In this document: piece after piece, positions 1 through 64,000 of the stretch
How positions within the stretch are numbered: position 1 is the first letter of the stretch
Layout: each line of letters opens with the position of its first letter
From: a virus
Lineage: Duplodnaviria > Caudoviricetes
Strand: one strand, 5' to 3'
Virus record (IMG/VR): IMGVR_UViG_3300023048_000002
Location: 96,001-160,000 of that record
Length of the DNA stretch: 64,000 nucleotides
Made by a program: the position numbers and the translations under genes
The notes under the pieces: model-generated
Told to the model about the DNA's origin: nothing
What the model saw: the letters and a program-made list of their open reading frames with translations, nothing else
Databases searched by the model: none

Positions 1-2444
1 TTCATTCTGTGAATAACTCTTACATCTGAAATCTTGTTGAAACCAACACATTTATTGGAAAGAATATATGTCTGCTGATTTGGCTTAGCATCTAGGAAGA
101 ACATATTTCTAGATGAACCATAACCCGAATATTTTCTAAACATTAGTAGAGCATTATCGATAGCTTCATTAATTTGTTCTTTTGTCAATTCAACCGTGAC
201 GCTGACACTACCTAGCATATTTCTAATAGAATTATGTAAGGCTCTTCTTTCATCTGGTGAACCATCAGTACCAACGCCAAGCTGTTTGTACATTGGGCCT
301 GCATCGATGCCATTGTTGCCTTCTACAGGATCAGCATAAAGAACTGACTGTGTTAGTTTTGCAAAGATACCATCTGCGTCTGGAACAACATAAATGCTAT
401 GCCCACATCCATTAGCATTTGATTCGAAATGTAGGTATGGTGTGTTGTTCCAGCGTGGGTCTTTGCTTACCTGATATTTAAAACTTACAGTAGCAATAGG
501 CTGAGAAACAATCCAGTTCGTGCCTGTCCACTGGAATAATTCATCGTTAACGGTGTCATACCATAGAGTACCGATTTGTGGCATCAATGGGTGTAGAGAG
601 AATGGTGTTACAACCCAAGCTGTACCGTTCCATTCTTTCAACTGATTGTTCACAGTATCGAACCACATGTAGCCTACGTATACGTCGAATGGATCAGTAT
701 CGGAAATGATTGGATGAATGATATCCCAATCCAAACCATCCCATGTGTAATATGTCTTATTTGTTTCATTATACCAAACCGTACCAACTGGTGGGCGTGT
801 TGGATCATAAGGGAATGAAATGAATTCTCTTTCTACACAGCTATTCTTTAGGATGTATTTCAAAGTACCATCTTTAGGATTATACCAAACAACACATGGT
901 GGTAGATTTGGTGGCTGTGAAGGATCAGCAGTTTGCTGTAGAAAATTAGCTACAATCTTCCATTCAGTGTTCACGATATCCCATACAAACAATGAATCAA
1001 CAGAAGGAGACTGATTCCACCATAGGTCATTACTACTTCTATTGATTGGATCAGTTGGGTACATAGTGTACTCAACTTCAACCCAAGCAGTGTTTAAATC
1101 ATCTCTCTTATAGAATTTCTGTGTTTCTGGATTCAACCAGTATGTGCCTGTTGCTGGGTAATTAACAGTACCGTCAGCATTAGGTTCATCATAGCGAACA
1201 TTAGTCGTTAGATTCCATTGGCCTGCTGAGAATTTATACATCTTGCCATCAGTTTCATTTAACCAGAAATCACCCACACCTAGAGTGTTAGGGTCTTTCT
1301 TTGAAATGATAGCTAAAATATCGTCAAACTTTTCAGCATCAGCATTCCACTTAGCAAGCGTACCATTAACAGTATCATACCAGTAGGTATTGCAATCAAG
1401 AATTGGAGCAAGAGAAGGGTTACGAGTCTGTATGTATAAGCATAGCTTAATCCAATGATCACCATCCCATTCGTAAACTTCAGAGCCAGTAAACCATAAT
1501 TGTCCACAAATAGGCTTAGTTGGATCATTTGCTAGCTTGACGAAAGGCTGTGGACTCCAACCACCGGTCTCATACATGTACATGATGTCATGCAATGTAT
1601 CGTACCAGTATGTTCCCTGTGGGTGTGTTGTAGGGTCAACACCAATGAATGTAACAGGCTTTGCAATATTCTTGAAACCATCATAGAAATAAAGCTTTTG
1701 ATTTACTAGGTCAACATAGTACTGGTTTGCATTCGGTGGTAGCGGTGCTGCATAAGCACCACTGATTAGTTTAAACTCTTTATTGATAGCATCAACTAAA
1801 TCACTGTAGGTCTGCGCATCCATGCCTTTAATCTTCAGGAAGTAATCCTTTGAATCAATCTGCATATGTAATGTATATGTTGTTGAAGGATCAAGTCCTG
1901 TCATGGTGTTTAATGTGATGCTTGCGATTGAATCCTGATTTGGGAACAGTAGGATGTTCTGGTAAGCATTAAAGTATTCTGTATCCTTTTCCTCAGAGCC
2001 AGTGCTGATAGAATATGCGTGGACGCCTTCACGGTGATATCTGCCTACATTATCAATAGCGTAAGCAGAGATGTAATAGAACTTGTTTGGATCGACATCC
2101 GTAACAGTTAAAGATGTAGTCTTCTTATCATGATAAAAAGTACCGACAACAAGGGCTGTACCCAATTTCGATCCAGTATGCATATCTGGATCGACAGTTG
2201 GATCATCTTCATAAATGTTGGCATTCTTTGGTGATGTTGTAATGTAGTCTGCTGGTTTAGATGAAGCAGTAATCAAGATACCATCGTATGCCTGATTATC
2301 AACCGAACAACCATTTGATGGCGATGGTATGTTCCATGATACAGTACCAGTACCATCGCCATTGCGAACGAACTTTACAGTGATTTCCTCACCTTCTTTT
2401 ACGATCTGATTTGGTGTGTCTGCGTAGTTACCGTAAATTGCCAT
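1..2444 (-). CDS. Neck protein (T4 gp13-like domain) with ~700-aa N-terminal Trp-rich repeat extension; runs off left edge
   Basis: Not in ORF track. Frame from ATG 2444 (MAIYGNYADTPNQ...). Near nt 1-260 it reads IRNMLGSVSVTVELTKEQINEAIDNALLMFRKY, matching the gp13 LG..I.VEL..EQI...ID.AL motif. Confidence 0.75.
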   Translation of the reverse strand, partial: MAIYGNYADTPNQIVKEGEEITVKFVRNGDGTGTVSWNIPSPSNGCSVDNQAYDGILITASSKPADYITTSPKNANIYEDDPTVDPDMHTGSKLGTALVVGTFYHDKKTTSLTVTDVDPNKFYYISAYAIDNVGRYHREGVHAYSISTGSEEKDTEYFNAYQNILLFPNQDSIASITLNTMTGLDPSTTYTLHMQIDSKDYFLKIKGMDAQTYSDLVDAINKEFKLISGAYAAPLPPNANQYYVDLVNQKLYFYDGFKNIAKPVTFIGVDPTTHPQGTYWYDTLHDIMYMYETGGWSPQPFVKLANDPTKPICGQLWFTGSEVYEWDGDHWIKLCLYIQTRNPSLAPILDCNTYWYDTVNGTLAKWNADAEKFDDILAIISKKDPNTLGVGDFWLNETDGKMYKFSAGQWNLTTNVRYDEPNADGTVNYPATGTYWLNPETQKFYKRDDLNTAWVEVEYTMYPTDPINRSSNDLWWNQSPSVDSLFVWDIVNTEWKIVANFLQQTADPSQPPNLPPCVVWYNPKDGTLKYILKNSCVEREFISFPYDPTRPPVGTVWYNETNKTYYTWDGLDWDIIHPIISDTDPFDVYVGYMWFDTVNNQLKEWNGTAWVVTPFSLHPLMPQIGTLWYDTVNDELFQWTGTNWIVSQPIATVSFKYQVSKDPRWNNTPYLHFESNANGCGHSIYVVPDADGIFAKLTQSVLYADPVEGNNGIDAGPMYKQLGVGTDGSPDERRALHNSIRNMLGSVSVTVELTKEQINEAIDNALLMFRKYSGYGSSRNMFFLDAKPNQQTYILSNKCVGFNKISDVRVIHRM

Positions 2445-2445
2445 A

Positions 2446-3117
2446 TTATTCCTCGATTACATTACCGTTGTAAATCTTACCTGAAACTTCACCATTCAAT
2501 TCTTTAATAGTTTTCTCAGCATCAGAGATGGTGATAACTAATAGTAGATTCAAAACGTGAAACAAGGTGTTTGTTCTTTCTGTGTTTGAACTGAACATGG
2601 CAGAGTTGCCGATGGACATGATATTCTCGTACAAGAATTCAAGAGTAGACTGATGCCACTTAGAAAACTTGACAATAACAATATCAGGAACACCATTAGC
2701 CTTACAGATAGTGTTGAATGAAAAGATGATTTCGTTAAACTTCTTCACCATTTCCGCACACCATCTTTCAGAACTCCATGCATCCACATCAATTTCAGAG
2801 ATATCCTGACAACCGACAACGATTGTCTTAATATAATTATTTAGGATGTCACGATACATCTGCTGTTTTACAGGCTTGTTAGGTAGGATTTCCAAGTTAG
2901 GGATTTCGATACTTAATCTGTAATTAGCATTCGCAAAGAAGGAATGATAAGCCAACTTTTTCTTCCCATCGGAAGATACGTTGGAATGTGTTGCTGTTTC
3001 TTCTTTCTTTTCACCAAACAAGTTATGCTTGAAGTAGTAAAAAAGACCGACAGCAATAATTGTGGCAAGACCAGCTACTGCGCCGTAGTCTGATATTAGC
3101 CTAATGATTAAGTCCAT
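2446..3117 (-). CDS. Single N-terminal TM protein, candidate holin
   Basis: TM segment GAVAGLATIIAVGLFYYF plus soluble domain; TAAATA upstream; near lysozyme. Confidence 0.4.
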   Translation of the reverse strand: MDLIIRLISDYGAVAGLATIIAVGLFYYFKHNLFGEKKEETATHSNVSSDGKKKLAYHSFFANANYRLSIEIPNLEILPNKPVKQQMYRDILNNYIKTIVVGCQDISEIDVDAWSSERWCAEMVKKFNEIIFSFNTICKANGVPDIVIVKFSKWHQSTLEFLYENIMSIGNSAMFSSNTERTNTLFHVLNLLLVITISDAEKTIKELNGEVSGKIYNGNVIEE

Positions 3118-3177
3118 TGTTTCCTATAGTCCTGAAATTATCTTAATATTTATTTAAAAAGCCCTAGAAAGGGCTTT

Positions 3178-3504
3178 TTAAATTATTGATATTGAGGACT
3201 CGACCCATTTCTTAACTTTCGCATCATTCCAAGAAAAGTACATTACTTGATCATCATCGAAAGTAAGTATAACTTGAATGGGGGTGGGGTCGTCTTTGAT
3301 GGCATATTCCCAAAGGATTTCTAACCTATCCCTTGGTTTTAAATTGATATACTGCTTATCTTCATTATCTCTATCTTCTAATAGAGGAACCTTGCAATAC
3401 TTTGTAGCTTCATACATCTTCTTAGCTCGGGGTGCACCCTCACCAGCAAGCTTAAGTCTATTCTTAGTTTGTAAATAGTCTCTAAAAGACAAATTAACTT
3501 TCAT
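3178..3504 (-). CDS. Hypothetical late protein
   Basis: ORF with late promoter motif; N-terminal LSFRDYL. Confidence 0.6.
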   Translation of the reverse strand: MKVNLSFRDYLQTKNRLKLAGEGAPRAKKMYEATKYCKVPLLEDRDNEDKQYINLKPRDRLEILWEYAIKDDPTPIQVILTFDDDQVMYFSWNDAKVKKWVESSISII

Positions 3505-3566
3505 GTTTAGTTCTGTTTAATTACAAATATTTATGACTTATGTTAGACCAGTGATTCAAATAGGAC

Positions 3567-4016
3567 TTAGCCCTTTCTGATCATATCGGTAATGCGTTTA
3601 GCTCTAGCAGGAGTCTGTGTAGCCCATTTACTTTTCAACATATTATCAGCAGCAGCATTCCACTGTTTAGCTTTAATTAGTTTGATTGAATTTACAAATG
3701 TTAAGTAGCTACCAATGCCCATCTGGTATACATTATCCACGATTGCCAGTTTAACATTGTCAGAATATGAATCAAAATCTGGATAAACAGACTTGGCATC
3801 ATTAACCGCAGAATTGAATCGCTTAGCAAACTCATCCATTACCTGTGCATCAGTCCAGCAAAGATTCTTATACTTATTCCAATCTTCAGGCTTTGTACTC
3901 TTGATTAGCAAACAACCAATACCAATGGTCGGATAACCAAGATGATCTTTGTAAGCACACTTATCATAACCTTCTTCAGATTTAAAGTGATCGATTATTT
4001 GTTGAGTTAGTTGCAT
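3567..4016 (-). CDS. T4-type (GH24) lysozyme / endolysin
   Basis: EEG...YKDHLGYPTIGIG catalytic E-D-T; SKWATQTPARAKR. Confidence 0.9.
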   Translation of the reverse strand: MQLTQQIIDHFKSEEGYDKCAYKDHLGYPTIGIGCLLIKSTKPEDWNKYKNLCWTDAQVMDEFAKRFNSAVNDAKSVYPDFDSYSDNVKLAIVDNVYQMGIGSYLTFVNSIKLIKAKQWNAAADNMLKSKWATQTPARAKRITDMIRKG

Positions 4017-4107
4017 GATAGTTTTCTCATTTCGTAATTATTTATCACATAAAGAAAAACCCCTAGATTTCTCTAGGGGTTTTTTATGTTGCTCTAAAAC
4101 TTGTCTA

Positions 4108-5517
4108 TTAAACGAAGTCTAGGTTTACTACGTTGATCTTACCGTAGTAGTCAGCGCTGTTACCCAAGGATGTACGAGTGTCGGTTAGGACAGTCTTAGC
4201 ATAACGGGTCATCAAGCTTACTACTGGCTGCATTGTAACAGGGTTGATGATCGTACCTGTTGACATCAATGGGATGTATGGGCAGTAGAAGTAACCTGCG
4301 TCAGTTTCACCATTGCCACCCTTGTAACCGACAAGAATCTTGTCGCTACCGGCTGGTGCGGATGTACCCGGCTGAGCCTGATTCCATAGGTAGCTATAGA
4401 CCTTGATTGTACCGTTCAATGTACCTGCCAACATTGTGTTGGTTGGTGACTTGAATGAACCTTCAACTGCTGGTGCGAATACTGACTTTGCAGCGCTCTG
4501 TAGAGCAGAAACGATCATTGGAGAAACAACAATGAAGTTACCTGCGCCACGACGTGTCTTACGTGCAATTTCATTTGCTACAGCGTTAATGGTTGGACCT
4601 AGGTTTGCTAGACGATCACCAATGAATGCTGGTGCATATGTGGTACCGGAAGTTGCAGCCAAGTCAAACACGCGAACTGTACCAGCTAGTGCTAGCAAGT
4701 CGTTGATGATTTCAGCATCGATTTCCTGAACAATTTCTGCTGAAAGACCCTTGGTGATTTCAGTTTCAATGTCAAGACCGTGCTGGCTGTTCAAGTCCTG
4801 CATAGCTTCGATGGTCCATGAAGCCTGTAGCTTACGTGAAGCAGCTTCAACAGCCTGTGATACGACTTCTAGAGTCATCTTACGACCGCCAGTGCCTTCT
4901 GCGAATGATGAGTTACCACCACGTAGAGAACCACCAACTGGATTACCGTAAAGAGTTGTACCGGTTTCATAAGTTGTTACGTTTGGATCAGAAGCCCAAC
5001 CTTCACCAGTTGCAGGGGAACCAGTGATACCAGCAGGTGCGGATGTACCGTCCTGACCAGCCCAACCGAAACCGCTTGCGCCCGGAGCCTGTGCTACACC
5101 AGTGTTACCTGAGTAGAACTGACGGATTGGCTTAGCATTACCAAAAGCTTCGTCACCAGAAACGATGTCATAACCACCGAACTGTGAACGGGTTGGATCA
5201 TGCTGCATGCTTTCTTCGTACTTATAACGTAGGGTGAAAATCTGTGATACTGGACCTGACATTGGCTGAACACCAACGATTTCGGTAGCAATTGTACCCG
5301 GAATTACACGGCGGATAAGTGGTAGAAGAGTCTTACGGAAGTTCGCAATATCACCAGCGGCAATTGAACCACCTGATGCAGTTTCGCGAAGCATGTGAGT
5401 CTTCTGGTTTTCTAGAACAGCTTCGACAATGCCGACCTTGTTCTTTGGTAGACCTTCAAGCAAAGCTGACTTTGTTTGGGTCCAATTTTCGTTTAACATT
5501 TTTAGATCTTCGGCCAT
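4108..5517 (-). CDS. gp23: Major capsid protein (gp23-like)
   Basis: IRRVIP..IA.EIVGVQPMSGP; RKLQASWTIEA.QDL..QHGLD; FYCPYIPL; MTRY. Confidence 0.97.
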   Translation of the reverse strand: MAEDLKMLNENWTQTKSALLEGLPKNKVGIVEAVLENQKTHMLRETASGGSIAAGDIANFRKTLLPLIRRVIPGTIATEIVGVQPMSGPVSQIFTLRYKYEESMQHDPTRSQFGGYDIVSGDEAFGNAKPIRQFYSGNTGVAQAPGASGFGWAGQDGTSAPAGITGSPATGEGWASDPNVTTYETGTTLYGNPVGGSLRGGNSSFAEGTGGRKMTLEVVSQAVEAASRKLQASWTIEAMQDLNSQHGLDIETEITKGLSAEIVQEIDAEIINDLLALAGTVRVFDLAATSGTTYAPAFIGDRLANLGPTINAVANEIARKTRRGAGNFIVVSPMIVSALQSAAKSVFAPAVEGSFKSPTNTMLAGTLNGTIKVYSYLWNQAQPGTSAPAGSDKILVGYKGGNGETDAGYFYCPYIPLMSTGTIINPVTMQPVVSLMTRYAKTVLTDTRTSLGNSADYYGKINVVNLDFV

Positions 5518-5548
5518 GAGTTATCTCCTATAGTTGCCAAATTTAAAA

Positions 5549-6478
5549 TTAATCATTAACGCCTGAAAGTACTTTCAAACGGTCAATTGCTGATGCAGGG
5601 ATGCCGGTTGGAGCTACTTCCTTAATAGATTCTGTAATTCCGGTGTCACCAGTCTTAATTACAGTTTCTTCGACAATAACGTCTTCTTTCTTGCCTTCGG
5701 CTAGTACAGGTGTTGGAACACTTTCCTTCTCCGACTTTTCACTTACTTTATGTAGAACTGTACCAATCATACGTTCATACTGTTCTTCCAACTTTTCCAC
5801 TGGAACAGTCTTTAGAATGGTTTCCATGATTTCGCGTGAACGACCCTGAAGTGGTTCTAGGACTTCGCTCAACTTCTTATCACGGGCAACTGTTGATAGA
5901 GCTACAGTTGTTTCGTTTAGTTTCTTTTCTGCATCAGCTAACTTAGCTTCTGCTTCCTTCAACTGATTCAATGTTTCATTGCTATCAGCGAAGTTTGATT
6001 CGAATGCAGTGCGGAATGATTCAAAAAGGTCCATGCCGTACTTGATCTTCTTTACTTCAACGATATCGGCTTCTAGCTCAGCGAACTCTTCCTGTAAGCA
6101 CTTGGTGTTGAATGCGTCTAGCTGATCAATTAGTTCAGCCATGTCACTCTTAAGTGTTTCAGCAAGTTCAGCCTTGGCTTCAACTAGCTTGAATGCATAT
6201 TCTGCTTCAGTGTCACGGAATGCTGCGATATCATCATGTAGAGTTTCTAGACCTTCCTGAAGAAATGCTTCAGCCTTTGAATCTAGAGCGTCGATTAGGT
6301 TTTCTTTCTCTGTCTGGAACTGTTCTGTTAATTCAGCACGAACCTTAAGAGTAGTTTCTGCTGTAGCTACAGTAATGGCTTCTTCAAGTTTGGCCTGAAG
6401 AGCTTCGGTCAATTGCTGCTTAGCTTCTTCGTTCAGAACGTCTGTCTGTTCTAGTAGCTGTTTGAATAAGTCTTCCAT
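5549..6478 (-). CDS. gp22: Prohead scaffold (gp22-like)
   Basis: Acidic coiled coil upstream of gp23; start moved to ATG 6478 (AGGAG RBS). Confidence 0.85.
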   Translation of the reverse strand: MEDLFKQLLEQTDVLNEEAKQQLTEALQAKLEEAITVATAETTLKVRAELTEQFQTEKENLIDALDSKAEAFLQEGLETLHDDIAAFRDTEAEYAFKLVEAKAELAETLKSDMAELIDQLDAFNTKCLQEEFAELEADIVEVKKIKYGMDLFESFRTAFESNFADSNETLNQLKEAEAKLADAEKKLNETTVALSTVARDKKLSEVLEPLQGRSREIMETILKTVPVEKLEEQYERMIGTVLHKVSEKSEKESVPTPVLAEGKKEDVIVEETVIKTGDTGITESIKEVAPTGIPASAIDRLKVLSGVND

Positions 6479-6681
6479 TAAGGTGCTCCTGTAAAATGAA
6501 AAATTAATTGTGTAAAATTGCAATTATTATTTATTAAGGTGCTGATAATTATTGATAAATATTTTTAGGCATTATGTAAGTTATTGATTTTATTGATATT
6601 TAATTTTTAGAAATTGAATGTAAATTTTGAAAATGATTTCTAAGTTTATGATTAAATAAATAAAAAGACCAAGGAACTACT

Positions 6682-7350
6682 ATGAAAGAATTATCATTTA
6701 AAAATTATTTGATCGAAATGCCTGTCCCGGCTGATTGGGATAAAAAGAAATTAGGAGGAAGGAATTCTTTTGCCAGCCAAATTAAATATGCTAAAGAAAG
6801 AGCGCAGCAAATTGGTGCTGGTAGTTCCAGAGTTGCGTTCGTCGTTCCTTATGAAGGAAGACAGACAGTTTTAAAGATAGCTAAGAATAAAAAGGGATTG
6901 GCTCAGAACGAGCATGAGGCCGGAATGTTTTCCGACTGGTTTTTGAAGGGATTAGGAATTACTATTCCTATGATCGACTATGACGAGGACTCAATCACTC
7001 CATCATGGATTCATACGGAATTTGCGACCAAAGCGAAACCAACTGATTTCGTGAGAGCAACAGGTTTGACTATCGATAAACTTATTAAATATGCGCAGCT
7101 AGGATGTGGTAAGGTAAGACCTGCTGGCGATCAAGAAAAAGCTTGGTATCAAGAATGGCAGGAAAAGCTAGAAGAGAATGAACTAGCTAGTGGCCTAATT
7201 GATTTAATTGGTAATTATGATTTACCAGTAGGTGATTTTACACGAGTTGCTAATTGGGGGATTTATGATGGTAGTCCTGTGATTATCGACTTGGGTCTAT
7301 CACAAGACATCATGACTTCTCTGTATTCTAGAAAGCCACAAAATAGATGA
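6682..7350 (+). CDS. Kinase-fold protein with capsid-targeting-like N-terminus
   Basis: GAGSSRVAF, VLKIAK, NEHE, DFTRVANWG, IIDLG; starts MKELSFKNYLIE. Confidence 0.7.
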   Translation: MKELSFKNYLIEMPVPADWDKKKLGGRNSFASQIKYAKERAQQIGAGSSRVAFVVPYEGRQTVLKIAKNKKGLAQNEHEAGMFSDWFLKGLGITIPMIDYDEDSITPSWIHTEFATKAKPTDFVRATGLTIDKLIKYAQLGCGKVRPAGDQEKAWYQEWQEKLEENELASGLIDLIGNYDLPVGDFTRVANWGIYDGSPVIIDLGLSQDIMTSLYSRKPQNR

Positions 7351-7354
7351 TAAT

Positions 7355-7380
7355 AAAAAAGCCCGCTTTCGCGGGCTTTT
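7355..7380. terminator. Bidirectional intrinsic terminator
   Basis: AAAAAAGCCCGC-TTTC-GCGGGCTTTT between convergent genes. Confidence 0.85.
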
Positions 7381-7381
7381 C

Positions 7382-7609
7382 TTAGAACGTTGTTGGTTTT
7401 GCCACTGATCTTACAAGAGCCATTAGGCCAGTTTGTAAATCTGTCTTACCGATTGACACCCAACGCTTGTCAGTATGGTCAAGAGCTAGAAGCTCATTTA
7501 CTAATTCATCCAACACTGTACCTACAGTATTCTTAATTTTATTCATGAGGTCAATGTCTTCCTGTGTAAGTTCACGGTAGCCAGTGATCTGTCTATGTTG
7601 ATTATCCAT
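7382..7609 (-). CDS. acb2: Anti-CBASS cyclic-nucleotide sponge Acb2
   Basis: MDNQHRQITGYRELTQEDIDLMN and RWVSIGKTDLQTGLMALVRSVAKPTTF match both conserved ends of Acb2. Confidence 0.9.
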   Translation of the reverse strand: MDNQHRQITGYRELTQEDIDLMNKIKNTVGTVLDELVNELLALDHTDKRWVSIGKTDLQTGLMALVRSVAKPTTF

Positions 7610-7648
7610 AACTATTCCAATTATGGATTAAGTTTAACATGAACAAAA

Positions 7649-8395
7649 TTAATATGCAATCAACCCTTCAGGATTATTAATTTCAAGAAGAGATAACTTC
7701 TTTGACATTGCGCCCGTATCCAGATAGATGACATTCTCGATCTGTGTTGGATACATGACAGATACATGACCATGGACTACGTAGTCAATATTTTTTATCG
7801 GAAGAGCTTCAACATTAGCTTTAAGAATTCCATGCACCAATCCCTGCGTCACTTCCTGTACTCTAATCTCTTTATGGAAATCATTAAAGATATCGGATGA
7901 CCAGAGTGAACTTTCACCGAACTTGTCATAGTAAATCTTAAACATTTCCCAATCACTGGTAGGGACTTCAGCATGGACTAGTCCGAACTTGCCATTGCAT
8001 GTATCAATTTCTATAATATGAGGCAGCTTATCCAGAGCATCTACGAAGGATTGCTTCTCTGACTCATGAAGGTCTATGAACCACTGACCACCATGTTTAG
8101 CATAAGAATTTTGCCAACTCTTTTGCTCATGGTATTCCTTGACCATTTCCTCATGATTTCCCTGTGTAGAGAAGAACCAAGGCTGGCTCAAATACCATAA
8201 AACTTTGTGTGACTGTGGTCCGCGATCAATGAGGTCACCTACCGCGAACAACCTGTCTTTACTTTTATCAAAACCGACTTCTTTTAATAATTCCTCTAGA
8301 AGGTCAAAGAATCCGTGGATGTCACCAACTACGAAGTCTCTGCCTCCATTAGGGTTTAAAGAGAAGCGGCTTAGTCTCAAGTCGTATCTTCCCAT
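7649..8395 (-). CDS. Ser/Thr protein phosphatase (lambda NinI/PphA family)
   Basis: GDIHG, GDLIDRG, GNHE, HGH, DTGA. Confidence 0.9.
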   Translation of the reverse strand: MGRYDLRLSRFSLNPNGGRDFVVGDIHGFFDLLEELLKEVGFDKSKDRLFAVGDLIDRGPQSHKVLWYLSQPWFFSTQGNHEEMVKEYHEQKSWQNSYAKHGGQWFIDLHESEKQSFVDALDKLPHIIEIDTCNGKFGLVHAEVPTSDWEMFKIYYDKFGESSLWSSDIFNDFHKEIRVQEVTQGLVHGILKANVEALPIKNIDYVVHGHVSVMYPTQIENVIYLDTGAMSKKLSLLEINNPEGLIAY

Positions 8396-8459
8396 AATGT
8401 ACTCCTTAGGTATCTAGTCTACCACAGCACAAAGACTAATGGAAGTATTAGATTTTATT

Positions 8460-8849
8460 TTAAATAATAGCCTTCGCATATCTAATAACTTTATAAGGTG
8501 TTTCATCCGGCTTGCTCACGTCTACATTATCGTAAAATGAATAGGAGTATTTTGTGTACGCAGCGTAATCCATCTTCAGTGCCATCACGCTTACATCAGA
8601 GATTATCTCAGCAGCAATGACTTCTTCTATGCTAAATGAATGATCATAGCTTCTTCCACTGCACTCAGTGTGTTTCTTGGTGTGTTTATCTTCAAAAGCT
8701 ATCTGATCTGTATTCTGAACGAATACTTCCATACCTCTGCTATCGAAAGCGAACTTAGCTTCAGCAGACATCTTGGTAGATACAAGCTCAAGAATCTGGT
8801 TTATTGATTCCTGTGATAACTGTACAAGTTCTTTTGTTTTCTTTGCCAT
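8460..8849 (-). CDS. Hypothetical protein
   Basis: ORF with AAGGA RBS. Confidence 0.6.
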   Translation of the reverse strand: MAKKTKELVQLSQESINQILELVSTKMSAEAKFAFDSRGMEVFVQNTDQIAFEDKHTKKHTECSGRSYDHSFSIEEVIAAEIISDVSVMALKMDYAAYTKYSYSFYDNVDVSKPDETPYKVIRYAKAII

Positions 8850-8915
8850 GGTGATTCCTTACTATGTATAATATTTAGGCAAATAAAAAAGCCTAGCGAA
8901 AGCTAGGCTTCTTAT

Positions 8916-8991
8916 TGGCAGGTACCGTCAGATTTGAACTGACACTAAATGGGTTGGAACCATTTGTGCTGCCGGGTTACACTAGGTACCT
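8916..8991 (-). tRNA. tRNA-Trp(CCA)
   Basis: AATGG-TTCCAAC-CCATT; cloverleaf; CCA end. Confidence 0.9.
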
Positions 8992-8997
8992 ATAATT

Positions 8998-9072
8998 TGG
9001 AGCGCAATGTGGGAATCGAACCCACTTAATTCTGCATGGCAAGCAGATAATCAACCAATGACTCAATCGCGC
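8998..9072 (-). tRNA. tRNA-Gly(GCC)
   Basis: TCTGC-TTGCCAT-GCAGA. Confidence 0.9.
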
Positions 9073-9073
9073 A

Positions 9074-9271
9074 TTAATCAGTTTGAACAATATTAATTTT
9101 TACTTTAGACATTGAAGCTAATATCAAAATCTTATTTTTCGGAAATGCTTCTTGCATTCTGTCTTTTGTTGACTTTATATACCCTTCTCTAAATGGTTGT
9201 GGCATACGATCAACATCAATTTCAACAACTAAAACATCTTTTTCTTTTACTGCAAAAACTTCCATTTTCAT
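9074..9271 (-). CDS. Small protein resembling a gp20 portal segment
   Basis: VVEIDVDRMPQPFREGYIKS resembles portal motif F.IDVG.MP...AE.Y. Confidence 0.55.
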   Translation of the reverse strand: MKMEVFAVKEKDVLVVEIDVDRMPQPFREGYIKSTKDRMQEAFPKNKILILASMSKVKINIVQTD

Positions 9272-9313
9272 ATCCTATTTATTAATATTTAGGACTGAAA
9301 ATAAATCATGAAT

Positions 9314-9389
9314 TGGTGGAGCCTATCGGGTTCGAACCGATGACCTACACGGTGCAAGCGTGTCGCTCTCCCAACTGAGCTAAGGCCCC
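9314..9389 (-). tRNA. tRNA-Ala(TGC)
   Basis: GGGGCCTTAGCTCAG; G3:U70; loop CTTGCAC. Confidence 0.95.
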
Positions 9390-9515
9390 ATATTATCCTA
9401 CATTCAAGTTCTCAGGTCGTAGGCACCCTCTCCAAGTCAACACTTATAGTATTCAATTGGTGGTTGGTCACCATCTTACTTCTCTCTTTCAGTTTCAAGT
9501 AGAGAGATACTTAAT

Positions 9516-9589
9516 TGGAGTCCGGTAGGTGAATCGAACACCTCTACGAAGCTTTGCAGGCTCCTACATAACCAATCTGTCAACCGGAC
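9516..9589 (-). tRNA. tRNA-Cys(GCA)
   Basis: Loop CTGCAAA; U73. Confidence 0.9.
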
Positions 9590-9608
9590 ATTTGTTCTTG
9601 TTTCGATG

Positions 9609-9641
9609 TATTTATAGTAGCATCAAAAATTTTGATGTCAA
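9609..9641 (-). promoter_or_regulatory. Overlapping sigma70 and late promoters for Cys-Ala-Gly-Trp tRNAs
   Basis: TTGACA-16-TACTAT overlapping TATAAATA. Confidence 0.65.
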
Positions 9642-10498
9642 CACTTAATCTGCCAATAAGCATGTAGACGTTCAATAATTCTCTGTGATACTTGATCAGG
9701 AAATAATTCATCCTGTGTATTATCATGAGTCACATATGGGTTGTTCTGGTCCCACATCTTGTACGTATTTCTAATCCATTTACCAGTTGTATGGTGAAGT
9801 GTGATTAAATTTTCTTTTTTGACATGGGAAATATCGCTGGTGTCAGCTTTAATCAAGTCCTTAAAGATTTCATCTTCTGACAAAAATTCTGAATCTTTAT
9901 CATTTGAATCTTCGGTGATTACCTTCTCTTCTTCAAAGATAGGATCGCTAGGTATTCTTATTACCTTTCTACCAAACGCAGCAATATCATGCACTGTATG
10001 CGTATGTGGCTTATCAAGGCCACAATGAGGACATGCAAATGTTCCCCCAACTTCTACAATGAAATCCTTACTATATGATCTTTTTTCTTTAAGAGGAACA
10101 TCAGTATAAGGATTGATTGGATAATTTGGAAACTTGTATGCAGGCTCAGGTGTCTTGTCATAAGCAACATACGTAAACAATCGGTCATCCTGTGCAGGCT
10201 TGTTCATTATAATATGATAAGCCATCATAGTATTTGCTATTGCATGAGCTAGGTGATGCTGGCCTGAATCTTCAGCAAATTCTTCACCAGCCTTGAATGC
10301 ATTGATATGACGCTCAAGGGCATCAAGCACACGAGAAATTTCTAGGTTTACCCAATTATTTGCTGAATACTTCTTGGCACCTGAAGTCATTACCTCAGCT
10401 ACAGCACGCAATGAGTCTGGTGGAAGCAAACCATACTGTGGCTTGTCACCATCCATCTTTGTACCACCATTCTTTCCAACTACTTTTACTTCTACCAT
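9638..10498 (-). CDS. dATP/dGTP diphosphohydrolase (DUF5664) fused to CPHC/H-H motif and DUF6794-like domain
   Basis: GAKKYSANNW...ALERH...DSGQHHLAHA; C-terminal HHTTGKWIRNTYKMW...PDQVSQRII. Confidence 0.75.
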   Translation of the reverse strand: MVEVKVVGKNGGTKMDGDKPQYGLLPPDSLRAVAEVMTSGAKKYSANNWVNLEISRVLDALERHINAFKAGEEFAEDSGQHHLAHAIANTMMAYHIIMNKPAQDDRLFTYVAYDKTPEPAYKFPNYPINPYTDVPLKEKRSYSKDFIVEVGGTFACPHCGLDKPHTHTVHDIAAFGRKVIRIPSDPIFEEEKVITEDSNDKDSEFLSEDEIFKDLIKADTSDISHVKKENLITLHHTTGKWIRNTYKMWDQNNPYVTHDNTQDELFPDQVSQRIIERLHAYWQIKC

Positions 10499-10499
10499 A

Positions 10500-11342
10500 T
10501 TAAATTAACCCTTCATCTTTGTGCTTAGTATACAATGTTTCTACGTAATCTGAAACACCTTTAATGACCTTTTCAGGATCACATGCATACCATCCAGCAC
10601 AATTAAATGAATTCAATTCAACAATTCTTACTGAACCATCACCCATCTTGGCAATATCACAAGTATAGACTTCCGTTGGACTTCTATGGCTCTTGACGAC
10701 CTTCTCTGCAAGATTGAATGCCTCTATAGTGTAGAAATGGCGTTCATTGTGATCGCCCATTAGACTGTACTGAGAGCCGTCTATGATCTTATCGCCAGCC
10801 ACAATGAATCTATATTCTTCTTTAATCTGCTTGCTTGAGGATACCATGATCAAGCTATTATCAACGACACCAGACAATTGTCTAAGTGCATTCGATTGAT
10901 ATAATAAATCATCAATTCCATGAATCGGTAAACCAGTGAATAGTTTACTTCCAGAATTTGGACGAATGAATAATTTATTGGTTTGAAATAAATCTTCGTA
11001 CTTACCAAAGTTAGTTTCAAAATCGTAGAAGGTGGTAATGATGAAATCACCGTTTACCCATAGATCATTTGATAATTGTAATTTGGAATGATAGTTGTGG
11101 AACTTCAATGCTTCCTCATCGAGGAATGATCCGAAGTAAGGCTTAAGGTGTTTGCCTAGGTTGATTGTACTATAGGGTATTACACAATCATTGAAGTCAT
11201 ATGGATATTGGATGTCTTCTTTTCTTGAAAAGGGAATGTACTGCATAAGAGTACATTCATATCCCATATCTTCAATAAGACTAACAAGTTCTATTTTACG
11301 AAACTCGTTAGACATACTGTTATCTACAATCCACTTAACCAT
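10500..11342 (-). CDS. ATP-grasp protein, R2K/DUF4343 type
   Basis: FIRP..GSKLFTG, EYRF, YTCDIA, IVELNSFNCAGWY. Confidence 0.8.
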   Translation of the reverse strand: MVKWIVDNSMSNEFRKIELVSLIEDMGYECTLMQYIPFSRKEDIQYPYDFNDCVIPYSTINLGKHLKPYFGSFLDEEALKFHNYHSKLQLSNDLWVNGDFIITTFYDFETNFGKYEDLFQTNKLFIRPNSGSKLFTGLPIHGIDDLLYQSNALRQLSGVVDNSLIMVSSSKQIKEEYRFIVAGDKIIDGSQYSLMGDHNERHFYTIEAFNLAEKVVKSHRSPTEVYTCDIAKMGDGSVRIVELNSFNCAGWYACDPEKVIKGVSDYVETLYTKHKDEGLI

Positions 11343-11781
11343 GAAAGAACTGCTTTGTTTCAAATGCATGCTGATGCCAGTCAACACCTAGAGCGTATAG
11401 CTTCTCTGTGATGTAGTCACGAAGATCACCATAGTCAAAGTTGTCATCCCATGCTACAGCTAACGCCTTATTGTTACCTACTTCAGTCATGACAATAACA
11501 TATGTGTATGGCTTATACTGTGAACCGGGTACAGCATTTAGTTTGATTAAGGATTTATCGATTTCATATGACTGGATATTCAAACCATCTAGTATCAAGT
11601 CTGCAATCCTAAATTCCAAATCCTCATATACTAATCTATTGATGCTGTCAATATCATCTTCAGTTAGAACTGAATATCCCACATAGGTTGGGGTTACACT
11701 GAGAGTTACCACTACAGCATTCACACTACCATTCTCGTAATCACCCAACACAATATCAAAGCTGCTCATCATTATCTCCAA
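11335..11781 (-). CDS. Hypothetical protein
   Basis: Co-oriented overlapping ORF. Confidence 0.55.
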   Translation of the reverse strand: MEIMMSSFDIVLGDYENGSVNAVVVTLSVTPTYVGYSVLTEDDIDSINRLVYEDLEFRIADLILDGLNIQSYEIDKSLIKLNAVPGSQYKPYTYVIVMTEVGNNKALAVAWDDNFDYGDLRDYITEKLYALGVDWHQHAFETKQFFHG

Positions 11782-12010
11782 GTATTTCGCGTTCTAATCT
11801 ATTGATCTGATAGCGTATGTCATTTAAATCTTTTAGTGTACTTATTTTATCATGGCACTCGTTATACTTCATATTATCCAACAATTGAATAATACGGCTC
11901 AATCTTTTTGCATGTTTGTTTAGTTTGGCTGCGGATTGTAAATGACTATAGCATTCATCAAAGGGCTTAAGTTCAGCCTCTGAATCATAATGTTCAATAT
12001 CATTTGTCAT
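11756..12010 (-). CDS. Hypothetical protein
   Basis: Co-oriented ORF. Confidence 0.55.
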   Translation of the reverse strand: MTNDIEHYDSEAELKPFDECYSHLQSAAKLNKHAKRLSRIIQLLDNMKYNECHDKISTLKDLNDIRYQINRLEREILGDNDEQL

Positions 12011-12073
12011 GGGGAGATGTCCTGTTTAATCGGATAATACACGATATAGGACATGATGTAAAGTTTAAGAAGA

Positions 12074-12149
12074 TGGTGGTGATGGTCGGACTTGAACCGA
12101 CATTATCGTCTTTATGAGAGACGCGCTCTACCAATTAAGCTACATCACC
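12074..12149 (-). tRNA. tRNA-Met/Ile2(CAT)
   Basis: CGTCT-CTCATAA-AGACG. Confidence 0.9.
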
Positions 12150-12193
12150 AAAGAACCCTTTATTTAACGACGCGGGTAAGTCACGTCATCATC

Positions 12194-12284
12194 TGGCGGA
12201 AGGTGAGGGATTCGAACCCACAAACCCCTTTCGGGGTCAAACACTTTAGCAAAGTGTGCTGTTCACCTATACAGTAGACCTTCC
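12194..12284 (-). tRNA. tRNA-Ser(GCT)
   Basis: ACACT-TTGCTAA-AGTGT; long V-arm; G73. Confidence 0.9.
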
Positions 12285-12295
12285 AATATAACTAT

Positions 12296-12757
12296 TTATT
12301 GCTTTGTTTTAAACTTTGCAAAGGCTTCACTTAACTTACCGGGAATGATGTCTTCCAACGTATACATGGTGACATTACCATCAGGCCATAGTGAAGTTTT
12401 TCCACTCTTTACTGATCCTCCTGCCTGCGTTCTAATCTTTTCGATTAAATCATTAAGACTTTTATTATTATCTTTACGAGTCTCAGTTTCTTTCTTAACT
12501 GCTTCGCGTTCTAGTTCTGGACCATCTTCTTCAGGAGTTAGATCATTAAGCTGCTTTAGCTTAGCTTTCAGCGTTTCAAGCTCTGCATTAAACTTAGCAA
12601 TGACTGCTTTCTTATTTTCAATCTGCCTATTAATATCCTGAACAGCTACGATTTTTTCATTTCTTAAAAGCTGCTTAAGCTGCGCGGCACGATTTTCTGC
12701 TTCGTTAATCTGAGAGATGATATTATCTATAGAAACAGTTCCACTAAATTCGTTCAT
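12296..12757 (-). CDS. Coiled-coil hypothetical protein
   Basis: Heptad-rich N-terminal half; AAGGA RBS. Confidence 0.6.
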   Translation of the reverse strand: MNEFSGTVSIDNIISQINEAENRAAQLKQLLRNEKIVAVQDINRQIENKKAVIAKFNAELETLKAKLKQLNDLTPEEDGPELEREAVKKETETRKDNNKSLNDLIEKIRTQAGGSVKSGKTSLWPDGNVTMYTLEDIIPGKLSEAFAKFKTKQ

Positions 12758-12775
12758 TTTTTATCCTTGATATTA

Positions 12776-12867
12776 TGGAGGAAGGCATCAGAATCGAACT
12801 GAAACCGGATTTTATCCCGGTCCAACGCATTTCCAGTGCGTGACCACTCCTAGTGATATTACCTTCC
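12776..12867 (-). tRNA. tRNA-Ser(GGA)
   Basis: ACGCA-CTGGAAA-TGCGT; long V-arm; atypical U73. Confidence 0.85.
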
Positions 12868-12880
12868 TTAATTAAAATAA

Positions 12881-13660
12881 TCAAGCCCTATTATTTATAG
12901 GGTTTGACTTGTCTTTCCACTGCTTTCTACGTTTGCAATTGTGCTTCCAAGACTTTTGCATTTTCCATCTGCCACAAAAAACATCATCCCAAGTGTTTGG
13001 GGTGTTTGCAATCTTCGCACGGAAGGTTGGTTCACTATCATCTTTGATTACAGCAGCCACCTTTCTGTGCAAGTAGTAAGTATGGATACGGCGATAGCGA
13101 CGATAGAACCTGAACTTATACTCAGTATAATCCTCTCTGTAACGAGGCTGGATGTTGGTAGATTCTACATGTGCGTAGATTTCCTTGATCTTATCTGGAT
13201 TACTAGACTTGACCACCAATGTAGCTCGGATCATTTCACGTAGTGCTTGTTCATGCTTATAAGAAGCAGTCCCGTACTTGTATACGTGAGTCTTTTTAAC
13301 CATCTCAGATACATCGACAATATCACCTAGGCTATCAGTGACGTAAAACCCCCACAGATAATCAGAAGTAGTATTGTCTCTATATTTTGGGACAGCAACA
13401 TTATCACCATGCTCATCCACCACAACATCAAAATAATATTCACGAATCGTAGTCTTGTTGATCTTGAAAAGTGAATTTGTATCTTTTGTTTTCTTGGTGG
13501 ACAATAGACTACTGAAACGGACGCCACTCTGTTTTAAAGAATACGCATTCATTTCTCTGTAGAGTTCTTCGATATCATCGAAAGTCCCAATAGCACAATC
13601 TATCATTTTATCGTAGACGGTGTATGTCTCTTTCTTAACTTCAGTTGTTACTAGTTTCAT
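12881..13660 (-). CDS. Hypothetical protein with basic C-terminal SWKHNCKRRKQWK tail
   Basis: ORF; AGGAG RBS inside a hairpin. Confidence 0.65.
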   Translation of the reverse strand: MKLVTTEVKKETYTVYDKMIDCAIGTFDDIEELYREMNAYSLKQSGVRFSSLLSTKKTKDTNSLFKINKTTIREYYFDVVVDEHGDNVAVPKYRDNTTSDYLWGFYVTDSLGDIVDVSEMVKKTHVYKYGTASYKHEQALREMIRATLVVKSSNPDKIKEIYAHVESTNIQPRYREDYTEYKFRFYRRYRRIHTYYLHRKVAAVIKDDSEPTFRAKIANTPNTWDDVFCGRWKMQKSWKHNCKRRKQWKDKSNPINNRA

Positions 13661-13683
13661 TACTCTCTCCTAAATGTGTAAAT

Positions 13684-13725
13684 TCACATTCGAAAGAGTA
13701 AGAACCTCATGATGCTGTATTTCAT
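13684..13725 (-). CDS. 13-aa leader peptide MKYSIMRFLLFRM
   Basis: AGGAGA RBS; overlaps hairpin that sequesters the next gene's RBS. Confidence 0.5.
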   Translation of the reverse strand: MKYSIMRFLLFRM

Positions 13726-13739
13726 TTAGTTATCTCCTA

Positions 13740-14039
13740 TTAACGTCTTACCCAATCATACCCACAGAAGTAGGTATTACCATAACGGTCTTCACAGTAC
13801 CTCTCAACACGAACCCACTCAGGAGAACGATAGTAAGATGGCTGATAAACAACATGTGGAACAACGACAACATTTGGACGATAGTAGCCACCACGATATC
13901 CACCATGATATCCATTACTATAACCGACACCACCATAACCATGATATCCACCACCGACCACAACAGTAACATGTCCTGCGATTGCTGAAGATGATACCAA
14001 GGTTAAAGCTGCGATTGCAAGAAATTTAAATAGTTTCAT
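13740..14039 (-). CDS. Secreted Gly/Tyr-rich small protein
   Basis: Signal peptide ending AIA; GGYHG repeats; TTGACT-17-TACACT promoter. Confidence 0.7.
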   Translation of the reverse strand: MKLFKFLAIAALTLVSSSAIAGHVTVVVGGGYHGYGGVGYSNGYHGGYRGGYYRPNVVVVPHVVYQPSYYRSPEWVRVERYCEDRYGNTYFCGYDWVRR

Positions 14040-14130
14040 AACTAGCCTTTAATTTTATTTAGTGTAAATGAAAAATCCCTAGAAGTCAACTTCTAGGGAT
14101 TTCTTATTCATAGAGTATTTACTCAAATTA

Positions 14131-14826
14131 TTAGAAGCTGTAGCTGACGCCAACAATTCCATAATTGGCTAGGGCTACATTTGAGTCAGCCTTTCCACCG
14201 AATGAGTACTTACCATAAGCCTTTAGCTTGCTGGTTACATCGAACGAAGCAAAGACTTCGCTGTTATTGTAACTATTCTGAGCAGTTTCCTTATAATGAT
14301 AACCACTGACAGCAGCGCCGACAGTTAGGGTTGTAGTTACTGGAACAGCAACACCGACCTTAGCATAGGTATTCTGGACTGGACCCCAACCCTGACCTAC
14401 TTCAGCGAATAGAACATCGTATGATGCCTTTACACGGAATTCTGAATATTCACCATCACGGAGCTTGCCGTTGCGAACAGTCTGGAATTCTGGTGCATTG
14501 TAAACATGATTTGCACTTACATCAAGCTTTAGCTTGTCAGTAACATCAAATGCATAACCAACACCAACATCACTGCGTAGCTGTGTATGTGCATTGACAG
14601 GAGCCGTATCGCCAGTCTTGTTGAAAGTACCAGCAACATATAGACCCTTTACGCCCACATCACTTACCTTTACACCGAAACCTACGGTCGGATCATTTGA
14701 ATATTCCTGACCACGATAATCATAACGGGAAGCCGCTGAAACATCAGCAGATACAGACTGTGCCTGAGCTACAGTACCAGTGACCGCTAGAACTACACCA
14801 CCGATTAGAGTTACGAACTTATTCAT
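14131..14826 (-). CDS. Outer-membrane beta-barrel (TorF/Gcw_chp-like porin)
   Basis: Signal peptide AQA; S.YDYRG; amphipathic strands; C-terminal VGVSYSF. Confidence 0.8.
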   Translation of the reverse strand: MNKFVTLIGGVVLAVTGTVAQAQSVSADVSAASRYDYRGQEYSNDPTVGFGVKVSDVGVKGLYVAGTFNKTGDTAPVNAHTQLRSDVGVGYAFDVTDKLKLDVSANHVYNAPEFQTVRNGKLRDGEYSEFRVKASYDVLFAEVGQGWGPVQNTYAKVGVAVPVTTTLTVGAAVSGYHYKETAQNSYNNSEVFASFDVTSKLKAYGKYSFGGKADSNVALANYGIVGVSYSF

Positions 14827-14853
14827 ATTTTTTCCTATTTAAGTTATTCATAT

Positions 14854-14882
14854 ATTATAGACTCGACAGTTTAATATGTCAA
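14854..14882 (-). promoter_or_regulatory. Consensus sigma70 promoter of porin gene
   Basis: TTGACA-17 nt-TATAAT. Confidence 0.85.
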
Positions 14883-14896
14883 GAGTTAAGTATTAG

Positions 14897-16045
14897 TTAA
14901 CCCTTGATTACATGTGGTACAAACTTGCTGGTATTCTTTGTTACAACTGTTGAGTCTTCACGAATGCCAACGCCACATGGTTCAGCACCAACAATCCAAG
15001 AACCAATCACTGCATAGTTATCACCGAACTTAGGCACTACACAGGTTTCCTGAATGATCATGGTTTCAGAACCATATACGCCTTCAGACGTATATTCACC
15101 ATCTTCGCTGTTTACCGTAACGTTATTACCTTCACGAGCAAGGATCGGCTTCTTAACATAATACTGAAGTGTTCCCTCAACATACTCATCACTAAAATAA
15201 GCAGGTAGAAGGTTCGGATGGTTCGGAAACAGCTTCCAGAGAATAGGAAGGATAGCCTTGTTTGAGAGAAGCATTTTCCATACTGGTTCAATCCATGTCT
15301 TCATGGAATCAAATGCATGTTCACCAAAATCTTCTTCAACCAGCCATTCCCATGGATAAAGCTTAAATAAAGCATTCATAGGACGATCATTCATATCAAG
15401 AAACTGCCCATCAGCATAGCCAATGTCATCAATCTTAATATATCCTGTGGGAAGTCCTGCACGCTCAGCTACCGACTTCAGGTAAAGTGTTGTGATCAAA
15501 TCTTCAACAGGTTCAGTGACACTGGTGAAATACAGACGAGTACCCAATGGTAGACGCGTCTGAATATATTCAAACTGTGATTCCATCGTCTCCTGAATTG
15601 AATTGTACTGGTCACGAGAATCACCAAAAACTTCTTCCTTCCAAAACCACTGGACAATGCTGGCTTCAAAAACTGATGTCGGTGTATCGGCATTGAATTC
15701 CAACATCTTGTAGTTACCATCCTTACCAATGGTAAAGTCATAGCGACCATAAAGGGTTGGATCATTGCGATACCAAGACTTCTTGATTTCTTCAGCAAGA
15801 GATGGAGCAATATTAACATAATGCCATAGGTCGTCATTTTCAACAATGTAGTCTACGGCCTTCTCACAAAGCTTGAATAGCTCACGAGTAGCATCATAGA
15901 TGGCATCAGTTTCACTTGTGGTGAATTCATAATAAGCATCTTCACGCCAATAGATACCATCAGCAGAATCATTGAAATATTCAAAACCAAGCTTACGGAC
16001 TTTATTCTGCCAATCATGGCGTGGATCAATAACAATGCGTTTCAT
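14897..16045 (-). CDS. Glutathionylspermidine synthase-family ATP-grasp (YgiC/YjfC-like)
   Basis: YGRYDF, LEFNADTPTS, FKLYPWEW, LSNKAIL, KKP...REG; start moved to 16045. Confidence 0.92.
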   Translation of the reverse strand: MKRIVIDPRHDWQNKVRKLGFEYFNDSADGIYWREDAYYEFTTSETDAIYDATRELFKLCEKAVDYIVENDDLWHYVNIAPSLAEEIKKSWYRNDPTLYGRYDFTIGKDGNYKMLEFNADTPTSVFEASIVQWFWKEEVFGDSRDQYNSIQETMESQFEYIQTRLPLGTRLYFTSVTEPVEDLITTLYLKSVAERAGLPTGYIKIDDIGYADGQFLDMNDRPMNALFKLYPWEWLVEEDFGEHAFDSMKTWIEPVWKMLLSNKAILPILWKLFPNHPNLLPAYFSDEYVEGTLQYYVKKPILAREGNNVTVNSEDGEYTSEGVYGSETMIIQETCVVPKFGDNYAVIGSWIVGAEPCGVGIREDSTVVTKNTSKFVPHVIKG

Positions 16046-16049
16046 TAGA

Positions 16050-16490
16050 TTAACCGCCAGCCGAGCCGAACGAGGCACGGGAAGCTGAGGAACCAAAGCC
16101 ACCACGCGAAACCGAAGATGAGGAATATGCAGAGCGTGAAACGCTTGCACGAGAAGCAACATAAGAACGCGAATTGTTGAAATTAACTGATGGTGCACGC
16201 GTGTTCATTACTGAACGTCCACCAGCCATTGGAACAGTGTTGTTATATGTTACACTGTTATCACGGTGCATGACAGCACCCCACGGATAATAGATTGGAC
16301 TATAGAAGAAACCTGATGTTCCGCGATAGCAATCATTAGGGTGGGAGAAGTAACGCTGGCATTCAGACAATGAACTGTACTGTGACTGTAGGGAACGCTG
16401 TGAATCGCGCTGTGCAGCACGGTCAAACTCATCAGAGCCACATGCCGTGAGAGTTAAAAGCATTGCTGCGAGTAGAGATTTGTTAAGCAT
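16050..16490 (-). CDS. Lipoprotein, DUF1190/YgiB-like
   Basis: Lipobox LTAC; C-terminal SRGGFG; canonical partner of YgiC. Confidence 0.8.
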   Translation of the reverse strand: MLNKSLLAAMLLTLTACGSDEFDRAAQRDSQRSLQSQYSSLSECQRYFSHPNDCYRGTSGFFYSPIYYPWGAVMHRDNSVTYNNTVPMAGGRSVMNTRAPSVNFNNSRSYVASRASVSRSAYSSSSVSRGGFGSSASRASFGSAGG

Positions 16491-16586
16491 GAGAATATCC
16501 TCAAAATTGTGTTCGTATTATATTACATACGCCTGAATTAATCCTGAATGGATTAAAATAAAGCCCTCACTAGGAGGGCTTTATTT

Positions 16587-17321
16587 TTAAGAGTTTTGAT
16601 CTTGATCTGGTCTTACTGAACTTCGATAATTTCTGGTTACTGCGGAGATATCCGCGTAAGCTGTTGCGGTACCTGCTGCATTCGCCATGAAGTTAGACGT
16701 GAAACCTTTGGTAATACCCAAGCTAGATGATACCTCAAATGAATCCTGATTTGCACCTAGATAAATGAACTTCCAACCCTTAGCTTCAGCCTTGGTGATA
16801 AGTTCCTTAACCTTGGCATTGTCAAATTCTCTTGAAGAGTTCTCACCACCATCAGTTAGAATAGCGATTACATTATTCTTCTTGTTCTTGGCTTCAAGTT
16901 CAACAAGGGTAGTGCCAATAGCATCATACAATGCAGTCATGCCGCGTGGAACATACTGGTCAGCAGTGATTTCCTTGACATCAGCTAGGGCTACTGAATT
17001 GAATAGTTCTTCATGCTTGTCATCGAAAATCTTAACAGTTACGAATGCATCACCTAGATCGGCAAGCTTCTTCTGTTCGTTGATGAAAGAATTGATACCA
17101 CCAATTGAATCCTTGATGATTGAATTCATTGAACCAGAGCGATCTAAGATAGCAGTGATATAAACTGCATTATCTGATAATAATTCATTCATCTTATCGT
17201 TAAAGCTTTTCGTAGCTTCATCAATAATTTTCTTCCTTTCATCAACTGAAAGGTGATCCGGTAATTCTAGGGTAAATACTTTATTACCATTAGGTAATGT
17301 TTCTACTTTAACTTCAGACAT
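16587..17321 (-). CDS. vWA domain protein with portal-like N-terminal segment
   Basis: MIDAS DRSGS, T(ALYDA), TDG.EN.S. Confidence 0.85.
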   Translation of the reverse strand: MSEVKVETLPNGNKVFTLELPDHLSVDERKKIIDEATKSFNDKMNELLSDNAVYITAILDRSGSMNSIIKDSIGGINSFINEQKKLADLGDAFVTVKIFDDKHEELFNSVALADVKEITADQYVPRGMTALYDAIGTTLVELEAKNKKNNVIAILTDGGENSSREFDNAKVKELITKAEAKGWKFIYLGANQDSFEVSSSLGITKGFTSNFMANAAGTATAYADISAVTRNYRSSVRPDQDQNS

Positions 17322-17382
17322 AAAAAAGACTCCATTAGGAGTCTGAATATATCATGTTTTAATAATATGTCAATTTTTTAAA

Positions 17383-17458
17383 TGGTGCCCTCAGACGGAA
17401 TTGCACCGCCGACCTTCTGATTACGAAACAGACATTCTACTGACTGAACTATAAGGGC
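17383..17458 (-). tRNA. tRNA-Thr(CGT)
   Basis: Loop TTCGTAA; atypical T-loop. Confidence 0.85.
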
Positions 17459-17459
17459 T

Positions 17460-17542
17460 TAATCGATTTGTACAAAATGTTTGATTTCTAATCGTTACTA
17501 TACAATCGTAATCGATTTTGCGCAAAATGTTTGATTTATAAT
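17460..17542. repeat. Two ~33-bp direct repeats with palindromic cores
   Basis: TAATCGATTT(T)G[TA/CG]CAAAATGTTTGATTT[C/A]TAAT at 17460 and 17509. Confidence 0.8.
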
Positions 17543-17545
17543 TAT

Positions 17546-18223
17546 TTAATAACTCTTGCCGTCCTGATAACGTTGGCGTCTTGAATGCCTTCCATTACCT
17601 TTGTTTTTATTTTTATATGTTGGTGTTAGAGTGTGGCAGTTGGGACATAACAATCTAATATTATTTATACTACTATCTTCATGATTACCATTAATATGGT
17701 CAACTTCCAAAGTTATTTTTTGGCTATGCCAATCAGATAACCCACAAAATGTATTTGAGCATTTGTATCCAAACAACAGGGAAAGCATTTTTCTTAATAG
17801 GCGATTAGATGCTGATGTTTTACCATCTATGAGCCATCCATCTATCTTAACCCACAAATGATGTTGATCATCACATTCACGCGAACAATATTTTTTAGCA
17901 ACGCTATGGTTTAGAGTTTTACAACAAAATAAGCATTTTCTTTTATTTCTTTTTAGATTATTGAAAATTGCAGCACATGAGTGACTACAAAATGTGTTTT
18001 CTTTATGATCAAATAAATTTTGACAATTTATACATGTCTTCTTCAACTTTTCAGTTAATGGAACAGCTATCCCAAAGTTGATCCAATTCTCATGCCTACC
18101 AAAAAGCTTTAAACATTTATTTTGATATGGTAATGCTGAATCTTTATTTAATTCTATCTTAGAAGGATATCTATTGTTCTCCAATATGAAATCATTCAAT
18201 TGTTTTATTTCTTTATCAAACAT
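17546..18223 (-). CDS. HNH homing endonuclease
   Basis: LEVDHINGN...NIRLLCPNCH; FCS/YCS zinc fingers; sits within tRNA-Thr cluster. Confidence 0.9.
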   Translation of the reverse strand: MFDKEIKQLNDFILENNRYPSKIELNKDSALPYQNKCLKLFGRHENWINFGIAVPLTEKLKKTCINCQNLFDHKENTFCSHSCAAIFNNLKRNKRKCLFCCKTLNHSVAKKYCSRECDDQHHLWVKIDGWLIDGKTSASNRLLRKMLSLLFGYKCSNTFCGLSDWHSQKITLEVDHINGNHEDSSINNIRLLCPNCHTLTPTYKNKNKGNGRHSRRQRYQDGKSY

Positions 18224-18274
18224 AAAAGGGTTTATCTATATCTTGATAATATAGATAAACCCTTTTTAAGTCAA
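18224..18274 (-). promoter_or_regulatory. 18-bp perfect inverted repeat abutting HNH start, overlapping sigma70 promoter
   Basis: Arms 18224-18241 and 18249-18266; TTGACT-17-TATTAT. Confidence 0.7.
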
Positions 18275-18280
18275 TAAACT

Positions 18281-18370
18281 TGGAGCCGCCCACAGGATTC
18301 GAACCTGCGATGTAGGTATTACCATTCTTGCTTACAAGGCAAGCCCTTTCGACCACTCAGGCAAGACGGC
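18281..18370 (-). tRNA. tRNA-Thr(TGT) with long variable arm
   Basis: CTTGC-CTTGTAA-GCAAG; 18-nt variable region. Confidence 0.8.
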
Positions 18371-18379
18371 TCATTAAAT

Positions 18380-18462
18380 TGGTGCTGGACACAGGATTCG
18401 AACCTGCAACGTGGAATACCTGATTACAAAACAGGTGCCTTCAACCATTCAGCCAATCCAGC
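18380..18462 (-). tRNA. tRNA-Thr(TGT) with enlarged variable loop
   Basis: Loop TTTGTAA; 11-nt variable region. Confidence 0.8.
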
Positions 18463-18575
18463 ATTCTTAAATACGAATGTATTTATAAACTTGTGATGAG
18501 ATTTTAATCTTATCATTTAATTTAGTATCGGTCAAGTGATCAATATCATCTTGACCATTCAAGAAGAAATCCTTA

Positions 18576-18950
18576 TTAACCCTTGGTGTCAAGATAGATT
18601 GCGCGTTTGACTTCAGGAGTTTCTTCGTGGGTTAGCTGGGTTAATTCTAATTTGATTGTTTTATCTGGATGTTCTGATGGAACCATAGTGACCAAGAGAG
18701 TATTAAACAATCCCGCTTCTTTACTTTCAAAATTTAGATCATACTTCTTACCATACTTTCTAAAGATAGGAAGCATAGCACGCATGAGATAGAGTGGAAG
18801 ATTCTTCTGTGGGAGAGCCTGTACATCTAGAACCTTCATTCCATCTGTTGGTGCAGCATTAGAAGAAACCAAGACAGCCTTAAACATAGGCTGTCTTGTA
18901 TCAATAGCTTCTTCTAGCTTTTCATTTAGGTTGAAAATTAAATCAAACAT
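18576..18950 (-). CDS. Hypothetical protein
   Basis: ORF; TAAATA upstream. Confidence 0.55.
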   Translation of the reverse strand: MFDLIFNLNEKLEEAIDTRQPMFKAVLVSSNAAPTDGMKVLDVQALPQKNLPLYLMRAMLPIFRKYGKKYDLNFESKEAGLFNTLLVTMVPSEHPDKTIKLELTQLTHEETPEVKRAIYLDTKG

Positions 18951-18972
18951 AGATTACTCAATAATCTATTAT

Positions 18973-19899
18973 TTATGACTTAATGCCCATCCAAGTGTCA
19001 TCCAGCGATTTCTTGGTATCCATCAAGGCAAATTCTGAAACGGTCTTGGCAATTTCAAATCCATTTCTCTTAAGTTCACTTGCCCATGCAATAACCCAAT
19101 AATCATGATCATTACGGTTATTATCGGTTCGAATTGTCCCCATGATCTTAACCATTCCTTCTACATCACTACGCAATGCATTCTTAGAAATATGCAAGCG
19201 TGTTCCTCCAAAATGATTATTTGAAATCTCTCGCAATTTTGATAAATCATTTAGTTCAACAAAGATGGTGAAATGGCTCTCATAATATCCATCAGGATTT
19301 CCATCAAGGATAGGATGCCAAGGTACTGTTTCAATCTTTGTACGAATGACATCAAATCCATCAACATATAGCGTATTAATTAGATTATCAGCAAACATTT
19401 TAGCATCATCGTATGTACCGATGATTACGGATGCCGTTGTTAGTTGCTGCGGAGCATCACCTAAATCGAGGACAATAGCTTTTAAATTATTTAATGTCTT
19501 ACAGTATTTTTCAAACACTGCAATATCAATTGGCTTTTTGTTCCAACGATCTTCGCTTAAAGTCAAGTGAATCTCAAATGGATACTTACCATCTGACTTA
19601 TCTTGATCATTTCTCTTAGACCAATGAATAGCCTTATCTGACAGCATAGAGGTAATATCACTATCTTCATACCCCAATGAATATGCAATTGATAATGCAA
19701 CAAGCATCACATCAGCAACTTCGTCCAAAATTTTATCTTTAGATGCTATCTTGTGTCTAGCACCCTGAGCATTCTCGTGTGTGAGAACAGCATCAGCAAG
19801 CTCTCCACCTTCAATGAATAGCTTTGAGGATTTCTGGCTAAGGGTCTTCGTATCCTTTAGGGATAGTTGCTTAACAAGCGCTAAAATATCGTCTCTCAT
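18973..19899 (-). CDS. MazG-like pyrophosphatase fused to unknown domain
   Basis: KLFIEGGELA...DEVADV; ATGA overlap start at 19899. Confidence 0.7.
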   Translation of the reverse strand: MRDDILALVKQLSLKDTKTLSQKSSKLFIEGGELADAVLTHENAQGARHKIASKDKILDEVADVMLVALSIAYSLGYEDSDITSMLSDKAIHWSKRNDQDKSDGKYPFEIHLTLSEDRWNKKPIDIAVFEKYCKTLNNLKAIVLDLGDAPQQLTTASVIIGTYDDAKMFADNLINTLYVDGFDVIRTKIETVPWHPILDGNPDGYYESHFTIFVELNDLSKLREISNNHFGGTRLHISKNALRSDVEGMVKIMGTIRTDNNRNDHDYWVIAWASELKRNGFEIAKTVSEFALMDTKKSLDDTWMGIKS

Positions 19900-20243
19900 T
19901 CTGTTGGTCCTGATGTGTCCATGTTTTTGTAATGCTTTCTCTGTGCTAGGCAAGAATCATGGAACTCTTTCGTAATCTTGATTTCACCATAGGTATTACC
20001 GGGAACCATATTACAAAATGCTTCATTCATTGATTTAAGTTGATCCCTTACCTTACAACACTTCATATGTCCACTGGAACTAGTGCCATTACTGTTAACT
20101 GTAATAGTGTATGGACAGTCTTTTTCTGGTTGCTTTATGCATTTCTGTGTAATCGCTGATGGCTTACGATCAACAATGAATAGCCATACTATCAGAAGCA
20201 GAAAAATTAAAAATAATACAATTGATTCCATAATTATCTCCAA
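19896..20243 (-). CDS. Membrane-anchored hypothetical protein
   Basis: N-terminal TM. Confidence 0.55.
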   Translation of the reverse strand: MEIIMESIVLFLIFLLLIVWLFIVDRKPSAITQKCIKQPEKDCPYTITVNSNGTSSSGHMKCCKVRDQLKSMNEAFCNMVPGNTYGEIKITKEFHDSCLAQRKHYKNMDTSGPTE

Positions 20244-20275
20244 AGAAAAAGGCTGGGTTCACCAGCCTTTTTAAC

Positions 20276-21226
20276 TTAGTCGTTGTATGAGTCAGAAGAT
20301 TCTTCATAACTTGACTCTTCTTCATCTTCCACTTCTTCATATTTGTCCTGAATATGAAGAAGTCGATCTAGTGCCGTAGTATCTTCAAAATGAAGCGTAG
20401 CCCAATTCTTGTTATAGACAACAGTCGTACCAATGCCGATAACATTATGCGCTAGGAACAGTGGACGAAGACCACGAGTCTGAGGAACCATGCTTTCCAT
20501 CATGCTCATGATGTCCTTATTGAAGTAACGCGGATCATCAAGAACTTCCTGTGGAAAGCTATCAGTGTTGATAACATTAACAAAGAATTCTGAATGCTGG
20601 AAATCTGGACCAGTAGGCTTGAATTCCTTAGTCTTACGCTTCTTTGTAGCTTTAACTGCATAGTCGTTCATGTGTTCAATAGCTTCAGCCATTGTGACAC
20701 CTTCAATCTTAAACAGGCGACCATGCCACTCTAGTGAAGGCATCCAGAGAATACCGACTGCATCGTTAGCTGTTGGGGTTGATGTTAGCTTTGAATTCTT
20801 TTGTGTCAAACTATCTGCTGTAATGGTTACTGGACCACTACTTGATACATTGAGGCTACCATCATTACTGATGTCAACTGTTGTTCCACCATTTGAAATC
20901 TTAATTCCAAATTTTGCAGCAGGAGCTACCTTTAGCGGCTCTACGATCTTAACAAACTCTAACAGATAGTCGATTAGCTGGCTGACGGTCTTATTGTTGA
21001 ATGATTCTACCACATCAAGTTCAGGGATTTCAATTTCTAGCTCATCTTCAATAAGCATGATGAGTTCAATGATGTCAATAGAATCGGCTCCATAAAGCTC
21101 GCTTACATCTTCTATGGTATCAGAGAAATTTATATGCTCAATGACACCAAAGGTCTCATTGGCAACATTGGTGATAATAGCCAATAGATCAACTACTGCA
21201 TCAGGCTTTGATTTGTATGTCTTCAT
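20276..21226 (-). CDS. Acyl-carrier-protein domain fused to unknown domain
   Basis: YGADSIDIIELIMLIEDELEIEIP; TTGACA-17-TACAAT promoter supports start 21226. Confidence 0.75.
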   Translation of the reverse strand: MKTYKSKPDAVVDLLAIITNVANETFGVIEHINFSDTIEDVSELYGADSIDIIELIMLIEDELEIEIPELDVVESFNNKTVSQLIDYLLEFVKIVEPLKVAPAAKFGIKISNGGTTVDISNDGSLNVSSSGPVTITADSLTQKNSKLTSTPTANDAVGILWMPSLEWHGRLFKIEGVTMAEAIEHMNDYAVKATKKRKTKEFKPTGPDFQHSEFFVNVINTDSFPQEVLDDPRYFNKDIMSMMESMVPQTRGLRPLFLAHNVIGIGTTVVYNKNWATLHFEDTTALDRLLHIQDKYEEVEDEEESSYEESSDSYND

Positions 21227-21266
21227 GGAAAATTCCGTTATTTGGGTTATTGTACTGTGTATAATA

Positions 21267-22550
21267 TTACTTGTCAAATTCGCACAAGTAACGAAGGTTT
21301 GCCTGATCAAGGCTATAAACAATCATTTCATTATTAGCAACGCCACTCTTACCACCAAGAGCTAGACAAGAGTCATATCCTGCTGGAATACGGCTGAGAG
21401 GTGCCGAAGGTGTATATGATCTTCCAAGGCTAACATCTACTAAGAACATGAAACAATTATCATCATAACCACCGCCGCCCCAATAACCATGTGCATAGTT
21501 GAGTGACTTAGTACTCTGATCACTAAAATATAGACCATCACCAAACATACGTCCGGTGATATGGTAGCCACCTGCTGAGGTTGGGATGATTAGTCCACCC
21601 TTAAGAATAGAGAGAACATTGAATGCACGGGTACCATGCCAAAGTTGCATTTCGTTCCCAATAACATCAAACTTCTTCTTATATGATGCTGTGCTGTTAT
21701 CATTCTGAACTTCATACACATTCTTCAAACGAAGGTGTGCACATGCGTGACGTGAGTTCATGTTTGAGGCATAGAACGTCTTTACCCTATCAATCACTGT
21801 CTGGTCTGAAACTAATTTCAAACTGTTATTGAATAGGCGTTCTGGTTCCTTCTTAGCATCATCAACACTTACAACAGGTGGAGTATAGTTCTGAATTGAG
21901 GTTTCAATCTGATCAAGAAGTGAGTTCTGATTCTGGAATGAGGAAATATCCGTAAAAAATGTTTCACCCCAACCGCGAGCGCGAGGAACCTTCTGTGGAA
22001 TGATAGAAAGATAATCATTTAGTGTTTGGCTATATGAATTACCAAAGTCCTGAGTATCAATGAAGTCCTTTAGGGAAATCAATACATCACGAGCCTTACT
22101 AACTGCTGGTAGCGTGATAGGACCAAGAACAGTCTTAACGATACCATCAACGATATCGATCTGATCACCTGTAGCCTTTAGAAGCTGATATTTATTGATA
22201 GCTGATAGTCGATCTAGAAGCTTAGCCATTTCTGGATTATTGTCAGCGATATCACGCTTTGCGATTATTGCAAGTGATTCAGTTGCAAGGGAAACCGTAC
22301 CGCTTGCGGCAGGAGTTCCATTGTTTGTCATAACATCAACTTCTCTGTACCCCTTTGATGCAGCAGTCTTTGACTTATAAACCTTGTTGAATGCAGCTTC
22401 GCCATAACCCTTCTGTTCGGTTACGCCGTTATCACCATTACGACCATAACGCGCAGTTACAGAATCGTCATCGTTCCAGATAATTTCATAGAACTTGTTA
22501 TTGTTATTACCGCTGTCAACTTTGACAAGCATTGCGTACTTTTTTGCCAT
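21267..22550 (-). CDS. PARP-like ADP-ribosyltransferase (WGR, helical and ART domains)
   Basis: NNNKFY...YGR; LWHGTR; GRMFGDGLYFSD..KSLNY; NNEMIVY (H-Y-E triad). Confidence 0.92.
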   Translation of the reverse strand: MAKKYAMLVKVDSGNNNNKFYEIIWNDDDSVTARYGRNGDNGVTEQKGYGEAAFNKVYKSKTAASKGYREVDVMTNNGTPAASGTVSLATESLAIIAKRDIADNNPEMAKLLDRLSAINKYQLLKATGDQIDIVDGIVKTVLGPITLPAVSKARDVLISLKDFIDTQDFGNSYSQTLNDYLSIIPQKVPRARGWGETFFTDISSFQNQNSLLDQIETSIQNYTPPVVSVDDAKKEPERLFNNSLKLVSDQTVIDRVKTFYASNMNSRHACAHLRLKNVYEVQNDNSTASYKKKFDVIGNEMQLWHGTRAFNVLSILKGGLIIPTSAGGYHITGRMFGDGLYFSDQSTKSLNYAHGYWGGGGYDDNCFMFLVDVSLGRSYTPSAPLSRIPAGYDSCLALGGKSGVANNEMIVYSLDQANLRYLCEFDK

Positions 22551-22622
22551 TAGAGGTATCCCTTAGCTCAGATAAAGAATGATACAGAAAAGCCCTTGTT
22601 GTTAACAAGGGCTTGAATGGAA

Positions 22623-23471
22623 TTAACGTGTAGCATTTATTTTAGTTTCATATTGTATCAAAGCATCTACTACTTTGAACATATCAGAATAATAGAATCC
22701 CGAAACACCGAATGTATTGATTTCAACAACCCTTAAACCATTGGGTGTATCTGCAATATCAATTACAAATGCATCGGCTGGTTGCCATCGATCAGCCATC
22801 GATTGTGCAAAATCCACAATCTTCTGATCAATGATTGAATCATACTTTACCGTGTCACCAAGCTTGTAGGTTGATCCTGTGACTACCTTACCATCCACTA
22901 CAAAGAAGCGATGTTCTGAGTAGATATCCTTTACAGATGAAACCGTGACTGGTGTATAAGCATTGAGTGATTTAGGATCAAAGCCATCTTCAGGTTTAAA
23001 ATGAGTTAGATGACGCTTCCAGTCTGCGTAATATTCCTTAATCATTGTCATACCGGTGAAGATCTTATCATCTTTAAATGGTCGAATGAAAACATCATAA
23101 TCAAGGTCGGGGAGTTCACCAGCTAATGATACGAATGAATCACCATTTAAAATATTGTCTAGTCCAAATCCCTTTGACCAATGATCAAAGTCAAAGTTTT
23201 GAGAATCAAAAGCACCCGGTGAGATGCCACGTTCCTTGATTAATCTGGAAAATTTATGAGAGCCGAAGATGTATGTTGGAACACTGGAACTTAAGCATAG
23301 TTCCTCAGCCGTTTCAATCTGTAATGATGTTACATGATTTGGAAAAATCACATCTACAAACTCAAACAGATTACACAAAGTGTAATCTGTTTGAAAGAAG
23401 TCTAATGCCTTCAATAATTGTTCGTAGTGTGGTTCCCTCTTGAGAATATTCTCTTGAATAAGGAATTTCAC
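22623..23471 (-). CDS. ATP-grasp protein, R2K/DUF4343 type (second copy)
   Basis: FIRP..D.K.FTG, EHRFFVV, FVIDIA, VVEINT..SGFY. Confidence 0.8.
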   Translation of the reverse strand: MKFLIQENILKREPHYEQLLKALDFFQTDYTLCNLFEFVDVIFPNHVTSLQIETAEELCLSSSVPTYIFGSHKFSRLIKERGISPGAFDSQNFDFDHWSKGFGLDNILNGDSFVSLAGELPDLDYDVFIRPFKDDKIFTGMTMIKEYYADWKRHLTHFKPEDGFDPKSLNAYTPVTVSSVKDIYSEHRFFVVDGKVVTGSTYKLGDTVKYDSIIDQKIVDFAQSMADRWQPADAFVIDIADTPNGLRVVEINTFGVSGFYYSDMFKVVDALIQYETKINATR

Positions 23472-24151
23472 TTTCGCACTCCAAATAGATTTAGTGACGG
23501 GATGATAACATGGTTAATGTGTTCAATCTCATTCTGCATCTTTAGAATCATATTTTCAACGTAACGAAGTTGCTGTTTCGTTGCCTCTAGATTCTGTAGT
23601 GCCTGAAGCATCAATAGTCTACGATTGTAGAGTGTGTCATACATCAGGTTCTCTTTCTTTGTAGCGGATTCTGATGCTGCTGCCAATGTGGCAACCCAAT
23701 CGACAATGTTAAGTGCTGCTACATTGTCAAGTAAATCAGATACCACACGATGAATATTCTCCAAACGTAAGGATAACGACTTTACCTGAATCACATAATA
23801 CTGTTTGTTTGGACGCTTAATGAATGAAGAAAAGAATGACTTTGCTTTAGCTGCATCAACGACTTCACCCAAAAGCTTAGATGCATCAAGGCCATTGTAA
23901 ACTCCAATAGCATCACTAGCTTGATTAACAAAATAGCTTTGTGCATGGAGGACTGACTTGCCCCAATTCAAAATCTTTATATTATCACCAGTAGCAAGAT
24001 CACGTACCATCTGTGTAAGCTTAAGGGAATCCTTCCCATAAGCTTCTGCATAGTTTTCCTTCATAAACTTTACGGCTGATTCTAGTGAAACTCCTAGATC
24101 GCCGTAAACGGTTGCTGGTGGTTTTGAGTATTCACTATCATCTGACATCAT
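23468..24151 (-). CDS. Helical protein, probable TelA partner
   Basis: Coupled to TelA; coiled coil. Confidence 0.45.
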   Translation of the reverse strand: MMSDDSEYSKPPATVYGDLGVSLESAVKFMKENYAEAYGKDSLKLTQMVRDLATGDNIKILNWGKSVLHAQSYFVNQASDAIGVYNGLDASKLLGEVVDAAKAKSFFSSFIKRPNKQYYVIQVKSLSLRLENIHRVVSDLLDNVAALNIVDWVATLAAASESATKKENLMYDTLYNRRLLMLQALQNLEATKQQLRYVENMILKMQNEIEHINHVIIPSLNLFGVRK

Positions 24152-24154
24152 AAA

Positions 24155-25249
24155 TTACTTCTTTGAGTATGCTGCGATTGTTTCCTGCTCAAGACGGGCA
24201 AGTTCTACCATGGTGATCTTGCGGGTTTCACGGGCTTCCTGTTCGATTTCACGAACCTTCTGTAGTGAACCAACAGTATCTTCATGTAGCTGCTTAATGG
24301 TGTCGAGATTGACTGCCTGACGCTGATTCAAACGTGCCATGGCTTCAACATTCTTAGCATTAGCACTGCTTGCAGACTTAACTGTTTCATTGAATAGGTC
24401 GAATGTCTTGTTCTGTAGTGCAATAGCACCAGTCTGGCTCTGACTGATCAAGTCACCAGCAAAATACTGCTGATACATGGGGATGATCTTGGTTGTTACA
24501 TCATCAAACGTACCAACAAGACTTGATGCCGTGCGCTTCATCTGTGCAAGCTTTGGATCATATTCCATGGAAAGAATCTTGAATGACTCTAGGTCAACAA
24601 TCTTCTTGTCGAGTTTATCAGAAAGATTCTGTAGATCATTTCGCTTATGGGCTTCATCAAGTGAAGCTGCTTCTGTGGGAAGCTGTTCTAGCTCAGCATT
24701 GACCTGTTCAAGAGCATCCTTGGCGATTTCAATATCCTGAAATAGGCTCTTGCAATAGTTATAGTTTCCTTCGATAAGGATATCGACATTACGAGCCTGC
24801 CTTACCTGAAGGTCACGTTCCTTTCCAATCTGTTTAACAAGAACATCAACACGGTCCTTTGCGCTATCAAATCGTGCTACAGCACGGTCCTTGATGCGAA
24901 GAGCCTTGTTTACAATCTTCTGAATCTTTCCAGTTTTATACTTGTCTGCTGACAAATCCTTGGATACATCAATGAGTTCGTTTAGCTTTTCACCCATTGC
25001 TCCACCTTCAGAATTCTTCTGCTGGTCAAGAACCTTGGCTGCAAACGTGGCAAGATTCTTGCCAGATTCATTACCAATACTAGATACGAATTCTTCAGTG
25101 ATAGGACGACCGATCTGCTTGCCCGGTGTAACCTGTGAGGTTGTCGAGACAGAAATAGCAGTGTTATAGAGTGGTACGTATGGATCGGATTTCATCGAAG
25201 GTTCCGTTGTTTCGTTGTTGGAGGGTCTATCCCAAATCTGGTCAGTCAT
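24155..25249 (-). CDS. Toxic anion resistance protein TelA/KlaA family
   Basis: Long helical protein; RFDSAK..VD.L, K..DLE, TKIIP, VN.DT.K pattern. Confidence 0.75.
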   Translation of the reverse strand: MTDQIWDRPSNNETTEPSMKSDPYVPLYNTAISVSTTSQVTPGKQIGRPITEEFVSSIGNESGKNLATFAAKVLDQQKNSEGGAMGEKLNELIDVSKDLSADKYKTGKIQKIVNKALRIKDRAVARFDSAKDRVDVLVKQIGKERDLQVRQARNVDILIEGNYNYCKSLFQDIEIAKDALEQVNAELEQLPTEAASLDEAHKRNDLQNLSDKLDKKIVDLESFKILSMEYDPKLAQMKRTASSLVGTFDDVTTKIIPMYQQYFAGDLISQSQTGAIALQNKTFDLFNETVKSASSANAKNVEAMARLNQRQAVNLDTIKQLHEDTVGSLQKVREIEQEARETRKITMVELARLEQETIAAYSKK

Positions 25250-25375
25250 GATGTGTCATCCTTATTAGGTGGGAGAATTGTAGAGTTTAATTACATAACA
25301 ATCAAGAACCAAATTCAGAATATTCAATTATAATTCAGGAAAAGAAAAAGCCGTAGATTTCTCTACGGCTTTATA

Positions 25376-25450
25376 TGGTTCCCACAGTAGGAATCGGACC
25401 TACGACTATTCATTACCAATGAATTATGTTACCATTATCACTATGCGGGA
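25376..25450 (-). tRNA. tRNA-Thr(GGT)
   Basis: ATTCA-TTGGTAA-TGAAT. Confidence 0.85.
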
Positions 25451-25457
25451 TTAATTT

Positions 25458-25532
25458 TGGCTGGCCTAGATGGATTCGAACCACCATCAAATCTTTCAGA
25501 GAGACTTATCCTAACCGTTGGACGATAGGCCA
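25458..25532 (-). tRNA. tRNA-Gln(CTG)
   Basis: Loop CTCTGAA; U1-A72, G73. Confidence 0.9.
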
Positions 25533-25540
25533 TTATAAAC

Positions 25541-26203
25541 TTATTTATCTGTTTCTTCTTTAACTGCAACTAAAGGATATTTATATGGTGAGACTATACC
25601 ATCAACAAAATGTTTCGTCAAGGCTTCATCAGATAAAATCCAATATTCATTGGCTTCTCTTTGTAGTAATTCTTGTACTGGCATTCCGGTGCGCTTAGAT
25701 GCATTAACATTTAAATCAAAGATTAACATCTTTAACATAGTCAATCTGTTCTCGGCATGCTCTAACTGATCTGAAGAGATAGTTGTTCTTGCCTGATGAA
25801 ACATAATGATGGCATGTGGAAGCATGTAACGTTTAAATCCATACTGGTGAATATATGCTGCCATGCTTGCAGCAGTACCAACCACGACAGTATAGACTGG
25901 CCTCTTTGATGCCTGCATAGCATCGATAATTCTCAAGCCAGACATAACATTACCACCCGGTGAGTCAATAAACAAGATAATAGGCTTGTCTGTACTTACA
26001 TCTTGAAGATCATGAATCTTCTTGATTACCTGATAAGCAGTAAAATCATTTACTTCACCATAAAGTGTTACAGTATTCTGGTCATTCAATTCATCCTTAG
26101 ATGATGGTGACGCTGAACAGCTAACTGTAGTAGTTAGTACAAACCCTAGAACAACGAACAAGGACAAACTTTTAAACCATTGCATACTGTTTTTACTCCC
26201 CAT
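25541..26203 (-). CDS. ClpP-family protease with N-terminal signal/lipoprotein peptide
   Basis: IDSPGG, AASMA, MFHQ; hydrophobic leader ending TVSC (alternative start 26185). Confidence 0.85.
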   Translation of the reverse strand: MGSKNSMQWFKSLSLFVVLGFVLTTTVSCSASPSSKDELNDQNTVTLYGEVNDFTAYQVIKKIHDLQDVSTDKPIILFIDSPGGNVMSGLRIIDAMQASKRPVYTVVVGTAASMAAYIHQYGFKRYMLPHAIIMFHQARTTISSDQLEHAENRLTMLKMLIFDLNVNASKRTGMPVQELLQREANEYWILSDEALTKHFVDGIVSPYKYPLVAVKEETDK

Positions 26204-26306
26204 GTTTAAAACTATTTATGGAAGAGCCTACACATTATTTTCATGTAAATCAAACCTTTAATTCACATACGTGAAAACAAAAAAAGACGCCTAAGCGTCT
26301 TTGAAA

Positions 26307-26380
26307 TGGCAGCGGATGCAGGATTCGAACCTGCGATGGAGCATTCAAAGTGCCCTGCCGTACCACTTGGCTAATCCGCT
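26307..26380 (-). tRNA. tRNA-Gln(TTG)
   Basis: Loop CTTTGAA. Confidence 0.9.
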
Positions 26381-26390
26381 ATATTTTTAA

Positions 26391-26471
26391 TGCCTCGTGA
26401 TGGGATCGAACCATCGACCTTTTCCTTATCTATCCTAGTAAGGAACACTACTTCCTCTGAGTTAACGAGAC
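26391..26471 (-). ncRNA. tRNA-Val-like RNA with enlarged anticodon arm, no encoded CCA
   Basis: Normal acceptor and T arms; TTCCTTA-CTAGGATAGA-TAAGGAA. Confidence 0.65.
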
Positions 26472-26477
26472 ATATTT

Positions 26478-26551
26478 TGGTAGTTCCTAACAGAATTGAA
26501 CTGTTGTCATTGCCATGTAAAAGCAAGGTTTTTCCATTAAACTAAGGAACC
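26478..26551 (-). tRNA. tRNA-Val(TAC)
   Basis: Loop TTTACAT. Confidence 0.85.
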
Positions 26552-26557
26552 ATAATC

Positions 26558-26632
26558 TGGTACATCGTGAGGGATTCGAACCCCCGACAATTTGCGAGTC
26601 ATGCAAACACTCTACCGCTGAGCTAACGATGC
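26558..26632 (-). tRNA. tRNA-Val(GAC)
   Basis: TTTGC-ATGACTC-GCAAA. Confidence 0.85.
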
Positions 26633-26640
26633 ATAATCTT

Positions 26641-26862
26641 CTATTTATTGTCAGTGGGGGAAATTCCCATAGACTTTATTAATCGTCTAGCCCATTTAAT
26701 TGGTGATGTTACACTATTTTGACGATTTAATTTTTCTTGAGATTCTTGAGATTCTTGAACCATCAAAGCAAGACCTAATAGTTCAGCACGCCTTGGATGA
26801 AGTTTCTCACCCTTAATGTTGTCTATTACTTCTTCTATAGTAAGAAGTGAGTTCGTTTTCAT
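26641..26862 (-). CDS. Hypothetical protein
   Basis: Coupled ORF. Confidence 0.5.
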   Translation of the reverse strand: MKTNSLLTIEEVIDNIKGEKLHPRRAELLGLALMVQESQESQEKLNRQNSVTSPIKWARRLIKSMGISPTDNK

Positions 26863-27113
26863 AGTAATTGGTTCTTAGCTGTGTTGTAAGTTAGTTCTTG
26901 AACAACTAATCCACCATCTTCATCATCATGGGCTAGAACCTTAATACCAAATTCTTCAAACCCTGCTCTTACACCATTTGTGATTTGTTTTTCAATTCCA
27001 TCAAAATCATGGAAGTTACCAAATGGAGTATACTCTTTAACAGACTTGTGTACAAACTTTTCCTTGCCGCACCAAAGTTTCTTAATCTTATTTTTATCTT
27101 TAGTCTTTAGCAT
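26859..27113 (-). CDS. Hypothetical protein (weak capsid-like segment)
   Basis: HDFDGIEKQITNGV vs gp23 HGLDIETEITKGL. Confidence 0.5.
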   Translation of the reverse strand: MLKTKDKNKIKKLWCGKEKFVHKSVKEYTPFGNFHDFDGIEKQITNGVRAGFEEFGIKVLAHDDEDGGLVVQELTYNTAKNQLL

Positions 27114-27279
27114 AATTTTCTTCCATGGTCTTGAGTTCTTCTTTCAAAGTTTCCCAATACCTTTTACTCTGACTGTACCAACGGCTAGTACCATTTTCTC
27201 TCAGAATTCTTTCATGGTTATCTATCTGATCTTTCTTTTTGGCAATCAATAATGCCAATTCTTCTTTGTCATTTATCAT
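27100..27279 (-). CDS. 59-aa hypothetical protein
   Basis: MINDKEELALLIAKK...; downstream of TTGACA promoter. Confidence 0.5.
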   Translation of the reverse strand: MINDKEELALLIAKKKDQIDNHERILRENGTSRWYSQSKRYWETLKEELKTMEENYAKD

Positions 27280-27319
27280 GCCAATAAATTAACATCTTAT
27301 TTTATATCTGTCAATAGGT

Positions 27320-28258
27320 TTATTTTGGTGCTGGCTCATCTTCATCGCGTGATCTAAAGTAATCTTTCAGTTCATCTCGGAGACTGATATATCTATCTGA
27401 ACCATCATCAACAAGATAATTTAATCCCTGCCAATCTTTTCTAAGGTCAGTATAAGGATTGTACTGGTTATCTACCAATATCTTCCATCTTGTTCCGTAT
27501 GAGCGGTTGCTCTTCTTTCCATGATAGTTATGAATAAGAAGACCATGAACATATCCAATATTTCTACGAAGCTTCTTGGCTTTCTCACCCCATTCAACGA
27601 GAGCATTAATATATTCAGGAGAGCAAGGATAACTAACAGAACGACGAATGTCATCCATAAATCCACATGCCATCTGAAAATCACCTGATCCAACAATTGA
27701 GAAGTCGATCAATCCATCAATCACTTCCATAGCATGGCGAGTTGCTGCCCATGCATAACCACAATGACCTGAATGCTTGTTGTAGTCGTTAAGGATAACA
27801 CCGGTCTTATGATACTGGTAAACCATTCCCTTCATAGGAATAGAACCATTAGATGTAATGCGGTTAAAGTTATCATCAATATCAATTGTCTCGCTGAACA
27901 ACTGCACGACTTGGTAATGATGAAGTTGATGAATTGTTTCCTTCACCCAATCTGGACGAGCGAATAATACATCAGCATCAATCCATGCAACATATTCCCA
28001 ATCTTCAGGAAGATGCTGTAAGCCAATGTTAATGAGATTTTCTTTGTTCCAAAGTTCATTCTTTGTTCTTACCTGAACATGATGTGGATTATCTTTATGT
28101 GTAACCTCATAAGGCCTGTCAGCAAATGCTGCTTCTACGGTAATGAGTGTTGCACCAGCAGCATGAATTCTTTCAGCGAATTCACGATAAAGTTTGTATC
28201 TGCTACGGTATCTAAGGGGATTTGAAACAACAGTTATTACGTATAGTGTATTTTTCAT
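27320..28258 (-). CDS. GT-A fold glycosyltransferase-like protein
   Basis: KENLINIG, WIDADV (DxD), GSGD, H.YHG. Confidence 0.7.
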   Translation of the reverse strand: MKNTLYVITVVSNPLRYRSRYKLYREFAERIHAAGATLITVEAAFADRPYEVTHKDNPHHVQVRTKNELWNKENLINIGLQHLPEDWEYVAWIDADVLFARPDWVKETIHQLHHYQVVQLFSETIDIDDNFNRITSNGSIPMKGMVYQYHKTGVILNDYNKHSGHCGYAWAATRHAMEVIDGLIDFSIVGSGDFQMACGFMDDIRRSVSYPCSPEYINALVEWGEKAKKLRRNIGYVHGLLIHNYHGKKSNRSYGTRWKILVDNQYNPYTDLRKDWQGLNYLVDDGSDRYISLRDELKDYFRSRDEDEPAPK

Positions 28259-28451
28259 TTTATAATCAGAAGGCTATTAATATTTTACGAAATTCCTTTA
28301 TGGCACCCAAAAAATACGTAAGAAATAGCGTATTTTCGTGAGATTCTACTCCACCAAACAGAAAAGCCAGACAAAAGTCTGGCCGATTATGTACTTAATT
28401 ATTTATGTATAGTGTCAATTTTCTGACTGTAGATTTTTGAGAAATTTCGTA

Positions 28452-28733
28452 TTATTGCCTGTTAAACATGATGACTTCTTTGCCGCCATATTCCTTTCTG
28501 ATCCTAGTTATTCCAAGATCATCAAAGCTACATATCCAGTCTGAATCTTTGGATGGTGTACTACCAATCTGATGCTGATGAAACCTATACTCACCATTGG
28601 TCAATTTAGATTCAACATAATCCCTATCCTTTGGTTCCTTATAGAGGCCACCACTTCTAGCCATGTCAAGAAGATAGTCAAAGAATTTTTGACGTAGTTC
28701 ATAATTTTCAGTGATTATATTCTTGAGTCTCAT
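28452..28733 (-). CDS. Small late protein, capsid-targeting-like N-terminus
   Basis: MRLKNIITE; TAAATA upstream. Confidence 0.55.
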   Translation of the reverse strand: MRLKNIITENYELRQKFFDYLLDMARSGGLYKEPKDRDYVESKLTNGEYRFHQHQIGSTPSKDSDWICSFDDLGITRIRKEYGGKEVIMFNRQ

Positions 28734-28749
28734 ATGAATCCATTTTAGA

Positions 28750-29256
28750 TTATTTATTTAATAGATTGCTAATCTCATCAAACCTATCATCAACACCAAG
28801 CCTCTTTAGCCAATTATTAAAATATTCATTAAGCTCATCTGATCGAGGATGTGTTCCATCATGATAGATTAAGAAATCTTTATAATTTTGAATCTTATCT
28901 GCAATCAACATGTTATTGACTTCATCCATAGGACTCAAGGCAATCTCTTCAATACTTTCTATCTTTCTATGACTAAGATATTGATTTGCAATGTTTCGAT
29001 ATTCCATGGTTAACATAGCGACATATGGGTCAACCTTATTAATGAATCCATAGTTCTTTGAGAAGTCTTCGTCAGCCTGAAATAATGGATGGAGGCAGAA
29101 TGCTCTCTTTGCATCTGATCCCGCATGAATCATCTCTAAAACAGAAATGCCTTCATCAATATGATTCATTAAAGCTACACCACTACGTTTAGCAGTACGA
29201 TCACCATAGAACTGTTTAATCCATTGGTACTCATTTGTATACTTAGTATATTCCAT
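28750..29256 (-). CDS. Hypothetical protein (possibly HD-like)
   Basis: NHIDEG, LHP, IADK.QN. Confidence 0.55.
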   Translation of the reverse strand: MEYTKYTNEYQWIKQFYGDRTAKRSGVALMNHIDEGISVLEMIHAGSDAKRAFCLHPLFQADEDFSKNYGFINKVDPYVAMLTMEYRNIANQYLSHRKIESIEEIALSPMDEVNNMLIADKIQNYKDFLIYHDGTHPRSDELNEYFNNWLKRLGVDDRFDEISNLLNK

Positions 29257-29734
29257 TTAAAAATTCCGTAGGGTCAATAAGTGATTCTGGCATGGGATCG
29301 TTATGATACCACCATACTGTCTTAGTTGTGCCAGCTTTATGTATTTCAAAATGTAACATACACGTAGGTGTAACACCTTTATCCTTTTTCAGGACTTGCT
29401 TAATGTTTCCTATATGATCACCAACCTTAACTGGATGACCAACAGTTACGCCATCAAGTATGTCTATTTCACCGTAAACGAGGACACCAGACGATCCCTC
29501 TACAAGGAGTGCCCAAGTATCGTTCCACCATGGGGAATCCGCGTGTGAGCCTGTGAAGGCTTCTATGGCTACAACAATTCCATCTTCGATAGCCATAACT
29601 AGGTCACCATCATTACAATAAATGTCGATACCAGTGTGTGTATCAAATCTGCGAATGGAGCCGAATGCACCGGGATCACCTACAGTAGGGATTGGGTGTG
29701 TGTTAGTTACTGGTTTCATGATTATCGTATTCAA
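29243..29734 (-). CDS. M23 family peptidase
   Basis: HTGID; LHFEI. Confidence 0.8.
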   Translation of the reverse strand: MNTIIMKPVTNTHPIPTVGDPGAFGSIRRFDTHTGIDIYCNDGDLVMAIEDGIVVAIEAFTGSHADSPWWNDTWALLVEGSSGVLVYGEIDILDGVTVGHPVKVGDHIGNIKQVLKKDKGVTPTCMLHFEIHKAGTTKTVWWYHNDPMPESLIDPTEFLNGIY

Positions 29735-30041
29735 AGATTCTTACTTCGTAAGATTGGTTACTAACATCACGGCGAAGAAGTGCAAGACTGATCGAAAAAT
29801 TACCAAGATTGAATTCATGGATTTCAGTGAAGTGGGTGTCCATCATACCTGCTGGTTCACCACCGTGCTTTCTGGCGGCTGCGATTCTCTGGTAAGTGCT
29901 TCTACCAATCGATCCTTTCATGATCACAACATCGATTCCCATTTCATCGAAAATCTTATTGATGATTTTCATATGGACATCTGGAATCTCCATTGGGATT
30001 CGTGGATCACTGTAACCTTGATTCCAATCTGGCTTGTTCAT
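29703..30041 (-). CDS. Hypothetical protein
   Basis: Co-oriented ORF. Confidence 0.5.
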   Translation of the reverse strand: MNKPDWNQGYSDPRIPMEIPDVHMKIINKIFDEMGIDVVIMKGSIGRSTYQRIAAARKHGGEPAGMMDTHFTEIHEFNLGNFSISLALLRRDVSNQSYEVRIFEYDNHETSN

Positions 30042-30097
30042 CTTTAAAATTCTCTTAAATGAAAAAAACTCTTAGGATATCCTAAGAGTTTTAGTGT

Positions 30098-30172
30098 TGG
30101 GGACCACGGAGAGGATCGAACTCTCTTATTCTGATTCACAGTCAGATACATTACCATTATGATACGTGGAAC
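30098..30172 (-). tRNA. tRNA-His(GTG)
   Basis: Loop CTGTGAA; G-1:C73. Confidence 0.9.
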
Positions 30173-30180
30173 ATATAACT

Positions 30181-30272
30181 TGGTGGTTCCTGTAGGATTC
30201 GGACCTACATCGTTCGGTTATCTGCCGATCATGTCTTATAAGGACACCGCACTACCATTGTGCTAAGGAACC
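30181..30272 (-). tRNA. tRNA-Ile(TAT) with variable arm carrying a GAT anticodon-like loop
   Basis: GTGTC-CTTATAA-GACAT; V-arm TCGG-CAGATAA-CCGA. Confidence 0.85.
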
Positions 30273-30277
30273 GTAAT

Positions 30278-30354
30278 TGGGAGTCGGTAGTAGGTAACGA
30301 ACCTACATCTGCAACTACTACCGCTGCATGTTCTACAATTGAACTACACCTATC
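30278..30354 (-). ncRNA. Degenerate tRNA-like RNA
   Basis: D arm, T arm and CCA present; mispaired acceptor; TGCAGC-GGTAGTA-GTTGCA arm. Confidence 0.55.
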
Positions 30355-30361
30355 ATAAAAA

Positions 30362-30438
30362 TGGCTCTTCGGGTGAGATTCGAACTCACGATCCTCTGAT
30401 TAACAGTCAGATGCATTAGGCCGCTATGCTACCGAAGA
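30362..30438 (-). tRNA. tRNA-Asn(GTT)
   Basis: Loop CTGTTAA. Confidence 0.92.
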
Positions 30439-30444
30439 ATAAAC

Positions 30445-30520
30445 TGGCGATCCGGGTGGGGCACGATCCCACGACCCCAAAATTAACAATTTTGTGCTCT
30501 ACCAACTGAGCTACCGAATC
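30445..30520 (-). tRNA. tRNA-Asn(GTT), atypical T-loop
   Basis: CAAAA-TTGTTAA-TTTTG. Confidence 0.85.
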
Positions 30521-30527
30521 ATAAAAC

Positions 30528-30619
30528 TGGTGGATGTGACAGGATTTTCGCCTGTACTACTGCGGCAGGTTGCGTCATCGGCTTCCTGACGTAGTGTCTT
30601 AAACTTAACTTACACACCC
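30528..30619 (-). ncRNA. tRNA-like RNA with branched central domain
   Basis: GGGTGTG/CACATCC-ACCA; ACAGG-CGAAAAT-CCTGT; no canonical anticodon loop. Confidence 0.6.
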
Positions 30620-30635
30620 ATAACTATTTGTGGAA

Positions 30636-30768
30636 TGGTTGGAATGGTTGGAATTGAACCAACATCACTGGCCTATAAGATCGAATCGTTGTCATTTGAC
30701 CGCCTAAGCGTCTACCTAAGTAGAAACGATCTTTTGCCTAGCGCTCTACCTATTGAGCTACTATTCCA
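30636..30768 (-). ncRNA. ~133-nt tRNA-like RNA with multi-hairpin insertion replacing anticodon loop
   Basis: D arm GCTC/GAGC; T arm GTTGG-TTCAATT-CCAAC; ACCA end; three mini hairpins. Confidence 0.7.
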
Positions 30769-30780
30769 TAAAACTAAATC

Positions 30781-30855
30781 TGGCAGAGCTAACGGGAATC
30801 GGACCCGTTTCTTATCCGTGACAGGGATAAATAATAACCAATATACCATAGCTCT
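30781..30855 (-). tRNA. tRNA-Asp(GTC)
   Basis: TATCC-CTGTCAC-GGATA. Confidence 0.88.
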
Positions 30856-30864
30856 GTAAAACTT

Positions 30865-31080
30865 TTAATCTTTCTTAATCCAAGCTAACTTAAGATGTGA
30901 AACTGGCTTATAGCCTGCATCAATTAACTCTTGTTCAGTTGGCCCATTCTTTGCAGCTTCAATATAGTCTTGCAAAGGTTTAGGGTCCATAGACTGAACA
31001 CTTAGTAATTCTTCAGCAAACTTTCGTGGAATATCTATACGAAGCTGTTTGATCAATTCTTTACGTTCTTCTTTTGTCAT
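30865..31080 (-). CDS. Small protein resembling gp23 Gol segment
   Basis: LRIDIPRKFAEELLSVQSMDP vs IRRVIPGTIATEIVGVQPMSGP. Confidence 0.65.
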   Translation of the reverse strand: MTKEERKELIKQLRIDIPRKFAEELLSVQSMDPKPLQDYIEAAKNGPTEQELIDAGYKPVSHLKLAWIKKD

Positions 31081-31094
31081 ATTTTTCTCTAAAT

Positions 31095-31179
31095 TGGTGG
31101 GACGCGCAGGAGTCGAACCTGCCTAGAACTTTCGTTCGCTGATTAAGAGTCAGATGCACAACCGCTATGCCAGCGTCCC
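31095..31179 (-). tRNA. tRNA-Lys(CTT) with long variable arm
   Basis: Loop CTCTTAA; V-arm GAAC-GAAA-GTTC. Confidence 0.85.
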
Positions 31180-31184
31180 AAATT

Positions 31185-31259
31185 TGGCGGAACATACGGG
31201 GATCGAACCCGTCTCAGCGCATAGACAGTGCGCCAGCCTCACCAGATGCTTCATGCTCC
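31185..31259 (-). tRNA. tRNA-Asp(GTC)
   Basis: GCGCA-CTGTCTA-TGCGC. Confidence 0.88.
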
Positions 31260-31260
31260 A

Positions 31261-31452
31261 TTAAAAATTTTTCTTCTTAAGTTGATCTAACTTTCGCTGA
31301 CCAACATTACTTAATGAATTAAGAATTTCTTTATCAATTTCATGTAAAACAGCATCTACGATATGTCGAGTGCCTTTCTTTAATTGTTCTTCGGTGAACA
31401 TTGGATACTTTTTTGCCAATTGATCTATTTCTTCAAATGTTATTTCAAACAT
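31261..31452 (-). CDS. Small protein resembling a gp23 helix
   Basis: AVLHEIDKEILNSL vs EIVQEIDAEIINDL. Confidence 0.65.
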   Translation of the reverse strand: MFEITFEEIDQLAKKYPMFTEEQLKKGTRHIVDAVLHEIDKEILNSLSNVGQRKLDQLKKKNF

Positions 31453-31468
31453 TTTTTATCCTTTAATG

Positions 31469-31545
31469 TGGTGGTTCCTATAGGTTTCGCACCTATGACC
31501 TCACGGTTATCAGCCATGCGCTCTAACTATCTGAGCTAAGGAACC
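31469..31545 (-). tRNA. tRNA-Ile(GAT)
   Basis: CATGG-CTGATAA-CCGTG. Confidence 0.9.
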
Positions 31546-31554
31546 ATTTAAAAC

Positions 31555-31640
31555 TGGTGTAAGCGGTTGGATTCGAACCAACGTTTCCGCTAGGAGGCAG
31601 ATTTACAGTCTGCTGGCATAAACCACTCGCCCACGCTTAC
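31555..31640 (-). tRNA. tRNA-Tyr(GTA)
   Basis: GCAGA-CTGTAAA-TCTGC; V-arm. Confidence 0.92.
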
Positions 31641-31648
31641 ATAATTAT

Positions 31649-31873
31649 TTAATCTAAATCACAGTCGCTAATTTTATTATCTTTCATTAGATTCTTCAAA
31701 GCTTCAATCATCGGTTTATCGATATCTGCCTGAGTTACACCAATCTTGGCGAACTCTATCATGATTTCTTCTTTTAAGATTCTAGCTAATTCATCTTCTA
31801 CATCAATTCCTAATTCAGTTAAACGTTGAATATCTTCATCTGAAATTTTCTTATCTGACATAGTACTTTCCAT
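31649..31873 (-). CDS. Small protein resembling a gp23 helix
   Basis: LGIDVEDELARILKEEIMIE vs HGLDIETEITKGLSAEIVQE; own TTGACA-17-TATCAT promoter. Confidence 0.65.
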   Translation of the reverse strand: MESTMSDKKISDEDIQRLTELGIDVEDELARILKEEIMIEFAKIGVTQADIDKPMIEALKNLMKDNKISDCDLD

Positions 31874-31923
31874 TTTTTATCATGATATCGAGCTATAAGC
31901 TGGTTGTCAATGATAATTTGAAT

Positions 31924-31999
31924 TGGTGAAGTCGATTGGAATCGAACCAACGACGCGAACCTTTTCAGGGTTCCGCTCTACCAACTGAGCTACGACTTC
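31924..31999 (-). tRNA. tRNA-Phe(GAA)
   Basis: GAACC-CTGAAAA-GGTTC. Confidence 0.92.
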
Positions 32000-32148
32000 A
32001 TATTCTTCCAGTGTATCTTACAATCATTACGATTAACAAGTACTGGGATTTTCATATCTGGATTATCTTTCAACTCTTGAACAAGACGTTCGCGCTTTTT
32101 TCGCTGCAATTTATCCCATTCTTCTTTCGACAAGAATTTAATATCCAT
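31990..32148 (-). CDS. 52-aa hypothetical protein ending inside tRNA-Phe
   Basis: MDIKFLSKEEWDK...; GAGG RBS; TTGACA-16-TAAGAT promoter. Confidence 0.5.
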   Translation of the reverse strand: MDIKFLSKEEWDKLQRKKRERLVQELKDNPDMKIPVLVNRNDCKIHWKNMKS

Positions 32149-32197
32149 TTCTACCTCTACATCTTACAATGGTTATTTTCATTGTCAAGTTTTAATT

Positions 32198-32288
32198 TGG
32201 TGGGTGAGGACGGATTCGAACCGCCAACGCTTTTTAAAGTCCTGTTTTACAGACAGGTGTGACACTTACCAATAGTCACCACTCCCCC
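32198..32288 (-). tRNA. tRNA-Tyr(GTA) with enlarged D arm
   Basis: CCTGT-CTGTAAA-ACAGG; D stem GTGAC/GTCAC. Confidence 0.85.
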
Positions 32289-32305
32289 ATTACGGTATTT
32301 AAATT

Positions 32306-32380
32306 TGGTGGGTCTGGTGAGAATTGAACTCACTACGGTCGGATTAAAAGTCCGGTGCCTATCCATTTAGCTTCAAACCC
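32306..32380 (-). tRNA. tRNA-Lys(TTT)
   Basis: Loop CTTTTAA. Confidence 0.88.
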
Positions 32381-32420
32381 AAATTTCGTTTTCAATTGTT
32401 AAACAACATTTTGTAGCAAT

Positions 32421-32445
32421 AAAAAAGCCCGCTTTTCGCGGGCTT
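32421..32445 (-). terminator. Attenuator terminator upstream of tRNA array
   Basis: AAGCCCGC-GAAAA-GCGGGCTT-TTTT. Confidence 0.88.
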
Positions 32446-32471
32446 CTTTTCTGTTCCTTGTGGAGGGAGAT

Positions 32472-32570
32472 TTACATCTCTTGCGTTCCACTTCCTTCAG
32501 ATAAAGAAGCACCATGACTATTTTTATAATCATTATTATGATCGAAGTTTTTAATAAACTTGTTATTCAC
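32472..32570 (-). CDS. 32-aa attenuator leader peptide MNNKFIKNFDHNNDYKNSHGASLSEGSGTQEM
   Basis: GTG start with GGA upstream; stop at apex of antiterminator hairpin. Confidence 0.75.
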   Translation of the reverse strand: MNNKFIKNFDHNNDYKNSHGASLSEGSGTQEM

Positions 32571-32598
32571 TGGGTGCGTCCGTTTGGTTAGTGGAGGA

Positions 32599-32647
32599 AT
32601 CTTAACATGATATTCTATCTTGTCAAGTCCTGTTAAATCTATTTATA
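32599..32647 (-). promoter_or_regulatory. Sigma70 (extended -10) and late promoters for leader/tRNA array
   Basis: TTGACA-16-TAAGAT with TG; TATAAATA at 32647-32640. Confidence 0.75.
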
Positions 32648-32651
32648 GTTG

Positions 32652-33092
32652 TTACTGAAGTTTGTCCAACTTTTTCAATTTTCCAGTTAATCTAATATCT
32701 GGATTGCTCACTGAAAGTAGAAGATTAGCTTTCATTGCTTCAGAGTTGGCGTAATTCTGTCCAGTTGTCATGCTTACCATTTTACCGTCAAACTTTAGAA
32801 GACTATGGTAGGTATCCTGACCACCATCCATTGCAAAAATCTCAATCTTGATAGTGTTGTAATTTTTCAGTTTGATAAGTTCAAACAATGTAGCTAAAGC
32901 GTAGTCTATCTCATAAGTAATTGCAAGTAACAGCTTATCTCCTATTTCATCGCTCGTATCGCTCGTATCGCTCTTCAAGTCGTAGTTTATAACTTGATTC
33001 ATCAATAGTTCACTGTCTATGGCGTTGCTTGAAATTCTCAATCTAAATCTATTGGATAGGGAGGGCATGTAAAAGCTATCTGTAAATTGCAT
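32652..33092 (-). CDS. Tail-tube (gp19)-like protein, divergent
   Basis: MP.L.NRFR, NQV, E..MDGG, NYANSEA. Confidence 0.55.
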   Translation of the reverse strand: MQFTDSFYMPSLSNRFRLRISSNAIDSELLMNQVINYDLKSDTSDTSDEIGDKLLLAITYEIDYALATLFELIKLKNYNTIKIEIFAMDGGQDTYHSLLKFDGKMVSMTTGQNYANSEAMKANLLLSVSNPDIRLTGKLKKLDKLQ

Positions 33093-33148
33093 ATAATACC
33101 TTATTGTTTCAGGTATTTAGTGTACATCTAAAAAATTAAAAATCGTCA

Positions 33149-35755
33149 TTATGCTGGCTTAAATGCTGCCATTAACACTGCTGTATCAACTGTTCCACTT
33201 GCTGTCCACGATCCACTATAAGAGCCAATTGTTGAAGCTCTCGTATATGATGTTGCACCAACAACATAACCAAGGCTTGTTAATTCATTGACTTTAGTGT
33301 AGCCAGTGCTTGGGGTACATGTAATGGTTGCTGCGTAAGAGTTTACACCAATGAAGCTGAATACTAGTCCACCAGCTACTGCTGTTGCTACTGCTGTTCC
33401 TGTGAATGGGGAAGTGCTGGTAGCTACTGTGCTGAAACTATCTAAAGCTATACCATTTCCATTTCCACCTGTAATAACTTCAGTCATCATCACTGATGGG
33501 TAGTCACTATCATAGGTAGCTGTAATTATATGGTTAGCACCACCTGTTCCCTTTGCACAATAGAATAAGTGAACAAATCTTGTTTGTCCAGTATTTGTTG
33601 ATGACAACTGATATCCACTTACCACCGGTGTATATGTGTTAGAAAATGTGTCTGTTATCACTGGAACATAACTTGATGCTGAAGTTACAAAAACAATGAA
33701 TCCACTACCGGATACTTGTGTAGTTACTGGTGCTGTTGATCCTTTTGAATAGTCTGTATATGAACCCTGTGATGCTGATCCAATATTAAACAACATTGCT
33801 CCAACTGATGGGGTTGGGGTTGGAGATAATGAGATTGATGGTGTTATTGATGGTGTGACTGTATGTGATGCGGTTGGTGTTGGGGTTTTGGTTGTTGTCT
33901 TTGTTAATGTAATTGTTGGGGTAATTGAATGTGTTGGGGTTACTGAAATTGTTGGTGAAGGTGTTGGTGATACTCCACCTGCTGATGTTATTGATGGTGT
34001 CAATGAGAGGGTAGGTGTTACCGTTACTGAAGAAGTAACTGTAATTGAAGGCGTCAATGTTGGTGTAACAGTTACCGGCGGTGTAGATGTTACTGAAGGT
34101 GTTATGGTAATTGACGCCGTAACTGTTGGTGTTATGGATAATGAAATTGTTTGAGTTACGGATGGTGTCTGTGTTACGGATGGTGTGATAGTTGCACTAG
34201 GTGTAGATGTGTTTGTTGATGTTATAGATGGTGTAATAGTTGGCTCAGGAGTTTGAGTCAATGAAGGTGTGTTAGAGACTGATGGTGTCAATGTTGCAGT
34301 TTGCGTAGGTGTGACAGTTGATCCCGGTGTGTTTGTCATACTAGGAGTAATTGAAAGAGTCTGCGTCACCGTAGGTGTAGCTGTTTGTGTTGGTGTTTCA
34401 GTAGGCAATGGTGTCATGCTTAAAGATTGTGTTACTGAAGGTGTTTGTGTGTTTGATGGTGTATTAGTAACTGATGGTGTTACTGTTATAGTAGGTGTCA
34501 AGCTTAAAGATACTGTAGGTGAAACTGTTACAGAAGTCGTTACTGTAGGTGTTGGTGTTCCACTCACTCCCGGTGTATTGGTCACTGATGGTGTAAGTGT
34601 TGGTGAAACTGTTATCGATGGTGTGGCTGTTACCGTTGGAGATAGTGTGACGGATGGAGTTACACTCAATGTTGATGTAACAGTTGGTGTGGTTGTGTGT
34701 GTAGGCGTTAATGTAACAGATGGTGTTAATGTAATAGATGGTGTTAATGAAATTGTAGCTGTCATCGTAGGTGTAGCTGTTGGTGTTCCTGTTACAGCAG
34801 GTGTTAACGTCTGCGTTGCTGTAGGTGTCGTTGTTTGTGTTGAAGTCAACGTAACTGATGGTGAGTTGGTTGGTGTCAAGGTAACACTTGGCGTAGCCGT
34901 TTTTGATGGTGTTGGCGTTGGTGTAGTGGTTCTTGTTTGTGTAGGAGTTAAGAATGGAACCTGAGTTCCTGTTGGTGTTAATGAGATGTTGTCATGAGAC
35001 AAATCCATACCATTAATAATGTAATAACTACCTGATGGTGGTGAGAGTTTATAGTCTGGTCCAGAATATAATGTAAAGGTTATTGACAGTGATCTGGTTG
35101 AGCCTGTATTAAAAGAGAATTCTACTCTTCCACTATCACTGTAATCACCACCAACAATACCAGTGGAATCAGCTTTAATAGAAAATAGACCTTCGTCAGA
35201 ATCACCAAAAATATCAATGGTCAAATAACGTGCTGTACTTTGATTGAAATTGAAGGCGAGGTGGTAGGAAATATTTGGAATAACGTCTACTTCAGATGAG
35301 AAAGAAACAACATCTGAACTGTTACCAGCCTGCGATAATAATTTAATACTAGATGATCCTAGAATATCAACTCTACCATTGTAGGAATTCCACTCAACAG
35401 TATCCGTTGAAAGTAGATTTAATCTTTCATAATAGCTCAATGAAACAGTCACAGATGGGGTGACTGTTGGATATGGTGTTCGTGTTACTGGTGGACTTGG
35501 TGTTTGTGTTAGCGTTGGTGTAGGTGTGATCAAGAACTGTCTTTTAATATCAGCATAACTTTTTAATGCAAACAATTGTGATTGAGAGAACTCATCAATT
35601 GTGTTTGTATCTGACATCATAAATTTGTAATGATATTCACCATCAACAACACCAAGTACTTCGACACAGACACCATTACGGTAGTTCAAAGAACTATCCA
35701 ACATCCATGCTACATCTTTCACCCTATAAGGGTAGCCGTGAATGTTTACGTTCAT
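33149..35755 (-). CDS. Large Thr/Pro/Ser-repeat (mucin-like) protein, probable virion appendage
   Basis: ~390 aa of TPS/TPT repeats between beta-rich domains; TATAAATA promoter. Confidence 0.75.
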   Translation of the reverse strand: MNVNIHGYPYRVKDVAWMLDSSLNYRNGVCVEVLGVVDGEYHYKFMMSDTNTIDEFSQSQLFALKSYADIKRQFLITPTPTLTQTPSPPVTRTPYPTVTPSVTVSLSYYERLNLLSTDTVEWNSYNGRVDILGSSSIKLLSQAGNSSDVVSFSSEVDVIPNISYHLAFNFNQSTARYLTIDIFGDSDEGLFSIKADSTGIVGGDYSDSGRVEFSFNTGSTRSLSITFTLYSGPDYKLSPPSGSYYIINGMDLSHDNISLTPTGTQVPFLTPTQTRTTTPTPTPSKTATPSVTLTPTNSPSVTLTSTQTTTPTATQTLTPAVTGTPTATPTMTATISLTPSITLTPSVTLTPTHTTTPTVTSTLSVTPSVTLSPTVTATPSITVSPTLTPSVTNTPGVSGTPTPTVTTSVTVSPTVSLSLTPTITVTPSVTNTPSNTQTPSVTQSLSMTPLPTETPTQTATPTVTQTLSITPSMTNTPGSTVTPTQTATLTPSVSNTPSLTQTPEPTITPSITSTNTSTPSATITPSVTQTPSVTQTISLSITPTVTASITITPSVTSTPPVTVTPTLTPSITVTSSVTVTPTLSLTPSITSAGGVSPTPSPTISVTPTHSITPTITLTKTTTKTPTPTASHTVTPSITPSISLSPTPTPSVGAMLFNIGSASQGSYTDYSKGSTAPVTTQVSGSGFIVFVTSASSYVPVITDTFSNTYTPVVSGYQLSSTNTGQTRFVHLFYCAKGTGGANHIITATYDSDYPSVMMTEVITGGNGNGIALDSFSTVATSTSPFTGTAVATAVAGGLVFSFIGVNSYAATITCTPSTGYTKVNELTSLGYVVGATSYTRASTIGSYSGSWTASGTVDTAVLMAAFKPA

Positions 35756-35831
35756 GTATATCCTATAATATCGATCAAAATATTTATAAGATTAAATAAA
35801 AAAGGGTCACGTAATGTGACCCAGTTCACAC

Positions 35832-36335
35832 TTACATCAATGGTAAGTGACCTGTTATAATTTTTAATTGGCTATCCCAAGCTGGTCCGATTGCCAATGT
35901 GGTGAAGGTTGGTACACCGTGGAACTCAGTCTTGCCGGAATCCTGAATCAGACAGTTGAGAAGACCAGCTTCCTTTGCTTTCTGTTCGATTTCAAGAAGT
36001 TCTGCTTCAGAGTTTACAGATACACAAATCTTGGTAAAGGTACCGTCGAGCCATGCTTCAAATGCAGTCCCTTCATAGTATTCAATGACCTTCTTTGTCT
36101 TACCGGTTGGACCCAAATCATTAAACCCATATTCAGTCTTTGAACGCTTCAACACAGCACCTAAACTTGCGTGGGCAACCTGTGCTGCAATCTTACCTTT
36201 ACGCATATTCAAATCTTTACGTACAACGATGATCTGCTTAGCAGGACCACGTTCTACAATCATCTGTTTGCGTCTATCTTTCTGTTCTTGCTTGATGGCG
36301 GCACGTTTATCAAGGAATTTCTTTATATAACTCAT
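35832..36335 (-). CDS. pth2: Peptidyl-tRNA hydrolase Pth2
   Basis: VVRKDL.M.KGKIAAQVAHA; IQDSG.TE; LAIGP. Confidence 0.93.
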   Translation of the reverse strand: MSYIKKFLDKRAAIKQEQKDRRKQMIVERGPAKQIIVVRKDLNMRKGKIAAQVAHASLGAVLKRSKTEYGFNDLGPTGKTKKVIEYYEGTAFEAWLDGTFTKICVSVNSEAELLEIEQKAKEAGLLNCLIQDSGKTEFHGVPTFTTLAIGPAWDSQLKIITGHLPLM

Positions 36336-36853
36336 GATTTGCTTGCCTCTAGGATTTTCATCCACTTCTGTGACTTCTTGGCAATGTATACCTGAAGTTC
36401 ACTGATAATTTCTTCTGGTGTCATTGTTGGGTTCATCTTTGATACAGAATCTAGAGCGCAATTGATGACATCTGCACATTCACCGAATTCTGATTCACCC
36501 ATTGGCTTGTTGATCTTACCACGCTTAATCTGAATGGCTGTTACAAGCTCGCCATGTTCTTCTGTCAGCTTATGTAGAACATCGTCTACCGTCCAGCTTG
36601 CAGGTGCAGTGCGGCCAATCTTGATGATATCTAGGAATAGATCACGGAAGTCCGCTTTCTTCTGTTCTACTTCCAACTTCTTGAGTCGGAATTTATCAGC
36701 AGATACGAGGAATGAAACGGCTAGCATTTCTTCCATCTTAATCGGGTCTTTGTAGGTTTCTGATCTGATCTTCTCTGGCTCAACGTAATCAAGAATTTCT
36801 TTGATCTTTTGCTTTGATAGTTCAATCGGGTTTGTGTTGGTAATGTTGCTCAT
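36332..36853 (-). CDS. MazG-like pyrophosphatase
   Basis: KLTEEHGEL...ECADV. Confidence 0.75.
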   Translation of the reverse strand: MSNITNTNPIELSKQKIKEILDYVEPEKIRSETYKDPIKMEEMLAVSFLVSADKFRLKKLEVEQKKADFRDLFLDIIKIGRTAPASWTVDDVLHKLTEEHGELVTAIQIKRGKINKPMGESEFGECADVINCALDSVSKMNPTMTPEEIISELQVYIAKKSQKWMKILEASKS

Positions 36854-37371
36854 GCAGAGTAATCCATAATGTCGAGTAATCGTTGATCCCAAAATTCATT
36901 ATACATGTTAATGACTGGAACGTTATTTTCTGATGCGATTGATATTGCTTGGCCTGTTCCACCAGTACGTCTTGATCTTGTTTTGTGGGTTTCACAGCCA
37001 TCCTGCGTCCAACATAACACAAATGTTGCTGGTGATGCAAGGTCAAGACCTAAAACTTGATGGACGTTTCTAGCCATTAATTTTTTAACTGATTGCTTTA
37101 AGCCTTTCCAGTTAGGGTGATATTGAGAAGCAATGTATTCAGCTTCATCATCTTGTTCAAACAATTTTGAAGTACTCTTACCGAACCCTTTCCATGGAAT
37201 ATATATTTCCATATTTCCATTAGTACATCCAAGTTCAAAGGCCATGTCCGCACCCGGAGCATGGCCTGAACGAAGTGTATAATTTTCCTGTAAGGCACCA
37301 GCAATTTTGGTCATCTTGCGAAGAATCCGTTTAGGTGACTCGCGTGATCCAATTCCAGAATATGCGTACAT
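36850..37371 (-). CDS. SLOG/DprA-like Rossmann protein
   Basis: YSGIGSR, LRSGHAPGAD, GGTGQA. Confidence 0.8.
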   Translation of the reverse strand: MYAYSGIGSRESPKRILRKMTKIAGALQENYTLRSGHAPGADMAFELGCTNGNMEIYIPWKGFGKSTSKLFEQDDEAEYIASQYHPNWKGLKQSVKKLMARNVHQVLGLDLASPATFVLCWTQDGCETHKTRSRRTGGTGQAISIASENNVPVINMYNEFWDQRLLDIMDYSA

Positions 37372-37382
37372 GCCTGTTTCCT

Positions 37383-37973
37383 TTACTGTGATAAGCTTAG
37401 CATATGGTCTCTGTAAATGCTCATTTCAGCAATCGAGAATTTGATGTCATCTAAACCGCGATGGCTTGATGGTGCTAGCTTTAGAGCATCAGCCTTACGA
37501 TAAACGTCAGGTAGAATTCTCTTATAGACTTCCTTGAAGCTAGATACATCGATTAAACGATAATGCAAGAACTTTGCAAGCATTGGCATCTGCGCATCAA
37601 TGAAATTCCTATCCAATCGTACACTATTACCACAGATTGGTGATGAACCCGGCTTGACGCCATGCTCAGTCAGGTATGCACAAATCAATGAATCGGCTGC
37701 TGATGTTGTGATTGCAGATTCCTGAATGTCATAAAGAAGACCATTACTTGTGTGCATATTCAAAACATAATCATCCATCAATTCCAGTACATATTCAATA
37801 GGGTGGAAGATAACAATCTTCAAGCCTTCATCGAGAATGTTAAAGTATTCATCAGTGATGTGCAGGCCGACTTCAAGAATCTTGTGCTTTCTGCAACCTT
37901 CCATCTGATTATCACCGTCAAGACCTGTTGTCTCAAGGTCAATCCAAACTAATTTATTATTCATTAAATTCAT
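37383..37973 (-). CDS. orn: Oligoribonuclease
   Basis: WIDLETTGL, GNSV..DR.F, LHYR.IDVSS, HR.LDDI. Confidence 0.92.
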   Translation of the reverse strand: MNLMNNKLVWIDLETTGLDGDNQMEGCRKHKILEVGLHITDEYFNILDEGLKIVIFHPIEYVLELMDDYVLNMHTSNGLLYDIQESAITTSAADSLICAYLTEHGVKPGSSPICGNSVRLDRNFIDAQMPMLAKFLHYRLIDVSSFKEVYKRILPDVYRKADALKLAPSSHRGLDDIKFSIAEMSIYRDHMLSLSQ

Positions 37974-38480
37974 TTATCCGTAGGTCATACACATAGGACA
38001 TTGGCCTTCGTATATTCTATATTGGTCAACATCAACAATTGTTGTCTGTACACCGGGTGAAGTAAGCTTTGATGTTACTTCACCAACATTTTGTGTAACA
38101 GCTTTGAAATTTTCTGGTAGTTGATAATGTCCATGTGGTGCAGGCTTACCAGTTTCATCAAGATTTACAAATACAATTTCTGCAACCTTGACAATCTCTT
38201 GCTGGGTTCTCTTATTTCTTAAAGAACAGCCTACTGTAATAGATGTCTTACCAACCTTTACTACTTCCATACCAATCTCAACGATTTCACCCTTACGTGC
38301 TGGTGCTTTGAAGTCGATGGTACTCATGACCTTTGTAACTAAATGAATAGGGTACTTCAACTGACAGTAAGCAAAGATTGCAGCCTCTTCATCAATCCAT
38401 TCTAAAGCTCTCCCGCCGAACAATGTTCCAGCGGGATTTAAGTCTTTGTCCATAACCATCTTTCTGGTTCGGTATTCCAT
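37974..38480 (-). CDS. HotDog acyl-CoA thioesterase
   Basis: DLN..GTLFGG..L.WIDE. Confidence 0.88.
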   Translation of the reverse strand: MEYRTRKMVMDKDLNPAGTLFGGRALEWIDEEAAIFAYCQLKYPIHLVTKVMSTIDFKAPARKGEIVEIGMEVVKVGKTSITVGCSLRNKRTQQEIVKVAEIVFVNLDETGKPAPHGHYQLPENFKAVTQNVGEVTSKLTSPGVQTTIVDVDQYRIYEGQCPMCMTYG

Positions 38481-38660
38481 TTAATATCCTTTCGTATTCT
38501 TGTACCATCTTCCCTTCAGTTGAAATGAAGTTGAAAAAGTTGGAATCAATATTAGCTTGTCTTCACATTTTTCACAAGTCTGGTTTTCAGCATTTGCGAA
38601 TGAAACGATCTTATCTTCTTTGGTGTCACACTTAAGACACATGTAAGTATGAATTGGCAT
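38481..38660 (-). CDS. FmdB-family zinc ribbon protein
   Basis: MPIHTYMCLKC...CEKC...FQLKGRWY. Confidence 0.8.
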   Translation of the reverse strand: MPIHTYMCLKCDTKEDKIVSFANAENQTCEKCEDKLILIPTFSTSFQLKGRWYKNTKGY

Positions 38661-39214
38661 TAGACACTCTTAATTACGAAAGGGGCAGACACTCCGGCAG
38701 AGTGTGCTGATGCAGCTTCTAGAGCCATTGTAATTCTTTTATCTGGTGTCAGCTTCTTATCCAGACGTTCAGAGGTGAACATTGAACCAAGCGCCAAATC
38801 ATCACCACAACCACATGCATCATAATCAAGCGATGGAATACCTACTTGGAAATCCGTATCAATTTGATATAGCTGGCTCTTATATCCTAACAAGAAAATG
38901 CCACCAAGAACTGAATGATCTTCATCATCCTTGGGTAGGAACCCATGTTCCTTGTAACATTCAATAAGTGATGGGATGAATGTTCTAACCAAATATTCCA
39001 TGTCTTCAACGCCTTCCATACGTGCTGGAATGTCGAATGCATAGCGGATGATCTGGCCCATTCTAAAAGAAGATGTGAATCCGAAAATCATTTCATCCTT
39101 TACAAAAACCTTTTCATCAACTCTTACGGTCTTCTGAAAGTTGGTGTTTGATCCTAAAGAATCACCACCGATGTAAATTTTATCGTTATGTTTTAGCCCT
39201 ACAATACAAGTCAT
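38660..39214 (-). CDS. HslV/proteasome-beta-like Ntn peptidase
   Basis: MTCIVG..GGDS; K; GCG...ALG. Confidence 0.8.
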   Translation of the reverse strand: MTCIVGLKHNDKIYIGGDSLGSNTNFQKTVRVDEKVFVKDEMIFGFTSSFRMGQIIRYAFDIPARMEGVEDMEYLVRTFIPSLIECYKEHGFLPKDDEDHSVLGGIFLLGYKSQLYQIDTDFQVGIPSLDYDACGCGDDLALGSMFTSERLDKKLTPDKRITMALEAASAHSAGVSAPFVIKSV

Positions 39215-39217
39215 TTA

Positions 39218-39763
39218 TTAACCTACTTTCTTCAAAAATTTTGATTTCTTTTCTAACGCTGTTTTGAAGTCTTCAATATTATCAACCTGCGTGATTCCAT
39301 ATCTCTTACAAATGATATCTACATTTCCCTTTCTAAAAAACTTCTCAGGACACAATACTACAGCCTTCTCCGGGAATTTACCTGCTATCAAACCTAGCTC
39401 TGCTAAAGTGATAGGTGATTGGGTGTTCTCATCAAAGTAAACAATTACCAGACTAGAGTTTTCAATATGGGTTAGCTCCCATGTTACCTGCTCATTAAAT
39501 TGTTTATTTTCTATGGTCTGCTTCCATGAAGAGTCCCAATCATCTCTACGTGGATTTACAATATAAATGTTGCTGAATGTCTCTAACAAATCTTCCGTAA
39601 CTTCAGTCTGCCAATCCTTAGCCTTACCCATTTCAATGGAGCCAGCCAAGAAAACTGTAACTGAATTATCTCTAGGAACAATCACCTTTTCTGGTGCTTT
39701 AAAAACTCTATTTCGTTCTTTTTCTTCTTTACCTAAAAATACTTCTTCAAAAATCATACTCAT
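39218..39763 (-). CDS. Nucleoside 2-deoxyribosyltransferase-like protein
   Basis: FLAGSI, NPRR, QV.WEL, SPITL.ELG. Confidence 0.85.
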   Translation of the reverse strand: MSMIFEEVFLGKEEKERNRVFKAPEKVIVPRDNSVTVFLAGSIEMGKAKDWQTEVTEDLLETFSNIYIVNPRRDDWDSSWKQTIENKQFNEQVTWELTHIENSSLVIVYFDENTQSPITLAELGLIAGKFPEKAVVLCPEKFFRKGNVDIICKRYGITQVDNIEDFKTALEKKSKFLKKVG

Positions 39764-40172
39764 TCCTATTCTGTAATTTTATATCCATTTCTACGATAAG
39801 TGCATCACATTGTCTGTTGCACAAATCAAGATAAACTCTTTCATGTAGGTTCTGTCTTCGATCAAAATCTGAAAGAAGAACTATTGAATTCATATAATCT
39901 CTTCCAATAGTTCTTGAATCATCATATTTTTCAATTGTTACATACTTAAAAATTTGATCAATAAGTGCCATAGTTGGAGCCATATCTTTTGATCTAAGAT
40001 ACTCTACATAACTATTTTTCAATTGGTCTCTTATGTTGTGGGGGGTTATTGTAAAAACAAACCATTTAATCCCATCTTGCGTTATAGTTTCTATGATTTT
40101 TTTCATTAGGAACTTAGTGCTACCACATCCTCTACTTGGTTTTTTCAACCATATAATGTTATTCTTCACCAT
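39747..40172 (-). CDS. Hypothetical protein, degenerate terminase-ATPase-like
   Basis: PSRGCGST; IG....IVLLSDFD. Confidence 0.4.
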   Translation of the reverse strand: MVKNNIIWLKKPSRGCGSTKFLMKKIIETITQDGIKWFVFTITPHNIRDQLKNSYVEYLRSKDMAPTMALIDQIFKYVTIEKYDDSRTIGRDYMNSIVLLSDFDRRQNLHERVYLDLCNRQCDALIVEMDIKLQNRNEYDF

Positions 40173-40725
40173 AATCAGTTACAATCTCTCTATTACCCAT
40201 GTAAGAAACAATTTCATCAAGGTGGAATGGACGACCTTCATACTTTCCAGTAATCCATTTACTATCGATCCCAACATCAACGGATTTTCCTAAAGGTGGC
40301 ATTTTTCCATGAACATGCCCAAAGAGTTGGAAAGAACCTCTATTGCTTCCATCCCATGATCGCATCGGGTAGTGTGACATAATTATTTTTATTTTGTTAT
40401 CAAATCTTAACTCTCTGTAATGCTGAATAGATTTGAATAGTCCCTGATCAAGATATTTCTTTCTTTCATTGAAAATAGCTTTATCATGGTTTCCTAGAAT
40501 CAAATGTTGTTGACCTTTCAATCTACTAAGAATTTCAATCGTCTTTTCAGTATTACCAAATGAGAAATCTCCAAGGTTCCAGACATGATCTAGATCATGT
40601 ACGTTTGCGTTATTCCATTCAATGAATGCATCATTCATATCTTCCACAGATTCATATGGTCTGCCTGTGAATTTCAGAATGTTCTTATGATGGTAGTGTT
40701 GATCACTAGAGAACCATGTGTTCAT
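40159..40725 (-). CDS. Calcineurin-like metallophosphoesterase
   Basis: SD.H, LGD, GNHD, GHVH. Confidence 0.88.
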   Translation of the reverse strand: MNTWFSSDQHYHHKNILKFTGRPYESVEDMNDAFIEWNNANVHDLDHVWNLGDFSFGNTEKTIEILSRLKGQQHLILGNHDKAIFNERKKYLDQGLFKSIQHYRELRFDNKIKIIMSHYPMRSWDGSNRGSFQLFGHVHGKMPPLGKSVDVGIDSKWITGKYEGRPFHLDEIVSYMGNREIVTDYGEE

Positions 40726-40852
40726 TTTTATTATTTCCTTTACCCGCCCGATTATATCATGTAAAGATTAATCTATCAATATCAAAAGATGTTGATTTTA
40801 TATGGTTCACTCTATATCATCCAATAAATAAGAATACTATTGGAGTTCTTTC

Positions 40853-41197
40853 ATGAAAATTTTTGATATCCTGACAGAAGATGTTGGCGCAGCAGTGGCC
40901 TATAAGAATCTGTCACCCCTACAGATTGGCCTTTTGAAGAAAATTGCCGCAGGTCGTTTTGATGTTCAGGTTGCTTCGCCACAAGCTCAGGATGCATTTG
41001 ACCAGTTGGCTAGCTATCGTCTAGTTGATGATTTAAGTGGTGAACTGACGCCTAAGGGTCAGGCTGCTCTAGCTCTTGCTCAGAAGTATGGTACATTCAA
41101 GTCAACTGCTGGTACGCGTCCTGCACAGCCTCAGGATGATCAAGCACCGGATGATGGTAGCTTTGAAGATGATCTAGATGCAATTGACATCAGCTAA
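40853..41197 (+). CDS. Late protein with capsid-targeting-like N-terminus
   Basis: MKIFDILTE; LTPKG wing-like motif; TAAATA promoter. Confidence 0.6.
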   Translation: MKIFDILTEDVGAAVAYKNLSPLQIGLLKKIAAGRFDVQVASPQAQDAFDQLASYRLVDDLSGELTPKGQAALALAQKYGTFKSTAGTRPAQPQDDQAPDDGSFEDDLDAIDIS

Positions 41198-41263
41198 GTT
41201 TCTATATGCTATAAACAATAAAAGCGCCTTTCGGCGCTTTTATTTTATCTGTGATTTGTGATA

Positions 41264-41893
41264 TCACTTCTTATTGAAGATATCCGAAAGGAACTTATTA
41301 AATTCCTTGGCAAAATACTTCTGTGCCGCTGGATCATACTGCATCTGTTCTGCAAGAGTTAGGGTCTTGATACCAGACTTCATCTGCTGAAGAGATTCAT
41401 ATACTGGAACAGGCATTGCACCGGCTGCTGATGGAACGCATACGATATCTACGGTCTGAACCATGAAGTTTTCAACAATACCTTCATTAGTCACTGATCC
41501 TGCGCCACGGGATGAAACACCCGGACGGAAACCATTCTTAATCAATTCCTTTGCAATTGAGCCATATGGAGTATTAAGAATCTTCATCTTACCTACAGCA
41601 TTGTTACCATCCATTCTAACTTCAGTAATAACGTGTGAAACCGACTGTAATTCAGTCATTAAACGATCTGCCGGGTGATCCAATTCACCAGCTACGCTAC
41701 CATGAGACTTAATAGTCTCATTAAGACTAGCAACAGCCTTGACCATTTCATCTAGAGGGTACACACGACCATTACGATTTTTAATCGAGGCCTGCATGAA
41801 AATACCATTCAAGTATACATCCTTGCCTTCATTACTAGCTTCAGTAATGATGTTACCTTCATTGGCGTTTAATGATTCAATTAGTAATTCCAC
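41264..41893 (-). CDS. gp21: Prohead protease (gp21-like)
   Basis: GIFMQA..KNRNGRVY, GELDHP, SH, GVSSRG.G. Confidence 0.95.
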   Translation of the reverse strand: MELLIESLNANEGNIITEASNEGKDVYLNGIFMQASIKNRNGRVYPLDEMVKAVASLNETIKSHGSVAGELDHPADRLMTELQSVSHVITEVRMDGNNAVGKMKILNTPYGSIAKELIKNGFRPGVSSRGAGSVTNEGIVENFMVQTVDIVCVPSAAGAMPVPVYESLQQMKSGIKTLTLAEQMQYDPAAQKYFAKEFNKFLSDIFNKK

Positions 41894-41902
41894 TATTTTT
41901 CC

Positions 41903-42382
41903 TTAAGCCTTCTTACTGGCTTTAACGTTATCTATAATCTTTTTGGCCTTTGCCTTAGCTGGGCCATCCTTGTTCGTTACTTCACCGTCCTTACCATCTT
42001 CAAAGCTACTAATGTTCTCTTTAGATTCATCGCGGTTTGGAAGCTTCTGGATTTCTGATTCATAATCCTTAACTTCGTTTAGCTTGTGTTCTTCGCCAAC
42101 ATGGACATAGAGGTCTTTCAAGCTATCGAACTTCTTTGACTTGCCACCTGATGCGGTGTATTGAATACCCTTATCATCATCAGCATCATGCTTAACCTTG
42201 CCAACAGCCTTGCCGTTTACAAATAGGTCTTCGCCCTTTAGCTTAATTGGTGACTCTTCTTTTTCTCTCAAGACATCCTTGGCTTTCAAAGTTGAGTAGG
42301 TTTCCCAAGCTGCCTTGGCTGCTACATCATCTTTCTTAATTACTGCATCAACGAAATCTCTTAAATGTTGTTTTGTACTCAT
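41903..42382 (-). CDS. Prohead core protein
   Basis: Between gp20 and gp21; L.E cleavage-like sites. Confidence 0.55.
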   Translation of the reverse strand: MSTKQHLRDFVDAVIKKDDVAAKAAWETYSTLKAKDVLREKEESPIKLKGEDLFVNGKAVGKVKHDADDDKGIQYTASGGKSKKFDSLKDLYVHVGEEHKLNEVKDYESEIQKLPNRDESKENISSFEDGKDGEVTNKDGPAKAKAKKIIDNVKASKKA

Positions 42383-42394
42383 ATCATATCCTCG

Positions 42395-42580
42395 TTAGTT
42401 TTTAGCGTTAGCATATAGTAGATACTGAAGAAGAGAATTTACTTCTTCCTTATCGTGATCCTGTTTGGTTGGTTCTTCTGTTGTAGCCTTTCCATCATCA
42501 ATATTTTCGTCTCCTAAAATATAACGATAAGGGGCAAGCTTGACATCATTAAGGTGTTTTTTAAAACTACCTACTTTCAT
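42395..42580 (-). CDS. Small head-module protein
   Basis: Coupled ORF. Confidence 0.5.
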   Translation of the reverse strand: MKVGSFKKHLNDVKLAPYRYILGDENIDDGKATTEEPTKQDHDKEEVNSLLQYLLYANAKN

Positions 42581-42831
42581 GCTGCACCTCCTGATGCACC
42601 ACCAGCCGATCCACCAGAACCACCGGCAGAACCGCTACCATCTGCTGATGCACTAGCACCAGTAGAAGATGAGCCATCCGTGGCTCCATTTCCATCCGTA
42701 GAACACTGTCCGCTCAAGTTCGAACCCAATCCACCATAGACAGATTGCTTCACCTTATTAACAACCTTCTTAGGCTTTTTATCCTTGAAGGCGTTAGGGA
42801 GTTTCGAACCAAGCACATCTAAAATCTTCAT
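42577..42831 (-). CDS. Small Gly/Ser-rich head-module protein
   Basis: Coupled ORF. Confidence 0.5.
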   Translation of the reverse strand: MKILDVLGSKLPNAFKDKKPKKVVNKVKQSVYGGLGSNLSGQCSTDGNGATDGSSSTGASASADGSGSAGGSGGSAGGASGGAA

Positions 42832-42834
42832 GGA

Positions 42835-42978
42835 TTAAACGCCATCCTTTGATGGTGCTTCCTTGAGTAAATCTTTTGATTTCATTTCAACATAAGCGTG
42901 ATGAAATTCCTTCGCTTTCTGCTGGTCGCCATTAGTCAATGCTTGTACCATTTGACTCAAATATTCTTTTGGTGTCAT
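42835..42978 (-). CDS. gp67-like prohead core protein (47 aa)
   Basis: MTPKEYLSQMVQALTNGDQQKAKEF; similar to N-terminus of 41903-42382. Confidence 0.55.
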   Translation of the reverse strand: MTPKEYLSQMVQALTNGDQQKAKEFHHAYVEMKSKDLLKEAPSKDGV

Positions 42979-43030
42979 TTATAGAATTCCTTCACAGTGT
43001 GTGATTATCATTATTTATGTTCGTAAGCTC

Positions 43031-44716
43031 TTAAGACTGCTTTTCAGATGATTTACTTGGTGATGATGTTTTGCTATCTGGCGTTTCAGAGCCGGTATCT
43101 GTCTCGGTATCATCGCCTTCACCACCGTCATCTACATCACCTAAATCACCACCAAGATCACCACCTCCACCACCAGTTAGACCACCATCGTAGCCACCAG
43201 AGTCAGCATTATTTGGTGAGTAAATCTTAGCCATATTCTTCTTGCCACCATTTGGATCAAGACCTAAGTCCTCAGCCTTCATACGTTCATTCAGGATCAA
43301 CTCTTCTTTAGTTAGACCCAAGTACTTAGTACCAATGAAACGTGGGGACAACCATTCAATACCTGAAGCTGATATAGCCAAGTTAACCAATGAACTATTA
43401 ATTTCATTATCACGCGATTTCTTGAAGTTGCTTGGTGATGGTAGAACAATCTTATAAACAGTAGGATCAATATTGACCTTCATGTCGTTCTGTAGGAAAC
43501 GCTTGAATTCTCGGTCTAGAACATCTTCAAAGTGAACCTGAAGCTGTTCAATATATAGTGTGAACTTGATTTCCTGTTGATATGCAATACCGACCTTACC
43601 GTCATTAAATGGTGTACCACCAGTTGCGGTGTTATCCATATATGACTGAGGAATACGCAAAGCTCTCCACATCTTATTGTAGAAGTAATCCAATTCCTTC
43701 AATTCACCTAGACCCTGACCGCCCGGTAGAGTTTCTACTGTTGAACCCTGACCATTTCTCATAGCGAAGAAGAAATCTTCATTCATTGAGGTTGGTGAGT
43801 AGATTGATTCGACCTGATTACCGCCACCATATGGTGATGGAATCTTTCTCTGTTTAATTTCATTTTTAGCATTTTCAAGAATCTGAGCCTTCAACTGTGG
43901 TGGGGTATTACCCAATTCAAGTTTAAAGACACGCTTTTCCGGTGCACGCTGGATTCTGTAAATCAATACTGAATCTTCAAGCAACTGCTTCTGCTTAAAG
44001 GTTCTGTAGATAGCACGAAGAATTGACTGACTGAACGGAGCTTCATCTGACATATCATCATGTAGGCCAAAACGAATCACATCTTCGGCATTATAGTTTT
44101 CAACATTATATGATTCTGATGAAACCCCCGGAGTCTGAAAACTTACGTTATCAATTGCTTTATCATAGTCATTTCTTATCTGCCAACCTAGGATGTTATG
44201 AACATCACTCTTTGCCACGGCGGCCCCAATAACATGCTTTGGGTGTACATATGCAAATGGTTTAGATATTTTCTGTCCTCTGAAAAAGAAAGAGTCTCCA
44301 TACTTAATAGTGTTTCTAACCAAGAAATATAGACGGCGGTTCCATCTATGTACATTACACCAAGTTCTCAATGCTGCCTGTAGAGTTACAACATGAGATG
44401 ATGGTACGTCTTGCTCGTTACCAACTGTAATTTGAAGTTCCAAAGGCATATCACTCTTTGGGTTATTACCAATAATTTCTTCAGCGATGATATCCAATGC
44501 TCTAGATACGTCAGTATCTTCATCCATCATATCGAATTCACGATATCTCTGTAATCTTGCAGAGCTACCCTGAATGAGCTTGTTCATCCAACTGTAATTA
44601 CCATATAAACCCTGATCACCAGATGTGTCCTGAGAGTCGGACATGCTAACTTTGGCCGATTGAGGGTCAATAATTTTATAGAATTTGGTAATTTTTCCGC
44701 GATCTGATGCAGCCAT
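43031..44716 (-). CDS. gp20: Portal protein (gp20-like)
   Basis: LEDS.LIYRIQRAPEKRVF; EDFF; VETLPGG; ALRIP. Confidence 0.96.
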   Translation of the reverse strand: MAASDRGKITKFYKIIDPQSAKVSMSDSQDTSGDQGLYGNYSWMNKLIQGSSARLQRYREFDMMDEDTDVSRALDIIAEEIIGNNPKSDMPLELQITVGNEQDVPSSHVVTLQAALRTWCNVHRWNRRLYFLVRNTIKYGDSFFFRGQKISKPFAYVHPKHVIGAAVAKSDVHNILGWQIRNDYDKAIDNVSFQTPGVSSESYNVENYNAEDVIRFGLHDDMSDEAPFSQSILRAIYRTFKQKQLLEDSVLIYRIQRAPEKRVFKLELGNTPPQLKAQILENAKNEIKQRKIPSPYGGGNQVESIYSPTSMNEDFFFAMRNGQGSTVETLPGGQGLGELKELDYFYNKMWRALRIPQSYMDNTATGGTPFNDGKVGIAYQQEIKFTLYIEQLQVHFEDVLDREFKRFLQNDMKVNIDPTVYKIVLPSPSNFKKSRDNEINSSLVNLAISASGIEWLSPRFIGTKYLGLTKEELILNERMKAEDLGLDPNGGKKNMAKIYSPNNADSGGYDGGLTGGGGGDLGGDLGDVDDGGEGDDTETDTGSETPDSKTSSPSKSSEKQS

Positions 44717-44751
44717 TTAGTTATCTCATAATGTTGTATTTATTAATGCGT

Positions 44752-47565
44752 TTAAACCGAGCTTTTAGCTGATCTTTGACTGAAATCTAAATGATCAGCA
44801 TATGACTTATAAATTGAGCCATTCTGAGCCAGCTTAGCCTGATCAAGATTAGTCTCAGACTTACCATCACGTTCATTCATTTCTTTATTTGACTTTGCAA
44901 TTTCTAGTAATAGGTCTTCTACCTTATCAGAGCGGCCAGCCTGTGCATCAGCCAATAGCTGATTCTGAAGCTGTTGGCTGATGAGATTTGATGGTGATGA
45001 AGATGCAGCAGCCGCCACAGATGGAGATGCATCATTTGTTGGTGCAATCGAATTATACCCAACACTACCACCAGCAAGATCAACACCATACTTATCCTTA
45101 TAATTTGATCTTAATTCCTCAGCCTTGGAAACTGCCATACCTTGTCCAGATGTTCCTTTAACTGTTACTGCAAGCTTCTGTGCAGCAGTAACAGCATTAA
45201 GGTCATTCATTCTTGAATTGGTTGCAGTCTGCGACGCATCATATTTTTTATTACTGTTCAAGGCATCTTGAGCTGAATCACTACCAAAAAACGCTGCCAT
45301 TTTAGCTAGGTTTTCACCTATGAAATCACCAGCTTTTGTTCCTTCAAGTAATGTTTTATTGATTACGGTACCAATACCCCAACCAACAGCACCAGCAGCG
45401 GCAACCCATCCTGTGGCAGCTAAAGCACTTCCACCAGCACCAGCAGCAATACCACCGGCTGCAACTGAGACACCTTCACCCACTGCTGTACCTGCGGCAG
45501 CACTACCCATTGAACCTAATACTCTTCCGCCAGCTTTCTTAATTAACTCACCTAGAATAAAACCACCAGCAGTCTGTACTACAGCATTAACTGCCGAACC
45601 AATAGGGTTTTGAGTAAATCCCTTTACGGCCTGTGTTGCTTCAATAATAGCTTGAGAAAATCCACTAGGTCCAGTCAGACCATCAACAGCCTTAGATAAA
45701 GAATCATCAAAGGTCTTTGTTCCTGTCACATTACCTTGAGTTTTACCCTGCTGATTAATTTTTCCCCATTCAGTATCAAATTGTTGCCTATTAACACCAA
45801 TACCCTGTAACTGTGTGTTAATGGCTTCATTATACATAGAGCTAGTATTACCCTTAGCAGCAGACTGCTGGGCTTTAATTAATCGACCCTGATCACTAGC
45901 TGCAATTGATTTAGCAATACTACTATATCGGTTAATATCGGCGGGATCAGTTAATGTACTGACACCCCCAGCAGAAGATACGCTCTGGAAAAATTTATCA
46001 TCTTTATCGTTAATTTTAGAATTAGGGTTAGCCTGATTATATTGCTGAACCTGCATTGCTGAACCTATTTGAGTTTTAATCAAATTTTCAAGCCCAGCAT
46101 AACGTTTATTTACCGCTTCTTGCTGCATCTGTTTTTGCATATCAAGACTGATACCCAATGCAACATTTAGTTTTGTTCTTTCGTAGATTTCTTTATTAAT
46201 AGCCTTTGATCGTTCGGAATCTGACTTATCAGCATACTTTTGATTAAGTACTGACAATTCTCCCATATCACCTAGGCTGTCATAGAAGTCTTTTAATGCG
46301 CCATCTGTTACACCAATCTGTTCTGAGAATTGGTGCATTAATCCCATCTGGACTTTTTGTCCTTGAACATCGCCAGCATTGACGCCAACGCCCTGTGATG
46401 TCTTCTGATAAGCCAATGCTGTTTCTAATGCATCCTTACCATAAACACCAAACTGATATGCTGTCTTTTGTAGTGAAGCTAATTGAGTATCAAATCCACT
46501 ATACTCATTACCACCACCCAAACCTCTTAATGCTTGACGATTACTGCCAATCAAATCTGATCGCTGAGATTCAGACACCCCCATGAGAAGCGAGCTTCCA
46601 TAGCCACTTTCAGGGATGTTATTCTTCATACGAGCCATGTAATCGTTGAATGCCATTGGGATGGCTTCAGTGAATAGTAGCTTACCTGCTTTAATCAAAC
46701 CGTTCTTAAGTGCAACAACGCCCTTAGTTAGATGTTCACCATTTGTCTTTGCATTATCTACAAGGATTTCAGCAATACTGTCATTGGTTTGCTTAAGATG
46801 TTCTACACCACCAGTTATCTTATTAATGACTTTTAGATAATCTTCATTTGAAGTATTGATATCATTGATATTCTTCAAATACTCAACATCGGCCTCATTA
46901 AGGGCGCCAGTAGCTTTATTCAACTCAATAAATGATTCTGTTATTTCATTGAATTCTTTACTTAGACCTTCTATTGATGTCTTCTGCTCTTCGATAGACT
47001 TGTCAAACTCATTAAGAGTTTTTTGTAAGTCGCTTGTTTTCTTCTTACTATTTCTAGCCTTAATAAGATTCTTTTCAATTGCGGCTCTCTTCAATTCCAA
47101 ATCTGAGAGTTTAGATGTTGCACTCTTTAAGGTATCGACAGCATCTTTGTGCTTCTCAATACTTTGTGCAGCCTTAGTAGCACGCTTGTCCAAGTCATCC
47201 AAGGTCTTAACAAAATCATCACCAGCTTTCATCATGTCAACAATCGACAGGGTTGCCTGACGTTGCTGATCATTTAGCTTGCGGGTGTTCTTCTCTAGAG
47301 CATCAAAAACCTTATCAAGTCCCTTTGTGGCTAAGGAAATCTTTTTGAACATGTTACCCAATTGCTGGGCAGCATCACCATTATTTTTAATGGCATTTCT
47401 AAGAGCATCAGTATTAAGACCAGATTCACCATTTTTGAAATTGTCATATCCCGTCTTTTGACTTGAATATCCACTGCTCGCAGCAGAACCACCTAATGAC
47501 TTGGTTAGAGAATTAAGGGAATCGACTAATTGTTTGACTTGGTTTGGATCGATAGTACCGGCCAT
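44752..47565 (-). CDS. Tape-measure-like protein
   Basis: 937 aa; coiled coils plus Ala/Gly hydrophobic region. Confidence 0.55.
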   Translation of the reverse strand: MAGTIDPNQVKQLVDSLNSLTKSLGGSAASSGYSSQKTGYDNFKNGESGLNTDALRNAIKNNGDAAQQLGNMFKKISLATKGLDKVFDALEKNTRKLNDQQRQATLSIVDMMKAGDDFVKTLDDLDKRATKAAQSIEKHKDAVDTLKSATSKLSDLELKRAAIEKNLIKARNSKKKTSDLQKTLNEFDKSIEEQKTSIEGLSKEFNEITESFIELNKATGALNEADVEYLKNINDINTSNEDYLKVINKITGGVEHLKQTNDSIAEILVDNAKTNGEHLTKGVVALKNGLIKAGKLLFTEAIPMAFNDYMARMKNNIPESGYGSSLLMGVSESQRSDLIGSNRQALRGLGGGNEYSGFDTQLASLQKTAYQFGVYGKDALETALAYQKTSQGVGVNAGDVQGQKVQMGLMHQFSEQIGVTDGALKDFYDSLGDMGELSVLNQKYADKSDSERSKAINKEIYERTKLNVALGISLDMQKQMQQEAVNKRYAGLENLIKTQIGSAMQVQQYNQANPNSKINDKDDKFFQSVSSAGGVSTLTDPADINRYSSIAKSIAASDQGRLIKAQQSAAKGNTSSMYNEAINTQLQGIGVNRQQFDTEWGKINQQGKTQGNVTGTKTFDDSLSKAVDGLTGPSGFSQAIIEATQAVKGFTQNPIGSAVNAVVQTAGGFILGELIKKAGGRVLGSMGSAAAGTAVGEGVSVAAGGIAAGAGGSALAATGWVAAAGAVGWGIGTVINKTLLEGTKAGDFIGENLAKMAAFFGSDSAQDALNSNKKYDASQTATNSRMNDLNAVTAAQKLAVTVKGTSGQGMAVSKAEELRSNYKDKYGVDLAGGSVGYNSIAPTNDASPSVAAAASSSPSNLISQQLQNQLLADAQAGRSDKVEDLLLEIAKSNKEMNERDGKSETNLDQAKLAQNGSIYKSYADHLDFSQRSAKSSV

Positions 47566-47679
47566 TTATAAAATCCGAAATATATGGATTATTTATCCAT
47601 ATGAATTTTAAAGAAGACTTGTAATTTTATTCAGGGTTTGTTAATATACATAAATTAAAACAGGGGTTTATAGCCTACT

Positions 47680-48270
47680 ATGCCAGCCAAGAAAACAACA
47701 GAAGCCATCAGCGTTCCAGTTACCGAAGAAATCGTAGCCTTCAATATTGAAGATTTAGATACTATTTTAGATAATCCGCGAAAGCCAAAAAAGAAAAAGA
47801 ATTATATTAATAATGCAGACTTACTCAAAGAATTAGAAATAAGTAATACCAAGGGTAAGATGACAACTGAATTAACTAAGATGTTAATGATGCTTACTCA
47901 CCGCTTCGCAATGAAGGGTAGATTTGCCAACTATACGTACAATGAAGACATGCAGGCATTTGCATTATTCACAATTGTAAGAGTCTGGCATAAGTTTGAT
48001 TCAACAAAGAGCAACAACCCATTTGCTTATTTTACTCAAACCATTAAGAACGCATTCTTCCAGTATGACAATACCGAGCGTGCACAGAGAGATGTTAAAG
48101 ATAAGATTCGTATTACACAGGGTGAAGCTCCATCATTCTCATTCCTTGATCGTAACGGCCATGATGACTTTGATTCGAATTTATCCAGCAGTGATTCAGT
48201 TGAACTGTTGTATAGTTCACCAGATCATTTTGATGATTCACAAGGAGTAACACCGGATGAAGAAGCTTAA
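47680..48270 (+). CDS. gp55: Late sigma factor (gp55-like)
   Basis: NYINN..L, FANYTY.EDM, NPFAYFTQ..KNAF. Confidence 0.9.
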   Translation: MPAKKTTEAISVPVTEEIVAFNIEDLDTILDNPRKPKKKKNYINNADLLKELEISNTKGKMTTELTKMLMMLTHRFAMKGRFANYTYNEDMQAFALFTIVRVWHKFDSTKSNNPFAYFTQTIKNAFFQYDNTERAQRDVKDKIRITQGEAPSFSFLDRNGHDDFDSNLSSSDSVELLYSSPDHFDDSQGVTPDEEA

Positions 48271-49306
48271 AAAGTGCGCAATGTTTACGGACATCCATTT
48301 CGGACGCCGTAACAACAGTGAACTCCATAATAAAGATTGTTTTAACTTTGTCACTTGGGTCTGTAGTCTAGTTACAGCAGACCCAAGCATTGACCATGTA
48401 GTGTTCTTGGGTGACTGGCATGAGTTGCGTAATGCAGTTAATGGTTTAACCCTTGACTACTCATATCGTGCTGCAAGGCTTCTTAACGATCTAGGACTAC
48501 CAATATTTTTCATTGTTGGAAACCACGATCTTTATTTTAGAAACAACAGAAATGTCTTTACAACTACACCATTTGAGTCTCTATCTAATTTTAGAATTAT
48601 TGACAAGATCACTGTAGTAGAAGAGATGGGTGACAAGGGTGGTGTCGTTTCACCTTTCTTATTTGAACCGGAATTTCCACAGCTATTGCAATACCGTGAC
48701 TATCCAGTTTTGTTTGGTCATTTTGAATTCAAGGGATTTGTGATCACCGGTGATACGGTTACTAAGGATCATGGTCCTGATCATACGCTCTTCAAGTCAT
48801 TTGCTAGAATATTCTCAGGTCATTATCACAAGCGTCAGCTTCAGGACAACGTTGCATACATTGGTAGTACATTTCCAATGGATTTCAGTGATGCAAATGA
48901 TTCTGCTCGTGGTGTCGGTATCTTCGATTATAAAACTAATAAGTTAACTTTTATCGATTGGGAAGATTGCCCAACATACGTTGTATGTAAGATTTCAGAA
49001 GTCCTAGAGAATCCTAAGAAATTCTTGAAAGAAAGATGTACGGTGAAGTGTTATGTTGATGTTGATCTTACCCATGAAGAATCCATTGAATTACGTGCTA
49101 ATTGGATTAAGAAATATAAACTACGCGAGTTGTCATTAGATGAAGGCTTCAAGATGGATGAAAACCTAGATGGTGATGATTCTCTTGAAGGTGATTTAGT
49201 ATTCGATTCAATCGACAACATCATTGAAACAAAACTTAATACAATTTCTGTAGACAAGATAGATGCTAAGGAATTGGTTAAAATTTACAAAGGACTAAAG
49301 ATTTGA
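48257..49306 (+). CDS. gp47: Mre11/SbcD recombination nuclease (gp47)
   Basis: TDIHFG, LGD, GNHD, SGHYH. Confidence 0.93.
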   Translation: MKKLKKCAMFTDIHFGRRNNSELHNKDCFNFVTWVCSLVTADPSIDHVVFLGDWHELRNAVNGLTLDYSYRAARLLNDLGLPIFFIVGNHDLYFRNNRNVFTTTPFESLSNFRIIDKITVVEEMGDKGGVVSPFLFEPEFPQLLQYRDYPVLFGHFEFKGFVITGDTVTKDHGPDHTLFKSFARIFSGHYHKRQLQDNVAYIGSTFPMDFSDANDSARGVGIFDYKTNKLTFIDWEDCPTYVVCKISEVLENPKKFLKERCTVKCYVDVDLTHEESIELRANWIKKYKLRELSLDEGFKMDENLDGDDSLEGDLVFDSIDNIIETKLNTISVDKIDAKELVKIYKGLKI

Positions 49307-51564
49307 GTACACCAATTGAATTCTTATACCTAACCATGAGAAATTTTCTTTCTTATGGTAACAATCGTACAACTCTAAATCTCCGTTTCGATGAGCCAAC
49401 TCTAGTAGTTGGCCGAAACCTTGATGACATGACTAATGGACAAATGGAATCTAATGGGGCAGGTAAGACGACCCTAATTAATGCATTAGCATGGGTGATC
49501 TATGACAAGACTGTAACTCCTATCAAGAAAGACAAGCTTGTCAACTTTGTAAACAAGAAGAATATGGAAGTCATTCTCATATTCAAAAAGAACAATAAGT
49601 TTTACAAAATTCACCGCTATAGAAAGAACAGTTCTCTTGGTGGTGATGGTGTGCGTATCTATGAATCAGATAACATGGATTTTGATACAGCACGAGCCGA
49701 AGACCCATCGCGAGCGGATATTTCAGAAGATAGCATTCGCCTAGGTACCAAGCAGATTGAACGAATCGTTGGTATGCCTTTTGAAATTTTTGTTCGAATT
49801 GTCATCTACAGTGGTTCTATGGAATCATTTCTTTCTCTACCTGTTACATCTGCAACTGCTGGTGTGGCAAGCCAATCTAAAATCATTGAAGAATTATTTG
49901 GCCTGATTGAAATTACAGATAAAGCCAAGGTTCTGAAAGATGAGATGAAGGAAGACAAAGATAATCTTGAAAGCCTAAAGAAGATTGGTGAAGAGATTAC
50001 TAAACAGAGAGTCATGCATCAAACCCAACTAGATTCAGTTAAGAATAGAATTGATGTTTGGGAAAAGAACAAAGATGAGTTGATTGAAACACTAAAGAAT
50101 AAAATCAATTCCCTATCTGAAACTGATTTTGAATACCAAGAAGTCTGCTTCAAGGAAATCAAAAAAGTAGAAGATGATATTTCTGAAGCATCATCCACAT
50201 TAAAACTGAAGGCATCAGAGTTAAGGAATGCTAATACTACAGTTGATGGTAGTAAAACATGGCAGTCAGACAAAGATGCGAAACTTTCAAGCATTTCAGC
50301 CAAGTTGGGTAAGTTTGAAGAGAAGGATTTTGACGCTGAAATAGAATCAATGACTACTGTTGATAATCTAAAGTCTCAAATAAATGAACTTAAGAATGAA
50401 GCAAGAGATTTCAATAAGCTTACCGCAGATGCAGACAGAGAGATGTCTAAGATTGCTGATGAGCGTGAACACTTAGATGGAAACAAATGTCCATACTGTC
50501 TACAGCAAATGGGAATGGATTCAGTTAAGGAAAAGATTGCCAATCTAGATATTAGGCATGGTGCAGAATACAAGATCAGTGCAACAAACATTAAGAAGTT
50601 CAAGGCTCATCAAGAGAGTATTGGAAACCTATCGGTGAAAGTCGAAGAGCTTGAAGAGATGATTTCATTCAAATCAATCTCTGAATTGAATCGCTATAGA
50701 TCAGACCTTAATGATTTGAAGAAAGAACTTGAGTTCACAGAGAAGCAAGAGAATCCGTATACTGATATTGATAGCATTAAGGGAGTTGCTTTAAGCCTTG
50801 AGAAGCAGATTGTAAAGCTAGAAGCCAAGCTTGAAAAACTCAAGAAAAAAAGTACTCTGCTTAATAATGAAATAATCTACAAATCATATGCTGCAATGGT
50901 TGATGATAGATCGAAGATTGACAGCTTGAAGAATGATCTTCTTAAGGAAGAAGCTTCAATCAATCCTCACACCGATACTTTGAATGATCTTAAAAAGTTT
51001 GAAATTGATGATAAAAACTCTAAAGAGATTGATGCTCTTGAAAAGGTTCTGTTTCATAAAACATTCTTACATAAGCTTCTAACAAAACCTGATTCGTTCA
51101 TCAGAAAGACATTGTTGAACCAGAACCTTCCATTCTTAAATAAGCAATTGAAAAGTTATCTAGATATGTTGAATCTTCCACACAAGGTAGAATTCACAGA
51201 AAAATTGACAGCAGATATCAGCAAGTTTGGTAATGAATGGGATTCGGACAACCTCTCGCGAGGCCAGAAGGCAAGAGTCGATATTGCACTGTCCTTCGCC
51301 TTCAGAGACGTCCTACAGAAGCGTTACGGTAAGATACCCTTCTGTGTGTTGGATGAGTGTCTGGACAACGGCCTGAGCCCAACTGGTGCGCAGCATGCAG
51401 CTAAGATGATCAAGAAGATTGCTGAGCGTGACAAGATTTCAATGCTATTAGTAACACATAGAGAAGAGATTACAACGTTCTTTGATCACACGTTAGAGAT
51501 TGAGTTAGAACGAGGATTCTCCCGAATACTTGACTCTAGAATATCAGAAACAACTAGCGCATAA
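49303..51564 (+). CDS. gp46: Rad50/SbcC ATPase (gp46)
   Basis: NFLSYGN, NGAGKTT, CPYC hook, LSRGQ, LDE; TTG start. Confidence 0.95.
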   Translation: MSTPIEFLYLTMRNFLSYGNNRTTLNLRFDEPTLVVGRNLDDMTNGQMESNGAGKTTLINALAWVIYDKTVTPIKKDKLVNFVNKKNMEVILIFKKNNKFYKIHRYRKNSSLGGDGVRIYESDNMDFDTARAEDPSRADISEDSIRLGTKQIERIVGMPFEIFVRIVIYSGSMESFLSLPVTSATAGVASQSKIIEELFGLIEITDKAKVLKDEMKEDKDNLESLKKIGEEITKQRVMHQTQLDSVKNRIDVWEKNKDELIETLKNKINSLSETDFEYQEVCFKEIKKVEDDISEASSTLKLKASELRNANTTVDGSKTWQSDKDAKLSSISAKLGKFEEKDFDAEIESMTTVDNLKSQINELKNEARDFNKLTADADREMSKIADEREHLDGNKCPYCLQQMGMDSVKEKIANLDIRHGAEYKISATNIKKFKAHQESIGNLSVKVEELEEMISFKSISELNRYRSDLNDLKKELEFTEKQENPYTDIDSIKGVALSLEKQIVKLEAKLEKLKKKSTLLNNEIIYKSYAAMVDDRSKIDSLKNDLLKEEASINPHTDTLNDLKKFEIDDKNSKEIDALEKVLFHKTFLHKLLTKPDSFIRKTLLNQNLPFLNKQLKSYLDMLNLPHKVEFTEKLTADISKFGNEWDSDNLSRGQKARVDIALSFAFRDVLQKRYGKIPFCVLDECLDNGLSPTGAQHAAKMIKKIAERDKISMLLVTHREEITTFFDHTLEIELERGFSRILDSRISETTSA

Positions 51565-51566
51565 AG

Positions 51567-51594
51567 AAAAAGCCCGCTTTCGCGGGCTTTTTTA
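51567..51594. terminator. Bidirectional terminator
   Basis: AAAAAGCCCGC-TTTC-GCGGGCTTTTT. Confidence 0.85.
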
Positions 51595-53199
51595 TTACTT
51601 GATGATTGAGTCTTTAAACCACTTCGGTGTCTGTCTGTCCATGAACTTCAATAGACCTGCAAATGATTCATCCAAAATGTAGGTATAACCCCAATCATCC
51701 TTTGCACGGACTACACGGCCAGAACCCTGAATAATACCGATCATTGCCTGACGCATGTACCACTCCTTTGAAAGCTCTTGTCTACGTTTGACCCATGCAT
51801 CTCCCAAATATGGATACGGGACTTTAACGATGATGGAGAAACGTCCTCTGTCATGTTTAAGATCGAGACCTTCGGTAATACTTGGGCTAATTAAGATAGA
51901 TGGAATTTCATTGTTATTTGAAGTAAATTTTTCAATCACTTCATCACGAGAAGATTCCGCTTCTGGATTATGGTGCATTATTCGCTGTTCAATCTTACCG
52001 TCAAGCTGTTCGATCAACCAGTTTGCTACTTGGAAACTAGCAGTGTGGATAATTCCAGACTGACCTTCATGCTGTTTACAGATTTCAATGATACCGTCAA
52101 TCATACGCCTACGGTCACCTTTCTTGTCGTCTCCATCCCACCCATAAGTCATCTTGGATTTTGGCGTATATAGAACTGGACGATTTTCTAGCTCAAATTC
52201 AGAATCGACAGAAAGGAAGGCGGTTTCACTGGCCGGAATCCCCATATCACGGCAAAATGCATCTTTATCTAGAATGGTGGATGACATGAACAAGAACCTA
52301 TCGGCCATTGGCTTCATGTAGGTGTTGAACATATCTTTACCATAAAGTGGCTTGAATTTAAAATATGTCTTGTCTTTGATGAGTGCAAATTTATCAATCA
52401 ATTTACTTCTATCTTCGCCAAGGTACTCACCAAGAATAGTGATATGTTCCTTGATATCTTTTAGCTTGTTGATAATCTCTGCATCTGATTTGCTCATCGT
52501 TTCGTCATTTTCGTATTTGGACATAATTTCATCCGCTACTGACTTGACAAGGCGATACTCACTCTCAACCGCTGGTAGGTATGTCTCTTCGATCCAATCC
52601 AATGCATCATCTTCATTACGCGGATAATGAAATTTTACCTTAAACTGACGGCAGCGCTTTTCACCAATCTGTAAAGCACGGAACTCAGTTAGGTGATGCT
52701 CCAATGTATGACATTCATCTAGAATCATGAGCTTTCTTTTCTTGATTCCGATGGTCTCTGACAACATGAAATATAGGAGAGCTAAGGTGTAATTCATTAC
52801 CACATTAGGTGATGAACGAACTGCATCCATGGCGTCTCTATGTGGGCACTTAACACATTTAGGTTTAATGTCGCTTCCGATGTCGCAATTGGTGTCTTTC
52901 GATTCACATCTGTAATTTGATTTGCCATAGATGGAAAAGAGACGTGCCCTTTCAAATGAATCCTGATACTGCTTCTGAAGAATTTTCTGAGGTGTTAGAA
53001 TAAATGAACTACCCATAGATTCAGCAAGATATGCGCTATAATTCAAACCAATAGGTGATTTACCACCACCTACGGGAACTTCACATAGAATGTATTTAAT
53101 ATTTGGTGGAAGGTTTTCTACCCACTGAAGTACCTTTTCCTGTGATGCACGAGGTTTTGAATTTGGCATAGGCCAAAAATTTAGAATGGATGTTGTCAT
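51595..53199 (-). CDS. DinG/YoaA-family SF2 helicase
   Basis: PVGGGKS, DECH, MSST, EGLD, QGSGRVVR; Cys cluster. Confidence 0.9.
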   Translation of the reverse strand: MTTSILNFWPMPNSKPRASQEKVLQWVENLPPNIKYILCEVPVGGGKSPIGLNYSAYLAESMGSSFILTPQKILQKQYQDSFERARLFSIYGKSNYRCESKDTNCDIGSDIKPKCVKCPHRDAMDAVRSSPNVVMNYTLALLYFMLSETIGIKKRKLMILDECHTLEHHLTEFRALQIGEKRCRQFKVKFHYPRNEDDALDWIEETYLPAVESEYRLVKSVADEIMSKYENDETMSKSDAEIINKLKDIKEHITILGEYLGEDRSKLIDKFALIKDKTYFKFKPLYGKDMFNTYMKPMADRFLFMSSTILDKDAFCRDMGIPASETAFLSVDSEFELENRPVLYTPKSKMTYGWDGDDKKGDRRRMIDGIIEICKQHEGQSGIIHTASFQVANWLIEQLDGKIEQRIMHHNPEAESSRDEVIEKFTSNNNEIPSILISPSITEGLDLKHDRGRFSIIVKVPYPYLGDAWVKRRQELSKEWYMRQAMIGIIQGSGRVVRAKDDWGYTYILDESFAGLLKFMDRQTPKWFKDSIIK

Positions 53200-53364
53200 T
53201 TACACTATTGCCTGATATTAGAAGTGACAAGTCTAGCATAGGATACATGATGAAACAACCAAGAACATATGCGCTAATAAGATACACAAACGAAAATGAA
53301 CTGAGGTACGAAGTGAATTTTCTCTCGCGTAGCGGGACAACGAATTTCGTTAGTAAATGCAATA

Positions 53365-53435
53365 TATTAGGCACTTATTAGGCACTTATTAGGCACTTAT
53401 TAGGCATATATTAAGTAATATATTACTTAATATAT
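53365..53435. repeat. 11-bp tandem repeat (x~4) followed by 30-bp perfect palindrome
   Basis: (TATTAGGCACT)3 TATTAGGCA; ATATATTAAGTAATATATTACTTAATATAT at 53406-53435. Confidence 0.9.
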
Positions 53436-54005
53436 TAGAATGTGTTATTAAGGCAATTCTAAAGACATGCGCTTTGCTTATGTCTTTAGCATCTGATGCT
53501 TTATTATGTATTGGGATATATTAATAAATTTCCTACCCTACCCCCGTTTATTACATTAAGAACAAATACATTCTTAATCGGGTAAACTAGTTCAACTACC
53601 AAACCCAACACATTCATCCCATAGCGTCATTAGGATCGATAATACATACGATTGCTTACATATTATACGGCTGTCTCAACTTATTCTATCCAAGAACAAG
53701 CATCCACTTCCATCACCTTAAGAGGGTGATAGTGTTTTTAGTGAGTCAAATAATTATAGAAAAGTCCAAATCTCGGTAAACTATATCTCTATACTATTCT
53801 CACATAGACCGTTCGGGTATACAGAACATAGTTCGCTCTTACTTACTATGTTCCAGCCCTCCGTCCTTCGGTATTGCACCTACTAGATCAGCCTATTCAA
53901 GATTTCTAATTTTTATCACATCCTGTGAATTGCAACCATTAATGAGTCATTCATCAATGGATAGCTTTTTATCATTAAAAATAGAGATTGTCAAGATTTA
54001 AAATA

Positions 54006-55106
54006 TTATCTGGTCAAGAAGTCTTTGAAAGAACTCTTACGACCCTTTAGAATTTCGCCTCGACGGCGTAAACGGTCTTCACCTGTTAGTCTTGAGTTCA
54101 ATGGACCCTGTTCATCACGGTCTGGATTACCACTTTTAATGAAATTGGCTACCACCTTACCAAAATCAGTTAGTTCTGGTCTTTCGTTACCTGAGTTGGT
54201 TACGACACCATCTTGAGCCATTTGGTCAAAGTTAGCTTTGCATCTTACACCACTACCACCAGCAAGCGCAACGATCCATGCCTTGTCGCACTTACTTTCC
54301 AAACCATTAATGTATTCTTGTGCACGGATAGCCGCTTCAGATGAGCGTGGTGAATTTTTATCCACTGACCTATCCAACTGGTTCTGTACCAAGGCCTTAT
54401 CGGCAGTCATACGATCAAGACGGCTAGAGATGTTTCTGTTGAATGAACGAAGATGGCGGTAGTCAAACTTCGCTAGAGTATCAAAGAATTTAGTTAGCAG
54501 TTTATCATTTACCAAATTCTGCGAGTTGATGAAACCAACGTCACGCAAAGTGGCATAAGATTCTGGATCACTATCCTGTAGGCCATCGACACGATTGGTG
54601 TACTTCTTCTTGGAATCCTTTGAATTCTTCAAACCCTTAAGAAGAGCATACTCCTTAAGAGTCAAACGAGAATAGATATCAATGATGTGCTGTTCATCTG
54701 GTGGAAGTGACTGGTACCATTCCTGATCCGCTTCACCCTTAGCCTGCTGAACAGTACCGCGAAGCTCCTTAAAGGATGCATTATTAATGGAATCCCATTC
54801 ATGAAGGCTCTTAGCTACGTCCTGAACGAACTTGCTGCCTCTTGGAGTAACATTATACTTGCCATTTTCTTGCTTGATCAAACCATGCTTAAGTGCAATG
54901 TCTTTTAGGATCATTGTATTTTGAAGGGTCTGACGGATATCAGGGTTTAGTTCATCACCTCTGTTCTTCAAGTTAGATTCCATACGAGGGAAGTCATGGG
55001 CTTTCTTGAATGCACCAGCTATCCAACCTACTGTTGGACGCTTAGTTGAACCATTTTTTTCGATTGCATCTGCAATCTCTTGATATACCTGTTGGGAAGT
55101 AGCCAT
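54006..55106 (-). CDS. Hypothetical protein with repeated wHTH-like units
   Basis: VTPRG and LTDFG wings; ends SFKDFLTR. Confidence 0.55.
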   Translation of the reverse strand: MATSQQVYQEIADAIEKNGSTKRPTVGWIAGAFKKAHDFPRMESNLKNRGDELNPDIRQTLQNTMILKDIALKHGLIKQENGKYNVTPRGSKFVQDVAKSLHEWDSINNASFKELRGTVQQAKGEADQEWYQSLPPDEQHIIDIYSRLTLKEYALLKGLKNSKDSKKKYTNRVDGLQDSDPESYATLRDVGFINSQNLVNDKLLTKFFDTLAKFDYRHLRSFNRNISSRLDRMTADKALVQNQLDRSVDKNSPRSSEAAIRAQEYINGLESKCDKAWIVALAGGSGVRCKANFDQMAQDGVVTNSGNERPELTDFGKVVANFIKSGNPDRDEQGPLNSRLTGEDRLRRRGEILKGRKSSFKDFLTR

Positions 55107-55118
55107 ACTATAAGCCTA

Positions 55119-55823
55119 TTATTGAGAATATTTATCTTTTTTAATTACTTCATAGAGAATCTTGGCATCATTCATATCTTCAATTGGTTTTGGTACCGTT
55201 CTCATCTTGAGAATGATATCCTGATATTCACGAAGAAGATCAACATATGGACACTGGATTGACTTGTGTTCAGTCAGTACTCGGTACATTTCTGGTTTCT
55301 TGAAACTACCACCAGCAACACCATCACCATTTCGATATTCGTATTTCTTTACCTTGACGCCCTTGACGATAGGGTCATATGTTATCTTAGCTGCTTCTAA
55401 TTTCAACTCCGCAGGAGCATAAACTTTTATATTAGAAGAAATCTTATCAAATAGTTTCTTTCTAAGAAGAGTGCTGAAGGTTACAAGGTCAATCAATGGG
55501 CCAGCAGTTGATGAATAACTATACCCTTCAATACCAATGTAGGTGTCCTCACCATCATTGATATTTGCCTTGATTGTTTCTACAATATGGTCCGTCAAAG
55601 AATCATACCCAATCAATTTAAGGATTTCTTGTTCGGTATGGACAGCACTCTTAATATAGTTAACCCAACTATAAGTGATGTATGGATCACAGATTTCAAA
55701 CCATTTGGTTAGATTTCCTGACTTTTCAGACACTCCATATTCTTCTTTAGCGAATATGAATTTTTTATCATTGACAACTAAGGCAGTACAGGTTAAGGAT
55801 GGGTCTAAGGCAATTATATTCAT
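55119..55823 (-). CDS. RuvC-like Holliday junction resolvase
   Basis: IALDPSL, IEGYSY, P..LK, D..DA. Confidence 0.75.
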   Translation of the reverse strand: MNIIALDPSLTCTALVVNDKKFIFAKEEYGVSEKSGNLTKWFEICDPYITYSWVNYIKSAVHTEQEILKLIGYDSLTDHIVETIKANINDGEDTYIGIEGYSYSSTAGPLIDLVTFSTLLRKKLFDKISSNIKVYAPAELKLEAAKITYDPIVKGVKVKKYEYRNGDGVAGGSFKKPEMYRVLTEHKSIQCPYVDLLREYQDIILKMRTVPKPIEDMNDAKILYEVIKKDKYSQ

Positions 55824-55824
55824 A

Positions 55825-56067
55825 TTAGTAGATTGGGGGAGTGTTCTTCTTTGATAATTCTGTTTCTATTCTTTCTTTAATAAATTCTGAAATGATTTCT
55901 TTCTCTAGTGGTGTCAGTGCGAGCATTTCATCTTTTGATAATGCTCCACGCATGAAATACATCATTTCGATACCTGATTTATAGAGTCCTTTGACTTGAC
56001 CCTCAAGACTGCTATTCAGCTTAGCTATTAGCTGTCTATTTCCTGACTTGAGGGTTGAGTAAAAAAA
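55825..56067 (-). CDS. gp51-like baseplate/tail assembly domain, probably reached by -1 frameshift from gp26
   Basis: YFMRG.LS..E...LTP.EKE; no start codon near junction; T TTT TTT heptamer. Confidence 0.6.
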   Translation of the reverse strand, partial: FFYSTLKSGNRQLIAKLNSSLEGQVKGLYKSGIEMMYFMRGALSKDEMLALTPLEKEIISEFIKERIETELSKKNTPPIY

Positions 56068-56837
56068 CTTACAGGGTTGAGACTGATTGGGGTTGTTCTC
56101 TTCTCCCCACAATACTTGCAAACAAATTCATGTTCCAATCGCATACCCCAAACATTGATTCTCTGAATATTTTCTAGAATCTTGTATTGGAACTCACGAT
56201 CAAGGTCTCTAACGAAATCTTTAATGATATCTTGATCCTCATAGGTATCAACTGATGAGATGCTTGCAACCAAGTTATCGATGAAGGTCGTGTAAATGCC
56301 ATCGGGCGTTTCAAAATCTCCTGCACCCTGATTAATCTCAATCATTTTAGCGAAAGTGACATATTTGGTTTTGAATACGAAACCATTTAGAGTGAAATTA
56401 GCATTTGCTAACTCATCTTCAGTCATCTCTTTTGTCTTCTTCATAAAGCTAGATACAGGTACTTCAAGGTCAACATACTTAGCCTTTTCACAGTCACATT
56501 TATATGGGACTGTCATGATGTCACCGTATGAGACCTGACGCATTGCGGTCAGGATAAAGTCTACATCCTTGGATAATAGCTCCAATGGCTTCTGTACCTG
56601 TGGACAGCAACGGCTGATAACCTTCTGAACGGCAGTCCCTTGGAATAACATATCAGGAGTGCGGAGATAGATTTCATCCAATGTAGTCATCGGATATACG
56701 AGAATTTCACCATCAACCACTTCATCAGCTAATTCACCATTAGTGTAAGTCAAGCCTTTTGATGGTATACGATAAGTTACGCCCGGCATTCTGCCGCTCT
56801 TTAGTAACTTATTTTTTAGTGGATTTGTTTCTGACAT
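56028..56837 (-). CDS. gp26: Baseplate hub assembly protein (gp26-like)
   Basis: PSKG..Y, PMT..DEI..RTPD.L, CxC/CKYC, ends PVSFF. Confidence 0.8.
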   Translation of the reverse strand: MSETNPLKNKLLKSGRMPGVTYRIPSKGLTYTNGELADEVVDGEILVYPMTTLDEIYLRTPDMLFQGTAVQKVISRCCPQVQKPLELLSKDVDFILTAMRQVSYGDIMTVPYKCDCEKAKYVDLEVPVSSFMKKTKEMTEDELANANFTLNGFVFKTKYVTFAKMIEINQGAGDFETPDGIYTTFIDNLVASISSVDTYEDQDIIKDFVRDLDREFQYKILENIQRINVWGMRLEHEFVCKYCGEKRTTPISLNPVSFFTQPSSQEIDS

Positions 56838-56935
56838 TTGAAGTTCCTGATTTCGAAATTATTTATCCTATACAAAAAATGCCGAAATTTGTGTTTTAGG
56901 TATGCAGATAAATAAAATGTATAGAGGACTAATCA

Positions 56936-57883
56936 ATGCCAGCGTCTTATTCGGATACCGCAGCACCAGCTACATATAATTTTGATCTTCCTAGCGGTAC
57001 GAAAGTAACCACATTGGAACAGGTCAAAACTCTTTCGGCTAAAGATGCTAAACAATTACAGAATTTTGCTAAGGATGCCCAAGGTGGTCAGCCTGATTTG
57101 AGTAATGATCCTAAGCTACAACAGCTTTTTGATGCTGCTGGTCAGAGAGTCAAAGAAACCTCTACTGGTAGTGGACTTAATAAACAGTTACAAAATAAAG
57201 TAAGCGGTCTTACACCAACTGACAATACTCCCGGCATAGAACTTAATCAGGGCATTGATTATGTTGATAGACGAGCTATGGTTGAACAAAATAATGCTCT
57301 TAAGAAAGTAGCACTTGTAGGTAGTTATGGTACTGGCGCACGACCATTGACTGGCGATATCTCAACAAGCGGTACTATCCAGAACCAGAACAAAGATCAG
57401 CAAATCGTAGTTTTTGATGTAACACCAGAATTAAGTGAGAGTGGATCAACTGTCCTAGTTGATATTGGTGATATCCGTGCCGCAGCAAGTATTGTCATTT
57501 ATATGGGTAGCCCGAGTAGAAGCTTTTCTATTAATGCAAAGTTTGTATCCCGTGATGCAGATGAGGCAACACAGACCTATAAGAACATTGTCAATCTAAA
57601 AGCATGGCGTGAGCCACAGCTAGCACCGGGTGTTGGATTTAATGCTGAACCGGAAACATTAAGACTATTCGCTTATGAAGGAACTCTGAAAGGAATTCCT
57701 GTAATGATTCAGTCCCTTAATATTTCATGGTCACCAGAAGTAGATTATATTAGTGATAATAGTGGAAATCCGATTCCCATTATTCAGGATGTTACTATTC
57801 AGTTAAAAGAAGTAAGAAGCTTCGATGACTTGAAAACATTTGATTATTCACAGTTTAGAATCGGCAAATTGAATACTTGGTAA
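56936..57883 (+). CDS. Baseplate tail-tube initiator (gp48/gp54-like)
   Basis: F..TPE, SRSFSINAKF, P..L.L, V.IQSLN. Confidence 0.6.
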   Translation: MPASYSDTAAPATYNFDLPSGTKVTTLEQVKTLSAKDAKQLQNFAKDAQGGQPDLSNDPKLQQLFDAAGQRVKETSTGSGLNKQLQNKVSGLTPTDNTPGIELNQGIDYVDRRAMVEQNNALKKVALVGSYGTGARPLTGDISTSGTIQNQNKDQQIVVFDVTPELSESGSTVLVDIGDIRAAASIVIYMGSPSRSFSINAKFVSRDADEATQTYKNIVNLKAWREPQLAPGVGFNAEPETLRLFAYEGTLKGIPVMIQSLNISWSPEVDYISDNSGNPIPIIQDVTIQLKEVRSFDDLKTFDYSQFRIGKLNTW

Positions 57884-57888
57884 AGAAA

Positions 57889-58224
57889 ATGGCATTTAAA
57901 TTATATCAAAATAAAAGTTCTCTTGATCGTAAGTATTCAAGATTCGTAGCTGGTGGTACTACTGAATTAATCGGTAATTTTTTAGGTTGGTGGGAGAAAG
58001 CAGATATCCCTACTAATTATCTAGATGATGGTAAATTCACTATCACCAAAGAATTTGAACATAGACCAGATAAAATAGCCTATTATGTTTATGGTAGAGA
58101 AGATTTTATGTGGCTTGTTTTGCAGTATAATAACATCGTAGATATCAATGAAGAGCTTGTTACTGGTACGGTACTCAAGCTACCTTCATATTCAAGAGCG
58201 ATGTATAACTTGGTTAATAATTAA
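57889..58224 (+). CDS. Baseplate wedge gp53-like (LysM-type)
   Basis: RPDKIAY..YG...W.V..YN.I. Confidence 0.8.
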   Translation: MAFKLYQNKSSLDRKYSRFVAGGTTELIGNFLGWWEKADIPTNYLDDGKFTITKEFEHRPDKIAYYVYGREDFMWLVLQYNNIVDINEELVTGTVLKLPSYSRAMYNLVNN

Positions 58225-60050
58225 TGGCTGACACTGACAATGCACCACAGAATCCACTCTTACAGTATAAGTCTTATACGACTAAGAATATTCTGGTGGC
58301 TTTCACAACAACATCTGATGCAGTTAATACTAAAATAGATTACACATTAGGTGAAACTGGAACACAGTTTAATGGTACAGGCTGTGATAAGCCTGCCATT
58401 GTTGTTGTTAATGAGTTTGTAGATTATAAATTTTCTATTGTAAACCACCAAAATGAATTTTCATTCCATTCATTTTTTGATAGATCAACATCATCAATGA
58501 CAGGATCGCTTACAATCACCGATTCTGTTGGTGGTTATTTTCAAAACTTTATGCGAGACCAAGTAGCCATTAAATTAGGTATTGCTCAGTCACATGTTGT
58601 GTTTGCCTTAAAGACTTGGTTTATTGGAACAACAAAGACTGATGAGCAGTTGATTTTATCAACAAAGCCATTGATCTTTCACATGATCAATTTAACGCAC
58701 TCTTTTAATGATACAGGTTCCCAAAACTTTTACTCATTAATGTATGTTGCAGATTACAATACATTTGGTCTACTACCCAACTTTTCCAGAATGTTTCAGA
58801 TGACTGTAACGCATAAGGATAGTGGACAACATGCCGAGACTCCTATTGTTAGTCAGTCAACTGATCTAATTGCTAAAAGAAAACAGCTTGAATCCTATAG
58901 AAGTAAAAGAATTACTAATGATAAAACCATGATGAATATTCGTGATGTCATGGAAGGATTTGAAGCTGGCTTAAAGAATATGAAGTTTGCGCCCAAGTCA
59001 CAATTGCAATCTTGGATGGGAAATATCAGAAGTGATTATGTTAATAAAATAGAACCATATGATCAGAAAAAATCAGGTGGTGAGCTTCCTATCGAATATA
59101 ATATTCACTTAGATTCAATCTATGATAATTACGTTATTGATAATAGAAATCTAACTTATGAGCAACCTGAACAATCACAGGTTGCTGCTGGTATTAAAAG
59201 CTTTCAAGTAAAACCGGGTAAAAGCTTAACTGCTACGGTTAATAACTTAATGAAGCTATCCAGTCAGGTCGGTGAAGATGCTAGAGTTGGTTTGGATATG
59301 CAGAAAAGCTATAAATGTAACATGTCAACGATCAAGACCTGTGATGACAAATATCAGTTTGATGTCCATATCGCCCATTACATTGTTCCTAAGAACACAC
59401 AGACTGTTGATACTGGTCCCGGTAATGATGAAAGCTTTTTGAATCCATTAATATTCACTTATCAGGAATCAGCCAAAGATAGAGATATTATCAATATCTC
59501 AACGTCAATGTTTTCAGACAGTGATCTTTCTATCCTAGAACAACCTAATACCAGCAATGATAATAGAGTAGTTGTAGGCAATCGTGAACAGATTACAGTT
59601 GAAAGAAGTTCATCGGCAGGATTCTTCAATACCTCATTTAGTGGTGTGAGAGGAATGGCTGATCCTAAGAACTATAGCCTTGAGCGCCCAAATGGGCCAG
59701 TGTCAATTGACAACTTGGTCAAAACAAATCTTTCACAGACATCAAGATTATACATTACCATTGTCGGTAATCCTAATTTACTATCTGATCTTTTTAGAAA
59801 TCCACAAAAAGTTGTAGATGAAGATGAGGACTCACCATTTTACTATAAGTACCCTGAGTACTATCCGATGTATGCAAAACTTAATTTGTATTTGAAGCCT
59901 TCTAGCTCCATCGGTATAGAAAACGCAAAAGACATTCCTAACCAGTATTATTACACTGGTTATTACCATTTAGGAAAAGTTACCACGAATATCACTGGTA
60001 ACCTTTTCACCCAAGTATTAGAACTTTATAGGACTGATGATCAGACATGA
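58224..60050 (+). CDS. Baseplate hub protein (gp27-like)
   Basis: NPL..Y.SY; I.GNP; G.Y..V...F.Q.LEL. Confidence 0.6.
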   Translation: MADTDNAPQNPLLQYKSYTTKNILVAFTTTSDAVNTKIDYTLGETGTQFNGTGCDKPAIVVVNEFVDYKFSIVNHQNEFSFHSFFDRSTSSMTGSLTITDSVGGYFQNFMRDQVAIKLGIAQSHVVFALKTWFIGTTKTDEQLILSTKPLIFHMINLTHSFNDTGSQNFYSLMYVADYNTFGLLPNFSRMFQMTVTHKDSGQHAETPIVSQSTDLIAKRKQLESYRSKRITNDKTMMNIRDVMEGFEAGLKNMKFAPKSQLQSWMGNIRSDYVNKIEPYDQKKSGGELPIEYNIHLDSIYDNYVIDNRNLTYEQPEQSQVAAGIKSFQVKPGKSLTATVNNLMKLSSQVGEDARVGLDMQKSYKCNMSTIKTCDDKYQFDVHIAHYIVPKNTQTVDTGPGNDESFLNPLIFTYQESAKDRDIINISTSMFSDSDLSILEQPNTSNDNRVVVGNREQITVERSSSAGFFNTSFSGVRGMADPKNYSLERPNGPVSIDNLVKTNLSQTSRLYITIVGNPNLLSDLFRNPQKVVDEDEDSPFYYKYPEYYPMYAKLNLYLKPSSSIGIENAKDIPNQYYYTGYYHLGKVTTNITGNLFTQVLELYRTDDQT

Positions 60051-62677
60051 TGGAACAAGACCAACTGTTGGACATCCTCAACAAGAGATTTTCAACAAAC
60101 CAGAAAGGCGATTATTATCACACTGAAATCGGTATCACTACCGGTGTTGTTGTGGATACTGACGACCCGCTACAGCAGGGTCGCTTGAGAGTATTTTGTC
60201 CAGCATATGGTGATGATCCAAGTAAAATCTTCCAGCTTCCGTGGGCAGTTTATCTTGCACCGTTTGGGGGAACGATCAATAACAACCAGTTTGAACGTAA
60301 TGGTCAGACTTCTAATGGTTCTGTGAGCTATGGTTTTTGGGCTATTCCAGAAATGGGAGCTAATGTCGCAGTTGTCTGTATTGATGGTGACATGCGTAGA
60401 CGTGTTTATCTTGGTACGATCTTCGATCAACAGGAAACCCATACTTTAATTAATGGTAGATATAATTGGGGTGCTGGTGGATCAGCAGATGGTCCACTGA
60501 CATCTAGTGGTGATCCCATTGAGCCTGCATATAGCAATGCCAAGTCAGCCTATGCTGGAAAGAATAGTTCACCAGAATGGCAGTCCCGTGAGGCTGAATA
60601 CACTGTTGCGGCTGTCAGTAAAGATGTTAACCAACCACCAACACCAGATAAGTCAAGCTATCTAGATCAGCAGTTTGGTGAGATTAGCGAATTCCAGCAG
60701 TTTCCATTCAATAAAGATATTGTTGGTGGTCATGGCTATGATTGGTCAGGTTTCCAACATATCCCATTCAAATCTTCAAGAGCATTCGGCATGTCAACGC
60801 CGGGCTTCCACAGCATTGGTATGGATGATCGTATTACAAGTAATCGTATGAAGTTTAAGACATCATCAGGTCATCTATTCCTAATGGATGATACTAATGA
60901 GCGCATCTACATAAGAACAAACAAGGGTAATAATTGGATTGAAATGGATTCATCCGGCAACATTGATATGCATTCTGAAAGAAGAGTGTCAATTCATGCT
61001 GCGAAGGATATGAACTTTACATCTGATGAAACCATTCGTATGACAGCAACCAAGGGCATTCACATGTATGCCGGTGGTCAGAACTTGAATCCTCCACTAT
61101 CTGCCGCTCCGGCTGATGGACAGATTAGAATTCAAGCTGCTGATGATTTACATCTTGTATCCAAGAATCTAAGACAGCTTTCATTTGATGACACTATCTT
61201 TGAAATTGGTGGAAACCATTGCATGAGTATTGGTGGTACATCAAAGACACAGGTACACGGTGACATCGATTTGATTACTAATGCTGGTGACTTCAACACA
61301 ACAATTACTGGTAATTATAATCTTGCTGTCACTGGTAATATTGTTGAATTCGCCAATGGTACAGCATCACTATCATCACATGGTGATCTAAGCTTCTATT
61401 CATTCTATGGTCAATTGAACATGGGTTCACAGACCGATGTCGTAATGAAGTCTGTCAGTGGTGGTATTACCATGGAATCAGTTGGTGGTAACTCTGGTGG
61501 TACTGGTAGTATTACTCTAAAGACACCAAACTCACAGATCGCAGTCAGCAACATTGGTGCAGCTATCTCTACGAACGGTTCAATGAGCATTTCGTCAGGT
61601 ACAGATATGTCCATCGGTACGAATAAGCCTTCACCTCAGGTGCAGCCATTCCCTGATGAGTCAAAGGTTCCAGCAGTTTCATGTGACAACCTACCTGCTA
61701 CGGTGCCTATTGCTGGCTTCAGTGGTGCAGACTTGGCCGCTCGTGTAGCTTGGAATGCAGGTTTCCGTGGTCAGTCATTGACAATTGCTGTTGCTATTGC
61801 AGGCGCAGAATCAAGCTTTAACTCAAATGCTAAGGGTGACGTAGGTCTTGAAAATGATAAGTGGGGTCCATCCATCGGATTCTGGCAGGTTCGTTCCTTG
61901 AAGAACCCATCAGCATACAGCTATCCAGACACATTGCGTGTGGAAACAGCATTGTATGATCCACAAACCAACGCTAACGCAGCATATGCATTCTCATCAC
62001 ATGGTACGAAGTTTGGTGCATGGTCTACTTACACAAGTGGAAATTACTTGAGTTCTGGAAATATGAACCCAGCAGTCACCGCCATCACAAACATGTGTGC
62101 CTCAGCAACAACTCCACCACAGGGACTATCAGATTTTATGACTGTTTCTGGTATTACTTCTCGTGAAAGCAACCTTGATCTTCTTGTGGGAACATGTAAT
62201 GGTGGTTCTGCAATCTCAATCGGTATAGCAGGCATTTCATTGCAGTCCTTAGTAGACATTAACATACATGCTTTGGCTGCAACAGGTTTCGGTGTTAATG
62301 GACAATTCTCCGCACCATTGGTCAGCGGTGTTATTAGTCAGGTAAACATGCTTTCAACTGAGTTGAATACTCTTTCCTACTATTCAAGCTTGGCCTTGAC
62401 TGCGATTGCATCTGCATTGAACGCATTGAGTGGTGGTGCATCAATCCCACACTTCAATCTAGAGTTCCCAATCGATATTCAATCAATTTTACAGGCATTC
62501 TCATTGAGTGGTATTTCATTGCCATTGAACTTCACGGCTCTTATTAATATGTTGACTAGCGGCCTATGCCTACAGTTGCCCACGATCCCAGCAATCTCAA
62601 TCCCAAGTTTTCCGGGTAATGTACAGTCAATCTTCCAGAGTGAAAACTTTAATATAAATGGAGGTACAATCCTATGA
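60047..62677 (+). CDS. gp5: Baseplate spike gp5/VgrG-like with lytic transglycosylase domain
   Basis: GVVVDTDDP.Q.GRLRV; SGH...MDD; beta-helix; AESSFN..G.WQ..N..AA..AW.TY. Confidence 0.88.
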   Translation: MMEQDQLLDILNKRFSTNQKGDYYHTEIGITTGVVVDTDDPLQQGRLRVFCPAYGDDPSKIFQLPWAVYLAPFGGTINNNQFERNGQTSNGSVSYGFWAIPEMGANVAVVCIDGDMRRRVYLGTIFDQQETHTLINGRYNWGAGGSADGPLTSSGDPIEPAYSNAKSAYAGKNSSPEWQSREAEYTVAAVSKDVNQPPTPDKSSYLDQQFGEISEFQQFPFNKDIVGGHGYDWSGFQHIPFKSSRAFGMSTPGFHSIGMDDRITSNRMKFKTSSGHLFLMDDTNERIYIRTNKGNNWIEMDSSGNIDMHSERRVSIHAAKDMNFTSDETIRMTATKGIHMYAGGQNLNPPLSAAPADGQIRIQAADDLHLVSKNLRQLSFDDTIFEIGGNHCMSIGGTSKTQVHGDIDLITNAGDFNTTITGNYNLAVTGNIVEFANGTASLSSHGDLSFYSFYGQLNMGSQTDVVMKSVSGGITMESVGGNSGGTGSITLKTPNSQIAVSNIGAAISTNGSMSISSGTDMSIGTNKPSPQVQPFPDESKVPAVSCDNLPATVPIAGFSGADLAARVAWNAGFRGQSLTIAVAIAGAESSFNSNAKGDVGLENDKWGPSIGFWQVRSLKNPSAYSYPDTLRVETALYDPQTNANAAYAFSSHGTKFGAWSTYTSGNYLSSGNMNPAVTAITNMCASATTPPQGLSDFMTVSGITSRESNLDLLVGTCNGGSAISIGIAGISLQSLVDINIHALAATGFGVNGQFSAPLVSGVISQVNMLSTELNTLSYYSSLALTAIASALNALSGGASIPHFNLEFPIDIQSILQAFSLSGISLPLNFTALINMLTSGLCLQLPTIPAISIPSFPGNVQSIFQSENFNINGGTIL

Positions 62678-63000
62678 CTCTAGTAGTAAATGCAGATGTG
62701 GTAACAGGATTACCAACTTTTCCAGTAGATGGAGTGTATCAAGCATTCATGCCTAAGATCGCATCACCGGCATGTCTTTCTCAAGCTGATAACGCTCCTT
62801 GGACAAATAGAGTACCAGCGCATGAACCATGGGCTAGAACCATGATGGGTAATTCCACTACAAATGGTCCAAGTGATGAGTCAGGGTTCAACACCGGACA
62901 CGAACCACAGTTCGCAGATGATGGCGGTAAGGCATCTGAGAGCATCAATAGAGTGGAAGGTGATGACACGATACCTCGTGGACAATTCTGGCGCAGATAA
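62674..63000 (+). CDS. Spike-associated protein (RVP.HEPW)
   Basis: ATGA-coupled to gp5. Confidence 0.55.
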   Translation: MTLVVNADVVTGLPTFPVDGVYQAFMPKIASPACLSQADNAPWTNRVPAHEPWARTMMGNSTTNGPSDESGFNTGHEPQFADDGGKASESINRVEGDDTIPRGQFWRR

Positions 63001-63023
63001 ATATTTAATTATCGGATATGTAA

Positions 63024-63395
63024 ATGGATCAGTATATTGGGTTTTCTACCCTTGAATTTCAGAATAACAAAAGCCTTATTCTAAAAAATGCCAACTTAAT
63101 CAAGCAAGACTTGATAAACAACATTTTTACGAAAAAGGGTGAAAGGGTCATGATGACCACCTATGGAACACGAATCCCTGATTTGGTATTTGAACCACTA
63201 GATGATGCGACAGTTTACATAGTACAACAGGATATCACTCAGGTTTTCGACAATGACCCTCGTGTTAAGTTGCAAAATCTTTCTGTGATCCCACTTTACG
63301 ACCAAAGCACTATCATGGTGTTTGCAGACGTTTATTATACGTATTTGAATTTCAGCGATAAACTCGACCTGAATATTAAATTCGTAGACGCTTAA
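63024..63395 (+). CDS. gp25: Baseplate wedge gp25-like
   Basis: T.KGER.M...YGT.I.DL.FEP; DPRV. Confidence 0.92.
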   Translation: MDQYIGFSTLEFQNNKSLILKNANLIKQDLINNIFTKKGERVMMTTYGTRIPDLVFEPLDDATVYIVQQDITQVFDNDPRVKLQNLSVIPLYDQSTIMVFADVYYTYLNFSDKLDLNIKFVDA

Positions 63396-63422
63396 ATAAA
63401 TATTAGAAATTTTGAGGTTATA

Positions 63423-64000
63423 ATGGCACGAGTAATTAACAGAGCGGAAACATGGGAAGCAGCGTATGAGGCTTTCCAACAAGTAAACTTTACCGCATGG
63501 GATTTCGATAGCATCAAGAAATCGCTATTGGATTATCTTAAGGTTTATTACTCAGAAGAAGATTTCAATGACTACATCGAATCTTCGGAACTAGTTGTCA
63601 TTCTTGAGCTATTCGCCTATGTAGGTGAATTGATCGCCTACAGACAGGACATGAATGCTCACGAGAACATTCTAACAGATGCAGATAGAAAAGAATCTGT
63701 CCTTAGACTTGCTAAACTTTTATCTTATAATGCCTCAAGAAATCTACCAGCCCGTGGTTTGGTAAAGCTAACTTCAATATCCACAACAGAACAAATCTTT
63801 GATTCTCGTGCAGTTGATCTAACTAATAAGACAATTTACTGGAATGACCAGAATAATGATCAGTGGAAGGACCAGTTCCTAACTATTTTAAATAGAGTGC
63901 TGGCACAACCATTTGGTACAGTGCTTCCTTCAGATCGCGTACAGGTACAGGATGTCGTCTTCGAACTTTATGGGATGAACAACAATCCATTGACTAATAA
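63423..64000 (+). CDS. gp6: Baseplate wedge gp6-like, truncated at right edge
   Basis: DFDSIKKSLLDYL...DFNDYIESSE...AY.G...E.....A.R.ESV..LA..L.Y. Confidence 0.9.
   Translation, partial: MARVINRAETWEAAYEAFQQVNFTAWDFDSIKKSLLDYLKVYYSEEDFNDYIESSELVVILELFAYVGELIAYRQDMNAHENILTDADRKESVLRLAKLLSYNASRNLPARGLVKLTSISTTEQIFDSRAVDLTNKTIYWNDQNNDQWKDQFLTILNRVLAQPFGTVLPSDRVQVQDVVFELYGMNNNPLTN

Follow-up and report, generated by a model that had tools for sequence, protein, structure and literature searches.

A phage family of tRNA-Ile(UAU) genes with an extra GAU-bearing hairpin

The gene at positions 30181–30272 (minus strand) of the window, a stretch of 64,000 nucleotides that covers positions 96,001 to 160,000 of the viral record IMGVR_UViG_3300023048_000002, is a genuine tRNA-Ile(UAU). 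Sequence comparison places it in a large, almost entirely phage family, in which a hairpin of 3–4 bp with the 7-nt loop Y-A-G-A-U-N-R stands between the anticodon stem and a 5-nt variable loop. The best-motivated reading of this hairpin, with a probability of about 0.4, is that it serves as a surrogate GAU anticodon loop for IleRS. The anticodon read by the synthetase and the anticodon read by the ribosome would then be separated: the GAU loop would recruit an unadapted IleRS and UAU would decode AUA, possibly as the two arms trade places below the D stem.

Structure of the tRNA-Ile(UAU) gene

The 92-nt gene is called as tRNA-Ile(tat) by ARAGORN and scores 59.4 bits against Rfam RF00005, for which the gathering score is 29. 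Read 5′ to 3′ on the minus strand, it runs from the acceptor strand GGUUCCU through UA, the D arm GCAC-AAUGGUA-GUGC and G26 to the anticodon arm GUGUC-CUUAUAA-GACAU (30231–30247), whose 7-nt loop has both U33 and A37 and places the anticodon UAU at 30238–30240. The variable region, GA-UCGG-CAGAUAA-CCGA-ACGAU, is 22 nt long in place of the 4–5 nt of a class I variable loop. It contains the extra hairpin UCGG-CAGAUAA-CCGA at 30214–30228, with the GAU triplet at 30220–30222, and a 3′ linker ACGAU at 30209–30213, which is read as an ordinary 5-nt variable loop. The T arm GUAGG-UCCGAAU-CCUAC (30192–30208) and the acceptor strand AGGAACC follow, and then the discriminator A73 (30184) and an encoded CCA (30181–30183).

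The initial annotation, made from the letters alone, had named a tRNA-Ile(UAU) with the anticodon loop CTTATAA, and this is what ARAGORN, Rfam and the sequence itself give. The proposed folding of the 22-nt region as TCGG-CAGATAA-CCGA was likewise seen, both in the sequence and in the minimum-free-energy structure, a five-arm cloverleaf (−28.7 kcal/mol, z = −2.7). None of the five helices is interrupted, and the D arm, with a 4-bp stem and a 7-nt loop, is of the class I type. Among the tertiary positions U8, A14, GG at 18/19 and A58 are present. Position 55, a nearly universal pseudouridine site, is C and not U in the window copy (30202), and this C is unique among 81 family representatives at that T-loop column. 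C55 also occurs in two other tRNAs of the window, Thr(GGU) at 25376–25450 (−) and Asp(GUC) at 30781–30855 (−), with T loops of the type GGUCCGA….

The 5 nt on the 3′ side of the hairpin resemble a complete class I variable loop, and would map onto positions 44–48 with G46 and U48. G46 and U48 of the linker are compatible with an invariant A15 and a C13–G22 pair; both A14 and A15 of the D loop are invariant in the family, as an A15–U48 pair would allow. Because the linker resembles a full class I variable loop and the D arm is of class I, the hairpin appears to fit an insertion at the 43/44 hinge better than it fits a class II variable arm. From the class I-like linker it would follow that both arms are joined canonically on one side, the UAU arm to the D stem through nucleotide 26 and the GAU arm to the T stem through nucleotides 44–48. 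The base of the hairpin is often closed by a purine–purine opposition, reminiscent of the 26–44 pair.

Like the class II tRNAs (Leu, Ser and Tyr), the phage tRNA has a hairpin of more than 10 nt between the anticodon and T stems, and ARAGORN draws it as a V arm. However, the class II V arms of the same loci have loops of 3–5 nt and a 3′ side of 1–2 nt, and they occur in tRNAs whose D stem has 3 bp and whose D loop is long, whereas the phage hairpin closes on 7 nt that resemble an anticodon loop and is followed by 5 conserved nucleotides, N-Y-G-A-U, as its 3′ linker. With its 7-nt hairpin loop, 5-nt linker, 4-bp D stem, 7-nt D loop and UAU anticodon, the window gene is not a class II tRNA.

An ordinary tRNA-Ile(GAU) lies nearby at 31469–31545 (−), with the anticodon arm (C)AUGG-CUGAUAA-CCGU(G). 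The extra hairpin had been described as nearly copying this arm; the likeness of the GAU loops stands, and identity at 11 of 15 positions makes the wording somewhat generous. The acceptor stem GGUUCCU/AGGAACC-A, said to be common to the two tRNA-Ile genes, does match at 7/7 positions in the window. A common acceptor stem was rejected as a rule of the family, the mean match being 3.16/7 over 50 loci and 2.5–2.8 in controls; the identity of the two stems is a feature of this phage and does not characterize the family.

The 5′ acceptor strand GGUUCCU is also found on Val(UAC) at 26478–26551 (−), and the bodies are otherwise different. Similarly, the acceptor stem ACUCGUA/UACGAGU is common to the long tRNA-Ile(UAU) of Lactobacillus phage Lpa804 and to the short class I tRNA-Ile(UAU) of phages Bromius and Iacchus. 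The recurrence of acceptor stems suggests exchange or selection at this part of the molecule.

A family of phage tRNAs

The first homologue, recovered by blastn, was the 91-nt tRNA-Ile(tat) of phage Lpa804, in which the hairpin has the stem UCAG/CUGA, a compensatory change, and the loop CAGAUUA. Early exact-sequence patterns were too narrow and matched only this gene. IMG/VR was scanned with three broader patterns, two blind to the hairpin and one blind to the anticodon. The hairpin-blind scans, which specified the D arm and YUUAUA only, gave 108 loci, six of them from the bacterial genome collection: 97 had a long region, 7 a normal variable loop of 4–6 nt, and 4 were unparsed. GAU was present in about 95 of the 97 long genes, the loops being CAGAUAA (42), CAGAUUA (34), AGAUG (10) and others.

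The anticodon-blind scan, which specified the hairpin loop, a YGAU linker and a generic T arm, gave at least 115 matches, and the anticodon was UAU in 115 of 115 among the matches listed. ARAGORN identified 113 of those 115 listed as tRNA-Ile(tat); the remaining two show CUUAUAC loops. Pooling the loci yielded at least 170 distinct long phage-type tRNA-Ile(UAU) sequences of the same layout. A hairpin loop of the form NNGAUNN was found in 164 of the 170 collected. The same loci hold 342 distinct tRNAs of other kinds with a long variable region (Ser, Leu, Tyr and a small remainder), and not one of them has such a loop; these counts indicate that the GAU hairpin is specific to UAU tRNAs. The initial annotation had made its proposal depend on conservation of GAU in this loop among homologues, and AGAU is kept in 164/170.

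An alignment, A1, was made of 81 representatives with pairwise identity below 90%, and pairs were counted for the five-helix structure. The covariance model R1 was built from A1 with the window sequence included, so that the 97.7 bits scored by the window gene are inflated by its presence in the training alignment; all other tRNAs of the window score 53 bits or less. Elsewhere, ordinary tRNAs reach at most 60 bits and cultured family members score 79–101 bits. The window gene has the features that define the family: a UAU anticodon, the loop CAGAUAA (Y-A-G-A-U-N-R), the linker ACGAU (N-Y-G-A-U) and a high R1 score.

Covariation in the stem and conservation of the loop

Across A1, 94.8% of cells are paired in the five-helix structure, compared with 63.7% after shuffling and 41–49% when the partners are slid, and compensatory changes occur in every helix. 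All four pairs of the extra helix vary on both sides among the 81 representatives. The two loop-proximal pairs form in every representative and occur as 3 and 5 pair types, and the outermost pair is formed in 51/81. The closest homologue (L010), 84% identical and located on a 167-kb viral contig, has the hairpin stem UCCC/GGGA where the window gene has UCGG/CCGA, and these two compensatory pairs are the only difference between the hairpins.

The hairpin loop is nearly fixed. Its columns read C in 73 and U in 8 of the 81 representatives; A in 79 and G in 2; G in 80 and A in 1; A in all 81; U in 79, C in 1 and A in 1; a free column, equivalent to position 37, with U in 41, A in 31, G in 5 and C in 4; and A in 73 and G in 8. 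The consensus of the 3′ linker is N-Y-G-A-U, with G in 67/81, A in 73/81 and U in 80/81. The true anticodon U-A-U is invariant (81/81), and the discriminator A73 of the window gene is found in 78/81. At the equivalent of position 38, A occurs in 73/81 hairpin loops (90%) but in 20/81 true UAU loops (25%); real tRNA-Ile(GAU) also has A at position 38, like the hairpin loops. A check for covariation among phage homologues, which had been suggested at the outset, therefore returned a stem that covaries and a loop that is almost constant. Such a pattern indicates that the hairpin is under strong purifying selection.

Phage context and distribution

The viral record, which comes from a jumbo phage, is 171 kb long, about 49% complete, and holds 32 tRNA genes and a tmRNA-like gene; ARAGORN finds 28 of the tRNA genes in the window, on the minus strand. 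The tmRNA-like gene is permuted, lies in the record outside the window (G000:C1:29494-29911) and encodes the tag ANTNAFYGDYALAA. In its portal protein the phage matches the Xanthomonas jumbo phages XacN1 and Xoo-sp13 at 51% identity. No family member was found in XacN1, Xoo-sp13, RAS14 or RsoM2USA, where the best R1 match is 60 bits and all matches are ordinary tRNAs, and ARAGORN finds no tat anticodon in these four phages, which carry CAU tRNAs instead. Inheritance of the gene from the closest cultured relatives, the XacN1 group, thus finds no support.

ATA makes up 10.7% of the Ile codons of the phage, or 7.45 per 1000 codons. The search of the 171-kb record, itself about 49% complete, gave no other clear AUA reader, and the record holds one CAU tRNA of uncertain type. 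Neither TilS (PF01171) nor a class I synthetase such as IleRS (PF00133) was found in the 171-kb record, a weak piece of evidence because the record is about 49% complete.

The carriers are diverse, with temperate Latilactobacillus phages of 35 kb at one end and jumbo phages on Gram-negative hosts at the other. Those in culture include the Lactobacillus, Levilactobacillus and Latilactobacillus phages Lpa804, LpeD, ENFP1, 3-521 and TMW 1.1393 P1 and, on Gram-negative hosts, Acinetobacter phage vB_AbaS_qsb1, about 40 Vibrio harveyi/campbellii phages and Vibrio phage henriette 12B8; Mycobacterium and Xanthomonas phages are also in the list of blast matches, by name only. The genes are annotated as plain tRNA-Ile or not at all, and a decayed copy in phage Semele is labelled tRNA-Tyr. 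In bacteria, the D-arm pattern matched six species genomes, three of them with the long form, and these three are Acidobacteriota MAG contigs with tRNA arrays. These bacterial copies were rejected as sole AUA readers: the three Acidobacteriota genomes have TilS-type matches, two above the curated cut-off and the third (G005) below it. There was no blastn match to the tRNA in E. coli genomes, and no Lactobacillus chromosome was matched by the D-arm pattern.

Charging by IleRS and a proposed role for the hairpin

AUA is the sole sense codon that bacteria read only via a dedicated modification enzyme, TilS, or an adapted IleRS. Taniguchi et al. (2013; PMC3575796) found that E. coli IleRS loses a factor of 360 in kcat/Km when the anticodon is UAU in place of LAU, that Trp905 of the enzyme stacks on the wobble base, this Trp being conserved in tilS-bearing species, and that the single change W905R improves UAU recognition. 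Arg occupies the wobble-contact site of IleRS in Mycoplasma mobile and L. casei (PMC3575796). The same study describes a UAU tRNA that misreads AUG on the E. coli ribosome, AUA and AUG not being told apart (PMC3575796). The TilS-independent reading of AUA put forward in the initial annotation follows from the UAU anticodon by established knowledge (PMC3575796), since UAU pairs with AUA and TilS is not needed. Because IleRS charges UAU poorly, a phage UAU tRNA in an ordinary host faces poor charging, and it is the approximately 360-fold disadvantage of UAU relative to LAU with the E. coli enzyme that makes the surrogate-GAU reading the best motivated.

The proposed mechanism starts from an ordinary bacterial IleRS, which recognises G34 or lysidine34 but takes U34 only with difficulty. 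The hairpin would present a surrogate GAU loop to the enzyme, the phage tRNA would thereby be charged with isoleucine in hosts whose IleRS is not adapted to UAU, and the UAU arm would then be used by the ribosome. More speculatively, the hairpin might replace the anticodon arm under the D stem while IleRS is bound; its 3′ strand runs directly into nucleotides 44–48, as that of an anticodon stem would, and it could therefore take this place. Two further features favour a surrogate loop. The hairpin loop has A at the position-38 equivalent, as in tRNA-Ile(GAU), and the anticodon mimic is found only on the tRNA whose own anticodon is a poor determinant for the synthetase.

Several features count against a surrogate loop. 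U33 is universal in real anticodon loops, whereas position ‘33’ of the hairpin loop is A in 79/81; conservation as A, beyond mere avoidance of U, could reflect another partner or some tertiary contact. The hairpin stem has 3–4 bp and not 5, so that in the swapped position GAU would lie 1–2 bp too close to the elbow. The position-37 equivalent is free, and t6A37 reportedly contributes to E. coli IleRS identity. Furthermore, class I synthetases such as IleRS bind tRNA with its variable side facing the solvent, and the hairpin could therefore reach the anticodon-binding domain only if the arms rearrange.

Lactobacillus phages offer a natural comparison. GAU has been lost from the hairpin in phage 3-521 (GGACA) and in a second copy in phage Semele (UAGAAAA). 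Decayed long copies are present in Bromius, Iacchus, Semele and Bacchae (L032–L035, at about 1500–1590), with a 5-nt ‘anticodon’ loop and the hairpin loop CAAAU, and they adjoin an intact 72-nt short class I tRNA-Ile(UAU). In Semele, LpeD and 3-521 the genes directly downstream encode HNH homing endonucleases. Loss of GAU or decay of the gene affects 3 of about 7 Lactobacillus phage lineages compared with 2/81 other representatives (Fisher p = 0.003, post hoc), a comparison of lineages that was made after seeing the data and in part on environmental sequences. Among Lactobacillus hosts, at least L. casei has an IleRS with Arg at the wobble-contact site (PMC3575796). The stricter idea that GAU loss is confined to Lactobacillus phages was rejected: one exception, L015, lies in a RaK2-like jumbo phage whose terminase is 43% identical to those of Klebsiella and E. 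coli jumbo phages, and a further case, L208, may or may not be from a Lactobacillus phage. As L015 lies outside the Lactobacillus phages, the natural experiment is not clean.

Alternative explanations for the hairpin

A second explanation, next in probability though rather unlikely, gives the hairpin a role in structure or fidelity at the hinge of the tRNA, the 43/44 junction, where its A-rich loop would dock on the tRNA body. A hinge stiffened in this way might let UAU read AUA and resist U–G wobble on AUG, and the likeness to GAU would be coincidental. The confusion of AUA and AUG by a UAU tRNA on the E. coli ribosome, as described in PMC3575796, poses a real fidelity problem, because such a tRNA cannot separate the two codons. 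Hinge residues 9–12, 23–26, 44 and 45 tune near-cognate decoding (PMC13092985), and the conserved A at ‘33’, the A residues at loop positions 2, 4 and 7, which would suit A-minor contacts, and a stem shorter than an anticodon stem would all fit a docking element. However, a hinge element demands a 1-in-64 coincidence, namely that the fixed central triplet equals the cognate major anticodon, and no covarying receptor was found. It also leaves the decay in Lactobacillus phages unexplained, as their hosts still face the AUG problem.

The hairpin may instead be a handle for some other conserved factor, such as a U34 or A37 modification enzyme, a processing enzyme or a phage protein, which is improbable. 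The conserved motif C-A-G-A-U does extend past the GAU triplet, and the hairpins that further class I tRNAs of jumbo phages bear suggest a general use of added arms; yet the loops of those remaining arms are unrelated. Moreover, the carriers span 35-kb Latilactobacillus phages and Gram-negative jumbo phages, so that the partner would have to be universal in bacteria, and we know of no universal factor except IleRS that reads GAU in a 7-nt loop.

The suggestion in the initial annotation that the arm acts as nuclease bait, a decoy or shield against host defences that target tRNAs, fared poorly and is very improbable. Phage tRNAs do counter host anticodon nucleases, and the same array holds several non-canonical tRNA-like RNAs. 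However, we are not aware of an anticodon nuclease that singles out tRNA-Ile(GAU), and the literature searched revealed none. A bait should copy the target loop including U33, whereas the hairpin has A at ‘33’ in 79/81, and it would have no need to be attached to UAU tRNAs alone (115/115 among the matches listed).

It is scarcely credible that both arms decode, with AUA read by the UAU arm and AUU/AUC by the GAU arm as the two swap under the D stem, since, although each arm has one canonical junction, A33 replaces the universal U33, the stem has only 3–4 bp and most carriers, including the window phage, also have an ordinary tRNA-Ile(GAU). Equally far-fetched is the view that the tRNA is decaying or no longer functional and that its long variable region is the scar of an insertion: the unusual C55 in the T loop of the window copy, the decayed tRNA-like sequences that adjoin the gene and the decayed copies of some Lactobacillus phages would suit it, but the window gene has five intact helices, an encoded CCA and 97.7 bits on R1 (with the window sequence in the training set), compensatory changes occur in every helix across the family, and the phage, which uses ATA at 7.45 per 1000 codons, yielded no second clear AUA reader over the 171 kb of its record.

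Comparison with known systems

Lactic acid bacteria reportedly possess a TilS-independent tRNA-Ile(UAU), and the tRNA-Ile(UAU) of M. mobile is said to be an ordinary class I tRNA. The phage tRNA resembles that of M. mobile (PMC3575796) in its A73 and in its AUA-reading UAU anticodon, which TilS cannot modify, and it faces the same two problems, charging by IleRS and discrimination between AUA and AUG. The word ‘variable’ is absent from Taniguchi 2013 (PMC3575796). In the M. mobile type the host IleRS has changed, with Arg for Trp, whereas in the phage family the tRNA itself bears the GAU hairpin and, unlike the M. mobile type, travels into hosts with a presumably unadapted IleRS.

The nev-tRNAs of nematodes and the allo-tRNAs combine class II bodies with unexpected anticodons, and nev-tRNA-Ile(UAU), which has a tRNA-Leu body and leucine identity, is charged with leucine (PMC3333845, PMC4300185, PMC5389517). 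The phage tRNA is similar in that UAU is carried on a tRNA with an extra arm, which raises the question of the charging synthetase; mischarging with Leu or Ser is possible. Unlike the nev- and allo-tRNAs, it combines A73 with a body of class I, and its extra arm mimics the anticodon of tRNA-Ile. Correspondingly, the window gene has a class I-like D arm and a V hairpin unlike the Leu, Ser and Tyr arms of the same loci, and not the body of a nev- or allo-tRNA, which derives from tRNA-Leu, tRNA-Ser or tRNA-Sec.

SerRS reads the V arm of its tRNA and AlaRS reads G3–U70. As in these systems, the synthetase identity of the phage tRNA would lie outside the anticodon used by the ribosome. In the SerRS and AlaRS systems the enzyme evolved to read another feature, whereas the phage tRNA, if the surrogate-GAU reading is right, carries a second-site copy of the anticodon determinant. 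We know of no natural case in which a second-site copy of the cognate anticodon is an identity element, and this would be the first known. If true, the surrogate-GAU reading would add a third solution to the AUA problem, residing wholly in RNA, with the synthetase determinant on a spare arm. It would explain how phages transfer an AUA reader between unrelated hosts, the device being portable and enzyme-independent, and it would supply synthetic biology with a simple design rule for orthogonal or anticodon-independent charging. Even apart from mechanism, these are five-armed tRNAs, a class with hundreds of members annotated merely as ‘tRNA-Ile’, and no published description of a GAU-bearing extra arm was found in the full-text literature searched, key reports on tRNA-Ile(UAU) of lactic acid bacteria being outside its scope.

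Other unusual tRNAs of the phage group

Extra variable-region hairpins are also found on other class I tRNAs of the window, at 18281–18370, 18380–18462, 31095–31179 and 26390–26472 (−); these are Thr(UGU) twice, Lys(CUU) and a Val(UAC) without CCA. Similarly, XacN1 (L252), Xoo-sp13 (L254) and RsoM2USA (L261) have extra hairpins on Lys, Thr, Cys, Asn, Gly and Pro tRNAs. The loops of these hairpins are GAAA or of the UAAUA type, followed by a CAUCG-like linker, and do not copy the anticodons of their own tRNAs. The addition of arms to tRNAs seems habitual in this phage group.

A 132-nt tRNA-shaped RNA at 30636–30767 (−) has acceptor, D and T arms and CCA, with an insert of approximately 62 nt and three hairpins in place of the anticodon loop. 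It was missed by ARAGORN and Rfam and was found as an R1 match only, at 31.5 bits. Because the 7 nt that immediately precede the 3′ strand of its ‘anticodon stem’ are CUUAUAG and its variable loop is UGAU, this RNA may be derived from tRNA-Ile(UAU). Two further tRNA-like elements, at 30279–30353 (−) and 30528–30619 (−), fall below the Rfam threshold with 26.8 and 25.6 bits. The former has D and T arms like those of tRNA-Ile(UAU) (GAU-GUAGG-UUCGUUA-CCUAC) and a broken acceptor stem; the latter has an intact acceptor stem with G3–U70, ACCA, the T loop CGAAAAU and a branched central domain.

Follow-up and report, generated by a model that had tools for sequence, protein, structure and literature searches.

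It was found that a small gene lying between tRNA genes of a jumbo phage carries, in its first ~31 residues, what profile comparisons strongly indicate to be a real copy of the N-arm/Gol segment of the phage's own type of major capsid protein (MCP), gp23. Two other small genes beside it match a different part of the MCP, the spine helix, over 17-23 residues each. I regard these two matches as short but beyond chance, with moderate confidence. The three genes are called mini-genes 1, 2 and 3 here. The window, that is, the whole stretch of 64,000 nucleotides analysed, comes from a jumbo phage whose capsid is of the T4 type; it contains 28 tRNA genes in total. All the ORFs described in an earlier note on this DNA are present as described there, on the same (minus) strand as the tRNAs. 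The mini-genes nearly occupy the whole inter-tRNA spaces, and the gaps between ORF and tRNA are 1-50 nt according to the ORF list and ARAGORN. Identity between the MCP of the window and its counterparts in XacN1, Xoo-sp13, and CM1 is 64-67%. The MCP peptides quoted in the earlier note were located at residues about 59-89 and 236-277 (Table 1).

Table 1. Positions in the window of the mini-genes, the matching MCP segments and the neighbouring elements
Feature	Position	Strand	Basis or remark
Major capsid protein (MCP), gp23 type, 469 aa, source of the copied peptides	4108..5517	-	Pfam Gp23, E 2.8e-98
MCP residues 236-277, spine-helix block matched by mini-genes 2 and 3	4687..4812	-	alignments
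MCP residues 59-89, N-arm/Gol-equivalent segment	5251..5343	-	aligned with mini-gene 1
Terminator-like hairpin with T run, downstream of tRNA-His, end of the tRNA/mini-gene block	30065..30092	-	pattern match only
tRNA block, 12 tRNA genes with the three mini-genes interleaved	30098..32380	-	ARAGORN
Mini-gene 1, 71 aa, conserved-family member; N-terminal gp23 N-arm/Gol-like helix and C-terminal GY-PVS...L-W-K module	30865..31080	-	homologues, PHROG, AF2
Gol/N-arm-like motif of mini-gene 1, residues 3-34	30979..31074	-	hhalign to MCP residues 59-89
Mini-gene 2, 63 aa, orphan, helical	31261..31452	-	purine-rich RBS-like sequence upstream; coding-type GC1>GC2,3
Spine-helix-like motif of mini-gene 2, residues 33-49, EID-EIL-SL	31306..31356	-	block HMM, BLASTP
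Mini-gene 3, 74 aa (or 70 aa from the second ATG at 31861), orphan, helical	31649..31873	-	
Spine-helix-like motif of mini-gene 3, residues 12-41, GIDVE-E...L..EI..E	31751..31840	-	hhalign to MCP 236-266
Sigma-70-like promoter TTGACA-17 nt-TATCAT, 11/12	31882..31910	-	directly upstream of mini-gene 3; consensus match only

Mini-gene 1 and its family

The Gol region of T4, at about residues 93-122 of gp23, is a 29-residue peptide. It binds domains II and III of EF-Tu and activates the e14 Lit protease, whose cleavage of EF-Tu depends on the peptide. The earlier note had proposed that the mini-genes copy gp23 segments and that the first copied segment is this Gol region. For mini-gene 1, both proposals were borne out by profile comparison and by reciprocal searches. 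In hhalign, the mini-gene 1 family profile aligned with the MCP profile at Prob 91.5% and P 8.8e-7, residues 3-34 corresponding to MCP residues 59-89. Against PDB sequences, the sole non-repeat matches of the family profile were residues 97-119 of T4 gp23 (6uzc, 5vf3, 8gmo, 8t9r). In six-frame searches, the same profile matched the MCP N-arm only, in 16/16 phage genomes, and Pfam Gp23 found only the MCP, the gp24-like paralogue, and the mini-gene in Xoo-sp13 and Atu_ph04. The homologues scored 15.7-17 bits against Pfam Gp23, at profile positions 3-32 only. Within the genome, the MCP is the best Smith-Waterman target of mini-gene 1 (score 55). None of the three mini-proteins of the window matched Pfam Gp23 at E<=1; membership of PF07068 is defined by a curated cut-off of 24.4 bits over the full HK97-type domain, and the mini-proteins lie below it.

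Homologues of mini-gene 1 were found in Xoo-sp13, DLP_6, Atu_ph04, Mendera/Marzo/Yut2, and one metagenome contig. In tblastn, E was 6e-7 to 2e-6 with 87-96% of the length aligned, and 5e-4 for Atu_ph04. The family alignment has ten invariant columns, and the similarity is full-length, including the C-terminal module. The family matches two uncharacterised PHROG clusters, phrog_27117 (unknown function) in 6/6 members and phrog_21284 ("hydrolase") in 4/6, although the mini-gene 1 of the window itself reaches E 0.039 and 0.023 only. Nothing here supports the hydrolase label, and the PHROG annotations carry no link to gp23. Compared with the P0003 gene, synonymous differences have reached saturation (pS 0.75), and pN amounts to 0.15-0.27. 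Mini-gene 1 thus belongs to a small conserved phage family under purifying selection. All carriers have gp23-type capsids. No relative was found in a scan of IMG/VR. No family member was detected by tblastn in the closest relatives, XacN1, CM1, and RAS14, and mini-gene 1 is therefore dispensable. The AF2 model (pLDDT 76) consists of a helix at residues 3-28, two short helices, and a hairpin, with no significant match among PDB folds.

The residues that are kept and those that are changed form a regular pattern. Among 81 MCPs, the columns R, R, P, G, V, Q, P, and M of the N-arm/Gol segment are invariant. The mini-gene 1 family matches this gp23 motif, RR..P..IA.E.VGVQPM, and its members keep the core R-[RK]-x-x-P-x-x-[IL]-A-x-E-[LI]-V-x-V-Q-P, but two features are always substituted, the invariant Gly that precedes VQP and the T-G-P turn that follows it. 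Column-by-column comparison showed that the differences from gp23 at the invariant columns are systematic. The family motif does not co-vary with the MCP of each carrier. A further difference from the T4 Gol peptide is that mini-gene 1 encodes a free-standing 71-aa protein with a conserved C-terminal module of its own.

Since three capsid-like pieces lie within 1 kb, they might be the decaying, functionless remnants of a duplicated capsid gene that was split by tRNA insertions. However, the pieces do not follow the order of their counterparts in the MCP, and a six-frame HMM search in and around the array found no further capsid-like fragment. All three ORFs are intact and begin with a start codon, their GC pattern is of the coding type, and a purine-rich RBS-like sequence is present at two of them. 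Moreover, distant phages have conserved mini-gene 1 as a gene on its own, and purifying selection acts on it. For mini-gene 1, decay is largely refuted, and as an account of the whole array it is highly improbable.

Mini-genes 2 and 3 and the spine helix

Plain BLASTP and shuffled Smith-Waterman scores looked significant for two of the ORFs. However, an all-against-all control in the genome gave 15-26 equally good small-against-large pairs (26 of 13,350 pairs at a Smith-Waterman score of at least 52), and the pairwise scores of mini-genes 2 and 3 fall inside this background. Plain pairwise statistics were therefore not relied on, and the case for these two genes is built on profiles.

In hhalign, mini-gene 3 aligned with residues 236-266 of the MCP profile at P 3.5e-4 (shuffle p 3e-5). 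When 495 small phage ORFs were ranked with an 81-sequence gp23 HMM, mini-genes 3 and 2 came second and third (E 0.018 and 0.04), mini-gene 3 directly behind the Xoo-sp13 mini-gene. With an HMM of the spine-helix block, mini-gene 3 had E 1.1e-3 and mini-gene 2 E 3.7e-4, and the next best of the 495 had 0.36. With both HMMs, the two genes outrank the next ORF by 6-8 bits. In ~1 Mb of six-frame phage DNA, they come right after the true MCPs, and when 19 phage genomes were searched with the spine-helix block profile, mini-gene 2 (E 0.011) was the sole non-capsid match. The top three of an hhalign ranking of 89 are mini-genes 1, 2, and 3. The block E.AQD...HG.D.E.E...L..EI..EID.EIL..L is matched at positions 18-38 in the case of mini-gene 3 and at 33-49 in the case of mini-gene 2. 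The mean Smith-Waterman score of mini-gene 3 over the 81 MCPs is the second of 495; this gene scores 41 with its own MCP and up to 57 with distant MCPs (mean 47.9), being closer to the gp23 family consensus than to its own MCP. Mini-gene 3 has two candidate starts. The gene caller of the public collection chose the 70-aa form, and GGAAAG precedes the second ATG.

Is mini-gene 1 the only true copy? Mini-genes 2 and 3 might be unrelated small acidic helical early proteins whose likeness to the acidic, amphipathic spine helix is fortuitous. Both are orphans. For mini-gene 2, no homologues were found in phage records, 5.8 billion clustered proteins, and 1.8 billion representatives, and for mini-gene 3, none were found in phage records, 5.8 billion clustered proteins, and the ESM Atlas; in both cases there were self or low-complexity matches only. 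The small-ORF comparison showed no paralogy among the three mini-genes. BLASTP found nothing between mini-gene 3 and its own MCP. It did align mini-gene 2 with residues 235-274 of the MCP at E 1e-4, but the best Smith-Waterman partner of mini-gene 2 in the genome is a 937-aa protein, and the number of equally scoring pairs in the control speaks for coincidence as well. Searches against the PDB gave designed helical proteins at E 0.006-0.02 and no gp23, and when their own genome was searched in six frames with the full-length gp23 HMM, the two genes scored no better than E 0.17 and 0.38. On the other hand, both genes stand out among the 495 small ORFs by the gap given above, and their reversed or shuffled versions score at background. 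They match the invariant columns of the block (GIDVE-E in mini-gene 3 and EID-EIL-SL in mini-gene 2). Chance would rarely place two such genes next to each other and next to a confirmed copy. On balance, a fortuitous likeness seems unlikely, and I favour the reading that mini-genes 2 and 3 are also related to gp23.

The earlier note had named a weaker fourth case, the ORF at 26859-27113. This part of its claim did not hold; the match is one of chance (Smith-Waterman p 0.2, hhalign P 0.83).

Expression context and possible roles

The mini-genes lie on the same strand as the tRNAs, between a promoter-like and a terminator-like site (Table 1), and the homologues of mini-gene 1 adjoin DNA polymerase, clamp-loader, and RNR genes, which are early/replication neighbourhoods. 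This context suggests early expression of the mini-genes and fits the proposal of the earlier note that they are expressed early with the tRNA array.

In T4, the N-arm/Gol segment is a ligand of EF-Tu and the trigger of the Lit protease, and it contributes to the delivery of gp23 to GroEL. The three mini-proteins may be mimics of gp23 peptides that occupy a host sensor, EF-Tu, or GroEL, a reading to which I give slightly less than an even chance. Each gene would produce a short, mostly helical protein displaying one isolated conserved MCP peptide, and sigma-70-like promoters would drive its transcription together with the tRNA block, ahead of the build-up of capsid protein. The gp23 peptide, presented out of context, might then occupy a partner that reads the same peptide on nascent or unassembled gp23. 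Candidate partners would be a capsid sensor (of the Lit/EF-Tu, Avs7/8, or CapRel type) or a host factor used by gp23 (EF-Tu, GroEL). The loss of the Gly before VQP and of the T-G-P turn in the mini-gene 1 family would suit a protein that binds but does not set off what normally follows. The abundance of EF-Tu is far beyond what a small early protein could titrate, and a simple EF-Tu competitor is therefore unlikely. It is known that the gp23 N-terminus directs fusion proteins to GroEL (PMC3012670) and that scanning mutagenesis found 13 residues of the 20-residue Gol core to be critical (review PMC3014915). Several defence systems read the MCP, one of them jointly with EF-Tu (preprint 10.64898/2026.01.04.697583).

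A more specific form of this idea would be an early cassette of capsid-peptide decoys. Conserved gp23 peptides would be shown before capsid synthesis and would saturate or mis-trigger Lit/EF-Tu, Avs7/8, or CapRel-like sensors; such counter-defence genes would be exchanged horizontally by T4-like and jumbo phages and parked in accessory regions such as tRNA arrays. I consider this version doubtful. As for a decoy fitted to the phage's own capsid, the sequence comparisons argue against it, since the mini-gene 1 motif does not track the carrier's own MCP and mini-gene 3 is closer to the gp23 family consensus than to its own MCP.

The same two observations could favour interference with competing phages, in which the mini-proteins would act as dominant-negative fragments that poison the capsid assembly or folding of co-infecting T4-like phages. 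However, this idea is purely inferential, given the strong conservation of the peptides the phage would put its own capsid at the same risk, and no precedent was found in the literature searched. It is very unlikely.

The mini-proteins might instead be accessory proteins of head assembly. Free copies of the N-arm and the spine helix would bind the scaffold/core, the prohead protease, or the portal, and would modulate assembly or be loaded as internal proteins. In proheads, it is the N-arm and the spine helix of the MCP that point towards the scaffolding core, and every carrier of the mini-gene 1 family has a gp23-type capsid. Being flexible, the N-terminal region of gp23 probably touches the scaffold at the prohead stage; in T4, unexpanded heads have residues 66-105 in a disordered state, and these are thought to touch the scaffold, the capsid-length mutations A94V and G97S lie in the segment, and Met98 contacts the portal whisker (PMC9546572). 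However, none of the mini-genes lies in a head-gene cluster, their locations being the tRNA array or replication modules, and a sigma-70-like promoter points to early, not late, expression. No N- or C-terminal tag or leader is common to the three proteins or shared with other ORFs of the 171-kb record; in this they differ from the T4-type internal head proteins, which carry an N-terminal capsid targeting sequence as well as a protease site. In addition, the mini-gene 1 family is sporadic and was not found in the closest relatives. A role in head assembly is thus quite unlikely, and peptide mimicry remains the reading that I prefer.

Comparison with known systems

Capsid proteins are major triggers of bacterial immunity (Lit, CapRel, Avs7/8; one with EF-Tu). 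In the literature searched, there was no description of Gol-like free-standing proteins or capsid-peptide decoys, nor of a phage countermeasure that imitates the capsid peptide itself. A free-standing Gol copy would offer a handle on why this segment is the most conserved stretch of gp23 and on what the binding of EF-Tu and GroEL means for the phage. Even if the decoy idea is wrong, mini-genes that carry a single capsid block would be an undescribed class of phage accessory genes.

The short conserved blocks that the mini-genes share with gp23/gp24 (PF07068, HK97 fold; 5VF3, 6UZC, 1YUE) are the N-arm and, from the spine helix, its start and middle. However, each covers 17-31 residues of a roughly 450-residue fold, and no capsid subunit is possible. 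In the proposed logic, they would resemble Ocr-type DNA mimics, signal sponges, and decoy tRNAs, each mini-protein being a small, early, non-essential imitator of a molecule read by the host; unlike in those systems, the imitated object would be the phage's own capsid peptide. To my knowledge, the small ORFs in the tRNA regions of T4/T5-like phages have not been reported as copies of capsid peptides. The mini-genes are similar to them in being short genes on the tRNA strand that are probably co-transcribed with the tRNAs and released by tRNA processing.

Mini-genes in the tRNA array

The window is part of a 171-kb phage record, and the reported length of the full contig is 346 kb. Its major capsid protein (MCP), of the gp23 type, shares 64-67% identity with the MCPs of the Xanthomonas/Stenotrophomonas jumbo phages XacN1, Xoo-sp13, CM1, and RAS14. 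ARAGORN detected 28 tRNA genes in the window, all on the minus strand, and three mini-genes nearly fill gaps of one 12-tRNA block. All three have a coding-type GC pattern, and two of them have a purine-rich stretch ahead of the ATG. In the 260-nt gap immediately downstream of mini-gene 1, ARAGORN called no tRNA. Accessory genes are situated between the tRNA clusters. In an 868-aa protein, the N- and C-terminal globular parts are separated by a very long repeat region of TPT/SVT type, which is rich in Thr, Pro, Ser, and Val and runs to several hundred residues.

Features of the window and related loci
Feature	Coordinates	Strand	Remark
MCP, gp23-type	4108-5517	-	Pfam Gp23, E 2.8e-98
Accessory genes	24155-29734	-	between tRNA clusters
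TelA-like protein	24155-25249	-	accessory gene
ClpP-like protease	25541-26203	-	accessory gene
Family 2 glycosyltransferase	27320-28258	-	accessory gene
M23 peptidase	29243-29734	-	accessory gene
Hairpin + T run	30092-30065	-	after last tRNA of block; consensus match only
12-tRNA block	30098-32380	-	mini-genes in gaps between tRNAs, same strand
Gap in tRNA block	30521-30780		260 nt
Mini-gene 1	30865-31080	-	71 aa
Mini-gene 2	31261-31452	-	63 aa
Mini-gene 3	31649-31873	-	74 aa
Promoter-like TTGACA-17 nt-TATCAT	31910-31882	-	directly upstream of mini-gene 3; consensus match only
Promoter-like, TTGACA-type (TTGACA at 32188)	32161-32188	-	upstream of 52-aa ORF 31990-32148; consensus match only
Promoter-like, TTGACA-type (TTGACA at 32626)	32599-32636	-	head of tRNA block; consensus match only
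868-aa repeat protein	33149-35755	-	
Atu_ph04 (Agrobacterium phage) homologue of mini-gene 1	MF403007.1 ~10416-10613 (L003:2986-3183)	-	absent from public annotation
63-aa ORF, same phage, outside window	G000:C1:57192-57383	-	

The earlier note held that these mini-genes and a fourth ORF (26859-27113) resemble gp23. BLASTP against the MCP gave E 1e-4 for mini-gene 2 and nothing useful for mini-genes 1 and 3 or the fourth ORF. Smith-Waterman comparison with shuffles gave p ~1e-4 for both mini-genes 1 and 2, 0.02 for mini-gene 3, and 0.2 for 26859-27113. An all-against-all control was performed on the 171-kb record (13,350 small-versus-large pairs); 15 pairs scored at least 55 and 26 at least 52, and mini-gene 2 found its top partner in a 937-aa protein instead of the MCP. 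Since so many pairs were equally good, the pairwise scores alone prove nothing. The fourth ORF, which also gave no signal by hhalign, was rejected as a capsid copy. Overall, the observation was largely right, with the other three standing: the resemblance is strong for mini-gene 1 and moderate for mini-genes 2 and 3.

The Gol/N-arm segment in mini-gene 1

I found full-length homologues of mini-gene 1 in Xoo-sp13, DLP_6, Atu_ph04, Mendera, Marzo, Yut2, and one metagenome contig. The Xoo-sp13 homologue adjoins the DNA polymerase gene, that of DLP_6 sits between clamp-loader genes, and that of Atu_ph04 has ribonucleotide reductase genes and a glutaredoxin-like ORF immediately upstream. The consensus of the family alignment, ELI.K.RKSIP..IAEELVSVQPMDP, resembles the gp23 motif more closely than does the copy in the window. 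In a profile-profile comparison with five MCPs (Prob 91.5%, P 8.8e-7, 31 columns), mini-gene 1 residues 3-34 aligned with MCP residues 59-89. In six frames of four carrier phages, Pfam Gp23 matched only the MCP, a gp24-like paralogue, and two mini-genes (Xoo-sp13, E 6.5e-4; Atu_ph04, E 7.3e-4). Conversely, in each of 16 phage genomes or contigs, the family profile found one locus, the MCP N-arm (per-genome E 2e-5 to 5e-3), besides two family members themselves. Against all PDB sequences, its sole non-repeat matches were T4 gp23 chains at precursor residues 97-119. This match falls inside the Gol region, which bears out the earlier identification of the segment with the T4 gp23 Gol peptide. Thus, judged by sequence, mini-gene 1 is a real copy of the gp23 Gol/N-arm segment.

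Mini-gene 1 resembles the Gol peptide at the sequence level, but its score is below the Pfam cut-off and it is outside the capsid protein family. The PHROG clusters to which it belongs are uncharacterised; phrog_27117 was matched by 6/6 family members, phrog_21284 by 4/6, and "major head protein" PHROGs by 2/6. Compared with 81 MCPs, the family retains R, [RK], P, [IL]A, E, [LI]V, and VQP; the invariant Gly ahead of VQP and the T-G-P turn that follows VQP are always substituted. No tracking of each phage's own MCP by the family motif was seen. An AF2 model (pLDDT 76) shows the motif as a single long helix spanning residues 3-28, with two short helices and then a hairpin after it; a search with the model gave no fold match.

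Are the mini-genes gene debris? Between mini-gene 1 and the metagenome homologue, pS is saturated (0.75) while pN is 0.15-0.27, which indicates purifying selection on mini-gene 1. A decayed capsid pseudogene was rejected because the pieces are not collinear with the MCP and no further capsid-like fragments lie in or near the array. Tagged proteins were also rejected, as a search for a common tag in the three mini-genes found none, and the mini-genes are not mutual paralogues at a detectable level.

The C-terminal half of the family, which is conserved (mini-gene 1 residues 37-58, NG-TEEELI-AGY-PVS), resembles the repeated decapeptide of Legionella IcmE/DotG (summed E 1e-9 across 15 weak repeat matches in the PDB sequence search), and one member matches Pfam "Decapeptide" at E 0.12. 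This is treated as a motif-level curiosity. A 63-aa ORF outside the window shares a weak L-D..E.A-NG...GY-P...LK-AW pattern with this half (BLASTP E 0.048) and may be a distant paralogue of the C-terminal module.

Spine-helix-like motifs in mini-genes 2 and 3

No homologue was found for mini-gene 2 in phage records, 5.8 billion clustered proteins, and 1.8 billion representatives, or for mini-gene 3 in phage records, 5.8 billion clustered proteins, and the Atlas. In PDB, both matched designed helical proteins (E 0.006-0.02) and no gp23, and BLASTP of mini-gene 3 against the phage's own MCP gave nothing. The resemblance was initially read as chance on these grounds, and this reading was revised after profile tests. 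By hhalign against the MCP profile, mini-genes 1-3 took the first three places among the record's 89 small ORFs (by rank, P 4e-4, 1.2e-3, 0.011). Shuffled versions scored far lower (p 3e-5, 1.6e-4, 3e-3), and reversed versions were at background. A gp23 HMM of 81 sequences was run unfiltered on a set of 495 small ORFs, of which 89 belong to this phage and 406 to four other phages. The Xoo-sp13 mini-gene came first (18 bits), mini-gene 3 second (8.9 bits, E 0.018), and mini-gene 2 third (7.8 bits, E 0.04); the next-ranked ORF had 5.4 bits.

An HMM specific to the gp23 spine-helix block (MCP residues 236-277), picked after the similarity had been noticed, gave E 3.7e-4 for mini-gene 2 and 1.1e-3 for mini-gene 3 on the same ORFs (next ORF, 0.36). 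On ~0.95 Mb of six-frame phage DNA, they ranked right after true MCPs (E 0.019 and 0.056), and over 19 phage genomes the single non-capsid locus was window 31306-31356. The matches are short: GIDVE-E...L..EI..E at block positions 18-38 in mini-gene 3, and EID-EIL-SL at positions 33-49 in mini-gene 2. With the full-length gp23 HMM in six frames of the phage's own genome, E was only 0.17 and 0.38 for the two. Chance resemblance is nevertheless unlikely, since the non-capsid matches that score best belong to two neighbouring genes, both beside the confirmed copy. Mini-gene 3 is probably a real motif copy, and the balance tilts, slightly less firmly, towards mini-gene 2 being one. The Smith-Waterman score of mini-gene 3 was 41 to its own MCP and up to 57 to other MCPs, and it fits the family consensus better than its own MCP. 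This points to a copy that is old or was acquired horizontally rather than to recent self-duplication.

Possible roles and expression

MCP is sensed by Avs7 (together with EF-Tu), Avs8, and CapRel. The Gol segment binds EF-Tu at domains II and III, a step needed for EF-Tu cleavage by Lit (PMC3014915). Fused to other proteins, the N-terminus of gp23 routes them to GroEL (PMC3012670). Mimicry would be the most economical reading: by imitating gp23 peptides, the mini-proteins may tie up a partner that recognises the same peptides on gp23 not yet assembled. Since EF-Tu is so abundant, its simple titration is unlikely; a low-copy sensor would be a more plausible target, which matches the earlier proposal of non-activating decoys for host capsid sensors. 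The decoy interpretation is a plausible hypothesis. In the literature searched, no paper was found on free-standing Gol-like proteins or capsid-peptide decoys. Rivals to mimicry are interference between phages via the mini-proteins, chance resemblance in the case of mini-genes 2 and 3, gene debris, and a role in assembly; before head expansion, gp23 residues 66-105 are flexible and probably touch the scaffold, and they later become the N-arm (PMC9546572).

The region has 18 promoter-like sites (10.3 expected). The promoter- and terminator-like consensus matches, together with the replication-module setting of family members, suggest early or middle expression of the mini-genes.

Follow-up and report, generated by a model that had tools for sequence, protein, structure and literature searches.

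Leader-peptide attenuation is textbook control of amino-acid biosynthesis. Attenuators of this kind (trpL, hisL, leuL, pheL) share a short open reading frame (ORF) that holds the regulatory codons, a set of 1:2, 2:3 and 3:4 helices, and a terminator placed before the genes. The closest in build and logic to the locus described here are the multivalent thr and ilvGMEDA leaders, in which a single leader carries the codons of several amino acids, as is also the case here. Compared with the amino-acid operon attenuators, the present locus is viral, the genes under its putative control encode tRNAs and not biosynthetic enzymes, and seven families would be sensed at once. The layout differs as well: region 1 is placed outside the ORF, in the 5' UTR, and the stop codon falls between regions 2 and 3. 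Likeness to the Rfam leader families is a matter of build, not of homology. At the gathering score Rfam returned tRNAs only, with no membership of a leader family, and the sub-threshold scores in bits (cut-off in brackets) were 25.8 (41) for the Trp leader, 23.9 (55) for Thr, 19.9 (55) for Phe, 18.5 (50) for Leu and 16.4 (49) for His.

The closest system in purpose is the pheST attenuator of E. coli, with its pheM leader, a cellular device that controls a synthetase and senses one amino acid. Like the element described here, it controls a component of translation by way of the function which that component supplies, and so constitutes a negative feedback; the difference is that the product of the present unit would be the tRNA itself. 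T-box riboswitches are also comparable, being terminator/antiterminator leaders that report on the tRNA pool ahead of translation-related genes, but they bind one uncharged tRNA through a specifier codon and need no ribosome. One specifier could not read seven families, and on the stretch analysed the T-box model found no match, either at its gathering threshold or with the limit relaxed to E = 10.

Large tRNA complements comparable to the present one are known from the arrays of phage XacN1 (related to the present phage through its portal protein), T5 and the mycobacteriophages, where they have been discussed in terms of codon supply and anti-defence. Published accounts of these arrays treat them as plainly expressed genes. 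The tRNAs of XacN1 follow codons that are used more by the phage than by its host, and the paper describing them does not mention promoters, terminators or leaders (PMC5852040). A full-text literature search found no attenuation or leader peptide before tRNA genes, viral or cellular, and the literature on phage tRNA arrays yielded no codon-matched leader and no conditional termination.

The phage and its tRNA array

The window, by which we mean the whole 64,000-nucleotide stretch of DNA that was analysed, comprises bases 96001-160000 of a 171-kb IMG/VR virus record (39% GC) whose completeness is estimated at about half. It belongs to a roughly 350-kb T4-like jumbo phage that is distant kin of Xanthomonas phage XacN1. 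The window codes for a T4-type portal and further myovirus genes, and, judged by the portal, its closest named kin are Xoo-sp13 and XacN1, two Xanthomonas jumbo phages with about 51% identity; nearer uncultured relatives of 340-350 kb are held in IMG/VR. Thirty-two tRNA genes are present in the record, and a minus-strand tRNA region of 24 kb opens with the 12-gene array that is the subject of this analysis.

All of the features described below lie on the minus strand, and their coordinates are those of the window. The unit that would be regulated (30098-32380) holds 12 tRNA genes from seven families, two each for Lys, Tyr, Ile, Asp and Asn and one each for Phe and His, together with small ORFs and internal promoters, and its transcription unit is closed by a strong terminator just after tRNA-His (30065-30092). 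In the window's other arrays, a late promoter stands 18-46 nt ahead of the first tRNA.

Organization of the leader region

The element that precedes the array is about 230 nt long and combines a late and an early promoter with a 32-codon ORF, an antiterminator and a terminator. The late promoter (32640-32647) is an exact match to the T4-type motif TATAAATA, of which the window contains seven copies, all on the gene strand; it is kept in three of the four homologues, the remaining one reading CTAAATA. Next comes a sigma-70-like early promoter (32599-32626) with the arrangement TTGACA-16-TAAGAT and a TG before the -10 (extended -10), whose -35 and TGTTAAG blocks are invariant across the four homologues. 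The leader ORF itself (32472-32570) begins with GTG and has 32 sense codons followed by TAA. Beyond it lies an intrinsic terminator (32421-32449), formed by regions 3 and 4 as a 12-bp stem with a GAAAA loop and a U6 tract, forty bases from the first tRNA. The initial annotation had claimed the two promoters, a 32-codon GTG leader whose codons 2-17 come from seven families, an intrinsic terminator between leader and array, and an array made up of exactly the same seven families, and each of these was recovered at the positions given here.

Between the terminator and the first tRNA is an AT-rich box (32396-32411) that is conserved among the relatives and absent in one of them (G001). A comparable box comes after the terminators of the cassettes in a more distant genome described below (G009), and the box could be an additional promoter. 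Promoter-like sites also occur inside the unit, at 32188 and 31910. That such sites might bypass the switch for distal tRNAs had been raised as a caveat from the start, and the caveat holds: both sites are present and could feed 10 of the 12 tRNAs independently of the switch, so that only tRNA-Lys(UUU) and the first tRNA-Tyr would be strictly dependent on it.

Codon content of the leader ORF

Codons 2-17 of the ORF (the regulatory run, 32520-32567) specify solely Asn, Lys, Phe, Ile, Asp, His and Tyr, and all seven are represented. Nowhere else in the six frames of the 171-kb record do these seven amino acids form so long a run as these 16 codons, and the homologous run holds the same rank in the six frames of a 350-kb relative (G001). 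The regulatory stretch has a GC content of 15%, and the codons for Asn, Lys, Phe, Ile and Tyr are AT-rich, which raises the prospect that the run is a coincidence, an AT-rich spacer that happens to be open in one frame, with a terminator that merely ends an upstream late operon. Two further observations would fit such a reading: the antisense of the same stretch yields a run of 14 codons, the second-longest in the record, and the gap between the upstream 146-aa gene and the leader is without a terminator. Nevertheless, equally AT-rich open frames of 48 nt elsewhere in the genome usually contain 8-12 codons of the set out of 16, with 16/16 found only here, and shuffling the 48 nt gave 16/16 at 2e-5 (2 of 100,000 trials). 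The codon run is not due to chance, since coincidence is rejected both by the empirical AT-matched frames and by the shuffles, and we consider the coincidental reading extremely improbable, the more so given the conservation and cross-cassette evidence below.

Translation of the ORF would start from weak signals, the start codon being GTG. The initial annotation had conceded that the ribosome binding site is weak, and indeed the predicted anti-Shine-Dalgarno duplex of the window's leader is worth -3.2 kcal/mol, short of the gene median of -4.3 (random sequence, -1.9), with values of -1.0 to -2.9 in three relatives.

RNA structure and the proposed switch

The RNA from promoter to terminator folds far more stably than shuffled versions of itself (z = -5.1), and its predicted helices can be arranged in the alternatives expected of an attenuator. 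Region 1 (32573-32581) is predicted to lie in the 5' UTR, just 5' of the start codon, and to pair with region 2, a pairing that encloses the start codon and the regulatory codons. This 1:2 helix is predicted in four of four homologues when the RNA ends at region 2, though its sequences and registers vary by copy; the complementarity of region 1 compared with shuffled UTRs is a modest gain (p = 0.04, 0.02, 0.13 and 0.05 for the four copies). Within the ORF there is a conserved 7-bp hairpin (32514-32533), a possible pause hairpin, with two compensatory pairs and one wobble change among four sequences. Region 2, the 5' arm of the antiterminator (32498-32513), has a core, GCUUCUUU at 32510-32503, that is invariant in the four homologues. 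It is followed by a central nested hairpin (32460-32491) carrying the leader stop codon (32474-32472) in its apex loop, and then by region 3, the 3' arm of the antiterminator (32440-32453), which overlaps the 5' arm of the terminator. In the relatives the central sequence differs, yet in each the interval from region 2 to region 3 again holds a nested hairpin that includes the stop codon.

The pairing at the heart of the proposed switch was put forward in the initial annotation as 12 bp with one bulge between 32510-32498 and 32453-32442, enclosing the helices GUGGA/UCCAC and GAGAU-GUAA-AUCUC with the stop codon at the apex, and the nascent-RNA fold reproduces the pairing exactly and the enclosed helices as described. 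Nascent RNA lacking the 3' arm of the terminator forms the 2:3 helix in four of four homologues, and in each of them 4-6 additional pairs lengthen the helix into the GC core of the terminator arm. The 8-bp core of the helix, GCUUCUUU with AAAGAAGC, is invariant in the four copies and shows no covariation within the clade; because it does not vary there, covariation is uninformative on this helix at that level. Assessed by RNAalifold and pair counts on four copies, covariation supports two helices, the in-ORF hairpin (32533-32514) and the terminator, the latter through one compensatory pair in G003. The relation between the terminator and its upstream complement is peculiar to this site. The genome has 13 copies of GCCCGC-type terminators (strand-wise matches at seven sites), most of them directly after stop codons, and the upstream 8-nt complement is found only here, which again counts against a coincidental arrangement in which the terminator simply closes an upstream operon.

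When both conformers were folded, as the initial annotation had proposed, the 1:2, 2:3 and 3:4 alternatives were predicted for each of the four copies. At full length, three of the copies have 1:2 plus 3:4 as their ground state, with the antiterminated form 0-7 kcal/mol above the terminator at equilibrium. The state at the time of decision was approximated by an equilibrium ensemble in which the U-tract was left out and the RNA was masked up to the front edge of a stalled ribosome. For the window, a ribosome stalled at codons 8-14 lowers the modelled probability of the full terminator stem from 0.97 to 0.27, and the terminator probability falls from 0.81 to 0.27 in G002 and from 0.40 to 0.15-0.22 in G003. 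The G001 element is already mostly antiterminated in the model and barely shifts.

Much of this structure could also be expected of an RNA that works without translation. One such account holds that the locus is a structured leader RNA with a leaky terminator, or the source of a small RNA released there, so that the ORF and its codon make-up are a by-product of AU-rich loops and hairpins and read-through is constitutive or set by a protein or RNA factor. The stability of the fold relative to shuffles, the compensatory pairs of the in-ORF hairpin, the GTG start with its weak Shine-Dalgarno match, and the coincidence of the ORF's invariant stretches with paired segments all speak for it. Part of the conservation inside the ORF is in fact explained by RNA pairing alone: the compensatory pairs of the hairpin at 32533-32514 account for the Ile/Asn and Gln/His/Arg changes, and GAUCAU pairs with the start codon in the predicted folds. 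What a translation-independent RNA leaves unexplained is that 16 of 16 in-frame codons belong to the set when equally AT-rich open frames reach 8-12, that an indel in the relatives preserves the frame and that their ORFs begin with ATG, and that four leaders in another genome match their own arrays, three of them behind Shine-Dalgarno-like motifs. We therefore regard the structured-RNA account as unlikely, and favor a switch that depends on translation of the leader.

Conservation in close relatives

From the late promoter to past the terminator, the element is 68-71% identical in four IMG/VR records (G001, G002, G003 and G004). G004 is identical to G003, and one metagenome contig duplicates G003, so the distinct relatives number three. 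Leader and hairpin, whose conservation in related phages had been suggested as a check, are both kept in all three. The gene upstream of the element is not conserved among the relatives (the 146-aa protein upstream of the window's leader, used as a query for close relatives, found none), and in every relative the next feature after the element is an array for the same tRNA families. The element thus travels with the array and not with the neighbouring gene, contrary to what would be expected if its terminator belonged to an upstream operon.

The arrays themselves follow the leader closely. The ten tRNAs of the G001 array cover the seven families and no others. The G003 array has a single tRNA for each of Tyr, His, Asp, Phe, Lys, Asn and Ile, while that of G002 comprises Tyr, His, Asp, Phe, Lys, two Ile and Arg; tRNA-Asn was not detected there, though four of the codons in the G002 leader are for Asn. 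The first tRNA of G001 begins 14 nt past the U-tract, which leaves no room for a promoter, and from this spacing it would be producible by read-through only.

The reading frame is conserved. In the relatives the ORF stays in frame, starts with ATG and carries a 3-nt in-frame indel, so that loss of the frame, which had been named as grounds for abandoning the proposal, is not what the relatives display. Of their first 16-17 codons, 15/16, 16/16 and 16/17 belong to the seven-family set, and the variable codons 3-8 stay within the set in 19 of 21 cases. Differences in the leader ORF at codon positions 1, 2 and 3 number 21, 27 and 38, the third position being the most variable, and 15 synonymous codon differences occur in the leader frame against 1 in the other open frame.

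This mild coding signature, along with a central part of the peptide that is identical in three relatives, would also suit an ordinary small gene, that is, one with its own promoter and terminator that encodes a trans-acting peptide of 30-32 residues and simply adjoins the array. A PHROGs search with the leader peptide and with the other open frame gave no family match, however, and the N-terminal residues vary freely within the codon set. Moreover, a plain terminator needs no upstream copy of its own 3' arm, and the sister leaders described below are unrelated in sequence while tracking their own arrays. A small gene of this kind is accordingly very unlikely, and a leader that is read for its codons remains the preferred interpretation.

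The other open frame was considered separately. It specifies a hydrophobic peptide in the +1 frame (32533-32399) that might be taken for a toxin-like gene, and it was rejected on two grounds, that its ATG is not conserved in the window and that 54 of 55 codon differences in it are non-synonymous.

The known distribution of the exact element is narrow. Exact-pattern scans of IMG/VR and the JGI metagenomes for the leader core and the 2:3 switch returned only the four known relatives and one duplicate, and a nucleotide search of GenBank phages with the element returned tRNA-Lys matches only; in the collections searched, the exact element is known as only four distinct sequences. No analogous leader was found at about 35 other heads of tRNA arrays in three genomes of the clade (G000, G001 and G002), and the clade of the window retains just this one cassette. 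In G007 and G008 (portal 49%), no cassette was found under strict criteria. A Tyr/Lys-rich ORF of 13-14 codons lies before Lys-Lys-Tyr tRNAs in XacN1 and Xoo-sp13; it was not counted as an attenuator because no U-tract terminator follows it, and a pattern scan found no more copies.

Sister cassettes in a more distant relative

A search with a portal profile for large relatives located G009, a 179-kb record with 38 tRNAs and a portal that is 44% identical. G009 has four cassettes of the same build as the window's: an overlapping early/late promoter, an ATG, an ORF of 31-33 codons and an intrinsic terminator, with an AT-rich box separating the terminator from the tRNAs. A Shine-Dalgarno-like motif (GGAG, AAGGAG or AAAGGA) is present in three of them.

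Taking leader composition from the first 20 codons, the cassette at L339:10981-11129 has a leader of Phe/Thr/Ala/Pro/Glu/Trp/His/Met before an array of Pro, Pro, Ala, Glu, Phe, Thr, His, Thr, Trp, Met, Thr and Ala tRNAs. At L340:4382-4533 the leader is Arg/Gln/Ile/Val/Asp and the tRNAs are Gln, Gln, Asp, Arg, Val, Ile, Asp, Arg, Arg and Arg, while at L340:10220-10374 an Asn/Val/Lys run precedes Val, Asn and Lys x3. The last cassette, at L338:7213-7358, joins a Leu/Gly/Ser/Cys/Tyr/Lys leader to tRNAs for Tyr, Cys, Leu, Gly, Ser, Lys, Leu, Ser and Leu. When each leader was scored against each array, the diagonal of the matrix was 0.85 for the window and 0.95, 0.80, 0.45 and 0.75 for G009, with off-diagonal values mostly 0-0.30. 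The co-variation of leader codons with array content that the initial annotation had asked to be sought in related phages is therefore seen in all four G009 cassettes as well as in the window, each leader matching its own array. The sister cassettes add Pro, Ala, Glu, Thr, Trp, Met, Gln, Arg, Val, Cys, Leu, Gly and Ser to the families that would be gated in this way.

The G009 leaders are unrelated in sequence and have their build and position in common. Their terminator stems also differ from one cassette to the next, and a copy of the 3' arm of its own stem lies within the 3' half of each cassette's own ORF. Against shuffles, this region 2 match has p = 0.011 in the window and 0.02, 0.0025, 0.001 and 0.078 in G009. 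Matched stems and region 2 segments across five cassettes amount to covariation of the 2:3 helix, and such covariation of whole cassettes is difficult to square with a coincidental spacer. In the folding model, the terminator is likely without a ribosome in three of the four G009 cassettes (0.79-0.92) and with a ribosome at the stop codon in all four (0.80-0.98). With a ribosome stalled in the regulatory codons it becomes unlikely; in the Arg/Gln cassette its probability drops from 0.81 to 0.01-0.08.

A model for gating of the array

From the features of the locus, its conservation, the co-variation between cassettes and the predicted folds, we infer that the element is probably a ribosome-mediated (leader-peptide) transcription attenuator heading a phage tRNA operon. 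The trp/his-type geometry asserted by the initial annotation is supported on these same four counts, with the reservation that the modelled switch of G001 barely moves. The tRNAs of the array are probably made only when ribosomes read codons of the seven families slowly, because the leader is spelled in the families of the array and is followed by a transcription stop that can be switched.

Leader translation, stalling and regulated read-through would then proceed as follows. The early and late promoters would start a leader RNA of roughly 170-210 nt, and a ribosome would translate the 32-codon ORF. If decoding is fast, the ribosome would pass region 2 and reach the stop codon between regions 2 and 3, leaving region 3 free to pair with region 4; the resulting terminator would stop transcription short of the first tRNA. 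If any one of the seven families is decoded slowly, the ribosome would stall upstream and either mask region 1 or separate it from region 2. Region 2 would then pair with region 3 and take up most of the 5' arm of the terminator, so that the polymerase could enter the array. In the event that no ribosome engages the leader, 1:2 and 3:4 would form together and transcription would terminate. The net result would be a negative feedback by which the phage replenishes exactly the tRNAs that limit decoding.

What the switch would respond to in an infected cell is a separate matter. It may be a dedicated, inducible counter-defence, in which the leader senses that anticodon nucleases have cut host Asn/Asp/His/Tyr and Lys tRNAs and induces nuclease-resistant replacements. 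All four of the families with GUN anticodons are in the unit, as is Lys, and an attenuator would respond to the loss of such tRNAs. Rescue of infection by phage tRNAs in the face of tRNA-cleaving defences is documented (PMC10264068, PMC11555353, PMC11464382). Yet the set also includes Phe and Ile, and nearly all other families have a cassette in G009, a breadth that does not fit a design specific to nuclease targets. Differing codon demand of the host and of the phage, the latter at 39% GC, explains the grouping equally well, the seven families being largely those of amino acids with AT-rich codons, which this phage uses heavily. A device dedicated to nucleases is on balance improbable. Since the sister cassettes of G009 gate nearly every family, a general sensor of decoding and tRNA supply is the more economical fit, and an attenuator of such design would respond to nuclease attack on tRNAs as well. 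More tentatively, and as a proposal that we think has less than an even chance of being correct, the jumbo phages of this lineage may run their whole tRNA complement as self-tuning modules, each array behind a codon-matched attenuator of its own, that read decoding capacity in real time and produce none but the tRNAs in short supply. Such an arrangement would govern codon supply and double as an inducible counter-defence.

Implications for phage tRNA arrays

What is new in the present reading is leader-peptide attenuation that governs tRNA genes, and does so in a virus, for which no published case was found. If the model holds, phage tRNA arrays of this kind would be expressed on demand only. 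Arrays expressed on demand would bear on the question of why phages carry tRNAs at all, whether for codon supply, for replacement of degraded host tRNAs or for escape from defence. The leader would in addition list the tRNAs that the phage treats as one functional unit, in a form that can be read from sequence. If it works as modelled, the leader would also offer a compact and programmable way to sense how fast chosen codons are decoded.

Leader-like elements and tRNA genes in related phages

Two Xanthomonas jumbo phages, XacN1 and Xoo-sp13, the nearest named phages by portal protein, share a conserved ORF of 13-14 codons (L219:30429-30470 and L220:1515-1559, respectively) that includes four Tyr codons and three to five Lys codons. 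A late-promoter-like CTAAATA lies immediately 5' of this ORF, and genes for tRNA-Lys, tRNA-Lys, and tRNA-Tyr follow immediately 3'. The hairpin downstream of the ORF is also conserved, but since it lacks a U-tract at both loci, the ORF may be either a degenerate leader or a leader of another kind.

ARAGORN misses the gene for a Tyr-type tRNA that comes first behind the leader in both the more distant relative G009 (L338:7396-7511) and the closer relative G002 (L046:1328-1416). The G009 gene carries an insertion of ~33 nt in the anticodon loop, directly after G34, that looks like an intron, and the G002 gene reaches an Rfam score of only 30.7 bits. CUA-anticodon tRNAs, of the amber suppressor type and called as Pyl by ARAGORN, are found in the relatives G001 (contig 26819-26975) and G002 (contig 152451-152540), as they are in XacN1.

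Promoters and terminators around the tRNA arrays

All seven copies of the T4-type late promoter motif TATAAATA in the window are on the gene strand. Four (9609-9616, 12892-12899, 18480-18487, and 25578-25585, minus strand) each have the first tRNA gene of another array 18-46 nt 3' of them, so late promoters appear to drive these arrays directly, with no leader involved.

A bidirectional terminator with the sequence GCCCGC-GAAA-GCGGGC between runs of A and T looks like a reused module: near-identical copies occur at six other sites in the whole record (contig 15508, 22381, 50450, 89532, 103361, and 147572, the last two being window 7361 and 51572), most with a stop codon immediately 5'.

Downstream of the attenuator terminator and ahead of the first tRNA is a conserved AT-rich box, AAATG.T..TTTAA.AA.TTGAAA (window 32396-32411), present at this position in G002, the relative G003, and the G009 cassettes (L338:7364-7390, L339 about 11160-11185, and L340 about 4545-4570) and missing in G001. 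The box could act as a signal for processing, or as a phage-specific promoter from which transcription would bypass the switch. Within the 12-tRNA array are two promoter-like sites (window 32161-32188 and 31882-31910, minus strand), one of which shares its hexamers with the promoter of the leader, and each precedes an ORF of 52-74 aa wedged between tRNAs. Transcription from these internal sites would supply the distal tRNAs independently of the attenuator.
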